A DNA stretch of 51,008 nt from an uncultured archaeon. Its GTDB lineage: Archaea; Asgardarchaeota; Lokiarchaeia; Sigyniarchaeales; SOKP01. Below the pieces are notes generated by a model. It was not told the DNA's origin. It worked only from the letters and a program-made list of their open reading frames with translations, and did no database searches. How positions within the stretch are numbered: position 1 is the stretch's first letter; each line of letters opens with the position of its first letter. Shown here one piece after another: positions 1 to 51,008 of the stretch. The position numbers and the translations under genes were made by a program. Where the stretch lies: contig CAZGJX010000013.1 of NCBI GenBank assembly GCA_964525635.1, positions 1-51,008 of the forward strand. Direction: 5' to 3'.

Positions 1-318
1 CTATCATACCTTCACCATAAGAAGAGACGATACATCGTATTATAAAAGAAAGTAAATATGGAGGTATATAAGAATTATAGGACACTAAGGAATTTTAAGA
101 CAATTAAAAAAATAAAATTCAAAAAATGGATTTAGCCTATTAATGTAATAAAGTATATATTCCTCTATGAATTCCAGATTCTCAAAATAAAAATCAAAAA
201 TCTTTAAGTCTTTTTTACAACATCAACGTATTCATTCATTCTCTAATAAAGAATTAAAACCAGATATGAGCTTTCATGCTAATTAATTTTTAGCAAAAAT
301 AGAACTAATTTTAAATCC

Positions 319-969
319 TTATAGAGATCTTTTAATTTTTCGACCAATATATCTATATACTTTCTTTTTATATTCAATATATGCATTTCCAAATAATTCC
401 TCTAATTCTTTTTCTTCTAATTTAATTCGATAATGAAAATTAATAATAAAAATAATTAGGGATAGTAATGTTATCCATGTTGGAATTATTAAGCTAAAAG
501 ATATTGTAAAAATATGCATTCCAAGATAAATAGGATTTCTTGATATTGAATATATTCCCGTTCTTATTAATTTAATTGATTGAGATTTATCTGCTAGCTC
601 TAATTTTGTAGATTTATTAAGATTGAAAATTGCTATCGTAAAAATTATAGTTCCAATTATAGTTCCAATACTACCTATGATTTTTATAAATTCAAGATTT
701 AATATCTCAATAGGTAAAAAAAGATTAAACGCTAAAATAGGATTAAAAATATAAATAATAGTCAAGAAACAAATATAGATATAACCTAAAATACATATTA
801 TTATAAAAAGATATGCCCAATGAGGAATCTCAGGAAAATTAATAGCTCTTTCAATTTTACTTGATACTTTTTTATAAACTAAATTAATAAAAACAAAAAC
901 CATAATTATCCAAAAAAATATTAATGATATTTGAATAAACATAATTTCAAAATAATAGCTTTTAATCAA
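319..969 (-). CDS. Isoprenylcysteine carboxyl methyltransferase (ICMT/PEMT) family membrane methyltransferase
   Basis: Multi-TM protein with LIRTGIYSISRNPIYLG and C-terminal RIKLEEKELEELFGNAYIEYKKKVYRY motifs. Start uncertain. Confidence 0.85.
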   Translation of the reverse strand: MIKSYYFEIMFIQISLIFFWIIMVFVFINLVYKKVSSKIERAINFPEIPHWAYLFIIICILGYIYICFLTIIYIFNPILAFNLFLPIEILNLEFIKIIGSIGTIIGTIIFTIAIFNLNKSTKLELADKSQSIKLIRTGIYSISRNPIYLGMHIFTISFSLIIPTWITLLSLIIFIINFHYRIKLEEKELEELFGNAYIEYKKKVYRYIGRKIKRSL

Positions 970-1161
970 TAATTTTTATAATTCTATCAACAAATTATCA
1001 ATCATATTCACATCTTATTAATTTTTTTAAAAATTGATGATTATTGCATGATTTCTAATTTCTATAATATTTATTACTTTTAATATATCAAAAGGAATAA
1101 TGGATTATGCTCAAAATTTTTTTAAATTGTAAATATCTTATATAATATATATTAATTAAAA

Positions 1162-1177
1162 TATTCAATCTAGATTA
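1162..1177. promoter_or_regulatory. Candidate PadR operator (imperfect palindrome TATTCAATCTAGATTA)
   Basis: Perfect core AATCTAGATT (1167-1176) about 40 nt upstream of the padR start, in the divergent intergenic region. Confidence 0.4.
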
Positions 1178-1216
1178 TAAAAAAATTATTTATACTCCAT
1201 AATTCTAAAAAAGAAA

Positions 1217-1807
1217 ATGACAATTCAAAATTTAACGAAATTAATTATTTTAGGAATTCTCAATGATTATGATAAGTCTTTACATGGTTATGAAATAAAA
1301 AAAATAATTAATAAATGGAAAATTCAAGAAATAAGTGATTTTTCTTATGGATCTATTTATTATAACCTAGAACAACTAAAAAAAAATGGTTTCGTTTTAA
1401 GTGAAACCAAAAGAGATACTAAAAGACCCGAAAGAAGAATATATACTATTTCAGAAAATGGAAAGAATAAATTCTTACAAATCTTAAGAGAAAATTATAA
1501 TACATATGAGAAAATTAGATATCCTTTCGATATAGGTGTTCTTTTCATGCCTGCTTTATCCAAGGAAGAAATAATTGAAGCAATTGATAAAAGAATTAAA
1601 TTAGTTGATAAAAATGAGAAATCCTTTGATAAATTAATAAGTTTTTTAAAGAATAAAATCCCATTCTTTTCATTATATATCATTTTGCATCATTTATTTC
1701 ATCATAGAGCTGAAAAAGAATGGTTAAAAGCTTTAAAAAAGGAGGTTGAATCAAGAAATACTATAGGACATGACTTTACTAAAAATTTCAATGCAAGATC
1801 TAATTAG
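1217..1807 (+). CDS. PadR family transcriptional regulator
   Basis: LIILGIL..HGYEIKK..GSIYYNLEQLKKNG..RPERRIYTISENG wHTH plus C-terminal helical dimerisation domain (AEKEWL). Confidence 0.92.
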   Translation: MTIQNLTKLIILGILNDYDKSLHGYEIKKIINKWKIQEISDFSYGSIYYNLEQLKKNGFVLSETKRDTKRPERRIYTISENGKNKFLQILRENYNTYEKIRYPFDIGVLFMPALSKEEIIEAIDKRIKLVDKNEKSFDKLISFLKNKIPFFSLYIILHHLFHHRAEKEWLKALKKEVESRNTIGHDFTKNFNARSN

Positions 1808-1881
1808 AATATGAGTTGAGAAAAAGAATAATATCTATAAAGAAATAAAGAAATTTTGAAATGAAAGGGTGAATAATACGT

Positions 1882-2613
1882 ATGAAAAAAGAAGAAATAA
1901 TTATGGATGGAATTAAAGAACAATATAAAAATTGGGCAATTAAATATGATGAAGAAAAAATAAAAATATTTGAAAAGGCAGGTATCGATTATGGAAAATT
2001 CATGAAGAAGTTTTTATATTTTTGTAATTTAAGTTCAGGAATAAGAATTTTAGATGTTGGTGCTGGAACAGGATTAATATCTATTGCTTTATGTAAAGCG
2101 CTTGATAAAAAATGTGAAATAATAGCTATTGAACCAGTGGAAGAAATGATTGACCAAGCATTAATTAATATATCAAAAGAGGGATTCGAACAGAACATTT
2201 CTATAAAAAAAGGAACTGGTGAAAAAATATTGTGTGATGAGAGTTCCATTGATCTAATAACCTGTTCATTTGCAATACGACATATGAAGATTGAAAAAGC
2301 TTTAAGAGAATTCAAAAGAGTCATAAAACCTGGTGGAATAATTGTAATAGCAGATATATGTGTTCCTGTAAAATGGAGATCATTATTTGGAAAGTTATTA
2401 GCTTTCTTTTTTCTTAGGATGATGAAAAGAAAATATAAAGGCGAAATAAAATCAAGAATGCTTACTATAGATGAATGGAAAGAATTATTACATCAATTGG
2501 GTTTTAAAATAGAAAATTTAAAAGAATATTATGGAAAAAAAGATCCTAAATGGGAATTAAAAAGAGTTGTAATTGCTATTAGGCCTACCCAAAATGTGAA
2601 TATATCAAACTAA
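1882..2613 (+). CDS. Class I SAM-dependent methyltransferase (UbiE/Methyltransf_11-like)
   Basis: ILDVGAGTG motif I, SIDLITCSFAIRH, ALREFKRVIKPGG. Confidence 0.9.
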   Translation: MKKEEIIMDGIKEQYKNWAIKYDEEKIKIFEKAGIDYGKFMKKFLYFCNLSSGIRILDVGAGTGLISIALCKALDKKCEIIAIEPVEEMIDQALINISKEGFEQNISIKKGTGEKILCDESSIDLITCSFAIRHMKIEKALREFKRVIKPGGIIVIADICVPVKWRSLFGKLLAFFFLRMMKRKYKGEIKSRMLTIDEWKELLHQLGFKIENLKEYYGKKDPKWELKRVVIAIRPTQNVNISN

Positions 2614-2697
2614 TAAAATCATTACAAGAAAAAGCCTTTTTTCTAAAATTTGAATGCTTTCAATCTGTAAATAAGGTTATTCTATTGTTGTTTAGGA

Positions 2698-3813
2698 TTA
2701 TATATAAATTTTCTTCATAGTTTTTCGATAACGATTATATTTTCGCTTTTCAAAACTTATTACTTTAGCAAGCATTTCTGATTTTTTAATAGATGTATTT
2801 AGATCTGGTGATTCTTGAATATATCCTTCTTTTAAAGCTCCATTATATATCTTTCGTCCAATATTTGTTCTAACAATTGTAGTAGTATATCCATCAGGGG
2901 ATCCTAAACCGCCAAAAGAAATATCTGCATATACATTAGAGAATTCTTTACAAGCAAAACATGCTGGTCTTGCAAATTCATGGATATCTTTGAAATCTAT
3001 ATTTAATATCTTCCCATTCTTAAGTGATATAATTAAATTTTCTTTTATATTTAATTTTTCAACATCATCAAAAGAAAAATCGAATTTTTTTTCTAATTTT
3101 TTATGAGCTTCTTCATCAAATGCAAAATTAAGGTTACAAAATAATCCGATTGTATATTTTACGATATGAGCAGGTAAAATACTTAATTCTTGCATTTTTC
3201 TTATAGACATTATTTGACAAGGAGTTCCCACAACAGCAATATTCATTGTATCTGAACTTACAACTTTTTTTAATTTAGTTATAGTTGGGACAAACGAATT
3301 ATAATGTTCCAATCTAACTACTCCATGAGATAGATCAAAGTGAGATCCTGATGCTTCAATCAATTCTTCTTTAGTAGTGGCAAAAAAGGCTATTCTATTG
3401 AAAGGACCTTGTTTTTTTGAAACTATAGCTCCATTAATTAAGTTCTTTTCTAATAAATAGACTAATATGGCAGTTACAACTCCTCCATCTGTAGCGTCTT
3501 TTCTTATATCCTCATTTTTAGCCTGACTTGAACTAATTTTACTATAATTCCCAATAGATATTTTATAGTTAAATTTTTTTTTCAATTCATCATCTAAAAC
3601 ATGCGTTTGTGGACATATTAGATAACAAATTCCACAATGGAGACAATTATCTTTATTAAAATATTTAGGAGGTCCAGATTCAGACATTTCAATTGCTTTT
3701 ATCTCATCAGCAGAACAAAAACTCACACAACCTCCACATTCTCCACAAATACCTAAATCATGAACATCCTTTATCAAATCCTCAAAAGATTTTGGAAGGA
3801 CTTCTTCTGACAA
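2698..3813 (-). CDS. frhB: Coenzyme F420 hydrogenase/dehydrogenase beta subunit (FrhB/FpoF-like) with N-terminal 2x[4Fe-4S]
   Basis: CGECGGCVSFC and CLHCGICYLICP, then GGVVTAILVYLLE, VGTPCQI, IGLFC, CFAC, ADISFGGLGSPDGYTTTIVRT. Confidence 0.85.
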   Translation of the reverse strand: MSEEVLPKSFEDLIKDVHDLGICGECGGCVSFCSADEIKAIEMSESGPPKYFNKDNCLHCGICYLICPQTHVLDDELKKKFNYKISIGNYSKISSSQAKNEDIRKDATDGGVVTAILVYLLEKNLINGAIVSKKQGPFNRIAFFATTKEELIEASGSHFDLSHGVVRLEHYNSFVPTITKLKKVVSSDTMNIAVVGTPCQIMSIRKMQELSILPAHIVKYTIGLFCNLNFAFDEEAHKKLEKKFDFSFDDVEKLNIKENLIISLKNGKILNIDFKDIHEFARPACFACKEFSNVYADISFGGLGSPDGYTTTIVRTNIGRKIYNGALKEGYIQESPDLNTSIKKSEMLAKVISFEKRKYNRYRKTMKKIYI

Positions 3814-3854
3814 TTTTTTTCAACTCTTTTTTTCTATTTTTTTCTATAATAATT

Positions 3855-4694
3855 TTAATATTCATTTGGTAATTTTTTAAGTTCAGCAAGCGAGAAAACA
3901 GGACCATCTATACAAACAAATTTATTACCTATATTACATCGACCACATTTTCCTATTCCGCATTTCATTCTCATTTCCAGTGAATTTAATATTTGCTCAT
4001 CCTTAAAATTTAACTCTTCAAGAACTGCTATTGTAGTTTTGATCATTATAGGTGGACCACAGACTACTGCTATTGCATTTTCAGGTGATGGAGACACATC
4101 TTTAAGAACAGGAGCAACAAAACCTACTTTTTCTTTCCATCCTTTTTCTTCTTGGTCAATAGTTAAAATTACATTCAAATCATTTCGTTTTTTCCATTTA
4201 TCTAAATCATTACGATATAAAACTTCACCAGAATCACGATTTCCATATATTACAGTTATATCCTTATAATTATTCCTATATTTATTATCTAACATATAAA
4301 TAATAAGTGAGCGTAGAGTAGAAAATGCAAATCCACCTCCTATAACCACAATGTTTTTATTTTTCATTTCATCTATTGGCCAACCATTTCCACATGGTCC
4401 ACGAATTCCAACTATATCTCCAACTTCACAATTATGAAATGCTGTAGTAACACTTCCCATTTTTTTTATTGTAAATTTAATAGAATCCTCTTCTGTCGGA
4501 GATGATGCAATTCCAATGGGACATTCTCCTTTACCAATTAAACTAATTTCAGCAAATTGTCCCGGAATATAAGTAAATGCTTTATAATCTTCCTCTTTTT
4601 TAAAAACTAACTCTAAAGTCTTTAGGTCATTTACTTTATTCTCTGAAACGATATCTTTTATTTCTGTCAATAAAGGTATGTAGGGATTATGCAT
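3855..4694 (-). CDS. flxA: FAD/NAD(P)-binding oxidoreductase, FlxA/AsrB/HydG-like
   Basis: PGQF, GIRGPCGNGW, IGGG, VCGPPIM and CGIGKCGRC..VCIDGPVF [2Fe-2S] motif; last of the flxDCBA order. Confidence 0.82.
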   Translation of the reverse strand: MHNPYIPLLTEIKDIVSENKVNDLKTLELVFKKEEDYKAFTYIPGQFAEISLIGKGECPIGIASSPTEEDSIKFTIKKMGSVTTAFHNCEVGDIVGIRGPCGNGWPIDEMKNKNIVVIGGGFAFSTLRSLIIYMLDNKYRNNYKDITVIYGNRDSGEVLYRNDLDKWKKRNDLNVILTIDQEEKGWKEKVGFVAPVLKDVSPSPENAIAVVCGPPIMIKTTIAVLEELNFKDEQILNSLEMRMKCGIGKCGRCNIGNKFVCIDGPVFSLAELKKLPNEY

Positions 4695-5742
4695 TTACTT
4701 TCTCTTCCTCTTTAATTTTATTTACTTTTTCTATAATTTTTCTTAAATCATTATTGACAGGACATAATTGGATGCAACGACCACATCCAACACATCCCAA
4801 CATATCATAATTCTTAGGATAATAACAAAACTTATGTAATATTCGATTTCTACATCTTTCTATAGAACTATCTCTGGGATTATGTCCACTTGTATGGAGT
4901 GTATATAGACAAAATTGACATGTATCCCAGATTCTTATACGTCTACCACGATTATTATATTGATCATTCTCATCAATAACATCAAAACATGTACAAGTGG
5001 GACATAAAAAGGAACAAATTCCACATCCCATACATATATCACTTATTTCTGTCCATATCGGATGGTCGAAACTTTGTTCTAAAATCTTTTCTATATCCTT
5101 TACATCTAATTTAGTTTTAAATGATTCTTCGGCTTTTTTAGATAGTTCTTCACCTTTCTGTATATCAGCTTTAGTAGACTTAGATAACCAAGTCAATTTT
5201 TCTAACATATTTTTTCCTTTGTCACTAATACCTTCAACTAAATATTTTTCACCTAAATCAATCATGAAAATATCTAAATAATCACTTTTAAAAGGATGAC
5301 CATTTACAGAGGTACAAAAACATGTAGATTTTGGAATATTACATCCTATCCCTATTAGTACAGTATTTTCCTTTTTTTTTAAAAATAAATTATCTTTAAT
5401 ATCTCCTAGAGCAAAGAAATTCTCCATTAACATAAATGCTTGAGCATCACAAGGTCTTATTCCAAATATAATATTATACTCATCTAAATCTTTTCTTTCA
5501 ATAATTTCTTCAATATTCTTGCCATCGGTTTTATACTCAAACAAAGTTTCCATTTTTGGAAATAATATTTCCTTAGGTGGTATTTTCGAATTATAAAAAT
5601 CCAAAATTATTTCATCAGGATTTAGTATTTTATTATATATTAAATTCCCTTTATTTATAACTGGAGCATAAAAATTATATTCCTCAGCTAATTCAATATA
5701 AAGTTTTCCTATTTCATTTTTCATTAATATCTTTTGATCCAC
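4687..5742 (-). CDS. flxB: 4Fe-4S dicluster protein, FlxB/AsrA/HydB-like
   Basis: FGIRPCD, CFC, CMGCGICSFLCPTCTCF, RIWDTC, GCVGCGRCIQLCP. Confidence 0.8.
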   Translation of the reverse strand: MDQKILMKNEIGKLYIELAEEYNFYAPVINKGNLIYNKILNPDEIILDFYNSKIPPKEILFPKMETLFEYKTDGKNIEEIIERKDLDEYNIIFGIRPCDAQAFMLMENFFALGDIKDNLFLKKKENTVLIGIGCNIPKSTCFCTSVNGHPFKSDYLDIFMIDLGEKYLVEGISDKGKNMLEKLTWLSKSTKADIQKGEELSKKAEESFKTKLDVKDIEKILEQSFDHPIWTEISDICMGCGICSFLCPTCTCFDVIDENDQYNNRGRRIRIWDTCQFCLYTLHTSGHNPRDSSIERCRNRILHKFCYYPKNYDMLGCVGCGRCIQLCPVNNDLRKIIEKVNKIKEEEKVNA

Positions 5743-5756
5743 CTAGAACCACCTAT

Positions 5757-6788
5757 TTAATTTTCCTCTAACATAAATTCTTCATCATCTTCCATATTAT
5801 AAGCCATCATTGGAGGTAAAAATTTACTATTAAGACCTGAAGTGAAATTGAATCTTTCCTTAACAAGCTTTTCTAGCTTTCTAGTAATCATATTTAAATC
5901 TATACCCATTGGACAGACACTACTACAAGCTCCGCAGGCTACGCATCTACCTGCTAAATGCATTGCTCGAACCAAATGAAATATAATGATGTCAGATAAA
6001 TCGGTTGTTTTCCCAAACCATATTGGTTTATTTTGATCAACAAAGCATAAATTGCAATAGCACATTGGACAAGCTTCTCGACAAGCATAACATCTTATAC
6101 AAGGTTCTAATAATTCCTTAATATATTGCCATTTTTCTTCAGGAGATTTAGATTCAAATTCTTTCAAATCAGAAAAGTCATCATCAATGGATTTCATCTC
6201 TCTAGATTCTCCTATAAAAATATCTTCTAACTCACTATCTTTAGGAGGAGATTTTACCTTACAAACTTTACATAACTCATTTATATATTCATCAAAAGAG
6301 AATTTCTTTTCAAAATCTTTTCCTTTTATCATAATGTTATTTTCTGAAGTGGATACTTCAAATATTTCTTTTTCTCCAATTTCTCTTTCAATACGTTTTC
6401 TATTAACAATTCCATTGCATGAAATACCTATTATCTTTATATTATCTAAATTTAGTTGTTTTTCAACATTTAGATGAATTAGAGCTCTCCCAACACATCC
6501 TTTTGCAATTATTCCGATTTTTAAATCCTCTCCTTTAGGACTTTTAAGTTGAGGAATCCGAGGAACTAAATATTTTGCTAAATTCATATAACATAGATTA
6601 TTCCAGATTAGTTTATTAACTTCATCTATATGTCTTATTATAATCGGTGAAGTACTTAAAGGAGCAGTCCCTTTAGAATATCCCAGAATAGCATCTACTT
6701 TTTTTTCTTGTAATAGATTTCGGGCAATATCTCTTAAATTTTTTTCAATTTCTTTATTTTCAGATTCAATTCCCATTATATTCACCAT
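5757..6788 (-). CDS. flxC: 4Fe-4S protein, FlxC / FdhB-C-terminal-like
   Basis: CIRCYACREACPMCYCNLC, HLAGRCVACGACSSVCP; lies between the mvhD-like and flxB-like genes. True start probably a few codons downstream (MGIES). Confidence 0.75.
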   Translation of the reverse strand: MVNIMGIESENKEIEKNLRDIARNLLQEKKVDAILGYSKGTAPLSTSPIIIRHIDEVNKLIWNNLCYMNLAKYLVPRIPQLKSPKGEDLKIGIIAKGCVGRALIHLNVEKQLNLDNIKIIGISCNGIVNRKRIEREIGEKEIFEVSTSENNIMIKGKDFEKKFSFDEYINELCKVCKVKSPPKDSELEDIFIGESREMKSIDDDFSDLKEFESKSPEEKWQYIKELLEPCIRCYACREACPMCYCNLCFVDQNKPIWFGKTTDLSDIIIFHLVRAMHLAGRCVACGACSSVCPMGIDLNMITRKLEKLVKERFNFTSGLNSKFLPPMMAYNMEDDEEFMLEEN

Positions 6789-7231
6789 TTTTTTTCAAAT
6801 TTCTTGTTTGGTCCTAATTCTTTTACTATTTTTGTTGCTTTTCTAATTAAAACAGCAAATCGTTCACCTTCTGCTGCAGATACCCACATAAAATTTACTC
6901 TTCCGGGATCTATACCAAAAAATTCCAATAATTCTTTTAAGATAGCAAATCTTCTCCTCGCTACGAGATTTCCTGTAAGATAATGACAATCTCCTGGATG
7001 ACAGCCAGAGATTACGACTCCATCCCATCCATCAGTTAAACTTTTAATTATAAAATAAGGATTTACTCTTCCAGAACAGGGTACTCTAACTACTCTTATA
7101 TTTGGAGGATATTGAATCCTACTAACTCCTGCTAGATCCGCGCCAGCATAAGAGCACCAATTGCATAAAAAAGCAATTATTTTTGGTTCCCATTCTTTGA
7201 TTTTTTTTTCCTTTTCTGCTTGTATTGTCAT
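6782..7231 (-). CDS. mvhD: MvhD/FlxD [2Fe-2S] hydrogenase delta-type subunit
   Basis: AFLCNWCSYAGADLAG, RVPCSGRV, GCHPGDCHY. Confidence 0.93.
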   Translation of the reverse strand: MTIQAEKEKKIKEWEPKIIAFLCNWCSYAGADLAGVSRIQYPPNIRVVRVPCSGRVNPYFIIKSLTDGWDGVVISGCHPGDCHYLTGNLVARRRFAILKELLEFFGIDPGRVNFMWVSAAEGERFAVLIRKATKIVKELGPNKKFEKKW

Positions 7232-7234
7232 TTT

Positions 7235-10200
7235 TTAAAACCTCCCAGTTATCATAGCAAATATTTGCTCGCCTGTGAATCCAAGTACATCGATGGCAGA
7301 GCAACGACAATTACCAGAGCATGCACCACAACCTTTGCAGAGTGCTTGATTGATATAAGCAACAGTACCAAATCGTCGATCTTCAATAAGATCAATAGCA
7401 TTATAAGCACAATTTTCAATACACATTCCACAAGCAATACAACGCTCAGGAATGACTTTTGCTGTTTTTCCTTCAGCTTCAATTTCATTTTTTGATAAGA
7501 TTGTACATGCTCTTGAAACGGTAGCATTTGCTTGAGCAATAGAATCTTCTATTGTTTTGGGACAATGTGCTATACCTGCCACAAAAACGCCCTCAGTTGC
7601 AAAATCAACAGGTCTGAGCTTTACGTGTGCTTCCAAAAAGAAGTTATCATCATTTAGTGGAACTTTTAGCATTTTAGCAAGTATTTCATTTTCTTCTCTA
7701 TCAGCATATATTCCAGTACTTAATACACAGAGATCAGTATTAATATAAAAAATATCCTTTTTTGGAGTTGTTACCTTTATTTTTAGGTTTAAATCTTCTG
7801 GTATTATTTCTGGTATATCATTTTCATCATATCTTAGGAATATAACTCCAAGTTCTCTTGCTTGTCTATAATATTTCTCTTTAAAACCATATGTTCGAAT
7901 ATCTCTAAAGAGAATTATTATCTCTAAATTTGGTTTTGCTTTTTTTGCCAGAATTGCATTCTTGATTGCTTCAGCACAACACATTTTGCTGCAATATGGG
8001 TGTTCCTCATTTCTAGAACCCACGCATTGAATCATCACAATTGAGTTACTATTCTGGATTTCATTGGAAGTATTAAGTCTTTTTTCAAATTCAGATTGAA
8101 GAATTACTTTATCATTATCTCCAAATAAGAATTCCTTGGGTTGGTATTCTTTTGCACCAGTTGCTAAAATAACAACTCCATGCTCAAATTCGGTATTTTC
8201 TTTATTTTTACCATAAGATATTTTTGTTTTAAAATTACCAATATAACCATCAATATTGTCTATTTTTGCATTAGTATAGACATGAATATTTTTGTTTGAT
8301 TTGACTTCTTGAATTAAATTTGATAGAAATACCTGTACATCTCCTCCCTCTAATGTACAATATATATTTTTTGAAAATCCACCTAATTCACTTTCTTTTT
8401 CTATTAAATATGTTTCAAATTGTTGATTGGCCAAATTAAGAGCTGCGGTCATCCCACTTATTCCACCTCCAATTACTAAGACTTTTTGGGTTACATTTAA
8501 TTTAATTCTTTCAATTGGTTCAATTTCTCTAGCTTTATTAACTGCCATTCTTACAAGATCCTTAGCTTTTTCTGTTGCTGCCTCTGGTTCATTCATATGC
8601 ACCCAAGAGCATTGATCTCTTATATTTGCCATTTGAAATAAATATCGATTTAGACCTGCTTCTCGAATTGTTTCTTGAAATAATGGTTCATGAGTTCGTG
8701 GTGTACATGATGCAACAATAACTCGATTTAGATGATATTCCTTAATTTTATCTTTTATAATTGTCTGAGTATCCGCTGAACAAGTATATAAATTACGATC
8801 AGCAAGTACTACATTTGGTAAGGATTTAGCATATTTAGTAACTTCTGGAACATCTACAAAACCTCCTATATTTATCCCACAATGACAAATAAAAACTCCT
8901 ATTCGTGGAGGTTGGCCATTTATATAAATTTCAGGTGGTAACGTCTTCTCTGTGATTAATGTCCCTCTTTTCTCATATAAAAGTTGATTTACACAACCAG
9001 ATGCAGCACTAGCTTGAGTCACAGTATCAGGAATGTCTTTTGGTGAAGAAAATGCTCCACAAACAAAGATTCCTGGCTTTAAAGTTTGCACTGTGTTAAA
9101 TACATCTGTTTTAGCAAAATCAAATTCATTTAGTTCTACTCCAAATTTCTGACCTAAATATTTTGCATCATTAGGAGGATTTAATCCTACAGAGAGTACA
9201 ACCAAATGAAAATCTTCTTCTTTTATTTCACCATCCTCTGTTTCATATTTAATTCTTAAATCTTTAGTTTCTGGTATTTCAGATACAGATGAAATACGAC
9301 TTCTTATATATTTTACACTATATTGCTCTTGAGCTCTTAAAATATACTTATCAAAATCTTTTCCATATGCTCTTATATCCATACTGAAAATTGTTGGTTT
9401 AATTTGATGCATGTGTTCATGGGCAATTACAGCTTCTTTAGCCGTATACATACAACAGACTGAAGAGCAATACGGCTTCCCACTTCCTGTGCAATCTCGT
9501 GAGCCTACACATTGAAGAAATGCTACTTTTTCTGGAATATCTCCATCTGAAGGACGTAAAACTCTTCCAGCATAGGGTCCACTTGCACTTAGAATTCTTT
9601 CGAATTCTATGCTGGTTATAACATTTTTATATTTCCCATACCCATAATGATTATCTTGTGGAGGAATATATTCATCAAATCCTGGGGCTAAAACAATAGC
9701 ACCTACATTTAAATCAATTTTTTCATCTTCTCTCTCATATTCTACAGCTTTCGCTTTACATACTCCTTCGCAGATACCACATCCTATACAGTAATCTTTA
9801 TTTATTGCATAAACAAGTGGTACTGCTTGTGGATATTTTACATTAGTCGCGGCAAATTTTGTTAAACTCTCATTAAATATATCTATTGCTTCAACGGGGC
9901 ATTCTCGACCGCAAACTCCACATCCAGTACATTTTTCTGGATTGATAAATAATGATTTATTTAAAATTTTAACATGAAAATTTCCAGCCTCTCCAGTTAC
10001 TTGTTCAATTTTAGTATTAATGAAAAGATCTATATTTTGATGTCGACCTGTCTCGACTAATTTTGGCGATAGAATGCACATTGCGCAATCATTAGTTGGA
10101 AATGTTTTATCCAATTGAGCCATAACTCCACCAATACTAGTGCTGGATTCAATTAAATAGACTTTATAACCCGAATCAGCTAAATCTAATGATGTTTGAG

Positions 10201-10249
10201 ATCCTCCAATTCCGGCACCTACAACTAAAACAGCTCCTACTTTTTCCAT
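7235..10249 (-). CDS. hdrA: Heterodisulfide reductase subunit A-like, fused double-FAD-domain form (1004 aa)
   Basis: Two GxGxxG Rossmann motifs, DKTFPTNDCAMC, two QCVGSR..YCSxxCC motifs, internal IGVFICHCG..ASCTPRTHE domain, ferredoxin motifs. Confidence 0.93.
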   Translation of the reverse strand: MEKVGAVLVVGAGIGGSQTSLDLADSGYKVYLIESSTSIGGVMAQLDKTFPTNDCAMCILSPKLVETGRHQNIDLFINTKIEQVTGEAGNFHVKILNKSLFINPEKCTGCGVCGRECPVEAIDIFNESLTKFAATNVKYPQAVPLVYAINKDYCIGCGICEGVCKAKAVEYEREDEKIDLNVGAIVLAPGFDEYIPPQDNHYGYGKYKNVITSIEFERILSASGPYAGRVLRPSDGDIPEKVAFLQCVGSRDCTGSGKPYCSSVCCMYTAKEAVIAHEHMHQIKPTIFSMDIRAYGKDFDKYILRAQEQYSVKYIRSRISSVSEIPETKDLRIKYETEDGEIKEEDFHLVVLSVGLNPPNDAKYLGQKFGVELNEFDFAKTDVFNTVQTLKPGIFVCGAFSSPKDIPDTVTQASAASGCVNQLLYEKRGTLITEKTLPPEIYINGQPPRIGVFICHCGINIGGFVDVPEVTKYAKSLPNVVLADRNLYTCSADTQTIIKDKIKEYHLNRVIVASCTPRTHEPLFQETIREAGLNRYLFQMANIRDQCSWVHMNEPEAATEKAKDLVRMAVNKAREIEPIERIKLNVTQKVLVIGGGISGMTAALNLANQQFETYLIEKESELGGFSKNIYCTLEGGDVQVFLSNLIQEVKSNKNIHVYTNAKIDNIDGYIGNFKTKISYGKNKENTEFEHGVVILATGAKEYQPKEFLFGDNDKVILQSEFEKRLNTSNEIQNSNSIVMIQCVGSRNEEHPYCSKMCCAEAIKNAILAKKAKPNLEIIILFRDIRTYGFKEKYYRQARELGVIFLRYDENDIPEIIPEDLNLKIKVTTPKKDIFYINTDLCVLSTGIYADREENEILAKMLKVPLNDDNFFLEAHVKLRPVDFATEGVFVAGIAHCPKTIEDSIAQANATVSRACTILSKNEIEAEGKTAKVIPERCIACGMCIENCAYNAIDLIEDRRFGTVAYINQALCKGCGACSGNCRCSAIDVLGFTGEQIFAMITGRF

Positions 10250-10261
10250 ATTTTTTAATCC

Positions 10262-11023
10262 CTATAATGTTATAAACATTGGTGTATTTTTTATAATTTC
10301 ACCAAAATCTACTTGATTTCTACCTTTTAAACTTAATATATGTTCTAATACAATACTTGGATCAATATTCAATTCTTTTGCTAAATCTTTTACAGATTTA
10401 GAATCCATTTTTAAAGATATTAGAATTCTATGTCGTTCATACTCATCTTTAATAGCTTGGTCAAATAAATTATTAAATTTATCTTCAGGATATTTTTCTC
10501 CATATACATTTTCCTGCTCTGTTATTACTCTCTGTCTACCTACTAAAGCTCTTATTCTATTATTACTTACTGACATTTGAATGGCTTTCAATTTGTTAAG
10601 TAGATCTTGATTTGGTTTTTCTCCACTTAATGGAGATGGTCCAAGTGCTCTAATATCTTCCACAAATTTAGATACCAACTCACCAAATCTCTGTCCTTCT
10701 GAAGCAGAAACCCAATCCAGTCTGATTCGATCATCTAATCCAATAATTTTTAGGAATTTTTTAGTCATGTCAAACTTTTTAACTGCCTCATAATTTCCTT
10801 CTAGATAATGGCAATCACCAATATGACATCCCATTACATAAACACCATCAATTCCTAATTCTAAAGCTTTAATAATAAATTTTGGATCAACACGACCACT
10901 ACACATTACCCTAATAACTCTCATGTTTGGGGGGTATTGTATTCTACTGACCCCCGCTAGATCTGCTCCAGCATAAGAGCACCAATTACATAAAAATCCT
11001 AAAAGTTTGGGTTCAAAACTCAT
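10262..11023 (-). CDS. mvhD: MvhD domain fused to a helical linker and C-terminal winged-HTH-like domain
   Basis: FLCNWCSYAGAD, VMCSGRV, GCHIGDCHY; C-terminal SVKDLAKELNIDPSIVLEHILSLK. Confidence 0.85.
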   Translation of the reverse strand: MSFEPKLLGFLCNWCSYAGADLAGVSRIQYPPNMRVIRVMCSGRVDPKFIIKALELGIDGVYVMGCHIGDCHYLEGNYEAVKKFDMTKKFLKIIGLDDRIRLDWVSASEGQRFGELVSKFVEDIRALGPSPLSGEKPNQDLLNKLKAIQMSVSNNRIRALVGRQRVITEQENVYGEKYPEDKFNNLFDQAIKDEYERHRILISLKMDSKSVKDLAKELNIDPSIVLEHILSLKGRNQVDFGEIIKNTPMFITL

Positions 11024-11028
11024 TTTTA

Positions 11029-12714
11029 TTAACCTCCAAATGCTAGAATTTCAGAAATTATTTGTTCATCTGTAAAATGTCTAATTACTATCGCATTACG
11101 GGTACACGTTGCCCCACATAAGCCACATCCTTTACACAATGCTTCAATAATTTCAATTTCATCATCCTTATTTTTCCTAATAGCGTTGTATGGACATATT
11201 TTTATACATATTTCACATCCAGAGCATAAAGATTTATTATATTCAGGTAAATTAGAAGTAGCTCCTTCAACCTCTATAGTTGCATGAGACAAAATTGTAC
11301 TTGCTCTTGCTGCTGCTGAATATCCCTGAGTAATTGCTTCTGAAATATCCACTGGCCATTTAGCTGATCCCCCAATAAATATACCATCAGTTGCAAAATC
11401 ACTTGGTCTTAATTTTACATGAGCCTCTAAAAAGAAATTATTTGCTTCTGTTGGTACTTTTAACATCTGAGCAAGTTCTTTATTATCTTCATTTGCTACT
11501 AAAGGAGTTGATAAAACTAAAAGATCATATGGAATAAGAACCTCTTTGTTAATATATTCATTAAATACAACAACTTGATTTTCTTCGATAGTTGGTATCC
11601 TCTCAACATCATATTTTATGAATATTATCCCTTCTTTTCTTGCTCGATCATAATATTCTTCATATTCTGTTCCAGGTGTATAAATATCTCTAAATAAAAT
11701 AGTTATATTCACATTTGGATTTTGTTCTTTTATAATTAAAGCGTTTTTTAATGCTGTCATACAACACACACTTGAACAATAAAGTCTTTTTTCATTTCGA
11801 GAACCTACACACTGTATCATTACCACGTTCTTTTTTGTTACTTTTTCTTTTATTAATAATGTTTCTAATTCGTATTGAGTAATTCTTTTTATTCCATCAT
11901 ATCCAAATAATCCTTTTGGGTTTAAAAGAGATGAACCAACTGCAACTATAATTGTTCCGATTTCGATTTTTTGTACATTTCCATTCTGTTCAATTTCTAC
12001 TTTAAAATTACCTACAAATCCATCAACATTTTTAATTTTAGATGATGTTAATACATTTAAATTTCGATTATTTTTTATCTTTTTAATAAAATTTTCAATA
12101 AATTCTGATGCTTTAATACTATAAGGAAATAATTTATAGAGTGAATTTAACCTACCACCTAGTTTATCTTCTTTTTCAACTAAATAAGTTTTAAATCCTT
12201 GATTACTTAAATTTAAGGCTGCACTCATTCCAGCAACTCCTCCACCAATTACTAGGGCAGTAGGATTAATATTAACTTTAATACAATCTAATGGTTCTAG
12301 CTTTGCTGCTTTAGCTACTCCCATTTTTACAAGATCCATTGCTTTGTCATATGCTCCTTCTGGATCTTTCATATGAACCCATGAGCATTGATCCCTTATA
12401 TTTACAAAATTAAATAGATATTGATTTAATCCTGCTTCTGAAATACATTCTCTAAATAATGGTTCATGTGTTCTTGGAGTACAAGATGCAACAACGACTC
12501 TGTTTAGGTCGTATTCCTTGATTGCATTTTTAATGCATGACAAACCTGTCTCAGAACATGTATATAAGTTGTCTTCACTATGAATAACATTTGGTAATTT
12601 GCCAGCATATTCAGTTATTTTTTTACAATCAATTAAACCTCCTATATTACTACCACAATGACAGATAAAAACACCGATCTTTATTTTCCGATCTTTCTCT
12701 TTATTTTCAGACAT
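11029..12714 (-). CDS. hdrA: HdrA-like flavoprotein (QmoB-like half; matches the C-terminal half of the 1004-aa HdrA)
   Basis: IGVFICHCG, ASCTPRTHEPLF, GGGVAG, QCVGSR..YCSSVCC, C-terminal 2x[4Fe-4S]. Start placed at ATG 12714 behind a GGAGATG RBS. Confidence 0.9.
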   Translation of the reverse strand: MSENKEKDRKIKIGVFICHCGSNIGGLIDCKKITEYAGKLPNVIHSEDNLYTCSETGLSCIKNAIKEYDLNRVVVASCTPRTHEPLFRECISEAGLNQYLFNFVNIRDQCSWVHMKDPEGAYDKAMDLVKMGVAKAAKLEPLDCIKVNINPTALVIGGGVAGMSAALNLSNQGFKTYLVEKEDKLGGRLNSLYKLFPYSIKASEFIENFIKKIKNNRNLNVLTSSKIKNVDGFVGNFKVEIEQNGNVQKIEIGTIIVAVGSSLLNPKGLFGYDGIKRITQYELETLLIKEKVTKKNVVMIQCVGSRNEKRLYCSSVCCMTALKNALIIKEQNPNVNITILFRDIYTPGTEYEEYYDRARKEGIIFIKYDVERIPTIEENQVVVFNEYINKEVLIPYDLLVLSTPLVANEDNKELAQMLKVPTEANNFFLEAHVKLRPSDFATDGIFIGGSAKWPVDISEAITQGYSAAARASTILSHATIEVEGATSNLPEYNKSLCSGCEICIKICPYNAIRKNKDDEIEIIEALCKGCGLCGATCTRNAIVIRHFTDEQIISEILAFGG

Positions 12715-12719
12715 ATTTT

Positions 12720-14027
12720 TTAACATCTCCTTATTATTTCAGCTGCTCTTGCTGCTGCACCACTAGCTTCAGCTACAGAGCGTGGAATGTCCATTGGTTC
12801 GTGTACACATCCACAAGTAAAAATACCTTCCTTACTTGTCTCTACTGGGATATAGGGTGTTGTTTTTATAAAACTATATTTATTTAATTCAATTCCTAAA
12901 ATATCAGCTAATTTTTCAATTCCTTGCGGGGGGATAATACAACTAGCTAAAACTACTAGATCAACTTTCATTTCTCTAATTTCTTCAGTATCTAAATCTT
13001 CATAAACAATGATAGGATTTTCTTCTTGATCTATTGTTATTTCAGCGATTTTACTTTTAATATAACTGATATTATATTCCGTTTGCCCTCTTCGTAGAAA
13101 AGATTGAAATCCTTTTCCCCCTGCTCTCATATCTATATAGAATACATATGATTCTAATTCATTATCATGTTCATAGGCAATCATCGCTTCTTTTGTTGTA
13201 TACATACAACATATTGAGGAACAATATTTTTTTATTCTTTCTGAACGAGAGCCAATACATTGAAGAAATGCTATTTTCTTCGGAGTTTTTCCATCAGAGA
13301 AGCGTTTAATATGGCCTCCTTGAGGACCTGAAGCACATTCTAATCGTTCGAATTCTATTGCTGAAACAACATTTCTAAATTTATTATATCCATAGTTATT
13401 TAGAATTTCTTTATCAATATCCTCAATCAAATTATATCCCGTAGCAACAATTATAGAACCTATATTTTCTAATTTAACAATTTCATCTTTTTGTTCAAAA
13501 TCGATAGCATCTTTCTCACAAGTTTTTTCACAGATTCTACATGCATTCTTTGTAAACCAAAGACAATTATCTCTATCGATTGTCATAATTGCTGGAACAC
13601 CTTGGAGATAATACATATATATAGCTCTTCTTTTCCTTAACCGACGATCAAATTCATCATTAACTCGCATTGGACATTTCTCAACACAAACTCCACAATT
13701 AATACATGCGTCCTCTTTAATATATCTAGCTTTTTTTAATATTTCAACTGAATAATTCCCAGCTGAACCTTCTAATTTTTGAATTTCTGAATAAGAATAT
13801 AATTTGATATTAGGATGACGATAACATTCAGATAATTTTGGAGCTAAAATACAAATTGAACAATCATTTGTGGGAAAGGTTTTATCTAACTGTGCCATTT
13901 TACCGCCTATACATGGTTTCCTCTCCACCATATTAACTTGAATTTCCATATCTGCTAAATCTAATGATGCCTGAATACCGGCGATACCGCCACCTATTAC
14001 TAAAACACTTTTAGATATCTTATTCAT
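12720..14027 (-). CDS. hdrA: HdrA-like flavoprotein (QmoA-like half with inserted ferredoxin; matches the N-terminal half of the 1004-aa HdrA)
   Basis: GGGIAG, DKTFPTNDCSIC, CINCGVCVEKCP, QCIGSR..YCSSICCMY. Confidence 0.9.
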   Translation of the reverse strand: MNKISKSVLVIGGGIAGIQASLDLADMEIQVNMVERKPCIGGKMAQLDKTFPTNDCSICILAPKLSECYRHPNIKLYSYSEIQKLEGSAGNYSVEILKKARYIKEDACINCGVCVEKCPMRVNDEFDRRLRKRRAIYMYYLQGVPAIMTIDRDNCLWFTKNACRICEKTCEKDAIDFEQKDEIVKLENIGSIIVATGYNLIEDIDKEILNNYGYNKFRNVVSAIEFERLECASGPQGGHIKRFSDGKTPKKIAFLQCIGSRSERIKKYCSSICCMYTTKEAMIAYEHDNELESYVFYIDMRAGGKGFQSFLRRGQTEYNISYIKSKIAEITIDQEENPIIVYEDLDTEEIREMKVDLVVLASCIIPPQGIEKLADILGIELNKYSFIKTTPYIPVETSKEGIFTCGCVHEPMDIPRSVAEASGAAARAAEIIRRC

Positions 14028-14071
14028 ATTTAAATTACCTCTTTATTTAGCATAAAATTAATTCTTACATT

Positions 14072-14947
14072 TTACAAAGTAAATTGAATGCTTTCAAATA
14101 GAAGATTAGGTTTTATTCTATGAAAATTAAAACCTAATTCCGTAGGATTGAATCCAAATGCTAAGGCAACTAATTCCGAAAGATAAAATACAGGAAATTT
14201 ATATTCTGAATTATTCTTTTTATTAAGTTCTTTCTGATTGAATTCAAATTGTTGATAGCAAGCAGGACATACAACAACTACGCAATTAGCTCCTGCTGCC
14301 TGAATAGCTTTCAATTTATTATCTATAATTTGAAGTGATAATTCTTTATCTGCTTTTTCAACAGGGTTACCACAACATTCAAGTTTTAAATCATAATCAA
14401 TAGATTCAGCTCCAAGAGATTTAATAACTTCATCAATAGTTATTGGTTCAAAAGGATCATCCCAATTAATTATCTCTGAAGGGCGTAAATAGTGACATCC
14501 ATAATGTACAGCCACTTTAAATCCTTCTAAAGATCGCACAATATTTTCTTTAATTTTTTCAATATTTTGATAAAGTATTTGAGCAAAATGATTTACATTT
14601 ACGTCTCCGTCGTAACTCTTTCCTATTTTTTGAAGATTTTGATTAACCTCTTTTTTAACTACAGAGTCTTTATTTATAAAATAATTTACACCTTTTAACG
14701 TTTCGACACATCCAGAACAAAATGATATAACTCCATCATTTTTGTTACATAAACTTAGATTCCTTGCTCCTAAAGCAAGCCAAGTTTCATGGTCTAGTTG
14801 TTCAATACCTGTGGGATCAGGACAACAACTAAAACCTTCTACATCTCTTAGTTCAATTCCAAGTTTTTCAAAAACTTTTCGAGAAGAAGCTTCTAAATAT
14901 GGTAGTCTAGCAGGAATTACACATCCTAAAAATAAGTCATATACCAT
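14072..14947 (-). CDS. hdrB: Heterodisulfide reductase subunit B
   Basis: FLGC, SCCPDP, CSGC, HYGCH, CCG, CPAC (two CCG domains). Confidence 0.93.
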   Translation of the reverse strand: MVYDLFLGCVIPARLPYLEASSRKVFEKLGIELRDVEGFSCCPDPTGIEQLDHETWLALGARNLSLCNKNDGVISFCSGCVETLKGVNYFINKDSVVKKEVNQNLQKIGKSYDGDVNVNHFAQILYQNIEKIKENIVRSLEGFKVAVHYGCHYLRPSEIINWDDPFEPITIDEVIKSLGAESIDYDLKLECCGNPVEKADKELSLQIIDNKLKAIQAAGANCVVVVCPACYQQFEFNQKELNKKNNSEYKFPVFYLSELVALAFGFNPTELGFNFHRIKPNLLFESIQFTL

Positions 14948-14950
14948 TTT

Positions 14951-15448
14951 TTACTCCTCTTTTTTTTTTAAGTTTTTATTAAAAGTTGTAGCCTTCATTA
15001 AAGATTGTATATCTTCTATAGGAGCTGTTATTATATTGGGAAGTCCTAGTTTTTCTCTTCTTGATAAGATTGCTTTTGAATATGGAATTGCGATACCATT
15101 ATCAAATACTGTTTGAGCTTGGATCAAAAATGATTCTGGTAATTTTCCCTCATCAAAGCATAAATTCTTTATTAATTCGAAAATTGATGTTAATTCAACT
15201 TTTTGTGGACATAACTCTACACATTTTTGACATGTAGAACATAACCAAACACTCGGGATTTGATCTTCAATTAATTCCTTTTGAAGCCCTAATATTGCCA
15301 ATTCAATTATCTTTCTAGGATTATATTTCCCATTTGTTAATAAAGCTATAGGACATCCACTTGAACATGTAGCACATTGATAACAATAACTTAATGAGGC
15401 ATTATGACCTAGAACTTGATTTCTAAAATCAAAATTAATTAAACTCAT
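14951..15448 (-). CDS. hdrC: Heterodisulfide reductase subunit C
   Basis: CYQCATCSSGCP and WLCSTCQKCVELCP; adjacent to hdrB. Confidence 0.93.
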   Translation of the reverse strand: MSLINFDFRNQVLGHNASLSYCYQCATCSSGCPIALLTNGKYNPRKIIELAILGLQKELIEDQIPSVWLCSTCQKCVELCPQKVELTSIFELIKNLCFDEGKLPESFLIQAQTVFDNGIAIPYSKAILSRREKLGLPNIITAPIEDIQSLMKATTFNKNLKKKEE

Positions 15449-15487
15449 GTGTATGTTTCTTTTCTTATTTTTTTTTTAATATAAATC

Positions 15488-15751
15488 TTATTTTTCTCCC
15501 AATTGTTTTTTTAGATCAATAAATATTGGAATTTTATTTTTGTTTTGTTCTATAACCACTTCTAAAATTCCATCCTTTATTGACGCAGAAATAGGATGAA
15601 AAGTACTTGTTTTGTTTTCCTTTTTAGTTTTAGTATTTAAACAAGTTCTCTTTTCATCGTATAATATACAATTAGAACAACAAAAACCCTCTGGCATATA
15701 TCCTACTATTGAACATTGATCATAATTATTACAGTTACAATTATTACACAT
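15488..15751 (-). CDS. Small 8-Cys protein (87 aa), first gene before hdrC
   Basis: MCNNCNCNNYDQCSIVGYMPEGFCCSNCILYDEKRTC; paralog at 16008-16169; ends 39 nt before hdrC. Confidence 0.85.
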   Translation of the reverse strand: MCNNCNCNNYDQCSIVGYMPEGFCCSNCILYDEKRTCLNTKTKKENKTSTFHPISASIKDGILEVVIEQNKNKIPIFIDLKKQLGEK

Positions 15752-15779
15752 TTAATACCACACTCAATAATTTTTAATA

Positions 15780-15834
15780 TGAGACTATTTATTTTGAATT
15801 TATATAATATCAAAAACTTTATTTTTAAGTCTCA
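15780..15834 (-). promoter_or_regulatory. Putative TATA box flanked by nested inverted repeats
   Basis: TTATATAAA (minus, 15799-15807) inside TTTTGA/TCAAAA (15792-97/15810-15) and TGAGACT/AGTCTCA (15780-86/15828-34), about 50 nt upstream of ATG 15751. Confidence 0.4.
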
Positions 15835-16007
15835 GTATATATTTAGGAGATAATTTTCAATCCTAATTCTTACTTTTTATTAGTAATTATAATCATTAAT
15901 TTGGAAATTTTATATCAACAAAATTCCTCTGTAATTTTTTTCCTTAGTTTTTAATGTCAATTATTTTAATGATAATGATTACCTATTTGGAATTATTTGA
16001 ATAAGAT

Positions 16008-16169
16008 TTAAGGAAAGAATTTAATTGACTGGTTATGTATTTCTAACTTATAATGAGAACACTTTTCATTAGGATCGTAATGTAAACATTTCTCACAACA
16101 AAAACCAATAGGTAAATATCCTATAATTGAACATTTTTCTTCATTATCACATTCACAATGATTACACAT
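16008..16169 (-). CDS. Unannotated 53-aa 8-Cys microprotein, paralog of 15488-15751
   Basis: Hand translation gives MCNHCECDNEEKCSIIGYLPIGFCCEKCLHYDPNEKCSHYKLEIHNQSIKFFP*. GTGAT RBS upstream; Cys spacing identical to the neighbour. Confidence 0.85.
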   Translation of the reverse strand: MCNHCECDNEEKCSIIGYLPIGFCCEKCLHYDPNEKCSHYKLEIHNQSIKFFP

Positions 16170-16454
16170 TTTTTAATCACAATAAAAAATTTTTTCCTGT
16201 GATATAATTAGGACATTTTAATATTTAAATATGATCAATTTCGTAATTGTATGATATAATGATAATGAAGATTGATAAAAAAATAAACTCTCATAAACAA
16301 AAAAAATAGAATCTAATAAAAATGATCATAAACTACTTATGATACAATAAAAATTGATATTATAATATAGAGTTGTATTTCTATTTAAATATTATTAAAT
16401 AAATAATAATCTAGAATAAAAAAAAAGGAACCAAATTAAGGTGAAGAAAAGAAA

Positions 16455-16757
16455 ATGGTATTTTATATGGTAACATTTACTTATCCTCCAAATAAAGTAA
16501 AAGAAGTAGGACAAACATTTTTATCAAAAAGAGACGTCAAATTACCTAATTATATAAAACCATCTGGAGTTTATATTGTAATGGATAAAGATATTAAAAG
16601 TTATGTCATTTATGAAGTTGAGGATAATAGGTCTCATGAAGGTTTTATAGCTATTGTGAATAGATTTACTGAATATTTCGATATTGAAGGATCAAAATTC
16701 AAAATAGAGCATCTTCTAACTACAAATGAAGCACTGGGTTTAATTGGATTAGATTAA
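16455..16757 (+). CDS. Small hypothetical protein (DUF3303/GYD-like ferredoxin-type fold)
   Basis: 100 aa, GGTGA RBS, alternating beta/alpha pattern ending LLTTNEALGLIG. Confidence 0.6.
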   Translation: MVFYMVTFTYPPNKVKEVGQTFLSKRDVKLPNYIKPSGVYIVMDKDIKSYVIYEVEDNRSHEGFIAIVNRFTEYFDIEGSKFKIEHLLTTNEALGLIGLD

Positions 16758-16970
16758 AAATTATTTATATATTATTTATAATTTTTTTTTTCCAATTAAT
16801 TTTATTAATTAGTCCTTTTCAACTACCAAAAAAAGTATCCTGATAATAAACCTTTATTATTATTTACAATAAAAATTATAAATGAAAATATAAATTAGAA
16901 TTTATATTGATATTATAAAATTTTCAATAATTCAATTAGTAAAATATTAAAAAAAAAAAAAGTGATTTAT

Positions 16971-17870
16971 TTGGCAAAAAAAAAAAGTACTGAAAGCAGT
17001 ACAAAAAAAACTACAACTAAAAAGCCTGCGACCCAGAAAAGTAGTGCTAAGAAGCCAGAAGCCAAAACTAAAGGAGTAGATCAGCGGCAGACTAAGAAGA
17101 AAATAAAAGTAAACTTTTGGAGAACGCGGCTCCACGATGAAGAACTCGGGATTCACCAACAACTTAAATATCAAGCAAAAACAAGATGGTTTTCAAAAAA
17201 CTTTGATATTGAAGGAATCATAGAAATTGATGGTAAAAAAGAATATATTATTGCATTTAATAAAGAAGAATGGGAAGAAACTCCAGAAGATAAGCAAAAA
17301 CGACTAAATCTTCGTGTCTTTACAATAATGGAAGAATCTCTAAACGTTGGACAGGGAGGTAATTATAAAGGAGGAATAGAATGGAGTGTAGCTCATTCTT
17401 TGCTTCAATCTTTTGAAAATGGACGCATATCTCCTGTATTCTATGTTCAACTTCCAGGAATAAAAAGTATTATTCCTATATCTGCTGGATGGAGATTGAA
17501 AGGAACTCGTTATACATGGCCTCTCCTTCCTGAAGATAAAGATGATAAATTCCAAGTTGTAAAAGCTAAAGGAGTTGTTGGTTTGGGAAGAGATTTTGAA
17601 TTATTCCTAGGAGACATTAAAGTAGGGAGAATTGATAATCAACGTCTTCAAAATGAGTTTGAAATTGAGATCTATGATGAAAATCTTGCAAAAGATAAAA
17701 CATTCATACATACGATATTATTATTTGCATGTGGTGCTCAATTTCTGGAAGAAATTGAAGATATAATTAAAAAATATTTTAAAATGATGGAAAAGACAGG
17801 AACTACAGATTATAAAATTCCTAAAGCTGAAATGGATTTATTTAGAAATCCACGAATGATGAGGAGATAA
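16971..17870 (+). CDS. Hypothetical protein with Lys-rich N-terminal tail, possible Tubby-C/LURP-one-like barrel
   Basis: About 300-aa ORF, likely TTG start after GTGAT. C-terminal beta-meander (GRDFELFLGDIKVGRID..FEIEIYD) followed by a hydrophobic helix. Confidence 0.6.
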   Translation: MAKKKSTESSTKKTTTKKPATQKSSAKKPEAKTKGVDQRQTKKKIKVNFWRTRLHDEELGIHQQLKYQAKTRWFSKNFDIEGIIEIDGKKEYIIAFNKEEWEETPEDKQKRLNLRVFTIMEESLNVGQGGNYKGGIEWSVAHSLLQSFENGRISPVFYVQLPGIKSIIPISAGWRLKGTRYTWPLLPEDKDDKFQVVKAKGVVGLGRDFELFLGDIKVGRIDNQRLQNEFEIEIYDENLAKDKTFIHTILLFACGAQFLEEIEDIIKKYFKMMEKTGTTDYKIPKAEMDLFRNPRMMRR

Positions 17871-17979
17871 ATTTAAACTAGTAAATTATTAAATAATTTC
17901 AATAATGTAAAAATATTTTATTGAGTTATTACAAAAAAAAAGTAAAAAAAAAATTTTATTTTACATCCTTTTTTTTAAT

Positions 17980-18753
17980 TTATTCAAGCATTTTTTTTTT
18001 CCATTCAATATATCCTTTAGTTTCTTGACCTCTATAAAGAGCTTTTCTTCCAGTATCTTTTTTATAGACTTTTTGTAGTGTTTTTTCTTCAGCTTCTCTC
18101 AATTGTTCTTTTACTATACGCTGATCAACCTCAGTTTCCTCTTCTATTTGCTTTATATTCTTCAAGACGAAATATATTCCATGATTCCAAAAGTAAAAAA
18201 GAAGAAATGCTATCCCAATAATCATAAAGATAAAGATACCTAAATCTAAAATCCATCTCCAAATCTCTATATGCCAAAACATCCATATAAAAAACTCTAA
18301 AATTGCTTTTGAAAAGCCCGGTATTACTGCAACAAGGATAAAGAATACTGTAAATACAACTCCTACAACAGTAACTCCAAATAAATATCTCAACGTTGTA
18401 TAATCTTCCCATTTCTTCGCAATTTTTTTATCTTTAAATATAGCTTTACAGATTTTAAAGATTCCTCCACGGAATAGAGTATAGAATAGCACTAATAATA
18501 ATAGATGACCTGTAATAGCAGCAGCAATGATAGCTATTTGGTATCCTATATGAAGGTTAAGAAAAATATCAATTTTTCCTGAAGTTATTAATAAATCAAG
18601 GATCCATCCCCAAATACCCAATACAAGAATTGCAGAACCTATTATAATTGCATAATAGAACCATTTTGCAATCCTTATATCCCATGTACTATAAGCATCA
18701 AGAGGATCTGGAGCTGTGTCCGGAGCCTTTCTTGCAGTTCTCCCTCTTGCCAT
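17980..18753 (-). CDS. Hypothetical multi-pass membrane protein
   Basis: About 4 hydrophobic helices in two hairpins; soluble C-terminus YKKDTGRKALYRGQETKGYIEWKK. Confidence 0.75.
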   Translation of the reverse strand: MARGRTARKAPDTAPDPLDAYSTWDIRIAKWFYYAIIIGSAILVLGIWGWILDLLITSGKIDIFLNLHIGYQIAIIAAAITGHLLLLVLFYTLFRGGIFKICKAIFKDKKIAKKWEDYTTLRYLFGVTVVGVVFTVFFILVAVIPGFSKAILEFFIWMFWHIEIWRWILDLGIFIFMIIGIAFLLFYFWNHGIYFVLKNIKQIEEETEVDQRIVKEQLREAEEKTLQKVYKKDTGRKALYRGQETKGYIEWKKKMLE

Positions 18754-18859
18754 AGTTATTTCAACTTATTATTTATTTAAAAATATTTCATATGTTTTGT
18801 ATAATATATTTATCTTCGATATATTAACTTATAAGTTTATTTATTATTCAATAAATTTC

Positions 18860-19330
18860 TTAATCTTTAGTTCTATCATCTAAAGCACTCTTACAATGTG
18901 GACATTTTTCTATATTTTTTTTAATTTGATTACCACAATAAGGACAATAAATTTTATCATCTTCTTCTTTAGCTTTCTCTTCTTGTACCTTTTCTTCTTT
19001 CTCTAATTGTGCTTCTTCCTTTATTTCTTTCTTTTCCGGAATCTTTTTACCCGCTTTTTTGTAAATTTTTTCTTTAGGTGTTTTAGCTTCTGTTTCCTTC
19101 GGTTTTTCAAATGCTTCTTTTGAAAATGTTAATTCAGATATACACACAGGGCAATAAACACTTCTTTTGAAACCATAATAATAAATAAGAAAAGCAATAA
19201 TACCAAATCCCAATGTTGCAACACATCCCATTACCCATAATGTTTTTTGCATGGGCTTTAATGGTTTTTTTATGGGTTCTTCAATTTCCTTTTTACAAAA
19301 TGTACAATAAGCATATTTAACATTTACCAT
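18860..19330 (-). CDS. LITAF-like zinc ribbon membrane-anchored protein with C-terminal zinc ribbon
   Basis: CTFC..hydrophobic stretch..YCPVC, charged linker, CPYC..CPHC; GGAG RBS. Confidence 0.7.
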   Translation of the reverse strand: MVNVKYAYCTFCKKEIEEPIKKPLKPMQKTLWVMGCVATLGFGIIAFLIYYYGFKRSVYCPVCISELTFSKEAFEKPKETEAKTPKEKIYKKAGKKIPEKKEIKEEAQLEKEEKVQEEKAKEEDDKIYCPYCGNQIKKNIEKCPHCKSALDDRTKD

Positions 19331-19458
19331 TTTTTTATCTCCCAGTTAATTCTGATATTTATTCTTTATAAAAAGATTATTTTCATTAAAAAAATTTTTT
19401 ATCGCTATTTTATTAAATATCTTATTAATATTTATAATTCTATTTATTTGAGTTAAAT

Positions 19459-20787
19459 TTGGCAGAAATTTCAGTAAATAAAAACTATTTTTATATTGAA
19501 ACCTATGGGTGTACTTCAAACAAAGCAGATTCTAATATAATGATCAGTATTTTACAAACCTCTGGTTATATTAAATCTAATATGGAAAATGCTAAATATA
19601 TAATAATTAATACTTGCGCGGTTAAAGAACAGACTGAAAATAAAATAAAAGCTAGATTAAAACAATTGTATTATTATTCTTTGAAGAATATTGATAAAAA
19701 AATAATTATCACAGGATGTTTACCACATATAACCAATAAATATATTGATATTATTAGAAAGATCATTCCTAATTTTTCTGCAATTATCGATATGAACAGT
19801 ATTATTAAGATTATTAGCGTTATTAGAGAAATTGATCGAGGAAAACACAATCTTATTATAAAATCAGAAGATAAGAAAGATAAATCCTATATTCCTATAA
19901 CTTATTTTAGGAAAAAAATTACAGGTATAGTTCCCATTTCCGAAGGTTGTCTTGGTGCATGCACCTATTGTTGTGTAAAAAATGCAAGAGGTAAATTAAA
20001 ATGCTATAATCCTGAAAATATAATAAATAATGTTAAGTATCAGCTTAAACAAGGAATTAAGCAAATATATCTAACCTCTCAAGATTGTAGTATTTATCAA
20101 TATGATAAAACAAAATTATCTGAACTAATAAAGAAAATTAATGATCTTGATAATGGATTTTTTTTAAGAATTGGAATGATTAATCCTAGCTTTTTACTTA
20201 AAAATTTTAACCAATTATTAGAAATATTTCAGTTAAGAAAAGTATATCAATTTCTTCATATACCAATCCAATCTGGAAGTAATAGAATTCTTAAGCTTAT
20301 GAATAGAAGTTATTTAATTTCAGATATTCTGAAGAAAATTAATGATTTAAGAAATAAGTTTCCTTATCTAACTATTTCTACAGATATTATTTGTGGATTT
20401 CCTGAAGAAACTGAATATGATTTTTATCATACAATTAATGTAATAAAGTGGTTAAGACCTGAAATTATTAACATTTCTAAATTCACTCCACGTCCAGGTA
20501 CTAAGGCAAAAAAAATGAATCAAGTGGATAGTAAGATAATTAAAAATAGATCAATAAGATTATCAGATTTATTCAGGCGTAGCCTAGATTTTATGAATCA
20601 AAAATGGATTGGATGGGAAGGTATAGTTTTATTATTACATAAAGTTCAAAAAAATAATCAAGCTTTTGGGAGGAATTTTGCATATAAAAATATATTTATT
20701 GATAAATATACGGGAAATTATGGAGAATTCGTAAAAGTTAAAATATATAAAATAGATGGTTTTAATCTACATGGTAAAATCATTTGA
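19459..20787 (+). CDS. mtaB: tRNA t6A37 methylthiotransferase (archaeal MtaB/CDKAL1-type, MiaB-like radical SAM)
   Basis: ETYGCTSN, INTCAVK, TGCL (UPF0004); GCLGACTYC; FLHIPIQSGS; TDIICGFPEET; C-terminal TRAM. Confidence 0.88.
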   Translation: MAEISVNKNYFYIETYGCTSNKADSNIMISILQTSGYIKSNMENAKYIIINTCAVKEQTENKIKARLKQLYYYSLKNIDKKIIITGCLPHITNKYIDIIRKIIPNFSAIIDMNSIIKIISVIREIDRGKHNLIIKSEDKKDKSYIPITYFRKKITGIVPISEGCLGACTYCCVKNARGKLKCYNPENIINNVKYQLKQGIKQIYLTSQDCSIYQYDKTKLSELIKKINDLDNGFFLRIGMINPSFLLKNFNQLLEIFQLRKVYQFLHIPIQSGSNRILKLMNRSYLISDILKKINDLRNKFPYLTISTDIICGFPEETEYDFYHTINVIKWLRPEIINISKFTPRPGTKAKKMNQVDSKIIKNRSIRLSDLFRRSLDFMNQKWIGWEGIVLLLHKVQKNNQAFGRNFAYKNIFIDKYTGNYGEFVKVKIYKIDGFNLHGKII

Positions 20788-20792
20788 AAACT

Positions 20793-21680
20793 TTATGAAG
20801 ATTTGATTTTCTCAAGTAATGTTGTAGCTCTTGCACGATGGAATTTCATACCAATATCATCTGGATTTATACCGAAAGCAATAGCTAATAATTCTGTCAA
20901 ATATAAAATAGGGATATTATAATCTCCCTCAAATAATTTTGAAAGGTTCTTTTGATTAGTATCCATTTGTTGAAAACAAGCTGGACAAATTACTATAAAT
21001 GCTTCAGCACCTGCTCCTAAAGCACTATCAAATTTATTTTTCAAAACTTGCATCGCAATTTCTTCTTCAGCATTACCAACACCTGCACCACAACATAACA
21101 TTTCCTCATCATAATCAATAGGAATAGCACCTGTTAATTTTACGATTTCTCTTAGTTTTTTTGGTTTCATTGGATCATCTGTTTGCATTATTTCTGAAGG
21201 TCTATTGTAATGACACCCCGTATGACAAGCAACTTTAAGGCCAGATAAATCAATTTTTAGATTTTCTTTTATTTTTTCATGATTAATTTCATGGATTACT
21301 TCAAGAAAGTGTTTAACATTGATTAATCCCTTGAATTGTCTATTTACTGATTTTAAAACTTTATTAATTTCTTTTTTTTTCCCTTCATGTGTTTTTAATT
21401 CATGGTTCACTGCTTTAAGTGTTTGAAAACAACCATTACATAATGAAACGATATCCTTATTTTCATCTTCAGCAATAGTTAAATTTCTTGCACCCATAGC
21501 TAACCAACTAGTATGATCTACAGAATTAAATCCAACAGGATCAGGACAACAAGCAAAAGCACCCTCTGAAGTATGTATTCCAAGTATTTCGAATACTTTT
21601 CTTGCTGATGCTTCAATAAACGGAATTCTATTTCCTATTGTACATCCTTGGAACATTTTATATTCTTTTATATCAGCCAT
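20793..21680 (-). CDS. hdrB: Heterodisulfide reductase subunit B (second copy)
   Basis: FQGC, ACCPDP, CNGC, HTGCH, CCGAG, CPAC. Confidence 0.92.
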   Translation of the reverse strand: MADIKEYKMFQGCTIGNRIPFIEASARKVFEILGIHTSEGAFACCPDPVGFNSVDHTSWLAMGARNLTIAEDENKDIVSLCNGCFQTLKAVNHELKTHEGKKKEINKVLKSVNRQFKGLINVKHFLEVIHEINHEKIKENLKIDLSGLKVACHTGCHYNRPSEIMQTDDPMKPKKLREIVKLTGAIPIDYDEEMLCCGAGVGNAEEEIAMQVLKNKFDSALGAGAEAFIVICPACFQQMDTNQKNLSKLFEGDYNIPILYLTELLAIAFGINPDDIGMKFHRARATTLLEKIKSS

Positions 21681-21778
21681 GTTTATCGATTCTTTATCAT
21701 TTTAGCAACTAATCTTAATTTATATTAGATATTTTAAATCTTTTCTGGTTTAATGTTCTATTATTTGAATATTTAATT

Positions 21779-23194
21779 TTATTTTTTATCATCATTTGGA
21801 AAATTATCATGATATTTATGTTTAAGTGTAGAATCAGCAAGAGAAAACATATTAAATAATCCTGCAGGATCTTTTATTATTTCCATTAATTCCTTTATGT
21901 CTTTATCGGTCGTTAGTGATCCTAAGGTAGTTATAAATTTAGCACCTTGATCCTTGATTCCCATAGGGGGGCCATAACACCCAAGACATGGAGCGTTTGC
22001 TTTATTTGGGCAAATTGCACCACAACCTGCTAAGGTTACAGGCCCCAAGCAAATATATCCTTGTTCTAATAAGCATTTATTTTCATTTGGAAGATTCATA
22101 TAATCTCTTTTTAACTTTACTGGGACTTTATCTGTAAATTCTCTATTACATTGACTGCAAACTGTCTTTACACTAAATTTAAAATTTGGATTATCTTTTA
22201 GTAAACTGAGTGAGATACCTATTATATTATTAATTTCATCATTATTAGTTAGATTTAAATCATAAATTAGTTTAGATCTATTCTGTATTTCTAATTCTTT
22301 TTTTTTAAAGCTATTTGGTTCATAAGCTAATCTTTGTAATAAATCACCTCTGAAATAAAAACAATTTATATTAGAACCATATAAAAATAAATGCAAAAAA
22401 TGTTCTATAACCATAGTATCTTCCTTAGTTAATGTTTCTTTCTCGATTAACATATTCTTTAAATGTTCAATTTTATTATCTGGATAACTAACTGGTCCAA
22501 AGCATCCATAACATTGATCACCATTATTTGGACATATTAAAGTACATCCAATAGCAGTTATGGGTCCAAAACACAATTTATTTTTATTTAAAAAACAACC
22601 TTTTTTATATAATTTACATATACTACACACAGATTTATTTTTTCTTGGTGATTTTATATTAATTTTTAAATATTGTAATAAATAAGAAATTGCTGATATA
22701 ATATTTTCAGTTTGAGGTGGACAACCTGGTATAAACATATCCACTTCTATTATATCTTTTATATTTACAATATAATCTTCAAAACCTGGAACATGATCTT
22801 TTGGTTCTTCAGGAGATTCATTAGTAATTGATTCAACTTCAATAAATTTTCTCTTTATTAATTCTTCTTTATCAAATAGATTAGCTAATCCTATAACACC
22901 TCCATAACACGCACATGCTCCTACACATATTATATATTTACATTTTTTTCTCATCAATAAAGCATTTTTAGTATCTTCTTTAGTTCGAGCAACTCCCTCA
23001 ATAAAACCAACATCGATACTTTCATCAGGTCTATCTATTAATGATTGAAGTTTAAAATCGACTAATGCAGGCCAATATACAATTTCTAACTCAGGTAAAA
23101 TCGAAATTAATCCTAAGTGAGCATTTAGAAGACTTTGATTACATCCCCAACAGGAACTCAACTGAAAGAACGCAAATTTTCTTTTTCCTGGCAT
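21779..23194 (-). CDS. mvhG: [NiFe]-hydrogenase small subunit MvhG-like, extended with a duplicated C-terminal Fe-S module
   Basis: SSCWGC, IEG, GACACYGG, PGCPP; two copies of CxxC..C..C(F/L)GP(I/V)TxxGCxxxCP..CxGC(F/Y)GP. Confidence 0.85.
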   Translation of the reverse strand: MPGKRKFAFFQLSSCWGCNQSLLNAHLGLISILPELEIVYWPALVDFKLQSLIDRPDESIDVGFIEGVARTKEDTKNALLMRKKCKYIICVGACACYGGVIGLANLFDKEELIKRKFIEVESITNESPEEPKDHVPGFEDYIVNIKDIIEVDMFIPGCPPQTENIISAISYLLQYLKINIKSPRKNKSVCSICKLYKKGCFLNKNKLCFGPITAIGCTLICPNNGDQCYGCFGPVSYPDNKIEHLKNMLIEKETLTKEDTMVIEHFLHLFLYGSNINCFYFRGDLLQRLAYEPNSFKKKELEIQNRSKLIYDLNLTNNDEINNIIGISLSLLKDNPNFKFSVKTVCSQCNREFTDKVPVKLKRDYMNLPNENKCLLEQGYICLGPVTLAGCGAICPNKANAPCLGCYGPPMGIKDQGAKFITTLGSLTTDKDIKELMEIIKDPAGLFNMFSLADSTLKHKYHDNFPNDDKK

Positions 23195-23490
23195 TGCTAA
23201 TTAAAGAAAAATTATCTGATCTCTTCTTATCTTAATTTTATTAAATTAAGTGAATGTAATATCGATATTAAAAATTTTATAACTATATACTCAATAATTC
23301 AAATTTGATATTTTTTAATAAAATAATAGTTTAATACATAGAATTGAATAGTTTAAATATTATTGAGAAGCCTTAATACCTAAATAAAAATGTATAATAG
23401 ATTGTAAATTTCATTCATTATTGATACAATATTTAAAAAAGATCTTGAATTGTATTTAAATTATAAAAATAAACACAATATCAAATAAAA

Positions 23491-23949
23491 ATGAGATTTA
23501 GAGTGAAATTTCTATTAATATCTATAATAGCATTTATCATCATTTTAATAAGTTTCTTGTTTTCAATTCTATTAACAGTCGGATTTATGGATGGTACACT
23601 AAGTGTAGATACATTACAAGAGGTAACATCAATATTAGATTGATTAGGATTTACACTAATAAGAATCGTTGTATTAATAATATTTCCAACATTAGTATTA
23701 TCGATTTGTCTGATAAGGCTAATTGACGATGATATCCGTATTTCACTAATTAAATTAATTTCATTGATGTCAATTATTATAGACTTATTATTTTTGCTTA
23801 CTATAAGTGCATTTTCTACCACAACTCCTTTTATTAGTGATGATACTATTAGGCAAACATTTTTAACAGCACATATGGTATTTTATGCAATACCATTGTT
23901 TTTATTTATTTTAACATTCATTTTAACTCTTAAAACGAATACTGAGTGA
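23491..23949 (+). pseudogene. 152-codon 4-TM membrane protein gene interrupted by one in-frame TGA (23641-23643)
   Basis: ATG 23491 MRFRVKFLLISIIAF..SILD*LGFTLIRIVV..LKTNTE*; same frame on both sides of the stop. Confidence 0.7.
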
Positions 23950-24077
23950 AATCTAGAATTATAACAAATTCCTTTTTTTTTAATTTTATCAAAAAATATT
24001 ATTCTATCTTGTTATAAATATCTAAAAAAAAGAACTAAAAAAATATAAAAAATAATTTATTTAGATTAATATAATTT

Positions 24078-24533
24078 CTAATCTTTTAACATTTTTCTTC
24101 CAAAAATTGATATAATAACTCCTGCTAGTCCATATACTCCATTAAATGTTGCCAATAGAATGTCACCTAATTCATTTAGAGAGACACCTTCAATTTCATT
24201 AGTAATGACAACAATTATTAAACCTATTAATCCAATGCCAATTCCCATAGCCGCTATAAGTCTTCCTAATCTGTTATTGCTATATCCTGCAATTACAGCC
24301 CCGATGATTACTGAAATACCTCCACCCGCAGCAATATAACTAAATATTGTTAAAACTAGTGCAATTACTTCTTGTGTTTCGAGACCAACATAGTCAGATA
24401 AATAAGTTAATATTTTTCCTAAAAATCCAATACTTCCCACGACAGATGCTAATATCATTAAAGCACCGCCAATTAAGCAGAGTATTAATCCTTTTTTATG
24501 TTCCATTATCAAAACCGAATTTATTTGATGCAT
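24078..24533 (-). CDS. Hypothetical Gly-rich membrane protein (4 TM)
   Basis: Four hydrophobic Gly/Ala-rich helices; likely start MEHKK. Confidence 0.75.
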   Translation of the reverse strand: MHQINSVLIMEHKKGLILCLIGGALMILASVVGSIGFLGKILTYLSDYVGLETQEVIALVLTIFSYIAAGGGISVIIGAVIAGYSNNRLGRLIAAMGIGIGLIGLIIVVITNEIEGVSLNELGDILLATFNGVYGLAGVIISIFGRKMLKD

Positions 24534-24574
24534 TCAATATATTATAAGTTGTATTTAAACTCTAACATTATAAA

Positions 24575-25381
24575 TTAATTTAAAATACGTTCAGGATGAG
24601 TGTAAATATTCATCCGAGTTCCTCTTACAAATCCTATTAATGTTATACCATAAGAAAAGGCTAATCTTATTCCTGATTCTATTGCTGCAGAAATAGATGC
24701 AACTATTGGTATTTGTGCTCGTATCGCCTTTAATACTGAGTCTCCAGTTAATCGCCCCGTAGATGTAAGAAACACGTTTTCAAACGAAATATTCTTTAAA
24801 AGTAAATCTCCAATTGCCTTATCAATAGCATTATGTCTTCCTATATCTTCCATGATAGATAATAAATGATTATTATTAGCATTGAATATAGCACATCCAT
24901 GACAACCACCTGTGTCTTTAAATAAAGTTGTTTCTTTTTGCATTATTTTTATCGCTTGAAAAAGGCTCTCTTTTTTTATTTTTAAATTATTTAGATTCAA
25001 TCCCTTGTTAGAATGAATCTTTTTCTTAATAATATCTCTCCAAGGTGAAGATATTCCACATGTAGTATCAATAACCCGACTAACAGTATTGATATTTAAT
25101 TCTTCTGAGTCAAAATTGACTGAATCACCCAGCTCAATACGAATTCTACTTTCTGAATCATCTATTTTTATTAATTTTATATCTTGAATATCATTTATTA
25201 TTCCAATAGAATAAAGAAATCCAATAGCTAATTCCTTTAAGTTTTTAGGAAGGCATATAATATTTGCTAGAGGTTTAGAATTTATAATAATATCAACCGG
25301 TTTTTCTATAAGAATAGAATCTGTAGTCTTAACAATTTCATTTTTCTTTATTCGTGTAATTGGAACTTTACGTTGATACAT
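24575..25381 (-). CDS. fdhD: Formate dehydrogenase accessory sulfurtransferase FdhD
   Basis: ELAIGFLYSIG, TTCG, TGGCHG, EDIGRHNAIDKAIG, TGRL, TLIGFVRGTRMNIYTHPERI. Confidence 0.95.
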   Translation of the reverse strand: MYQRKVPITRIKKNEIVKTTDSILIEKPVDIIINSKPLANIICLPKNLKELAIGFLYSIGIINDIQDIKLIKIDDSESRIRIELGDSVNFDSEELNINTVSRVIDTTCGISSPWRDIIKKKIHSNKGLNLNNLKIKKESLFQAIKIMQKETTLFKDTGGCHGCAIFNANNNHLLSIMEDIGRHNAIDKAIGDLLLKNISFENVFLTSTGRLTGDSVLKAIRAQIPIVASISAAIESGIRLAFSYGITLIGFVRGTRMNIYTHPERILN

Positions 25382-25536
25382 TTTTTAAAAACCTATAACA
25401 TATCTTTTTAAAAAAAAAATTTAATATAAGAAAATTAATTTTATAATAATTAATTAGCTATTTGGTTAATAATTAAAATATCTTCAATAAATAAAATATG
25501 GCTTTTGTTTTTAAGAAATTAGTTTTTATAATTTTT

Positions 25537-26346
25537 TTAAGCGACTATATATAATCTGCCATTTGTTTCTTTTTTAATAGTATGATCACCACTATATTCT
25601 ATGAATTTACCTTGGATTATATCTCCATTAGCTAATTTAATTTCATTAACCTCCCCAATTTTCTTGTATGAAGGTAATTTTTTCAATAATTTACCTTTAA
25701 TTATTATTGTACCCCAAGCTTGGTCTGCTCCTGCATATCTATCAACATCACCATCAACAATTATTGTTCCACCATGATTATGAATTCCCAAAAAGGAACC
25801 TGCTCCTCCACAATATAGAATTGGCCACTTATTTGCACCTTTTGAATTTCTTGACCATAACATCGCTTCATTACCAATCTTTCCTTTAACTCTAATAACA
25901 CCATCCGTCATTCCTTTCCAAAATCCTCTATAAGCAGCACCAACATAATTTCTTGCATTTCCATTTATTTCTAATTCGCCTCCACTTAACATCGCTCCAG
26001 CCCAATCATCTGCATTCCCATTTACTGTTATTTTTCCACCGCTCATTTGATTGCCAACATGCATTCCTATATCTCCATTGATAATAATTTCTCCACCAGA
26101 CATTTTTTCTCCAATTCTTTTAACATTACTCAAATCCCCATTAATAATGATTTGTATGTTGTCTATATTTCCCCTTTTTTCATTGATACCATCTATATCA
26201 AAATATTCTTCTAGTTTTGCAATTTCATTTCCTATAAATAAGTTCATTGCTTTTATTTCATCGAGAGATTTATTTAAAAAATTATCTGTTGTTATTACGT
26301 CAGCTTCGAGGGGAATTATAGGTTTTTTTTTCAAATTGAGTTTCAT
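25537..26346 (-). CDS. fwdC: Formylmethanofuran dehydrogenase subunit C
   Basis: GxxMxGGxIxxNG beta-helix repeats, GAAYRG..GM. Confidence 0.93.
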   Translation of the reverse strand: MKLNLKKKPIIPLEADVITTDNFLNKSLDEIKAMNLFIGNEIAKLEEYFDIDGINEKRGNIDNIQIIINGDLSNVKRIGEKMSGGEIIINGDIGMHVGNQMSGGKITVNGNADDWAGAMLSGGELEINGNARNYVGAAYRGFWKGMTDGVIRVKGKIGNEAMLWSRNSKGANKWPILYCGGAGSFLGIHNHGGTIIVDGDVDRYAGADQAWGTIIIKGKLLKKLPSYKKIGEVNEIKLANGDIIQGKFIEYSGDHTIKKETNGRLYIVA

Positions 26347-26357
26347 TGATACTATTG

Positions 26358-27686
26358 CTACTCACCTTTTTTTTCTTTAATTTTTTTTACAATACGTTCT
26401 AATATTTCAAAATCACTTAAACATCCATTTGGTGCTTCTTTTACTTTTCTAAGTCTTAATGGTATATGATCCATACGATAAGCTGTTCCTTCACATTCTA
26501 TTCCTGCGATTGCAGGAGGTAAAATAACATCCGCAAAAACAGAAGTTGGAGTTTCATGTGGTTCAATTACGATTAATGGATGTTTGAATAAGTTTTTCAC
26601 TGAATTAGCTGGGAAATTGCTTGCAGGATCAGATGCTACAATTAAAGATGCATCAATTTCATTTCGTAACAATAAATCAACAGAAGAAAATTCACCTGGA
26701 TTATAACGAGGATAACCCCTTGAAAAATCTATTGAATATGCATATCCAGTATTCCAAGTAAATACAACATTTGCCCCTGTTACATTATAATGTCCCCTCA
26801 TAGGTGTGATTGAGAATTTTGTATGATCATTTAACTCCCTTGTTAAACAAATTGCAGTATCAACATTTCTATGATGTGCTGATGAATGTGTTAAACCCAT
26901 TCCAAAAAATATTACTCCGTAATTACAATTTTTTATAATTTTTGTTAATTCCTCAATTTTTTCTTTTGGGACTCCTGATACCTCTTTATCATCAATTTTC
27001 ACTCCCCTTAACATTGCTCTAATCGCACTCATTAGTTCATAATCTTCATTAGGATTAATTTGTATATGAATATCGGCAATTTGGGCAGTATGCGTATTTC
27101 TTGGATCAATCACAATAATAAATCTATCATTTCTACCATCTTTTCTAAAATACCCCCTAACAACAACACTATATCTACTAAGATGCCTTGGATGAGCATC
27201 AACAGGATTACAACCCCAAAAAATAATCAAATCAGCACGATTTTTATATTCTCCTAAAGTAGATGTAGGAACGCCCACATCCTGTTCGGCGAGCAAAGAT
27301 GGGCCATGGCAAACCGAAGCCGTATTATCTAATATTCCTCCAAGTATTTCAGCTAATTCGACACCTTTTCCCTGTGCTTCACATTCTGTACTTGAAAATC
27401 CATAAAGTAATGGTCTTTTTGCTTTTATTAAGATTTCAGAAGTCTTTTCGATAGCAGTATCCCAATCTGTTTCTTTTAGTTCTCCATTTTCTCTAATCAT
27501 AGGTTTATTATATCTATGATCACTTGGATTGGAAGAAAAATATTTTGCCGTACCAATTTGACAAGCATTTCTTACTTCTACAATATCATTTGTAAATAAA
27601 TCGACATCAACTTCTATATCATCACAAAGAGTTCCACAAAAAGGACAGATAACATCTTGAGTTGTTTTAATGTTTGTTTTTTTCAT
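26358..27686 (-). CDS. fwdB: Formylmethanofuran dehydrogenase subunit B (Mo/W-pterin, Cys form)
   Basis: CPFCGTLCDD..C, SVCHGPS, KNRAD..FWGCNP..AHPRH, MRGHYNVTG, GTAYRMD. Confidence 0.95.
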   Translation of the reverse strand: MKKTNIKTTQDVICPFCGTLCDDIEVDVDLFTNDIVEVRNACQIGTAKYFSSNPSDHRYNKPMIRENGELKETDWDTAIEKTSEILIKAKRPLLYGFSSTECEAQGKGVELAEILGGILDNTASVCHGPSLLAEQDVGVPTSTLGEYKNRADLIIFWGCNPVDAHPRHLSRYSVVVRGYFRKDGRNDRFIIVIDPRNTHTAQIADIHIQINPNEDYELMSAIRAMLRGVKIDDKEVSGVPKEKIEELTKIIKNCNYGVIFFGMGLTHSSAHHRNVDTAICLTRELNDHTKFSITPMRGHYNVTGANVVFTWNTGYAYSIDFSRGYPRYNPGEFSSVDLLLRNEIDASLIVASDPASNFPANSVKNLFKHPLIVIEPHETPTSVFADVILPPAIAGIECEGTAYRMDHIPLRLRKVKEAPNGCLSDFEILERIVKKIKEKKGE

Positions 27687-27692
27687 TTATAT

Positions 27693-28088
27693 TTACACTT
27701 CCTTTAATCTTTTAATCAATTCCACAGCATCTAAGACTTTTCCTTCCTTAACTACTTCGACTTTTGCTTTCATCCCCTTATAAGTTGGAGTTCCACATGA
27801 ATATGTGTTTGGATTCACTACCTGATTAGCCCATGGTCCCAAAGGTATAAATATAACTCCTGGGTGAGGGCCTTCTTCTGATATTGTTGAATAAACTATA
27901 ACTTCCCCATAATCTGTTGTTATTTTCACTGGAGTTCCTATAAAACATTTTAATTTCTTAAAATCATCTTTATCGAAAGCGCAAATAGCAGTAGCTCTAA
28001 CATTTCTTTTTGTTGTTTTTCCACTTTCTAAAGCTATTCCTTGATTAATTGTTCTACCAGTTAATAGAATTAGATTATTTAACATCAT
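27693..28088 (-). CDS. fwdD: Formylmethanofuran dehydrogenase subunit D
   Basis: LTGRTINQG, GVIFIPLGPWAN, GTPTYKG. Confidence 0.93.
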   Translation of the reverse strand: MMLNNLILLTGRTINQGIALESGKTTKRNVRATAICAFDKDDFKKLKCFIGTPVKITTDYGEVIVYSTISEEGPHPGVIFIPLGPWANQVVNPNTYSCGTPTYKGMKAKVEVVKEGKVLDAVELIKRLKEV

Positions 28089-28092
28089 TATT

Positions 28093-28812
28093 TTACTTTT
28101 TTTCTACTTTACTCCATCTTAATTTTTTTAATCTTTCTAGTAAAGGAATCCAAAATATTTCATTATAATCTCCAGAAAAATCAATATCTTTAATTTCTAA
28201 TTTTATTGCTCCAGTAGGACATGCATTATCACAAGCACCACAAAATACACATTCATTTTCATCAACGACTACATTTGGGACAGATTCCCATCCTTTTTTT
28301 GATTTTTCTGGAATTGTTATAGCCCCTGATGGACAGACATCCGCGCAGGTTTTGCATCCACCAGCACATTCATCATCGACTATTTTAATACTCCCATATG
28401 TATATTGTTTTACAACTCTTTCAATTCCATTCTTATTTTTTATTTTTTTTATTTTAAAGTTAATCTTGGGAACAGCCTTTTTAGAAATTAAAAGCATTTC
28501 TTCTAATAGAACATCTTTTCCATTATTTTTCAGAGTTAAGGCAGAGAAGGGACACATATATACACATGTTCCGCAGAAAACACATTTATTTGGATCATAT
28601 ATTTCGGGTATAATATCTCCTAATAATTCATTTCTTCTTGAAGCTCCTATTGGACCTCTACTAATTGCTTCTTTAGGACAAACACGTTGACAAGTACCAC
28701 ATGCAATACATTTTTCTCGATCTAGGATGAGCTCAATTTCTTCAACGAGAAATTTAATTCTTATTATTTCTTGTTCTTCTGTAATTTCTCTTGAAAGTTT
28801 CGGAAAAGACAT
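28093..28812 (-). CDS. fwdF: Polyferredoxin, short FwdF-like (4x[4Fe-4S])
   Basis: [49 protein letters not shown]; upstream of fwdD. Confidence 0.75.
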
Positions 28813-28929
28813 TTTAGATTTTGTTCCTTTAATATTGTTTTAATGTTATTAGATTACAAGTATATTAATATTAATAATTTTTTATGTAGAATAATAATTT
28901 TTCAATAAAAACTATTTTCCAATTATACA

Positions 28930-29226
28930 TTATTTTGAGGATTCTTGGCTTTTATCATCGGATTTTAAAATCTCTAATTTGATTGCTTTTTGAGGGCATA
29001 AATCTATACATAAACCACATCCATCGCAGTTTATTTTTCTGGTCTGATTATAAATAGGTCTTGCTATACCATCTTTCACTAATATGACTGCATTTTTATC
29101 AGTTAATTCACCTTGTTTTTTTAACTGATCAAAATTAACAGGACAAGATACCACACATATATTACATCCAGTACAAATAATATGATTAATTTTTAATTTA
29201 TATATTTCCATGATTTTATCCTTCAA
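28930..29226 (-). CDS. fwdG: 2x[4Fe-4S] ferredoxin, FwdG-like
   Basis: CTGCNICVVSCPVN, CDGCGLCIDLCP. Confidence 0.75.
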   Translation of the reverse strand: MKDKIMEIYKLKINHIICTGCNICVVSCPVNFDQLKKQGELTDKNAVILVKDGIARPIYNQTRKINCDGCGLCIDLCPQKAIKLEILKSDDKSQESSK

Positions 29227-29635
29227 ATTTTATAGGATTTGGACCTAATTTTTTTAATTCTAAAACAAATTCTTTTATAATATCAGTTAGAATAATTCCT
29301 TCTGAAGCAGAAATATAAGCGTATCTCAATCTTTTAGGATTAATACCAAATTGTTTTAGATATAATTGGAGCATAGGTATTTTTCTGATTGTTTTATAAT
29401 TACCCTCAACATAATGACATTCTCCAGGATGACAATGAGCAATTAATATTCCATCAACTCCGTTTTTTAAAGCGTCTAAAATAAATTGAGCTTCAACACG
29501 ACCACCACACATGACTCTTAAAATACGCAAGCTAGCAGGTCTTTGTAATCGAGATGTACCTGCTTGATCAGCTGCCGCGTAAGAACACCAGTTACAAAAT
29601 ATTCCAAGAATATTAGGATTAAAGTTTTCAACCAT
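29216..29635 (-). CDS. mvhD: MvhD [2Fe-2S] subunit (third copy)
   Basis: FCNWCSYAAADQAG, VMCGGRV, HCHPGECHY. Confidence 0.9.
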   Translation of the reverse strand: MVENFNPNILGIFCNWCSYAAADQAGTSRLQRPASLRILRVMCGGRVEAQFILDALKNGVDGILIAHCHPGECHYVEGNYKTIRKIPMLQLYLKQFGINPKRLRYAYISASEGIILTDIIKEFVLELKKLGPNPIKFEG

Positions 29636-29853
29636 TAATGTATTTTTTTTATATAATTTAGAGATAAACGTGATTTTATAACTGAAACTAAATCTTATTT
29701 TTAACTATATTAGGTTATATTTTAATAAAAAATTTATTCATGTATTTTTTAAGTTTTTCCTTTAATATAAGAAATTATAATAACTAGATTTAAATAATCG
29801 CTATCATAAAAAAAGGAAAGAACATATTAAATTACAAATTAAAGGTTTATTTT

Positions 29854-31515
29854 ATGGTAAAAGATGTATTTACATTTATCGTAGGTGGAAAAGCTGGAGA
29901 AGGAACTAAAAAAGCTGGTTCAGTGGTAGCTCAAATTTTTATCGAAAAGGGATTACAAGTTTTTGAAATGGAGGATTATATGAGTTTAATTAGGGGGGGT
30001 CATAATTTTTCAGTTGTAAGTACAGCAAATAGATGGATAAGTAGTCATTATATGAAAGCAAACTTAGTAGTTAATTCTGATAAAAGGAGTTATGAAAATC
30101 ATAAAAATGAATTGGCAGATAATGGTGTAATTATATATAATTCTGATGAAATGGAAGGAGAAAAAGGAATAGGAATCCCATTTTTTTCAATGGCTAAAAA
30201 ATATAAATTTGGTAAATTAATGTTTGGTGTTGGTGCCGTAGCAATATTAGCAGCATATATTAATTATACTAAAGAAAAATTGAATAATATTATTAAAAGA
30301 GAATACAGTAAAGGGGAAGAAGATAATATCTCATATGCTTCTGAAGTATACGATTTTTTTTCTTCTCAATTTGAAACTAAATTTACATTAGAAAATGGGG
30401 ATAAAAAAAGACCTATTCTCACAGGAAATCAAGCAATTTCATTCGGAGCTATAGCTGGAGGTCTTGATACATATTATGGATATCCAATGACACCTGCTTC
30501 CTCAATACTCCATACATTAGCTGAGAATGCTTCTGAATTTGGTTTAGCTGTAGTTCATCCTGAAAGTGAAATTGCTGCGATTAATATGGCAATTGGTGCT
30601 TCATTTACAGGTGCAAAATCAGTAGTAGGGACCAGTGGTGGTGGTTTTGCTCTTATGGTTGAAGGCTATTCACTTGCGGGAATAACAGAAGCACCAGTTT
30701 TAGTTATATTGTCAATGCGCCCTGGTCCAGCTACAGGTGTACCAACATATACAGAACAGGCGGATTTAGAATTTGCATTAGTAGCAGGTCATGGAGATTT
30801 TCTGAGAATAGTTGCTTCACCAAGTACCATACATGATGCATTTTTCTTAACTGCAGAAATGTTGGATCTTGTTTGGAAATTTCAAACACCTGGTATATTA
30901 CTTACAGAAAAACATTTATCTGAGAGTTTTATGACTGTTGAGCTAAATATTGAGAATGCTAAATGGGCAGAATCAAAATTATTTAAAGGTAAAGAAAATT
31001 ATAAAAGATATCTTTATACAGATGATGGAGTTTCTCCCTTATTATTTCCTCCTTCTAATCAAATAATAAAATGGAGTTCTTATGAACATGATGAAAATGG
31101 TTATACAACAGAAAATGCTGACGAAATAAAAAAAATGCATGATAAAAGACATAAAAAAGTAGAATCAATTGAAGAATACTTGAAAAAAAATATCAATACA
31201 GTTAATATTTTCGGTAAAGAGGGCCCATTAATTTTTACATATGGATCTACAACTATGAGTGTATTAGAAGCTCTATATTATGGAGATATAAAAGCAAGAG
31301 TAATACAACCAATCTACCTAAATCCATTTCCCATATGGGAAATTAAAAAATTCCAAGATACATCTATTATTGTAGTTGAGATGAGTAAATCGGGACAATT
31401 TGCAAATCTCTTAAAGGGAAAAGCAGGATTAAGAGTAGAGAAATTGATAAATAAATATGATGGAAGGCCATTTGATCCAATAGAATTGTCTATAAAATTA
31501 AAGGAGGTATTTTAA
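29854..31515 (+). CDS. korA: 2-oxoacid:ferredoxin oxidoreductase alpha subunit (gamma-alpha fusion)
   Basis: GGKAGEG, SLIRGGHN, YPMTPAS, ESEIAA, TSGGGFALM, RPGPATGVPT. Confidence 0.93.
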   Translation: MVKDVFTFIVGGKAGEGTKKAGSVVAQIFIEKGLQVFEMEDYMSLIRGGHNFSVVSTANRWISSHYMKANLVVNSDKRSYENHKNELADNGVIIYNSDEMEGEKGIGIPFFSMAKKYKFGKLMFGVGAVAILAAYINYTKEKLNNIIKREYSKGEEDNISYASEVYDFFSSQFETKFTLENGDKKRPILTGNQAISFGAIAGGLDTYYGYPMTPASSILHTLAENASEFGLAVVHPESEIAAINMAIGASFTGAKSVVGTSGGGFALMVEGYSLAGITEAPVLVILSMRPGPATGVPTYTEQADLEFALVAGHGDFLRIVASPSTIHDAFFLTAEMLDLVWKFQTPGILLTEKHLSESFMTVELNIENAKWAESKLFKGKENYKRYLYTDDGVSPLLFPPSNQIIKWSSYEHDENGYTTENADEIKKMHDKRHKKVESIEEYLKKNINTVNIFGKEGPLIFTYGSTTMSVLEALYYGDIKARVIQPIYLNPFPIWEIKKFQDTSIIVVEMSKSGQFANLLKGKAGLRVEKLINKYDGRPFDPIELSIKLKEVF

Positions 31516-31516
31516 G

Positions 31517-32365
31517 ATGGATATAAAAGAACTCGATACATCTGTTGAAAATACATGGTGTCCTGGATGTGGAAACTTTGCAATATTAACAGCAGTTAAA
31601 AAAGCGATGGTGAAATTAGAGGAAAAAGGAATTAATAAGAATAATATTGTTATATCATCTGGAATAGGTTGTCATGCTAAAATTTTTGATTATTTGAATC
31701 TCAGTGGAGTTTATAGTCTCCACGGTAGAGATATTGCGACTATTCAAGGAATAAAAATTGGGAATCCGGATCTAAAAGTAATAACTTTTTCAGGAGATGG
31801 AAACGGGATGGGAGAAGGATTGGCTCACACAATGTTCGCCGCTAAAAGGAATATGGATATGACAATGATTCTCCATCATAATGATGTATATGCATTAACG
31901 ACAGGACAATTTACACCACTCACAGAAAAAGGATGGAAAGGACCATCAACTCCAAGAGGTAGTTTTGAAGAGCCTTTTAATCCATTGTTATTGATGATTG
32001 TTGCGGGTGCTACTTTCTTAGCGCGATGCTATAGTGGAGAAATTACACACCTTACTGATATTATAATCCAAGCTGTTGAACATAAGGGATTTTCTTTCAT
32101 AGAAGTTATACAACCTGCAGTTTCATATCATTCTTGGGCAGAATATAAAGATAAAATTGAATTTTTAGATAAAGAACCTTCAAATTTAGAAGAAGCTATT
32201 TTATCGATTAGAAACAACCATAAATTCACTCTTGGAGTTTTTTATAGAAATATAGAGAAACATGTTTACCATGAACAATTATATGGTGATCATAATCCTA
32301 TAACGAAAAAAAGCCTACGAGAAAAACGGATAAAAAAAATAGAAGAAATAATTAATAGAATATGA
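31517..32365 (+). CDS. korB: 2-oxoacid:ferredoxin oxidoreductase beta subunit
   Basis: TWCPGCGN, SGIGC, LHGR, GDG TPP motif, YALTTGQ. Confidence 0.93.
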   Translation: MDIKELDTSVENTWCPGCGNFAILTAVKKAMVKLEEKGINKNNIVISSGIGCHAKIFDYLNLSGVYSLHGRDIATIQGIKIGNPDLKVITFSGDGNGMGEGLAHTMFAAKRNMDMTMILHHNDVYALTTGQFTPLTEKGWKGPSTPRGSFEEPFNPLLLMIVAGATFLARCYSGEITHLTDIIIQAVEHKGFSFIEVIQPAVSYHSWAEYKDKIEFLDKEPSNLEEAILSIRNNHKFTLGVFYRNIEKHVYHEQLYGDHNPITKKSLREKRIKKIEEIINRI

Positions 32366-32473
32366 TTATTGATTATTTTTTTATATAATTTTTAAATTTT
32401 TTTTTATTATGGCGTTGTCTTTATATCTTTTTTGTTATTATTTATTTAGTATGTTTAGTTTTAATTCATGATT

Positions 32474-33856
32474 TTATTCTTTCTGAATTAATTTTTGGTA
32501 TGGTTTTACCATTTCCTTTTTCATTCTTCCATCTTTAAATACTATTTCTCTAAATTTCTTATTCTTAAATAATAACATCATGATTCTCGAATAGAAGGGT
32601 TTTTTTGGAAAATCATAATATCCGTGTTTTTTATAATATCTATGATCTGCTTGAAAGATAGATCTCATTGATTTATAGATTTCATCGCGAAATATTTTTT
32701 TTCCTCCATAGTAAAGAAAACTTGGTTTTTTAATATAATTTTCTTTCGAAAATTTCACTAGATTTTTAGCAAAATAGAATAATTTCAAATCCAATTGTAT
32801 AGAATCGTCAAATTCATCTGTTATGATATCTACTAAATTACTATTGTTCATTTCTACATAAGATATAAGAATTTGTCTTAGATTCGCATTCTGATTTAAT
32901 AAACCTGAAATTAGAAATCCAAATTGTTTTCCCATCAATCCTGGAATATGTCCATTAAAAAAAGATCTATCAAAAAACATTTTCCATCTTGATGATAAAT
33001 ACCTATCTTTTATAACTCCAGCAAAAATGATAATATCTGCTATTTTTAGTTTATTGGTCCAAAAATCTATAAATTCATCTTTATTCTCATATATACAATG
33101 ATTATCATAAGAACAATGAAGGCAACCTAAACATCCTCCTTTAATATCTAAATCATATAGGTTTATTATTTCAACATTATCTAAAAAACAATTTTTAAAT
33201 TTCTCAATCATTTTTCCTAAATTTGTTTGACCATCTAAAGAATCTGTTATGATGATTATTCTTTTCCCATCATTTTTTATTTTTTCATCTTCTTTAATAT
33301 TCAAATTAGGAAAATAATCAAATTCTAGAGTTTTTATAGGATGGTAATATTTCACTGTAGGAATTTTATTTTCTATAAAATAAAAGAATTTTTCTGCAAA
33401 TAAAATCAATTTCCTTCTTTCAGCTTCGTTCAATAAATCGTTCATATGTGCTGAAAAGTCATCAATATAATTCATTTCCAAATCATCACAAATAGCATGA
33501 ATATAATTAATTGCTGTATGATCAAAAAATTTTATTGATGTGGTTAAGAGAGAAGAATATTTTCCTTGAAACGCTTCTTGAGCATGATATTCATAAATTA
33601 ATTCTATAAATCTTTTGTATTGAGAACAAACTAGCATATAATATAAAGGAAAACCCCAAATGATACCATCTGACAATTTTATATCTTCAATTATCTCCAA
33701 AAATGAATTTCGGTTTTTTTCTAATTTTTTAATTTTTTGAGCTACATTAATTATTTTTAATTCATGTTGTGAAAATTTCATTTGTAAAAATAAAATATAT
33801 TGCATAGTTACGCTCAAATCTCCCTTTGGACTTCCATTTAAAACAATTATTTTCAA
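32474..33856 (-). CDS. Tandem flavodoxin-fold protein (NAD(P)H-dependent FMN reductase / iron-sulfur flavoprotein-like)
   Basis: N-terminal IIVLNGSPK..DGIIWGFPLY; second domain with Isf-type CLGCLHCSYDNHC and KMFFDRS. Confidence 0.8.
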   Translation of the reverse strand: MKIIVLNGSPKGDLSVTMQYILFLQMKFSQHELKIINVAQKIKKLEKNRNSFLEIIEDIKLSDGIIWGFPLYYMLVCSQYKRFIELIYEYHAQEAFQGKYSSLLTTSIKFFDHTAINYIHAICDDLEMNYIDDFSAHMNDLLNEAERRKLILFAEKFFYFIENKIPTVKYYHPIKTLEFDYFPNLNIKEDEKIKNDGKRIIIITDSLDGQTNLGKMIEKFKNCFLDNVEIINLYDLDIKGGCLGCLHCSYDNHCIYENKDEFIDFWTNKLKIADIIIFAGVIKDRYLSSRWKMFFDRSFFNGHIPGLMGKQFGFLISGLLNQNANLRQILISYVEMNNSNLVDIITDEFDDSIQLDLKLFYFAKNLVKFSKENYIKKPSFLYYGGKKIFRDEIYKSMRSIFQADHRYYKKHGYYDFPKKPFYSRIMMLLFKNKKFREIVFKDGRMKKEMVKPYQKLIQKE

Positions 33857-34323
33857 TAATTTTACACCTTAATATATTTATAATATCTAGATCATTATTC
33901 TAGAATGATATTCTATTATTAATATAGGATATGGAGTCCGATTTTTACTTCCCAAAAAATCATATCTATTCATGATACTAAAATAATTATTATAATATAT
34001 ACTGAATTTAATTTGATAATAATCAAAGAAAAGTCTTATTTTAATTATAGATATTTACACTACTAGCATATAAAATCTCAGTTTTAAATAACTTTCTAAT
34101 TCAAAAATAAAAGATATATTCAGAAATTATAATAAACTAACTAAAATCTTGCTATATTTATTCAATTTCTTTAGTATATGATTTTCAAATGATATTTTCT
34201 TTAAATTTGATAAAATAAAATTTAAATTTCATAAATGGAATGTTAAAATAAACTATAATTTCAAATAAATATAAATTAACAATCCTATAGTTCATTACTA
34301 ACTTTAAATTAAAGAACCAGAAA

Positions 34324-35013
34324 ATGAAAAGAGTATTTAAAGAGGAAGAAGAAAAAATAATTTATACTCTAATAAAAGAGTATACTAAGAAAAAACCCAT
34401 TATAGAAATAAAAAGTCTAATTCATTTTATGAACAATCGATTAAAATTAAATCAGGACTTCAATAAAAATAAAATCGAATTAATTCTGAAAAAATTTATT
34501 GGGAATCAAATCATTTTAGTTGGAAAAAAGTTAGTTAAAGAAGATATTTTAGAAACACCAATTAGAAACACAATAAATAATCTCATAATAAATAATCCTG
34601 GTATCAATATAAACCAAATAATGAACGAATTGAATATAGGAGCTAACCGGGTTCTGTGGCATCTAGAATTATTAATGAATTTTAAATATATAAGATCAAT
34701 AAAAATAGAAAGTCAAAAAGTTTTCTTTAGTTTTAATTCAGATGCCAAATATGATTTATTATTTTTTTTTCTTAGGAATGATAAAGTAATTAAAATATTA
34801 GAATTTTTGAAACAAAAAGAAGAACCTCTTAGACCAACCATCATAGCCGAAAGCTTATCTATGCATTATAATACAGTAAAAAAATACTTAATCACATTAG
34901 TTAGTTTAAATTTAGTTTTAAAAGTAAATGGAAATAAAAAAAAAAGATATCTTATAAATAAAGAAAATTTGGAAAAAATATTGATAATGTTAGATAATAT
35001 ACATATATCCTAG
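34324..35013 (+). CDS. Multi-wHTH transcriptional regulator (ArsR/MarR-like tandem wHTH)
   Basis: NPGININQIMNELNIGANRVLWHLELL and PTIIAESLSMHYNTVKKYLITL HTH motifs plus an N-terminal wHTH-like domain. Confidence 0.85.
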   Translation: MKRVFKEEEEKIIYTLIKEYTKKKPIIEIKSLIHFMNNRLKLNQDFNKNKIELILKKFIGNQIILVGKKLVKEDILETPIRNTINNLIINNPGININQIMNELNIGANRVLWHLELLMNFKYIRSIKIESQKVFFSFNSDAKYDLLFFFLRNDKVIKILEFLKQKEEPLRPTIIAESLSMHYNTVKKYLITLVSLNLVLKVNGNKKKRYLINKENLEKILIMLDNIHIS

Positions 35014-35166
35014 AATTTGGTAATCTAATAAAAACTAATTAAATAATAATTCAAAGTGGTAATAAAAAAATAATTAAAAAAATTTCACATATATTCCAAT
35101 TGGTTTTTTAAGATAAAACCAACAAACTATGAGTAACATTAATTTAAACAAATATAAAAAATAATC

Positions 35167-35592
35167 ATGAATGGTTATACTTTACTTCAAGTGGAAAAGG
35201 AAATTAAAAATAATGTCATGGATCTATTTAAAAAAAATCATAGCTTAGCACTTGGTGAAATGGTCAAAGAATTATGTATTACACTTAATCATTTAGAAAA
35301 AAGACAAATCGAGCGCTATATTAAAAATATGATAAAAAATGGTTCACTATTAATAGGATCAAGAGCGACAAAAAAAAATATTTCATCATCCATTGAGAGA
35401 TTGGAGATATTTGATTTTATAACTAAAAATCCTGGAAAAACTCTACAAAATCTCTCAAATTCTCTTGACATTAATGTAGGAAAAATTATTTGGCATTTAA
35501 CATTATTAAAAAAGTTCCAATTTATAGAAGTTAAGAAGGAAAAAAAAGAAAATACATATTATCCAAATAAAATATATGAGGGATTTAATTGA
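35167..35592 (+). CDS. wHTH regulator, shorter paralog of the upstream gene
   Basis: NPGKTLQNLSNSLDINVGKIIWHLTLLKKF aligns with the first HTH of 34324-35013; stop overlaps the next start (TTGA). Confidence 0.82.
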   Translation: MNGYTLLQVEKEIKNNVMDLFKKNHSLALGEMVKELCITLNHLEKRQIERYIKNMIKNGSLLIGSRATKKNISSSIERLEIFDFITKNPGKTLQNLSNSLDINVGKIIWHLTLLKKFQFIEVKKEKKENTYYPNKIYEGFN

Positions 35593-38500
35593 ACAAAAAT
35601 AAATTTATATATCAGAATAGAGGTTGGAAATCAAGAAAAAATAATAAATCAATTTTAATATCATTTATTATTTTAACTTTCATATTATTCTCAAGTTTTA
35701 TTTATTCTTTAAATAACATTATGAAGTTCGATTATACTAATCAGAATCATAATTTAAATATATCTGCTCCTAATGAAGCTCCAATATTTATCGATGGAAA
35801 TTCTACAGGTGTAGGTGCGCATAATTGGTCTTGGGCAGAAACTCAAACTTGGTGTACTGGAGTAGGCACTTTTAGTAATCCATATATTATTAGAGATATA
35901 ATAATCAATGGTCAAGAAAGTTCAATTCCTCTAGAGATCATTAATTCAGAGAAGTATCTTGAAATAATTAATTGTACAACTCTTAATTGTTCAACTGAAG
36001 CTGGGATTGTATTAAATAATGTAAATAATACAAAGATTATAGATTGTGATAGTTCTTATAATCTTGGAGATGGGATTTCTCTAAATAGTTGTTTTAACAA
36101 TACTATAGAAAACTTTACAGCTTTTAATAATCGAAATGATGGAATTGAATTAGTTAATAGCCCAAATTGTATTTTAAAAAATAATAATATTAAAAGGAAT
36201 TCATATTTTTCGAGTTCTTATGGAATAACTATAGATAATTCGGATCTTGTTAATATAATCAATAACGAATTCTATTGGGTAGCTTATGGAATTCATATTA
36301 TTGAATCAAATCATTTAATCATCAATCACAATAATTTGACAAGAACACCAAATCGGGGAATAAATATTCAAGGTATATGTACCAATAACACAATCTCTGA
36401 AAATGAAATTTATAATGTAGCCAATACAGGATCAGGATACGGAATAGGTATAAGAATTGTGGGTAGTACAGATATTATTCAAAGTAATAGTAATATTGAA
36501 AATAATTATATATTTAATTGTTATAGTTATGGTATCTATATTTCATCTGTATATACAGACCCTCATGATGATATAACTGTATTTAATAATACAATTGAAA
36601 ATTCTGGTACTGGAATTTATTGTCGTAATTCTAGAAATGGATATGTAGCAAATAATACAATTAATAAATGTAAGACGGGTATAAGTGTAACTGATAATTG
36701 TTATTTGACTATAATTGAATATAATAAAATGTCTGGGGGAGGGATGTCTATAGATTTTGATTACATCTTAGATATAAAAACAACAAATACTGTAAATGGT
36801 AATTCAATCTATTATTATGTTTATGAACCAAATTTAAATACAGCGAATTTTACAAGTAATGGATATCCTGGACAAATTATACTTCGAGATTGTCCTAATT
36901 CCGTTATTGATGGATTTACTTTATCTAATTACTCTCAATGTATTTCAGTATTTAGGTGTGATAATATACAGATAATTAATAACATCGTTCATAATTCAAC
37001 TGGAATAGGAATATCTGTAGAAAATTCACATTATTCAAATATATCTAATAACCGCCTTTTTTATAACGAAAGATATGGTATGGACATCTCAAATTGCCAA
37101 AATTCAAACATTAAAAATAATAATGCTTCTTTTAATGATTATACCGGTTTGGATATAAGTGGATACAATAATACGATTGAAGATAATATTGCCAATAATA
37201 ATAGAATATATGGAATCTCGTTATATTCTGAACTTTCTACTATAGAAAATAACACTATATGTAATAATGGATTGTCAGGTTTATATCTTTGGACAGCACA
37301 TGATTCAGAAATATACAATAATACTATAGAATCTAATTTAGACCATGGTATCTATAATAGTGGAAGCGATAATGTTAATATTACAAAAAATATAATTAAA
37401 AATAATATTAATGCTGGAATAAGAATACTTAATGCTGAAAATACAAAAGGAGATAGAGGTGGACTCATTAATAATAATACTATTTCCTATAATAATGCAG
37501 GTGGTATTGTACTAGAAACATCATATAATATCTCTTTAATTTATAATAATTTAACCTCAAATGTACAAAATATCATTCTGGATTCATGCATTAATTGTTC
37601 TGCAGTCTCAAACACAATTTATCTTGGTGAACAGGGAATTTATAGTGATTATTCCAATCATATTACACTAGATTCAAATTATATTATAGATTGTATTGAG
37701 GGTATAAAATCTTATCGAACAGAATATCTTTCTCTTTATAATAATAATTTAATAAACTCAAGTATTAATTTTGGAAATTATTATTATGACTTTACTTACT
37801 TAAGTACAATGAATGTGTCATTGGACAATACTGTTGATGGAAAAACATTATATATTTATATAAATTCTACAAATCTTACTGAAAATGACTTTTTCTTATT
37901 TGGAGATCCATATATTATAATGTTAATTAATTGTAATGATAGTATTATTAATGATATGCAATTGGTGACTTATGATGTAGGAATTATTCTCTATGCTTGT
38001 AATAATATTATAATTAACAATTCAATCTTTTTAAATTGTTCAATTGGAATATATACAATACAATGTTCTTCAATTAATATAACAGAGTGTGATTTTATTT
38101 ATAATACTGTAGAAGCTATTAGATTTTCTTATACTTCAGATCTTTTAATAGAATCATGCAATATATCTTTTAATTTTGGGAGTGGCATTAGAACTGATGC
38201 AGGTTTATCTGATAATATTATAATTAGGAATAATGATTTTTATTATAATAGTGAATCTCCAATATCATTGAGTGCTGATAATATAGATATTATAAATAAT
38301 CGTATTTGTTATAATGGATTTCCTCCAGAACAATATTATGGTTATAATGGAATATCAATCTGGGCATGTGAAAATTTAACTATTTCAAATAATATAATCA
38401 AAAATAATTCTGGGAATGGAATAAGTTTTGGATTTGTTGATTTTGGAGTGTGTAAAATTGCAGATAATTTTATTGAATACAATAATTATGGTATTTTATT

Positions 38501-40112
38501 AGATGAAACAGTATCTAGTGAATTATATCTTATTAATAATACAATAAAAGATAGTAAGGGAATTGGGGGATTAGATTGGATATGGTCATCTCCATATGTA
38601 GAAATATCTTATAATACATTGATAAACTGTGATTTTAATTTTGATTATAGATTGCCATATTCATTTATAAATTGGAATATAACTTTAACTAATACAATTA
38701 ATGGAAAAATCATATATGCTTATATTAATACTACGGGTTTAAATTCTGAAGATTTTACATTTCTAGGTGATCCCTCGAAAATAATATTAATAAATTGCCA
38801 TAATTCTATTATTGAAAATTTTAATCTAGCCCATTTAAACGATGCCGTTATTCTCCATAAATGTAGTAATATTTTGATCAATAATTTGAACTTAACATAT
38901 ACATCATCATCAGGGATTTATATCGATGAATGTATCAACATTGAGGTTGATAATTGTATTATTTCCCATAATTTACAAAGGGGTATCTTTCTGATTTATG
39001 GAAATCAGTTCCTAACAATAAAAAATTGTCTCTTTCAAAATAATTCTATTGGTATCATTTCAACTCAATTTATAGCTGATACTGAAAATATAGAAATATC
39101 AAATAATATATTCAAACAAAATGAATATGGAATTGACGCTTCTTATGGCGATTATTTCAATATAATTGGTAATCAATTTATTGAAAATGAGAATTATGGT
39201 ATAAGGTTGTCATATCTATATTTTGCAACTATTGAAAATAATGAATTTTTAAGTAATATCAATTCAGGAGTTATTTTATATCATTCTTGTAGAAATTCGA
39301 CAATTTATAATAATATTTTCTGGAATAATTCTATCGGTTTAGAATCTTATTCTAACTCAGAATATAATCTCATTTATTTTAATAATTTTACACAGAATAT
39401 ATTGAATGCAATTGAAAATAATACAAGCAATAAATGGGATAACGGTAAATTTGGAAATTATTGGGACAATTATATTGGAGAGGATTTAGATTTAAATGGT
39501 ATTGGAGATACTCCTTACAATATTCAAGGAATTGCAAATGCTACAGATAATTTTCCTATAGTTAATTTCACTCTAATTAATCCACCTACAACGCCATCAA
39601 CTGATAGAAATCTAATTTTGATAATAGTTATATCATTAATTATTGCCATTTCAGTTTTAACCCTTTTAATTTTTGCACGATTATCTTACGATAAATTCAA
39701 ACCTCAAAAGAAAATTAGTGAACCCACTCTTGGTAAACCAGCATCTCCTGTAGTAAAATTAGAAGACTCTACACCGATGATACAAGAGGTTCTACGAGAA
39801 GAGTTCGAAAGGGAAGTTAATTTAGCGGATTATCAACCACAACAAATTCCTCAACCAACAAATAAGAATTATAAAGCTATAGTGAAACATTCTCCTCATT
39901 TAAAGGAATATCTTGAAACAAATAAATTAATTGAAGATATACCTAAAATGGAGAATTATATTACAAGTTTATCTGATCCTGAAACGATTAGAAAATTAAG
40001 TTTGTTAGATCTTACATTAAAGGAAAGAGGTCTATTAATTGAAGATTTAGTCAACTTAGCTCCTGAAGAGAGAAGAAAACTAATTAATAAAATGTTAGAA
40101 AATATAAATTAA
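35589..40112 (+). CDS. Large cell-surface right-handed beta-helix (NosD/CASH) protein with C-terminal TM and cytoplasmic tail
   Basis: N-terminal hydrophobic helix, many GIxLxxSxNxxIxNNxI repeats, GNYWDNY..DLDLNGIGDTPY, TM helix, about 140-aa tail. Confidence 0.88.
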   Translation: MNKNKFIYQNRGWKSRKNNKSILISFIILTFILFSSFIYSLNNIMKFDYTNQNHNLNISAPNEAPIFIDGNSTGVGAHNWSWAETQTWCTGVGTFSNPYIIRDIIINGQESSIPLEIINSEKYLEIINCTTLNCSTEAGIVLNNVNNTKIIDCDSSYNLGDGISLNSCFNNTIENFTAFNNRNDGIELVNSPNCILKNNNIKRNSYFSSSYGITIDNSDLVNIINNEFYWVAYGIHIIESNHLIINHNNLTRTPNRGINIQGICTNNTISENEIYNVANTGSGYGIGIRIVGSTDIIQSNSNIENNYIFNCYSYGIYISSVYTDPHDDITVFNNTIENSGTGIYCRNSRNGYVANNTINKCKTGISVTDNCYLTIIEYNKMSGGGMSIDFDYILDIKTTNTVNGNSIYYYVYEPNLNTANFTSNGYPGQIILRDCPNSVIDGFTLSNYSQCISVFRCDNIQIINNIVHNSTGIGISVENSHYSNISNNRLFYNERYGMDISNCQNSNIKNNNASFNDYTGLDISGYNNTIEDNIANNNRIYGISLYSELSTIENNTICNNGLSGLYLWTAHDSEIYNNTIESNLDHGIYNSGSDNVNITKNIIKNNINAGIRILNAENTKGDRGGLINNNTISYNNAGGIVLETSYNISLIYNNLTSNVQNIILDSCINCSAVSNTIYLGEQGIYSDYSNHITLDSNYIIDCIEGIKSYRTEYLSLYNNNLINSSINFGNYYYDFTYLSTMNVSLDNTVDGKTLYIYINSTNLTENDFFLFGDPYIIMLINCNDSIINDMQLVTYDVGIILYACNNIIINNSIFLNCSIGIYTIQCSSINITECDFIYNTVEAIRFSYTSDLLIESCNISFNFGSGIRTDAGLSDNIIIRNNDFYYNSESPISLSADNIDIINNRICYNGFPPEQYYGYNGISIWACENLTISNNIIKNNSGNGISFGFVDFGVCKIADNFIEYNNYGILLDETVSSELYLINNTIKDSKGIGGLDWIWSSPYVEISYNTLINCDFNFDYRLPYSFINWNITLTNTINGKIIYAYINTTGLNSEDFTFLGDPSKIILINCHNSIIENFNLAHLNDAVILHKCSNILINNLNLTYTSSSGIYIDECINIEVDNCIISHNLQRGIFLIYGNQFLTIKNCLFQNNSIGIISTQFIADTENIEISNNIFKQNEYGIDASYGDYFNIIGNQFIENENYGIRLSYLYFATIENNEFLSNINSGVILYHSCRNSTIYNNIFWNNSIGLESYSNSEYNLIYFNNFTQNILNAIENNTSNKWDNGKFGNYWDNYIGEDLDLNGIGDTPYNIQGIANATDNFPIVNFTLINPPTTPSTDRNLILIIVISLIIAISVLTLLIFARLSYDKFKPQKKISEPTLGKPASPVVKLEDSTPMIQEVLREEFEREVNLADYQPQQIPQPTNKNYKAIVKHSPHLKEYLETNKLIEDIPKMENYITSLSDPETIRKLSLLDLTLKERGLLIEDLVNLAPEERRKLINKMLENIN

Positions 40113-40115
40113 CTC

Positions 40116-40128
40116 TTTTTTTTTTTTT
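40116..40128 (+). terminator. Poly-T archaeal terminator
   Basis: 13 consecutive T immediately after the stop codon at 40112. Confidence 0.55.
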
Positions 40129-40321
40129 AATACAATTTAAAAAATTCAATATTTAAAAATAAAATTAAAACATTAAATTTTGTTTTAGAGTTTACATAAA
40201 ATATTTAATATGCTTAATTTTGTTTTATTTAATTAGATTTTAAAATTTTATATCTATTCAAAAAAAAATTAATTTAATCCTCTATATTCTTTAAAATTTA
40301 GCATAACAAATACAGATTTAT

Positions 40322-40909
40322 ATGAATGAAAATCCTGAAAAATATCTTAAAAAAGATATCTGTAAAAATATTAATAATAAAATATCCAAGAAATTTGTCG
40401 AGGTTGGATTAGAAAAAATTCTTGCATGTATTAATTGCGGAACATGTACAGGAAGTTGTCCTTCAGGACGACGTACTGCCTTTAGAACACGTTTAGCTAT
40501 TCGAAAAATATTAACTGGTGATGAATCAATTTTAAAAGATATTGATATTTGGCTTTGTAGTACATGCTATTATTGTTATGAGCGTTGCCCTCGAGATATA
40601 CCCGTGACTGATATGATAATTAAATTAAGAAATATCGCCGTAGAAGAAGGATATATTTTAGATAATCATTTTAATTTAGCATATAATATTTTTTTTAAAA
40701 CTGGACATGCTATATCTGCTATAGGAGAGGATAATAAAAAATGGAGAGCTCTAAGAAAATCTTATAAATTAACATCATTACCCCCTACAGTTCATTCATA
40801 TCCAGAAGCTTTGAAGGAATGTCAAACTTTAATGAAACAAGTTAAATTTCAAGATTTATTAGAAGGAGCAAAGAATAAAATAGAAAGGGATTTAAAAAAT
40901 AATGAATAA
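40322..40909 (+). CDS. hdrC: Heterodisulfide reductase subunit C (methanogen-like)
   Basis: CINCGTCTGSCPSGRRT, WLCSTCYYCYERCPR, TGHA, PPTVH. Confidence 0.95.
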   Translation: MNENPEKYLKKDICKNINNKISKKFVEVGLEKILACINCGTCTGSCPSGRRTAFRTRLAIRKILTGDESILKDIDIWLCSTCYYCYERCPRDIPVTDMIIKLRNIAVEEGYILDNHFNLAYNIFFKTGHAISAIGEDNKKWRALRKSYKLTSLPPTVHSYPEALKECQTLMKQVKFQDLLEGAKNKIERDLKNNE

Positions 40910-41858
40910 CCTAACATCAGAAAATAAATGGAAATATGCTTTATTTTTAGGTTGTGTTATACCAAATAGATATCCCATGATTGAACGTAGTATAAGAGAT
41001 GTTTTTGATGAACTGGGAGCGGAACTTTTAGATTTACCAGGTGCTTCATGTTGTCCTGCTCCTGGTGTATTTCGATCTTTTCATATTCCCACTTGGTATG
41101 TTATTGCAGCTAGAAATATTGTTTTAGCAGAAGAACTTAACTTAAATCCCATCACAGGATGTAATGGTTGTTATGGAACATTAAAAGACGTTTGGTATGA
41201 TCTTGAACATGATTCAGAATTAAAGAAAAAAGTAAATAAAGAACTTCAAAAAATCGGTAAAAATTATACAGGAAAATATGAACCTAAACATCTAGTTCAA
41301 GTATTATATATAGATATGGGTCTTAATTATATTCGTGATTTTATAAAATACCAATTTACAGATTTAAAAGTTGCAGTCCATTATGGGTGTCACATCGTTA
41401 AACCCAGCAAAAAAAGGCCTTGGAATGGTGAATATGAAAATCCTATATTTCTTGATGAAATTGTAGAACTAACTGGAGCTAAAAGTATTAATTATAAAGA
41501 TAAATTTATGTGTTGCGGAGCTGGTGGTGCTTTGAGAAGCGCAGTAAATGAAGTTGCTGCAGATTTTACTAAGGAAAAATTAATTAACATAAGGGATGTA
41601 GAAGCAGATATAATAATTAATTGTTGTCCTTTTTGCGAACTTCAATTCGACCTTGGACAAATTGAAGTAAATAAAATTTTTGCAAATGAAATTGGTAAAC
41701 CATTTAATATTCCTGTAATCTATATTACACAGCTTCTTGGAGTGAGTATGGGTTTAGACCCAAATCGTTTAGGATTAATTCGGAACCATAATATTAAGGG
41801 AGTATCTCCATTTATATCACATGATTCCTTCCTAAAAAAAATAAAAGAACAGTTTTAA
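40902..41858 (+). CDS. hdrB: Heterodisulfide reductase subunit B (methanogen-like)
   Basis: FLGCVIPNRYP, SCCPAPGVF, CNGCY, HYGCH, CCGAGG, CPFC..QFD.GQ. Confidence 0.95.
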   Translation: MNNLTSENKWKYALFLGCVIPNRYPMIERSIRDVFDELGAELLDLPGASCCPAPGVFRSFHIPTWYVIAARNIVLAEELNLNPITGCNGCYGTLKDVWYDLEHDSELKKKVNKELQKIGKNYTGKYEPKHLVQVLYIDMGLNYIRDFIKYQFTDLKVAVHYGCHIVKPSKKRPWNGEYENPIFLDEIVELTGAKSINYKDKFMCCGAGGALRSAVNEVAADFTKEKLINIRDVEADIIINCCPFCELQFDLGQIEVNKIFANEIGKPFNIPVIYITQLLGVSMGLDPNRLGLIRNHNIKGVSPFISHDSFLKKIKEQF

Positions 41859-41946
41859 TTAATAATAATTTAACGATGATTTTTATCTAATATAATATAT
41901 TAGAAGATAATCAAGAATTAATATCATCAATTCTTATTTATATAAC

Positions 41947-42284
41947 ATGCAAACCAAGATAATAGAAGCGAATATAAGAAATAGAAAATAGCTATTAGAT
42001 AATTTTAATGAATATTATTCACATAATCAGCAATACAATTATATTAATGAAGTTAAAAATTTTTATGTGATTATATTTGAAAAATTTTCTTAAGAGGAGC
42101 TTCTGATTTATCGGGAATTATAATATTTGATAAATTAGAAAATAAAAGATATAAAATAATAATAACGGTTTTGGAGGCGAAGGAAGGAATTTTTCGTTTC
42201 TCTTATGGTGCTGAAAAACCCCCGATAAAAAGAGTCTATGAGTTTCTTATTATTCAACCAAACCTAGTAATTATAAAAGAATAA
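41947..42284 (+). pseudogene. Degraded gene of about 110 codons (DUF6054-like pattern) between hdrB and hdrA
   Basis: ATG 41947, TAG 41989-91 and a -1 shift near 42087 join ..VIIFEKF to FLRGASDLSGIIIF..KEGIFRFSYGAEK..*42284. Confidence 0.5.
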
Positions 42285-42505
42285 TATTATAAGATTCATT
42301 AAATAGATATAAATTCTTACCATTAAAAATAAATTTTAATTTGAAAAAAGGGATTTTCCAATAATTATAATGAAAAATATTAAATAGTTTTTAATTAGAC
42401 TATTTTTTATTTGTTCTAGAGAATGTTCTTTTTTACTAAAAATTATAAATATTAATGGTACAAAAGAAACATAATTTAATCTGAATATTCAAAACGATTA
42501 TTAAA

Positions 42506-44464
42506 ATGAATTCACCTAAAATTGGAGTATATATTTGTCATTGTGGAGCAAATATAGCAGGAGTTGTCGATATTAAAAAATTAATTGACCAAATCTCAAA
42601 GATACCTGAGGTAATCCTAGTAAAGGATGATAGATTTATGTGTTCAGATATTGGTCAAAATTTAATAAAAAAAGACATTGAATCAGGAATAATCAACAGA
42701 GTTGTGATTGCAGCATGCTCTCCAACGATGCATGAAAATACATTTCGAGGAATATGTAAAGAATCAGGTTTAAATCAATTCTTAATTGAACAGGCTAATA
42801 TTAGAGAGCATGCTTCATGGGTGAATTTATATAATTCTGAAGGAGCATTTGAAATTGCTTTAGATCATATAAGAATGGCAGTTGCAAAAGTAAGAAAATT
42901 AAAACCTTTAATTCCTCAAAGAGTAAAAGTGAAACCCTCATGTCTAATTATAGGAGCAGGTATTGCAGGGATGAATGCTTCTCTTGATGTTGCCGATAAA
43001 GGGTATAAAGTTTATCTAGTAGAAAAAAATCCCACTCTCGGAGGGCATATGGCTCAATTAGATAAAACTTTTCCAACGATGGATTGTTCAGCTTGTATTC
43101 TTACACCTCGGATGGTTGATATAGCAAGACATAAAAATATTGAAATCCTTTCATATTCGGAAGTTATAAATGTTGATGGTTTTGTAGGAAATTTTAAAGT
43201 ACGTATTTTGAAAAAACCCCATTATGTTGATCAGAAAAAGTGTACTGGATGTGGAGCATGTGTAGAATTTTGTCCTGTTATATGTGGAAATGAATTTGAA
43301 CTTGGAATGACACAACGAAAAGCAATTTATATTCCTTTTCCTCAAGCAGTACCTGGACAATATACTATTGATATGGAGAAATGTATAAAATGCGGAGTAT
43401 GTGCTAGACCTGATATATGTGAACCTGAAGCAATTAACTTTGATGATAATGCTGAATATCTTGATATTGATGTTGGAACAATAATAGTTGCAACCGGTTG
43501 GGATTTATATGACCCAACAGAATTAAAACAATACGGATATGGTAAATTAACAAATGTAATAACTGGGTTACAAATGGAAAGATTATTAAGTTCTTTTGGA
43601 CCTTTAATGGGAAATCCCGCTCGGCCCTCTGATTTAAAAATCCCAAAAAGTATCGCATTTCTTCAATGTGTTGGTAGTAGATATTTTCAAGAAGGAGGTA
43701 ATCAATATTGTTCTAGAGTGTGTTGCATGTATGCAATTAAACAAGCAAGGCAATATAAAGAAAAACATCCAAATGCAGATGTATATATTTTTTATATTGA
43801 TATAAGAGCATTTGGTAAGAGTTATGAGGAATTTTATGAATCCTCACAGAGAGAATACAGAATAAACTATATTAGAGGAAGAATTGCTGAAGTGTTTGAA
43901 GATAAAGAACAAAATATTATTATTCGATCTGAAGATACGTTAATGCAACAGCTTATTGAATTAAAAGTTGATTTGCTTATCCTTTCTTGTGGTTTAGAAC
44001 CTAATATAGATACTGATAAAATTGCATGTTTATTAACTTTACAGAAATCTGTTGATGGATTTTTAATGGAAGCACATCCAAAATTAAGACCGGTTGATAC
44101 ATTAACAGAAGGTGTATTTATCGCAGGAGTTGCACAAGGTCCAAAAGATATTCCGGATACAGTTGCTCAAGCTAAAGCGGCTGCTTCTGGAGCATTATCA
44201 TTAATGGCTCAAGGAGAAATTGAAATTAATCCTTATTATTCTGTAATTAATGATCATCTTTGCTCTGGCTGTGGGATTTGTCAATCTCTCTGTCCTTATG
44301 GCGCTATAAATTTTAATAAATATAAAAAATTGGCAACAATAAATCCAATTCTGTGTAAGGGATGTGGGACTTGTGTGGCTTCATGTCCTACTCAATCTAT
44401 TGAACAAAATCATTTTACTACACAGCAATTAAATTCAGTAATCAATATTCTCCAGCAAAAATAA
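42506..44464 (+). CDS. hdrA: Heterodisulfide reductase subunit A (canonical 652 aa)
   Basis: IGVYICHCG, ACSP, GAGIAG, DKTFPTMDCSAC, inserted and C-terminal ferredoxins, YCSRVCCMYAIK. Confidence 0.96.
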   Translation: MNSPKIGVYICHCGANIAGVVDIKKLIDQISKIPEVILVKDDRFMCSDIGQNLIKKDIESGIINRVVIAACSPTMHENTFRGICKESGLNQFLIEQANIREHASWVNLYNSEGAFEIALDHIRMAVAKVRKLKPLIPQRVKVKPSCLIIGAGIAGMNASLDVADKGYKVYLVEKNPTLGGHMAQLDKTFPTMDCSACILTPRMVDIARHKNIEILSYSEVINVDGFVGNFKVRILKKPHYVDQKKCTGCGACVEFCPVICGNEFELGMTQRKAIYIPFPQAVPGQYTIDMEKCIKCGVCARPDICEPEAINFDDNAEYLDIDVGTIIVATGWDLYDPTELKQYGYGKLTNVITGLQMERLLSSFGPLMGNPARPSDLKIPKSIAFLQCVGSRYFQEGGNQYCSRVCCMYAIKQARQYKEKHPNADVYIFYIDIRAFGKSYEEFYESSQREYRINYIRGRIAEVFEDKEQNIIIRSEDTLMQQLIELKVDLLILSCGLEPNIDTDKIACLLTLQKSVDGFLMEAHPKLRPVDTLTEGVFIAGVAQGPKDIPDTVAQAKAAASGALSLMAQGEIEINPYYSVINDHLCSGCGICQSLCPYGAINFNKYKKLATINPILCKGCGTCVASCPTQSIEQNHFTTQQLNSVINILQQK

Positions 44465-44665
44465 TTACTCCTTATTTTAATATATTAGTTATAGGTTGAA
44501 GGATTTGATATTTATGCTAAACTTATCAAATATTTTATAGTATTTATCAAATTATTTCTATTTTATGAATCCCGGTTTTTAAATATATAATAATAGGTTA
44601 ATATTATCTCAGAGATATTTATTCTTCTTAAACATCTTATATAATGTCTTAGATCATTACATGAA

Positions 44666-47410
44666 TTAAGAATCTCTTATGATTTGATTAATATATCCAT
44701 ATTGTATTAAATCTGATAAATTAGCACTTATTTTATCTTTAGGTTCGTGAGGTATCCTTAATATTAAAAATTCTAATAATTTGGTTAAATAGAAATTCCC
44801 TGTTAGACTATAATATTTTTTCGCTAATTTAAGTATCTTTTCTTGAAAGGAAGTTAATTGAACAGATGGTGGATTTTCATTAATAATATGAGGATGTACT
44901 AAGTGTATATTAAAATATTTATCTATTAAATCCATAGAATTCTGAAACACAGATATTTCTCCTGAAAAATTTTTTAAGTATTTATAAAATTTGGATTCGA
45001 ATTCTTCGATAAATCCTTTAGATGCACTCATTATATAATCAGATGGCATTAAATTTATTATTAACGCTATTCTTATGAATTCACCATCTTCAATTAGAAT
45101 TTTATATTCTCTAAAATCTAATAAAAACAACTCTTTAGATGGCTTTTTTATTTTTTGTTCTTTTAATACATATTTAAAAGATGTAATTGCTTGAATAAAT
45201 CCACCAATTAAACTTGGTTCTTCTACTATTTTAAAATAATTAAGATTTAGAATAACAGTACTTGTTTCCTTATGGATTATCAATAAAGAATCAATATTAA
45301 GAGTATCAAACAAAACTTCTGTTTTTTCCTTCCAAACAGTTACTTTCTTTACTTTTTTACTTTTCTTTAAGATAATATATATTGAAATTCCAATTAACAC
45401 TGCAATAAGAACTAAAAGAAAAGTTAAATAATCTTGTATAAAAATATCAAACGGAGAACGTGTAATTTTTATTAATACAGTATCAAAACCTATTTGCCCA
45501 GTAGTAGTATTATATTCGATAGTAATATTAAATGTTCCTAAAACTGAAGTATCTAAAATATAAGGAATTGGATCACTATTTAACCAAATACGCCAACTTT
45601 TAGGAATATCGTTTTCATAGAATCTATATGAAATTCCACCAAAATCATCTGAAATTATCCAGCTAAGTAAATATCGAGTACCTTTATATACTTCATGATC
45701 ATTAGGTCCTTCAATTATTGGAATATCATCATTTATTGTGACTATTACTGAACTATTTAATCCCCTTTGGTGATAAATATCATAATATTCAATTGTATAT
45801 ACATATATCCCTGGATCACTCGGTTTTATAGGAACATTTAATAATATGTTATTGTTCCATTGAGTCCAAGGTATCCATTCATAAAAATTATTCTCTATAT
45901 CATTTATAATTATACGATATTCCCCTGTTCCTCCTATCTGATCACTAATCATCCAATTTATTATTCCTGTTACTGTTCCATTTGTGAATATATTATTTGG
46001 AGTGCTTAGTATCATCGGTCTATCATTTATAATTAAGTGTTTATAAAAAATGTCATAATCACTTCCTGCTCCATTATAATCAGTTCGATCTTGCCATACA
46101 ACACATACAGTTCCAAATTTATCTGCTGTAATTGAAGCTGCAGCAGAAAGCTCTGTACTCTCTGATGATATTAAATTCGTAGAACTCCAAGTTTCAGATG
46201 TAGTATTCAATAATCTATAAAATATATCCCTATCTTCTCCTGAATAATCTAAATTTGTAGAATCCTCCCACACTATATACACGTTTTCTAAATTATCCAA
46301 TGTAATAGAAGGATAATAAGAATTTTGAGTACTCCCATTTGAAATTATTTCAACATTACTCCACGTTTTTGTATTATTATCCCATTTTTTATAAAAGATA
46401 TCTGTATCACTTCCACAACCATTATAATCTGTTTTATCTTCCCATGTAATATGTAAGTTTCCTGTATCACCTACAACAATTTTGGGATATTGGGAAAAAT
46501 AAGAACTTTCATTTGAAATTATTTCAATATTACTCCATGTTTTTGTGTTATTATTCCATTTTTTATAAAAGATATCTGCATCACTTCCACATCCATTATA
46601 ATCCTCCCAATCATCCCATACTATATGTATATTATCATATTTATCAATAGTAATTTGTGGATTTTGAGAAGGTTGTGTACTCTCGTTTGATATCACCTCA
46701 GTTATCGTCCATGATTTAGATGTGGCATTCCATCGTTTATAGAATATATCATAATCATAAGTTCCATCAAAATCTGTTATATCAAACCATACAACATGAA
46801 TATTATCTTGGCTATCTATGACCATGGATGGTTCAACAGCGGATTGATTACTTTCTGTTGAAATAAGCTCAATTGAGCTCCATAATCCTGTAGTATAATT
46901 CAAATATTTATAATATATATCACTCTTCTCATTATCATTATTTATTGCAGTTATATTTGAAAGATCATCCCATACTATATGTACATCCCCCAAACTATCT
47001 ATAGCCATTGAAGTAGAAAAAGAATTATTGGTACTTTCATTAGAAATTATTTCAGTTGATGTCCATTCTTGTGTGTTATTATCCCATCTTTTATAAAAAA
47101 TATCCAAATCATTATATCCTGAGCCATTTAGATCTGTAATATCTCGCCATGCTATATGGATATTTTCAAAATCATCCATAAGTATAAATGGAATACTAGA
47201 ATGATTAACACTTTCACTAGAGATTATTTCTGATAATGAAAAACTATATAAGGAGCTTTTTAAGTTACTTGGTATTTTATTTAAATATTCATTATCTTTT
47301 TTTTTTGAAATATTATTATCATTATTATTATAGAAAATAGTTGAAATTAATAAAAATAAAAGTATTAGTAGAAATATATTCATTGATTTTTTATTTTTTT
47401 TTCTAATCAC
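44666..47410 (-). CDS. Single-pass protein: 7-blade beta-propeller + 2 Ig-like + TM + longin-like cytoplasmic domain
   Basis: Seven ~58-aa repeats (IS.ES..S..P.I..D...N.H..W.D......D.DIFYK.W), TM helix, LIGGFIQAITSF..YKILIEDGEFIRIALI..FIEEFE. Confidence 0.82.
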   Translation of the reverse strand: MIRKKNKKSMNIFLLILLFLLISTIFYNNNDNNISKKKDNEYLNKIPSNLKSSLYSFSLSEIISSESVNHSSIPFILMDDFENIHIAWRDITDLNGSGYNDLDIFYKRWDNNTQEWTSTEIISNESTNNSFSTSMAIDSLGDVHIVWDDLSNITAINNDNEKSDIYYKYLNYTTGLWSSIELISTESNQSAVEPSMVIDSQDNIHVVWFDITDFDGTYDYDIFYKRWNATSKSWTITEVISNESTQPSQNPQITIDKYDNIHIVWDDWEDYNGCGSDADIFYKKWNNNTKTWSNIEIISNESSYFSQYPKIVVGDTGNLHITWEDKTDYNGCGSDTDIFYKKWDNNTKTWSNVEIISNGSTQNSYYPSITLDNLENVYIVWEDSTNLDYSGEDRDIFYRLLNTTSETWSSTNLISSESTELSAAASITADKFGTVCVVWQDRTDYNGAGSDYDIFYKHLIINDRPMILSTPNNIFTNGTVTGIINWMISDQIGGTGEYRIIINDIENNFYEWIPWTQWNNNILLNVPIKPSDPGIYVYTIEYYDIYHQRGLNSSVIVTINDDIPIIEGPNDHEVYKGTRYLLSWIISDDFGGISYRFYENDIPKSWRIWLNSDPIPYILDTSVLGTFNITIEYNTTTGQIGFDTVLIKITRSPFDIFIQDYLTFLLVLIAVLIGISIYIILKKSKKVKKVTVWKEKTEVLFDTLNIDSLLIIHKETSTVILNLNYFKIVEEPSLIGGFIQAITSFKYVLKEQKIKKPSKELFLLDFREYKILIEDGEFIRIALIINLMPSDYIMSASKGFIEEFESKFYKYLKNFSGEISVFQNSMDLIDKYFNIHLVHPHIINENPPSVQLTSFQEKILKLAKKYYSLTGNFYLTKLLEFLILRIPHEPKDKISANLSDLIQYGYINQIIRDS
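46336..46603. repeat. 94-nt direct repeat (46336-46429 and 46510-46603) between adjacent propeller blades
   Basis: Manual alignment: 88/94 identical, 174-nt period. Confidence 0.85.
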
Positions 47411-47659
47411 TTATACCAAATCCTTTAATATGCTTACTCGAATATATTATAATTTTCTTTATTTTTTCTTAAAATGAATATCAGAAATCAATAATTAAGA
47501 TATTTTTTTAATTAATTTAATTTCAAATTATGATTAATTTTTATATATTCAGAAACATATCAATGATAGAAGATTTATTATTTATAGATTTTGTATTTAG
47601 TTACAGTTAAATTTCTTAAAATAAAAATCCAATTTAATTATTAATAAAACTGAAAAATA

Positions 47660-50392
47660 TTAGAAGATTGATTCATAATCTTCTCGTATAGGTACTAATA
47701 GTCCAAATTGTTTTAAATCATAGATATTGGCAATTATTTTTTCCTTTGGTTGATTTGGCATTTTTTCAATTAAGTAATTTAATAATTTACCAATAAAGAA
47801 GTGATCTTCTTTTCTCTCGAATTTTTTAATTATTTTTAATAGGTTTTCTTGAAAAGAACTTAATTCAATTGTAGCAAGACCCCTATTTACTCTATGAGGA
47901 TATACTAAAGATGTATTATAATACATATCAATTAGAAATATAGATTTCTGAAAGATATTAATTTCTCCATTAAAATTTTTCAGTAATTTATAATGCTTAT
48001 TTTCAAATTCTTCAATAAATTTCATCGATATTTTTTTTAAGTAGTTTGAAGGTTCTGAATTTAAAATTAAAGCTATTCTAATAAATTCTCCATCTTGAAG
48101 ATATATTTTATACTCCATGAAATCTAATAAAATCGATTCTTTTACTTTTTTTTCTATATTTTCTTTTTTAATTTCATATTTAAAGGAAGTAATTGCTTGT
48201 AGAAAACCACTTATTAAATTAGCTTTATGAGGTATTTTTGAAAAAGTCTTTTCTAAGATAACAGCACTCGTGTTTTTATGAATTAGAAAAAATGAATCAA
48301 TGTTGAGGAAATCGAAAAAGATATCTTTTTTTTCTTTCCATTTACTTCTGTTTTTTCTACTTTTCTTTTGCCTTAATATAATATAAGAAGTTATACCACT
48401 TATGATTCCAATAATTAGAATAATATACATTAAATAATCCTGAATAAATATATCGAAAGGAGATCGAGATATCGTTATTATAACATCATCCCAAAATACT
48501 TGACCTGTGTTTGTTGTAATTTGAATTGTAATATTAAATATTCCTAATTTAGATGTATCAACAATATAAGGAATAGGCACACCACTTGACCATAGAAATG
48601 ATAAGATTGGAATATTATCATTAAATATTATATAATCTCCCCCTCCAAAGTCATCTATGATTGTCCAACTAATTACTTTGTCTCGCCCCTTATATACAGT
48701 AAAATCATTTTGTGAGCTTTCAAAAATAGGGTCGGTATCAATAATAGTTACTTTGACTGAACTATTTATACCTCTAAGATAATATACATCATAATATTCA
48801 ATAGTATAAACAAATACTCCTGTTTTTATACTATTTATTGGAATATTAAATATAGAATTATTATACCAATCATAATATGGACTACATTCGATATGATTAT
48901 CAATTGTATTATTGGTAAAAACATGATACTTTCCTTGTTCAGTATCATCAGTAATAATCCAATTTATTTCTGATCCTGATCCATCAGTAATAATATCAGA
49001 TGGTTGATTTATTTTTGGATATTTATTTTTTATTAAATGTTTAAAAAAAATATCGGTATCTCCTCCACATCCATTATAATCCTCTAAATCAATCCAAGCT
49101 ATACAACCTTTTTCAAGATTTTTGATTGAAATAGTAGGATATTGAGAATATGTATTACTTTCAATAGAAATAACATTTATTATACTCCACACTTTTGAAA
49201 CATTGTTATACCATTTATAGAAAATATCCTCATCTGGACCAGCAATAAAGTAATCTGATAAATCTTGCCATGTAATATAAATATTGTCTAGCTCATCTAT
49301 GGTAATAGATGGATTTATAGAAGCAGAATTGCATTCTCTTGATATAATTTCAACGGAATTCCAATTTTTAGTCGAAGAATTCCTTAATTTATAAAAAATA
49401 TCCCTATCTGATCCACAATTATCATATCTTGTGTGATCATACCATGTTACATGCAAATTATTAGTGCTGTCTATTGCTATTGAAGGTCTATAGGAGGATT
49501 GATTGCACTCTATTGAAACTACTTCAAGGGTAGACCATATTTCAGTAGTAAAATTCCAACTCTTATAAAATATATCATTATCGGTTCCGGAATTATTATA
49601 GTTGGTAGTATCTTGCCAAGCAATATGTACATTACCATTATTATCTGTTGCAATTGAAGGATTTTGGGCTATTCCAGTACATTCAATAGAAATTCTTTCT
49701 ACATTAGTCCATGATGTAGTTGAATTTTCCCATGATCTATAGTAAATATTTGGATTATAATCTGAAATATTATAATCATACCAAGTTATATGAACATTCC
49801 CTTCCAAATCGTTTGTAATTTTAGGATTTCTTGAGTTTTTATCCATTCCAGATGACACTAGTTCTGTTTGTGTCCAATTTCCAGAGATAATATCCCATCG
49901 TCTATAAAAAATATCATAATCTGCTCCAGATGATAATAAATCTGTTTTATCTTCCCAAGCGATATGAATATTACCGAATCTATCCACATTTAATGATGGT
50001 AAAGACGAGTCATTAGTACTATTTGCAGAAATAAGTTCTATATCAGACCATAATTTAGTAACATTATCCCATTTCTTATAGAAGATATCTATATCATCAC
50101 CAGAAGCGGAATAATTATAACTATCTCGCCATATGAGGTGAATATTTCCAAAAATATCTATATCAGATTCTACTCCTGAAGAAGAACCATTACTTTCAAT
50201 GTTAATAACTTCAAGTTGATTAAAACTAATTGAAGAGCTTCTCAAATTCCTAGATAAATTATCAAAATCAATGATATGTTCTTCACTATGTTCTTTAATA
50301 TTATTGGAATTAAAGATTAATGAATTTGCTAATAAAGAGAGAATTATAACAAATAAAATAAGTTTAAAATAATATTTTTTCATAAAATTCAA
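47660..50392 (-). CDS. Tandem paralog: 7-blade beta-propeller + 2 Ig-like + TM + longin-like cytoplasmic domain
   Basis: Same seven repeats; RSPFDIFIQDYL juxtamembrane motif shared with the paralog; LISGFLQAITSF..YKIYLQDGEFIRIALI. Confidence 0.82.
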   Translation of the reverse strand: MNFMKKYYFKLILFVIILSLLANSLIFNSNNIKEHSEEHIIDFDNLSRNLRSSSISFNQLEVINIESNGSSSGVESDIDIFGNIHLIWRDSYNYSASGDDIDIFYKKWDNVTKLWSDIELISANSTNDSSLPSLNVDRFGNIHIAWEDKTDLLSSGADYDIFYRRWDIISGNWTQTELVSSGMDKNSRNPKITNDLEGNVHITWYDYNISDYNPNIYYRSWENSTTSWTNVERISIECTGIAQNPSIATDNNGNVHIAWQDTTNYNNSGTDNDIFYKSWNFTTEIWSTLEVVSIECNQSSYRPSIAIDSTNNLHVTWYDHTRYDNCGSDRDIFYKLRNSSTKNWNSVEIISRECNSASINPSITIDELDNIYITWQDLSDYFIAGPDEDIFYKWYNNVSKVWSIINVISIESNTYSQYPTISIKNLEKGCIAWIDLEDYNGCGGDTDIFFKHLIKNKYPKINQPSDIITDGSGSEINWIITDDTEQGKYHVFTNNTIDNHIECSPYYDWYNNSIFNIPINSIKTGVFVYTIEYYDVYYLRGINSSVKVTIIDTDPIFESSQNDFTVYKGRDKVISWTIIDDFGGGDYIIFNDNIPILSFLWSSGVPIPYIVDTSKLGIFNITIQITTNTGQVFWDDVIITISRSPFDIFIQDYLMYIILIIGIISGITSYIILRQKKSRKNRSKWKEKKDIFFDFLNIDSFFLIHKNTSAVILEKTFSKIPHKANLISGFLQAITSFKYEIKKENIEKKVKESILLDFMEYKIYLQDGEFIRIALILNSEPSNYLKKISMKFIEEFENKHYKLLKNFNGEINIFQKSIFLIDMYYNTSLVYPHRVNRGLATIELSSFQENLLKIIKKFERKEDHFFIGKLLNYLIEKMPNQPKEKIIANIYDLKQFGLLVPIREDYESIF

Positions 50393-50684
50393 CTCTTTAA
50401 CAATAATAATATTAAATATTATTCTTTCTTAGATTTTCCTTCTATTAATTAGTAAAATTAAAAATTATTATAAAAGTTTAGGGACAATTATCTATTTTAA
50501 TATTTTATTTTCAACAAATATAATTTGTAAAAAATAAACTTATATATTTATATTTAGTTGATTGTGTATTTATAGATTTCCTACAAACTTTAAATTATTT
50601 TTAAGAAGATTAAAAATTTAAATTAAACCTAACAATATATTAGTATAAATATAAATTATCAATTTTTTCTTGAATATATTTATC

Positions 50685-51008
50685 ATGATTGATGAAAATA
50701 CTAGTATTTTAATCAAAAAATCTGCATTTGGGGGGATAAATCTATATGTAATACTTGTGGAATTAAAGGAAAATTACATTGCCACTCTGATTGGAGATTA
50801 TCAATATTTTTTATCTTGAGTTTTTTAACATTCTTTATTTCAGCTTTATTAGGTTTAATTTATTCTGATTATGATTTAACATTATTAATTATAATCTTAA
50901 TAGGTTGGTTTGGTTATATGTTCTTTTTTTTTAATATATGGGAGAGTCGAATTTTATGCAGTCATTGTCCCTATTATGCAAACGAGAATCAAAGAATATT
51001 ACACAGTT
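50685..51008 (+). pseudogene. 5' part of a Cys-containing membrane protein gene, frameshifted near its start and cut by the window end
   Basis: Frame open from 50705 to the end: KICIWGDKSICNTCGIKGKLHC..2 TM..WESRILCSHCPYY. The nearest upstream ATGs (50685, 50692) are out of frame. Confidence 0.55.

Follow-up and report, generated by a model that had tools for sequence, protein, structure and literature searches.

Eight-cysteine microproteins encoded beside the Hdr-Flx-FrhB operon of Lokiarchaeia

Complexes of the Flx-Hdr and Mvh-Hdr types hold a central place in the way syntrophic energy metabolism of Asgard archaea is currently modelled. FlxABCD-HdrABC was invoked for syntrophy by Imachi et al., who described FlxABCD itself as an oxidoreductase 'of unknown function' (10.1101/726976). 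The window analysed here, a stretch of 51,008 nucleotides from the genome of an uncultured member of the Lokiarchaeia, carries an operon of this kind on its minus strand, headed by two short open reading frames that are rich in cysteine codons. This arrangement raises the question of whether such short frames are genuine genes, whether they belong with the operon that follows them, and what proteins of 53 and 87 residues might contribute to an electron-bifurcating complex.

Two microprotein genes at the head of an operon

The features of the locus, listed from 5' to 3' on the minus strand, are as follows.

16170..16454 (minus strand): region 5' of the 53-aa gene, common to a divergent plus-strand ORF of 100 aa
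16008..16169 (minus strand): 53-aa microprotein; Cys module (aa 1-37) and a short tail ending ...KFFP, of the 'FP/YP-ending' class
15752..16007 (minus strand): AT-rich intergenic spacer of 256 nt, with TATA-like and SD-like elements 5' of the 87-aa gene
15488..15751 (minus strand): 87-aa microprotein, the long form or 'class A'; Cys module, Lys-rich linker and C-terminal beta domain
15641..15751 (minus strand): aa 1-37 of the 87-aa protein, its eight-Cys module, with C2, C5, C7, C13, C24, C25, C28 and C37
15500..15604 (minus strand): aa 50-84 of the 87-aa protein, a C-terminal domain predicted to be a three-stranded beta meander and short helix
14951..15448 (minus strand): hdrC, a 2x[4Fe-4S] ferredoxin-like protein (Pfam Fer4_8, E 1.6e-11)
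14072..14947 (minus strand): hdrB, with two CCG domains (Pfam CCG, E 1.6e-25, two stretches)
2698..14027 (minus strand): remainder of the operon, assigned by Pfam, with its gene order given below

Both short frames contain, at the positions reported in the first-pass annotation, the ungapped motif M-C-x2-C-x-C-x5-C-S-I-x-G-Y-x-P-x-G-F-C-C-x2-C-x2-Y-D-x4-C, and a BLASTP comparison of the two proteins (24 of 53 residues identical, ungapped, E 3e-18) establishes that their genes are true paralogs, far beyond chance. The gap of 39 nt that had been claimed between the end of the 87-aa gene and the start of hdrC is also exact (15488 versus 15448). Local GC content around both frames is 16-35%, so that long open frames rich in TGT and TGC are unlikely to have arisen by chance, and the region from 15300 to 17000 has no match to an Rfam RNA family. 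These two genes are the only copies of their family in the genome. The data sets listed as holding the locus are all DNA metagenomes, from salt marsh and in one case from soil, with no RNA data set among them.

The 53-aa frame had been described as unannotated. It does fall below the ORF cutoff used by the earlier reader; however, NCBI annotates its ortholog in the closest MAG (KGD57_00545), which, judging from consecutive locus tags, apparently adjoins the ortholog of the 87-aa gene (KGD57_00550). The locus offers another case of functional genes lying under the usual ORF cutoffs.

The TATA-like and SD-like elements that were reported upstream of the two genes are present in the sequence: TTTAAATA begins 60 nt ahead of the ATG of the 53-aa gene and GTGAT lies 6-10 nt ahead of it. 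Similar elements recur 5' of relatives, in the form of TATA 8-mers and SD-like 4-mers, a recurrence that is confounded by relatedness; because the intergenic DNA is only 16-24% GC and the comparison is among related genomes, such promoter-like elements constitute weak evidence. Neither of two divergent ORFs on the plus strand (16455-16757, 100 aa, and 16962-17870, 302 aa) matches a model in Pfam or NCBIfam; the longer of them has a homolog of 56% identity that also adjoins a cysteine gene in the genome G173 (locus L095).

Downstream of hdrC and hdrB, the operon encodes in succession a split HdrA (435 and 565 aa), an MvhD-HTH protein, a fused HdrA (1004 aa), FlpD/MvhD, FlxC-like, FlxB-like and FlxA-like proteins, and a terminal FrhB-like protein of 371 aa; the full 11-gene order is kept in the genomes G169 and G184. 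In many relatives, hdrB is separated from the first hdrA by a second FrhB paralog that shares approximately 35% identity with the FrhB-like protein closing the operon (for example at L077:15205-16308 and in many loci of genera g11 and g12); the operon of the window has no such paralog. The earlier reader took this organism to be of a lineage not known to have Mcr; in its genome, for which marker genes indicate 100% completeness, neither McrA nor DsrC was found.

A narrow family under purifying selection

Searches with the 87-aa protein recovered 59 full-length homologs at E <= 1e-21, all of them 84-100 aa in length and conserved from end to end; wherever a source names them, the name is 'hypothetical protein', from Lokiarchaeota, Promethearchaeota or Thorarchaeota. 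When 1.84 billion representative proteins were searched exhaustively by HMMER with a Cys-module profile, only 69 proteins emerged, and in nearly all of them the chain is 49-110 aa long and opens with the module at residue 1. Across 400 genomes of the phylum, a full-length family profile (A1) found matches in 111, of which 104 fall within the window's own family (104 of its 134 genomes), and matches are rare elsewhere in the phylum. The 53-aa protein has orthologs of the same length that share its ...FFP end (P0066, 77% identical, and P0062, 85%). One 616-aa sequence (P0131), listed as a 'cluster member' of the 53-aa ortholog, resembles in sequence an NAD-dependent malic enzyme, and was set aside as a database mis-join. 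The profile search and synteny comparison that the first-pass annotation had proposed yielded homologs that are restricted to Asgard archaea and strongly tied to hdr/flx loci; the two genes of the window would belong to a new family of acidic microproteins restricted to Lokiarchaeia.

Conservation within the family is concentrated in the cysteine module. An alignment of 91 sequences displays invariant C2, C5, C13, C25 and C28, together with M1, C7, S14, G17, C24 and C37 at 90% conservation or more. Ratios of dN/dS between orthologs, calculated by the Nei-Gojobori method, range from 0.05 to 0.34 across long and short copies; values for the long form are mostly 0.05-0.23 (with 0.56 for one near-identical pair) and those for the short copies are 0.11-0.27. 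The earlier proposal of selection at the protein level is supported, and eight cysteines are retained across the 91 sequences while the spacers vary. Both frames are thus genuine genes kept by purifying selection, and the family to which they belong exists, is narrow, and is restricted to Asgard archaea. Its members are acidic, with a median pI of 5.4-5.8 and a median net charge of -2.

A series of comparisons against known families and folds supports the earlier description of an undescribed group of Cys-rich microproteins. Neither protein of the window matches a Pfam or NCBIfam model, and no family common to 57 members emerged when they were scanned against Pfam at a loose threshold. A sequence-profile search of the PDB gave only a non-significant strand match to an sHSP (E 4.2), Foldseek against the PDB returned nothing at E <= 0.001, VIA-align over 48,161 chains returned nothing at Z >= 2, and the C-terminal domain of the 87-aa protein has no significant structural neighbour. 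In the ESM Atlas, matches were confined to the family's own Promethearchaeota clusters. If the module binds metal, it would be a new minimal design for doing so, to which no solved structure is detectably related.

Members of the family consist of an N-terminal Cys module of approximately 40 residues, nearly always starting Met1-Cys2, followed by a variable tail. The tail of the long form has the consensus ..IEDGxLKVVV....IDLxKQL, with I58, G61, L63, V65, I78, D79, L80 and K82 conserved, and is modelled by AlphaFold at a pLDDT of about 85 as a three-stranded meander and short helix. Other classes of tail include those ending in FP or YP (9 of 51 full-length representatives), those with a ninth cysteine in the sequence ILPxxFCLK, and several that are rarer, and many members of just 49-60 aa have almost no tail at all. 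Copies number one to three per genome and stand in tandem, the short forms lying upstream of the long one; a triplet of paralogs of 58, 76 and 92 aa is found at the loci L022, L098 and L101. The description of the two genes as 'twin' microproteins understates a family arranged in arrays of one to three paralogs with differing tails, in which the long form has a second, well-predicted, beta-rich domain at its C-terminus.

Association with the operon across genomes

A survey of gene neighbourhoods in 72 genomes of the window's family demonstrated that the cysteine genes adjoin hdrC-hdrB in 61 of them, lying co-directionally upstream in 27 and divergently in 34. Two further genomes place the gene beside a version of the operon that lacks hdrB, and in which hdrC is absent or only partially matched; in seven the gene is found elsewhere (four of these belonging to genus g2), and in the last two a cut contig hides the neighbourhood. 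The hdrC orthologs that adjoin the cysteine genes in the 61 genomes are 64-75% identical, and the hdrB orthologs of linked loci are 69-81% identical. Where spacers were measured in co-directional loci, the distance to hdrC is approximately 190-310 nt, as compared to a gap of 3-13 nt between hdrC and hdrB, which points to separate expression of the cysteine genes; the microproteins would then be produced from their own promoters beside the operon.

The association also extends to patterns of joint presence and absence. Among 17 genomes of the window's family that have no match to the family profile, 13 possess only HdrB paralogs of 47% identity or less, in contrast to the 69-81% observed at linked loci. 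Within the window's own genus, its three closest relatives (G158, G159 and G160) lack the long form and possess only HdrB paralogs at or below the same 47%; two of the three keep a lone short form, which in the one examined lies beside an ORF unrelated to hdr, a pattern suggesting that the locus is patchily distributed among members of the genus. Taken with the neighbourhoods, such co-occurrence ties the family to the operon.

Arrangements in other families of the class preserve proximity while changing its form. The gene lies upstream of hdrC in G144, two copies lie beside a relocated frhB, 2.6 kb from hdrC, in G129, and two copies follow flxA in convergent orientation, at the 3' end of the operon, in G125. 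Lrp/AsnC-type regulators directly adjoin the cysteine genes in both G129 (L121) and G125 (L122). In the 99% complete genome G227, an intact, divergent long form stands beside an operon without hdrCB (L112, G227:C1:322250-328550); in this operon and its counterpart in G229 (L113), where the divergent long form is likewise intact, hdrB is missing and the first gene is an FrhB paralog, with hdrA next. Of hdrC, the G227 operon contains only a partial match, and G227 has no HdrB ortholog elsewhere in the genome at E <= 1e-95.

One explanation for a small gene that faces an operon is that its product regulates it. The module might sense redox state or metal in the manner of SoxR, with the tail dimerising, binding DNA or binding a transcription factor, and this account would suit the divergent orientation and common control region found in 34 genomes, the SoxR-type spacing of the cysteines, and the persistence of the gene at the 5' end of the operon despite the loss of hdrCB. 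A partial GerE/LuxR-type tail in P0060 (E 2.5e-4) points in the same direction, but comes from a single sequence on a contig of 590 nt, and no DNA-binding domain was found in the family with Pfam or NCBIfam. Furthermore, many members of 49-60 aa are nearly without a tail, the family has a median net charge of -2 (a low pI being characteristic of ferredoxins and not of DNA binders), tandem sets of two to three paralogs and insertion into an enzyme are unusual for regulators, and bona fide Lrp/AsnC regulators already adjoin the genes in G125 and G129. A sensing role is consequently a slim prospect.

The insertion into an enzyme just mentioned is found in P0125/P0129 (identical in NCBI as MHA1299075.1), where the eight-Cys module forms a clean insertion of 46 aa at residues ~152-197, between the FrhB_N and FrhB_C domains of a protein that also has an N-terminal 2x[4Fe-4S] domain. 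This host protein is 27% identical to the last gene of the window's operon (E 2e-36), and is 27% identical to both of the FrhB paralogs that occur in hdr-flx operons; no close relative of it was found in 400 Asgard genomes. This domain order indicates that the module does not require a free N-terminus. That the microproteins are functionally connected with the complex is supported by three things together: proximity maintained through four kinds of rearrangement, co-occurrence with the operon, and insertion into a paralog of an operon subunit.

Members that lie outside hdr loci adjoin flavin oxidoreductases of the FMN_red, NMO and Pyr_redox_2 types. In genus g2 (L079 and L081-L083), the pair of cysteine genes has an NADPH-dependent FMN reductase on one side and, on the other, a convergent gene for a CxxCxxCC protein (PF03692), and an HdrB of 61-62% identity is encoded on another contig. 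In G168 (L094, G168:C21:57400-63700), a convergent long form lies 7 nt from the gene for a class-I pyridine-nucleotide disulfide oxidoreductase of 503 aa, with Pyr_redox_2 and Pyr_redox_dim domains, and an AMP-binding enzyme flanks the locus.

The disulfide oxidoreductase beside the G168 gene is of interest for a second alternative, in which the microprotein would be a DsrC-like dithiol/disulfide substrate of HdrB, cycling through pairs of cysteines such as C2 and C5. In an organism that has no CoM-S-S-CoB, it would then accept electrons from the bifurcating complex at the high-potential end. The absence of McrA and DsrC from the genome leaves its HdrB, which retains both CCG domains, without a known substrate; the gene adjoins hdrCB in 61 of 72 genomes; and the Met1-Cys2 start places a cysteine at the extreme terminus of the chain, mirroring the penultimate cysteine of DsrC. 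Against these points, the conservation of eight cysteines instead of two favours metal ligation, the long form persists in G227 where neither hdrCB nor an HdrB ortholog (at E <= 1e-95) is present, and the genes of G125 and G129 are found at the flxA or frhB end of the operon and not beside hdrB. The occurrence of the module in the interior of an FrhB-family enzyme and the lack of homology to DsrC also speak against a substrate role, which we judge to be unlikely, if less so than a sensing role.

The cysteine module, its candidate roles and known systems

While the tail of the long form is predicted with confidence, the Cys module is modelled by AlphaFold at a pLDDT of ~45-65 and displays no regular secondary structure (pLDDT 45 in a run with 24 sequences and 63 with 91). 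That a module should be left unmodelled without a cofactor is as expected of a fold that needs metal.

A subclass with four cysteines provides a possible view of how such metal might be bound. In three sequences (L025:1167-1421, L093:2011-2268 and P0114), C5, C7, C13 and C25 are kept, C2, C24, C28 and C37 are lost, and the class-A tail of the long form is retained. On its simplest reading, this pattern suggests two separable, interleaved sites of four cysteines each, C5/C7/C13/C25 and C2/C24/C28/C37, a division that rests on one subclass in three sequences. Such a division would place the adjacent C24 and C25 in different sites, argues for metal sites over a single redox-active pair, and implies that the SoxR-like quartet of cysteines may not form one site. 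In genus g10 the four-Cys variant occurs in tandem, upstream of a normal eight-Cys long form. The module of the window's long form (15641-15751) also contains a hint of an internal repeat, in which CxxC...YD..C appears twice (C2-C5...Y10-D11..C13 and C25-C28..Y31-D32....C37).

Metal binding by the module, its split into two sites, and a role as a redox partner are all inferred. The N-terminal 37-40 residues would form a module stabilised by a metal cluster, and the microproteins would serve as a small redox partner of the electron-bifurcating Hdr-Flx-FrhB complex, as an electron-carrying or adaptor subunit, with the variable tails (the beta meander of the 87-aa protein and the ...FP end of the 53-aa protein) docking the module onto partners. 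A redox partner with a metal cluster accounts best for the eight cysteines, the four-Cys subclass, the lack of a predictable cofactor-free fold, the acidity of the family and its wholly Fe-S/flavin surroundings, and the retention of the genes beside the operon through many rearrangements likewise suggests that they probably encode one that binds metal. Our preference for a metal or Fe-S redox partner is nonetheless tentative, and falls somewhat short of an even chance: the CxxCxxCxxxCP motif and any match to Fer4 are absent, and the genes lie away from hdr in the four genomes of genus g2 and in approximately three others, all of which counts against a carrier. Zn and Fe-S sites are indistinguishable by sequence, and Fe-S is judged somewhat more likely than Zn to be the metal of the module.

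Zinc would be the expected metal if the microproteins were instead structural, acting as an assembly factor, stabiliser or scaffold that carries neither electrons nor thiol equivalents. Binuclear Zn domains typically have CxxC knuckles and interleaved, cross-braced sites of four cysteines, and variable tails would suit an adaptor; in addition, the spacing C2-x21-C24-x3-C28 is close to the C-x22-C-x3-C of Asgard YHS domains. That last resemblance, however, extends over an alignment of 11 columns at a probability of 5% when profiles are compared, the genomic context is made up wholly of Fe-S and flavin redox enzymes, and no counterpart is known in the Hdr/Flx complexes of methanogens or bacteria. 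A purely structural zinc protein is in our estimation as doubtful as a sensor.

Should the microproteins instead be what the Asgard Flx-Hdr complex reduces in the cell, as a genome-encoded protein carrier replacing CoM-S-S-CoB or DsrC, they would explain HdrABC-type electron bifurcation in Lokiarchaeia that have neither Mcr nor DsrC, and paralogs with differing tails would route electrons to different partners. The carrier may in that case work through a thiol/disulfide couple, or hold two clusters in a protein of unusually small size. We regard such an acceptor role as improbable, to about the same degree as the DsrC-like substrate considered above. A selected family that adjoins the operon through at least four gene arrangements, and co-occurs with it, is a concrete and cheap candidate: its proteins, at 53-95 aa, lend themselves to synthesis or expression, and eight cysteines would give distinct spectroscopic signals.

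The module was compared with several known systems. The first-pass annotation had recognised no ferredoxin, rubredoxin or zinc-finger motif in the spacing of the cysteines; as a statement that no known motif fits, this is wrong for the first half of the module: C-x2-C-x-C-x5-C is the [2Fe-2S] motif of SoxR, CX2CXCX5C (PMC8063818). The four-Cys spacing (C2, C5, C7, C13) is identical in both proteins of the window and in most of the family, and in both systems a short loop without regular secondary structure occurs in a redox context, binding the cluster in SoxR (PMC8063818) and predicted to do so here. The likeness is one of Cys spacing only. The microproteins have neither a MerR-type HTH nor a coiled coil, and no MerR/HTH match was found among members with Pfam; their module is N-terminal and has four further conserved cysteines, its x5 spacer becomes x7 in one class of tail, and the four-Cys subclass drops the C2 that a strict SoxR-type site would need while keeping C25.

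With TRASH, YHS and zf-FCS domains the module shares an F-C-x3-C knuckle with a cysteine ~21 residues upstream, and its C2-x21-C24-x3-C28 falls within the C-x(~19-22)-C-x3-C spacing of TRASH/YHS domains. In an hhalign comparison of the family profile A3 with an alignment of 18 YHS sequences, the FC-x3-C knuckle alone aligns, and given its 11 columns at 5% probability, homology with TRASH/YHS domains was rejected and is not claimed. No family member matches the YHS or TRASH models (the sole match to PF04945 is P0127, a non-member), and the gene context is not one of metal homeostasis. Metallothioneins are Cys-rich with few aromatic residues and belong to metal homeostasis; the microproteins conserve F23, Y18 and Y31 and are encoded beside Hdr, Flx and FrhB genes, not metal transporters. 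The CPxCG-type zinc-finger micro-proteins of Haloferax are archaeal proteins of less than ~100 aa that contain Cys knuckles and are often missed by annotation; the present family is likewise archaeal, small and built around Cys knuckles, but has no CPxCG, displays eight cysteines in a fixed pattern, and is in tight synteny with one redox operon.

For bacterial Flx-Hdr and for DsrMK, the proposed protein substrate is DsrC, which carries a penultimate cysteine near the C-terminus. The microproteins resemble it as small Cys-bearing proteins with a cysteine at the extreme end of the chain, in an organism without CoM/CoB chemistry. A functional coupling to HdrB/HdrC-type proteins would suit the adjacency to hdrCB in 61 of 72 genomes, but not the retention of the gene in G227 without HdrB. 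They differ from DsrC in having eight cysteines in an N-terminal module, whereas DsrC has two on a C-terminal arm, in giving no match to PF04358 (Pfam, E <= 1), and in persisting where HdrB is absent.

The clostridial-type 2x[4Fe-4S] ferredoxins are the remaining comparison. The microproteins lack the CxxCxxCxxxCP motif and contain C-x-C and CC pairs, their module is shorter by ~15 residues, and among 57 members no match to Fer4 was found at E <= 10, save in the FrhB host of P0125. What the two share is small size, acidity, eight cysteines and, in the predicted layout of the module, a three-plus-one cross-over ligation, and the microprotein genes stand beside an electron-bifurcating complex of a kind that needs a small electron carrier.

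Follow-up and report, generated by a model that had tools for sequence, protein, structure and literature searches.

Tandem Lokiarchaeial surface proteins with a predicted CylK-like propeller outside the cell and a predicted longin module inside

Eukaryotes use the longin fold to dock small GTPase switches, and Asgard archaea carry about 100 small GTPases together with dozens of longin/roadblock domains. In the tri-longin Rab GEFs (Mon1-Ccz1, CPLANE Fuzzy-Inturned, and BLOC-3), the Fuz_longin_1 domain is the Rab-binding site, and in eukaryotes the FUZ/MON1/HPS1 longins form pairs that hold a Rab. Longin-type folds can also be adaptors or SNARE regulators, so the fold alone does not imply GTPase binding. 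Loki genomes show a longin expansion, with 41 longin-like domains in Lokiarchaeum and 130 roadblock/longin asCOGs (PMC10933270; PMC4917890; bioRxiv 10.1101/2020.10.19.343400). The Asgard longin fusions in those papers involve GTPases, TRAPPC3, DENN, and two-component proteins; fusion to a transmembrane (TM) helix and an ectodomain is unmentioned there, and a literature search for a TM-longin receptor in Asgard archaea found no description. The two genes described here encode a longin that follows the TM helix of a protein with a large ectodomain, an arrangement that is new relative to the fusions in the searched Asgard literature.

Both genes lie on the reverse strand of the window, the whole 51-kb stretch of DNA analyzed, which is a contig from a Lokiarchaeial (Promethearchaeota) archaeon of the Loki-type Asgard. 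Gene 1 (P0001; 44666..47410) has 914 codons from a GTG start, with an alternative ATG at codon 10, and encodes a type I surface protein with a longin-winged-helix (WH) tail. Gene 2 (P0002; 47660..50392), assigned from its ORF and translation, has 910 codons and the same architecture; its likely true start is the ATG at 50381-50383, which gives a 907-aa protein beginning MKKYYF. The proteins are paralogs, with 46% identity over 905 aligned residues. In both ORFs we confirmed a signal/anchor helix, seven propeller blades, two beta-sandwiches, a TM helix, a Lys/Arg cluster, and a module of ~225 aa. Gene 1 opens with a basic n-region and a hydrophobic helix (47327..47410; hydropathy peak at residues 7-30), followed by the propeller (46028..47248; residues ~55-461). 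The stalk comprises a first, Fn3-like beta-sandwich (45734..46015; residues ~466-559) and a second, Ig-like one (45461..45718; residues ~565-650). Next come the TM helix (~660-681) with the basic stop-transfer sequence KKSKKVKK (45344..45433; hydropathy and AF2 helix), a juxtamembrane helix with the longin domain (44894..45340; residues ~691-839; AF2, VIA, and Foldseek), and a C-terminal three-helix winged-helix-like domain (44678..44866; residues ~849-911; AF2). In gene 2, alignment to gene 1 places the propeller at 49025..50233 and, collinearly, the two beta-sandwiches at 48458..49015. Hydropathy and sequence locate its TM helix (~652-673; 48374..48439), which precedes RQKKSRKNRSK, and the tail profile identifies its longin domain and WH-like end (47684..48304; E 2.3e-74). 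The two tails are 53% identical.

The first-pass annotation, made from sequence alone, proposed a receptor-like type I layout with two beta-sandwich segments and a cytoplasmic part of ~230 aa, and each of these elements was recovered. We place the tail in the cytoplasm because an N-terminal helix is present, the TM helix is followed by a basic cluster, and N-x-S/T sequons fall mostly in the ectodomain (20 of 22 in P0001 and 18 of 21 in P0002). The AF2 model of P0001 residues 40-665 (pLDDT 90, pTM 0.75) shows the propeller, both beta-sandwiches, and the TM helix. The conserved tail pattern LIxGFxQAIxSF...DGEFIRIALI...FIEEFE...FxGEI occurs in both proteins. A Pfam scan of P0001 and P0002, as whole proteins and as separate parts, gave no match at cut-off. 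A family profile matched the first beta-sandwich to the Fn3-like 3mpc_A (E 7e-5), and the end of the second with the TM helix gave a weak, sub-threshold match to TRAP_alpha in P0001.

Structural modeling lets us assign the tail confidently as a predicted complete longin domain with a three-helix winged-helix-like end. The AF2 model of the module (pLDDT 86.5) has the complete bb-a-bbb-a-a order, with strands at model residues 17-24, 30-35, 72-77, 80-86, and 90-96 and helices at 43-61, 102-124, and 131-149. Among the matches listed, the best solved structures in the VIA search were VAMP7 (4afi_B; Z 11.7, rmsd 2.9, 121 aa, model residues 11-149), a Lokiarchaeal longin crystal structure (8yqg_B; Z 11.6 over 132 residues), Fuzzy (7q3d_C; Z 11.6), and Sec22 (3egd_C; Z 11.3), with 2dmw at Z 11.1, Mon1-Ccz1 at Z 9.2-9.8, and BLOC-3 at Z 9.6. 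Foldseek matched the same model to AP2 sigma and COPZ1. Among the top 50 VIA rows, none could be identified as an NPRL2 or FLCN longin chain. These results agree with the longin assignment made from sequence patterns in the first-pass annotation. A roadblock fold was rejected on alignment coverage: roadblock matches leave out the N-terminal helix and end at ~125, covering the core at 12-125 only, whereas longin superpositions span model residues 16-150 and include both C-terminal helices.

Sequence comparisons connect the tail to curated longin models less directly. The P0001 and P0002 tails gave zero Pfam matches at E<=10, longin models included. Across 57 tail family members, Pfam returned no recurrent family (best, Sybindin at E 0.12 in two members), and a profile of the 57 tails searched against PDB sequences returned coiled-coil noise only (E>0.01). 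The tail profile does match soluble 135-aa longins of the same genome at 1e-9 to 1e-8. These soluble longins in turn match Pfam Fuz_longin_1 (FUZ/MON1/HPS1, PF19036) at E 1.2e-5, with 26.0 bits against a cut-off of 26.1. By sequence, then, the tail appears linked to curated longin models transitively, through soluble paralogs alone.

The tail shares its fold with the first longin of the FUZ/MON1/HPS1 proteins. Tri-longin Rab GEFs, however, have three longins, whereas each window protein has one, set ~20 residues past the TM helix under a 650-aa ectodomain; the tail also adds a WH-like bundle and does not reach the PF19036 model. Longin SNAREs (VAMP7, Sec22b, and Ykt6) resemble the window proteins in being membrane-anchored with a cytosolic longin. 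The window proteins differ from these SNAREs in lacking both a SNARE motif and a coiled coil and in carrying the longin C-terminal to the TM helix. Their orientation is also opposite, being type I with a large ectodomain rather than tail-anchored. The Asgard longin/roadblock ESPs, such as the Lokiarchaeota Roadblock-Longin (PDB 8yqg), share both superfamily and phylum with the tail.

The short wHTH-like domain anticipated at the C-terminus appears in the AF2 tail model as a three-helix winged-helix-like bundle (helices 165-181, 186-196, and 202-215, with a short strand). By analogy with ToxR/CadC-type regulators, a bundle of this kind within the last 65 residues could make each protein a membrane-tethered one-component regulator, in which the WH part would bind DNA at the membrane or once freed by proteolysis, and the longin would dimerize or sense a ligand. 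A soluble paralog in the same genome is consistent with such a role: it joins a tail-type longin (hhalign probability 98%) to a C-terminal domain matching TrmB (E 9e-6, above cut-off), HTH_47, and MarR. The tail WH helices line up by eye with its TrmB-type wHTH, and TrmB- and HTH_47-bearing clusters occur among the Atlas neighbors. However, Pfam HTH models find no match in the WH part of the P0001 and P0002 tails or of the 57 members, its net charge across the family is near neutral (median ~+1, range -8 to +8), and the conserved positions of helix 3 are mainly hydrophobic and acidic. The bundle has no real wing because the protein stops 3-8 residues past helix 3, and no conserved target-like genes turned up beside the tail loci. 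We therefore consider DNA binding by these proteins improbable.

The tail is a shuffled module that sits under many different ectodomains, almost only in Asgard archaea. Among 1.8 billion representatives, the tail family comprises 627 clusters (50% identity) at E<=1e-3 and 230 at E<=1e-10, and it is conserved well beyond chance. In the 627 clusters, the tail is mostly C-terminal in proteins of 900-1900 aa. Ectodomain identity falls to 12-14% between proteins whose tails are 40-47% identical, and a TM helix ends 12-37 residues upstream of the module in 42 of 52 tail genes. Named carriers are nearly all Loki, Thor, Hod, Hel, Sigyn, or Atabeyarchaeia, with two rows labeled otherwise (Bathyarchaeota and Deferrimicrobium); the database name of every carrier seen is "hypothetical protein." The cassette defines a large uncharacterized family of Asgard surface proteins, even if its partner is not a GTPase. 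About 12 multi-pass membrane proteins of the source genome also end in the same longin domain.

The ectodomain is dominated by the propeller. D-I-F/Y-Y-K/R anchors recur at residues 103, 164, 221, 279, 337, 395, and 453 of P0001 and at 102, 160, 215, 273, 331, 389, and 447 of P0002. Their spacing of 55-61 residues, mostly 58 (57-61 in P0001), together with seven four-stranded blades in the AF2 model, bears out an earlier count of exactly seven blades of ~58 aa. Of the acidic loops reported with that count, the literal DYNGCGSDxD form occurs in blades 4 and 5 of P0001 and the variant DYNGCGGDTD in blade 7 of P0002, and the other blades carry degenerate acidic loops. The nearest structure to the P0001 model in the VIA search is the CylK propeller (7ron_A; Z 42.2, rmsd 2.6, 375 aa), 11 units of Z above the next match, and the propeller is on this modeling evidence of SBBP type with a CylK-like fold. 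SBBP scores fall just under the Pfam gathering cut-off of 20.5 bits for PF06739 (13.7-18.3 bits in P0001 and 18.8 bits in P0002), and SBBP matches appear in 25 of 41 aligned homologs (best E 7.4e-17). In CylK, every blade junction carries Ca2+ and the internal loops are long (PMC8916777). Its C-terminal propeller resembles those described here in having seven blades and long internal loops, with sequence identity of just 14%. The N-terminal beta-roll domain of CylK, which contributes half of that enzyme's active site, is absent from the window proteins, so they are not expected to share its alkylating chemistry.

Several observations suit a different function, in which the proteins would be surface adhesins, or proteins that bind or cleave glycans, with a propeller active outside the cell only and no part in signaling, and the tail would serve anchoring, sorting, clustering, or turnover (e.g., cytoskeleton or ESCRT-type). 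The propeller family is very common without the tail, as secreted or anchored proteins of ~580 aa across Loki, Hel, Heimdall, and Thor, and the ectodomain is rich in sequons. Some homologs match BNR_4, a family that includes ulvan lyases (E 1.4e-12), and seven-bladed enzymes of the PL42 and GH145 types match at Z 29. Against PDB sequences, the propeller found nothing beyond ulvan lyase PL25, to which one P0001 blade aligns weakly (E 0.015). In eukaryotes, the longins of AP/COPI sigma/zeta subunits and of SNAREs work in sorting, which would fit a tail of this kind. All seven blades nevertheless share one consensus with no blade-specific catalytic-looking residues, a uniformity better suited to a scaffold or multivalent binder than to an enzyme. 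The two-domain tail of 225 aa, in which 15 positions are at least 90% conserved over 57 diverse members, also exceeds the needs of a passive anchor. On balance, we regard a purely adhesive or glycan-directed protein as somewhat unlikely. A sialidase/BNR propeller was ruled out, as the propeller lacks an Asp-box (S-x-D-x-G-x-T-W; regular expression and relaxed pattern, none in P0001 or P0002) and has seven blades instead of six; BNR_2 scores of 13-17.8 bits compare with a cut-off of 31.4. A DxDxDG motif was likewise not found by regular expression.

The order of parts (seven-bladed propeller, Ig-like domains, TM helix, and tail) is also that of integrin alpha, which the first-pass annotation had offered as an analogy. 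Read as homology, this would mean an FG-GAP propeller on thigh and calf legs, partnered by a beta-like subunit. Integrins alphaM, alphaV, and alpha5 do appear in both structure searches (Foldseek E ~1e-12; VIA Z 28.6-30.4, with alignments of 440-454 residues that take in the thigh). Yet rmsd is 5.3-5.9, and the best of these matches (alphaM, Z 30.4, rmsd 5.3) falls below the PLL lectin (31.1) and marginally above WD40 proteins (27-29), compared with 42.2 for CylK. Pfam returned neither FG-GAP nor VCBS, whether the whole proteins were scanned at E<=1 or the isolated propeller at E<=10. The blades carry an SBBP/BNR_4-like motif, and no gene resembling a beta subunit was seen nearby. With the FG-GAP signature, the beta partner, and a related tail all missing from the comparison, structural proximity is unspecific and the likeness holds as analogy alone; true integrin alpha homology is disfavored as most improbable.

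We propose that each of the two genes encodes a single-pass cell-surface protein that carries N-glycans and whose SBBP/CylK-type propeller would stand on two Fn3/Ig-like stalk domains. Judging from motif and fold, the acidic inter-strand loops probably hold Ca2+, and the propeller would most likely bind a ligand, probably a glycan or another surface, at several equivalent sites. Inside the cell, the longin and small WH-like bundle would form a membrane-tethered docking and dimerization platform through which the protein engages a cytoplasmic partner. The foremost candidate for this partner is a Ras/Rab/Arf-like small GTPase, with another longin/roadblock protein as the alternative; the whole protein could serve as an adhesion or sensing receptor, with any signaling presumably directed inward. 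We give this account, a glycosylated propeller protein with a docking and dimerization tail, about an even chance of being right. A more ambitious version, which we consider rather unlikely, is an Asgard-confined receptor system with the longin-WH cassette as its output domain: ligand binding would assemble two tails as a Mon1-Ccz1-like platform, and this would then load or switch a Ras/Rab-like GTPase at the membrane. The same doubtful version would make the ectodomains interchangeable, here a multivalent Ca2+ propeller, and the multi-pass longin proteins a 7TM-type counterpart. If true, it would represent a prokaryotic forerunner of receptor-to-small-GTPase signaling.

Genomic context bears on the candidate partner. 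The source genome encodes ~35 longin/roadblock proteins and contains 85-91 small GTPase genes. No small GTPase gene lies on the 51-kb contig, on the contig that carries a third paralog, or at any of 11 orthologous loci. In 16 other Asgard genomes, a GTPase lies within 2 kb of just 2 of 40 tail genes, a frequency that does not exceed background. Wiring of the tandem pair to small GTPases, as first annotated, thus goes without support from its neighborhood and is unproven; the lack of a genomic GTPase link in this clade suits an adhesive role. Within the source genome, a GTPase lies within 2 kb of four of nine single-pass tail genes, compared with 9% of ORFs of at least 200 aa (p about 0.006, with the threshold chosen post hoc). 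One paralog in this genome shares an operon with three Ras-like GTPases across a 15-bp gap, and a longin-GTPase fusion with the same longin family exists. That several paralogs adjoin GTPase genes argues against an adhesin with no signaling function. We claim no general GTPase linkage, because the adjacency seen in the source genome is absent in the 40 genes of 16 others. GTPases are rarely paired with regulators in Asgard operons (PMC10933270). Clustering of flanking ORFs around ~55 tail loci revealed local synteny only, plus GTPases in six loci, and no conserved neighbor family. A longin hard-wired ~20 residues below the membrane under many surface domains offers a testable entry point to Asgard GTPase inputs. 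A GTPase partner would mean that receptors in the membrane controlled Ras-superfamily switches before eukaryotes arose; any other partner would warn against assuming that all Asgard longins regulate GTPases.

Orthologous loci were retrieved with 14 close tails, yielding the 11 loci above, among which P0002 had no ortholog. At the P0003 locus (L031), the sole ortholog locus with readable flanks, no paralog adjoins and the flanking genes are unrelated, so that neither the tandem nor a conserved operon partner is kept there. These loci lend no support to the heterodimer of the two proteins that the first-pass annotation suggested. Gene 1 has orthologs in three other Promethearchaeota assemblies, with tail identities of ~74-75%, and the full-length ortholog P0003 is 64% identical to P0001. 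In the tail tree, P0002 is sister to the gene 1 clade. Within the tandem itself, an AT-rich spacer of 249 bp (47411..47659, reverse strand) separates the two genes, and a T-rich stretch lies downstream of the gene 2 stop.

The window is one entire contig (C13, 51,008 bp) of a 4.45-Mb assembly with ~27% G+C, and the pair takes up its final 6 kb. Both ORFs lie on the minus strand, with P0001 encoded at 44666-47410 (914 codons) and P0002 at 47660-50392 (910 codons; likely start, ATG at 50381-50383). An AT-rich spacer of 249 bp separates these co-oriented genes, and an hdrA-like gene lies downstream in convergent orientation. The two products are collinear and 46% identical over 905 aligned residues. 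Each begins with a basic n-region and a hydrophobic helix, and each has a transmembrane (TM) helix of 20-22 residues followed by a basic cluster, KKSKKVKK in P0001 and RQKKSRKNRSK in P0002. N-x-S/T sequons fall in the ectodomain in 20 of 22 cases for P0001 and 18 of 21 for P0002. Because of the N-terminal helix, the TM segment with its basic cluster, and the sequon placement, the C-terminal ~225 residues (the tail) are placed in the cytoplasm, in line with the signal helix, stop-transfer residues, and topology proposed in the first-pass annotation.

Neither tail has a Pfam match, even at E ≤ 10. Searched exhaustively with phmmer, 1.8 billion cluster representatives yielded 627 clusters of tail homologues when the limit was E ≤ 1e-3, and 230 when it was tightened to E ≤ 1e-10; the match is mostly C-terminal in proteins of 900-1900 residues. 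The tail was modeled with AF2 on an alignment of 57 tails (pLDDT 86.5, pTM 0.79). In model numbering, a juxtamembrane helix (2-15) precedes a first unit with the complete longin order of secondary structure: strands at 17-24 and 30-35, a helix at 43-61, strands at 72-77, 80-86, and 90-96, and helices at 102-124 and 131-149. A three-helix bundle (165-181, 186-196, and 202-215) with one short strand completes the model. The top solved matches are longin domains, spanning residues 11/16-150: VAMP7 scores Z 11.7, Fuzzy of CPLANE and the longin of a Lokiarchaeal Roadblock-Longin protein (8yqg) both score 11.6, and Sec22 scores 11.3. Lower in the ranking come AP sigma subunits, synbindin, sedlin, and Mon1-Ccz1, and roadblock proteins cover the shared core alone (12-125). 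Foldseek returned AP2 sigma (7.6e-5), then COPZ1, LAMTOR, and MglB. In the same genome, soluble longins of 135 aa are recognized by the tail profile (1e-9 to 1e-8) and score 26.0 bits (E 1.2e-5; cut-off 26.1) against Pfam Fuz_longin_1 (FUZ/MON1/HPS1). The structural model thus supports the longin domain that had been proposed from sequence motifs.

Asgard longin and roadblock expansions are well documented: Lokiarchaeum has 41 longin-like domains, the superfamily comprises 130 asCOGs, and described longin fusions involve GTPases, DENN, TRAPPC3, and two-component domains (PMC10933270, PMC4917890, bioRxiv 10.1101/2020.10.19.343400). In the literature searched, we found no description of a longin attached beneath a large ectodomain and its TM helix. 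The eukaryotic membrane-bound longins VAMP7 and Sec22 have the opposite orientation and, unlike P0001 and P0002, a SNARE motif.

The C-terminal bundle was initially considered possibly winged helix-turn-helix-like. Its three helices look like a winged helix that lacks the wing, and the protein ends 3-8 residues past helix 3. We refer to this part as winged helix-like (WH). A membrane-tethered regulator would find encouragement in a soluble 262-aa paralog on contig C4 (1441-2226), which has the same longin (hhalign probability 98%) and a C-terminal domain matching TrmB, HTH_47, and MarR models, with helices that align by eye with those of the tail bundle. This protein is possibly a free-standing relative of the tail module. 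Against such a regulator, the tail bundle is wingless, its net charge has a near-neutral median (~+1, range -8 to +8), and in helix 3 conservation falls on hydrophobic or acidic residues. DNA binding by the bundle looks unlikely, and we consider such a regulator improbable.

The ectodomain contains seven copies per protein of a D-I-F/Y-Y-K/R anchor, spaced 55-61 residues apart and mostly 58. An AF2 model of residues 40-665 (alignment of 41 homologues; pLDDT 90, pTM 0.75) has seven blades of four strands each, followed by a pair of beta-sandwich domains and the beginning of the TM helix, reproducing the seven ~58-aa blades and two sandwich segments counted by eye. In an exhaustive structural comparison, the closest structure was the CylK C-terminal propeller (7ron_A; Z 42.2, rmsd 2.6 over 375 residues), followed 11 Z units lower by PLL lectin (31.1), integrin alphaM (30.4, rmsd 5.3), and WD40 proteins (27-29). 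The Foldseek hits were confined to generic proteins of the propeller-plus-Ig type, for example sialidase, integrins, galactose oxidase, and lectins. P0001 and P0002 have nothing but the order of their parts in common with integrin alpha, and Pfam found no FG-GAP match in either; given the far closer CylK match, true integrin homology is very improbable, and the resemblance is best left as the analogy it was first offered as. A catalytic sialidase site, also raised in the first-pass annotation, finds no backing in a motif search, which located no Asp-box in P0001 or P0002. In the CylK propeller, the internal loops are exceptionally long and each blade junction has a Ca2+ site (PMC8916777), so Ca2+ in the acidic loops of P0001 and P0002 is a reasonable guess by analogy. 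SBBP scores of both proteins are slightly below the Pfam cut-off; SBBP matches 25 of the 41 aligned homologues (best E 7.4e-17) and BNR_4 matches six. Over the first sandwich, the family profile matches an Fn3-like structure (E 7e-5). Weak TRAP_alpha matches below cut-off (E 2e-4 and 0.04) cover the last strands of the second sandwich and the TM helix in both paralogs (45344-45520 and 48350-48520); TRAP alpha homologues are known in Asgard archaea (PMC11417166), and the TM segment may account for the match. The propeller without the remaining parts occurs in widespread ~580-aa proteins of Loki, Hel, Heimdall, and Thor lineages, and the genome encodes about nine more distant propeller proteins.

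The longin-WH module appears as a cassette beneath diverse ectodomains. Among carriers of ~900 residues with tails 40-47% identical to P0001, ectodomain identity is merely 12-14%, and other carriers display Big_1, MG4, or unrecognized ectodomains. A TM helix ends 12-37 residues upstream of the module in 42 of 52 tail genes examined, and a few encode soluble proteins. Nearly all named carriers come from Promethearchaeota/Loki, Thor, Hod, Hel, Sigyn, and Atabeyarchaeia (exceptions, one Bathyarchaeota and one Deferrimicrobium label), and every database name seen was "hypothetical protein." The ESM Atlas contains the whole module in unnamed Promethearchaeota clusters (TM-score 0.89 over 1-225), and the full module occurs in 16 of 40 other Asgard genomes sampled. 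By tail profile, the genome under study encodes nine single-pass carriers with large ectodomains, ~12 multi-pass proteins (5-7 TM) ending in a longin alone, and ~8 small soluble longins. The reading we favor, at roughly even odds, is a protein for adhesion or sensing at the cell surface that docks a cytoplasmic partner through its juxtamembrane longin-WH cassette; a non-signaling surface protein with a tail for anchoring or sorting is a distinctly weaker candidate.

Several other contexts of the longin domain or the full module were observed. The multi-pass proteins (326-449 aa, lacking the WH part) lie on contigs C90 (5489-6556, 13798-14775), C93 (4269-5591), C35 (16667-17989, 18233-19564), C14 (44148-45494), C98 (2245-3339), C20 (12709-13782), and C87 (1104-2258), and could be equivalents, in 7TM form, of the single-pass carriers. 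The module makes up the whole of some 241-258-aa ORFs, which have a Lys-rich N-terminus and lack TM helix and ectodomain (L054, 5016-5789; L041, 7950-8672), and a soluble 455-467-aa form adds a 171-176-aa C-terminal extension (L062, L064, L067, L069). Contig C77 encodes two ~730-aa TPR proteins (725-5333) directly upstream of a third propeller-longin gene, and a portion of the tail profile matches them near the C-terminus. At least nine further copies of this ~735-aa family occur on contigs C3, C89, C47, and C33, and by shape the whole module is present in Atlas clusters of 734 and 753 aa. On the window's contig, the profile matches only the P0001 and P0002 genes; a 1507-aa beta-helix (NosD/Beta_helix) surface protein at 35589-40112 lacks the tail.

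The hypothesis that the tail is wired to GTPases draws on the longin fold, its Fuz/Mon1-type affinity, and a few paralogous operons. Ras/Arf-like GTPase genes number 85-91 in the genome, and four of nine single-pass carriers lie within 2 kb of one, versus 9.1% of all ORFs ≥200 aa (binomial p ~0.006, with the threshold picked after looking). A 1605-aa single-pass carrier with the longin-WH tail begins 15 bp after three co-oriented Ras-like GTPase genes (170, 177, and 182 aa) on contig C133 (270-7053), an arrangement shared by a same-genus genome. A 184-aa Arf/Ras-like GTPase gene lies 120 bp downstream of the C98 multi-pass gene, and a 304-aa protein fuses a longin of the same family to an Arf/Ras-like GTPase domain (contig C153, 1465-2376). 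No small GTPase gene was found on the contigs of P0001/P0002 or the C77 paralog, nor in 11 orthologous loci of other assemblies, and just two of 40 tail genes in 16 other genomes have one within 2 kb (5-kb flanks). Clustering of all flanking ORFs yielded no conserved partner family. Because Asgard GTPase genes seldom lie in one operon with a longin or roadblock gene (PMC10933270), missing linkage is weak evidence either way.

The full architecture occurs in three copies in the genome: P0001, P0002, and the C77 paralog. In the tail tree, P0001 has orthologues in three other assemblies and the C77 paralog in two of the same three; P0001-type and C77-type genes thus recur together. P0002 branches as sister to the P0001 clade and is more divergent; the loci fetched included no orthologue of it. 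P0003, the full-length P0001 orthologue at the sole orthologous locus with readable flanks, has unrelated neighbors and no adjoining paralog, so the tandem is not conserved there and may be lineage-specific. That P0001 and P0002 may form a heterodimer, as the first-pass annotation suggested, is a hypothesis. Tandem arrays of other tail-bearing genes recur elsewhere. In another Asgard family, two complete genomes contain pairs of 923+1058 and 917+1129 aa (L060, L061), and a genome of that family contains a triple array of 763-aa tail-bearing genes (L070).
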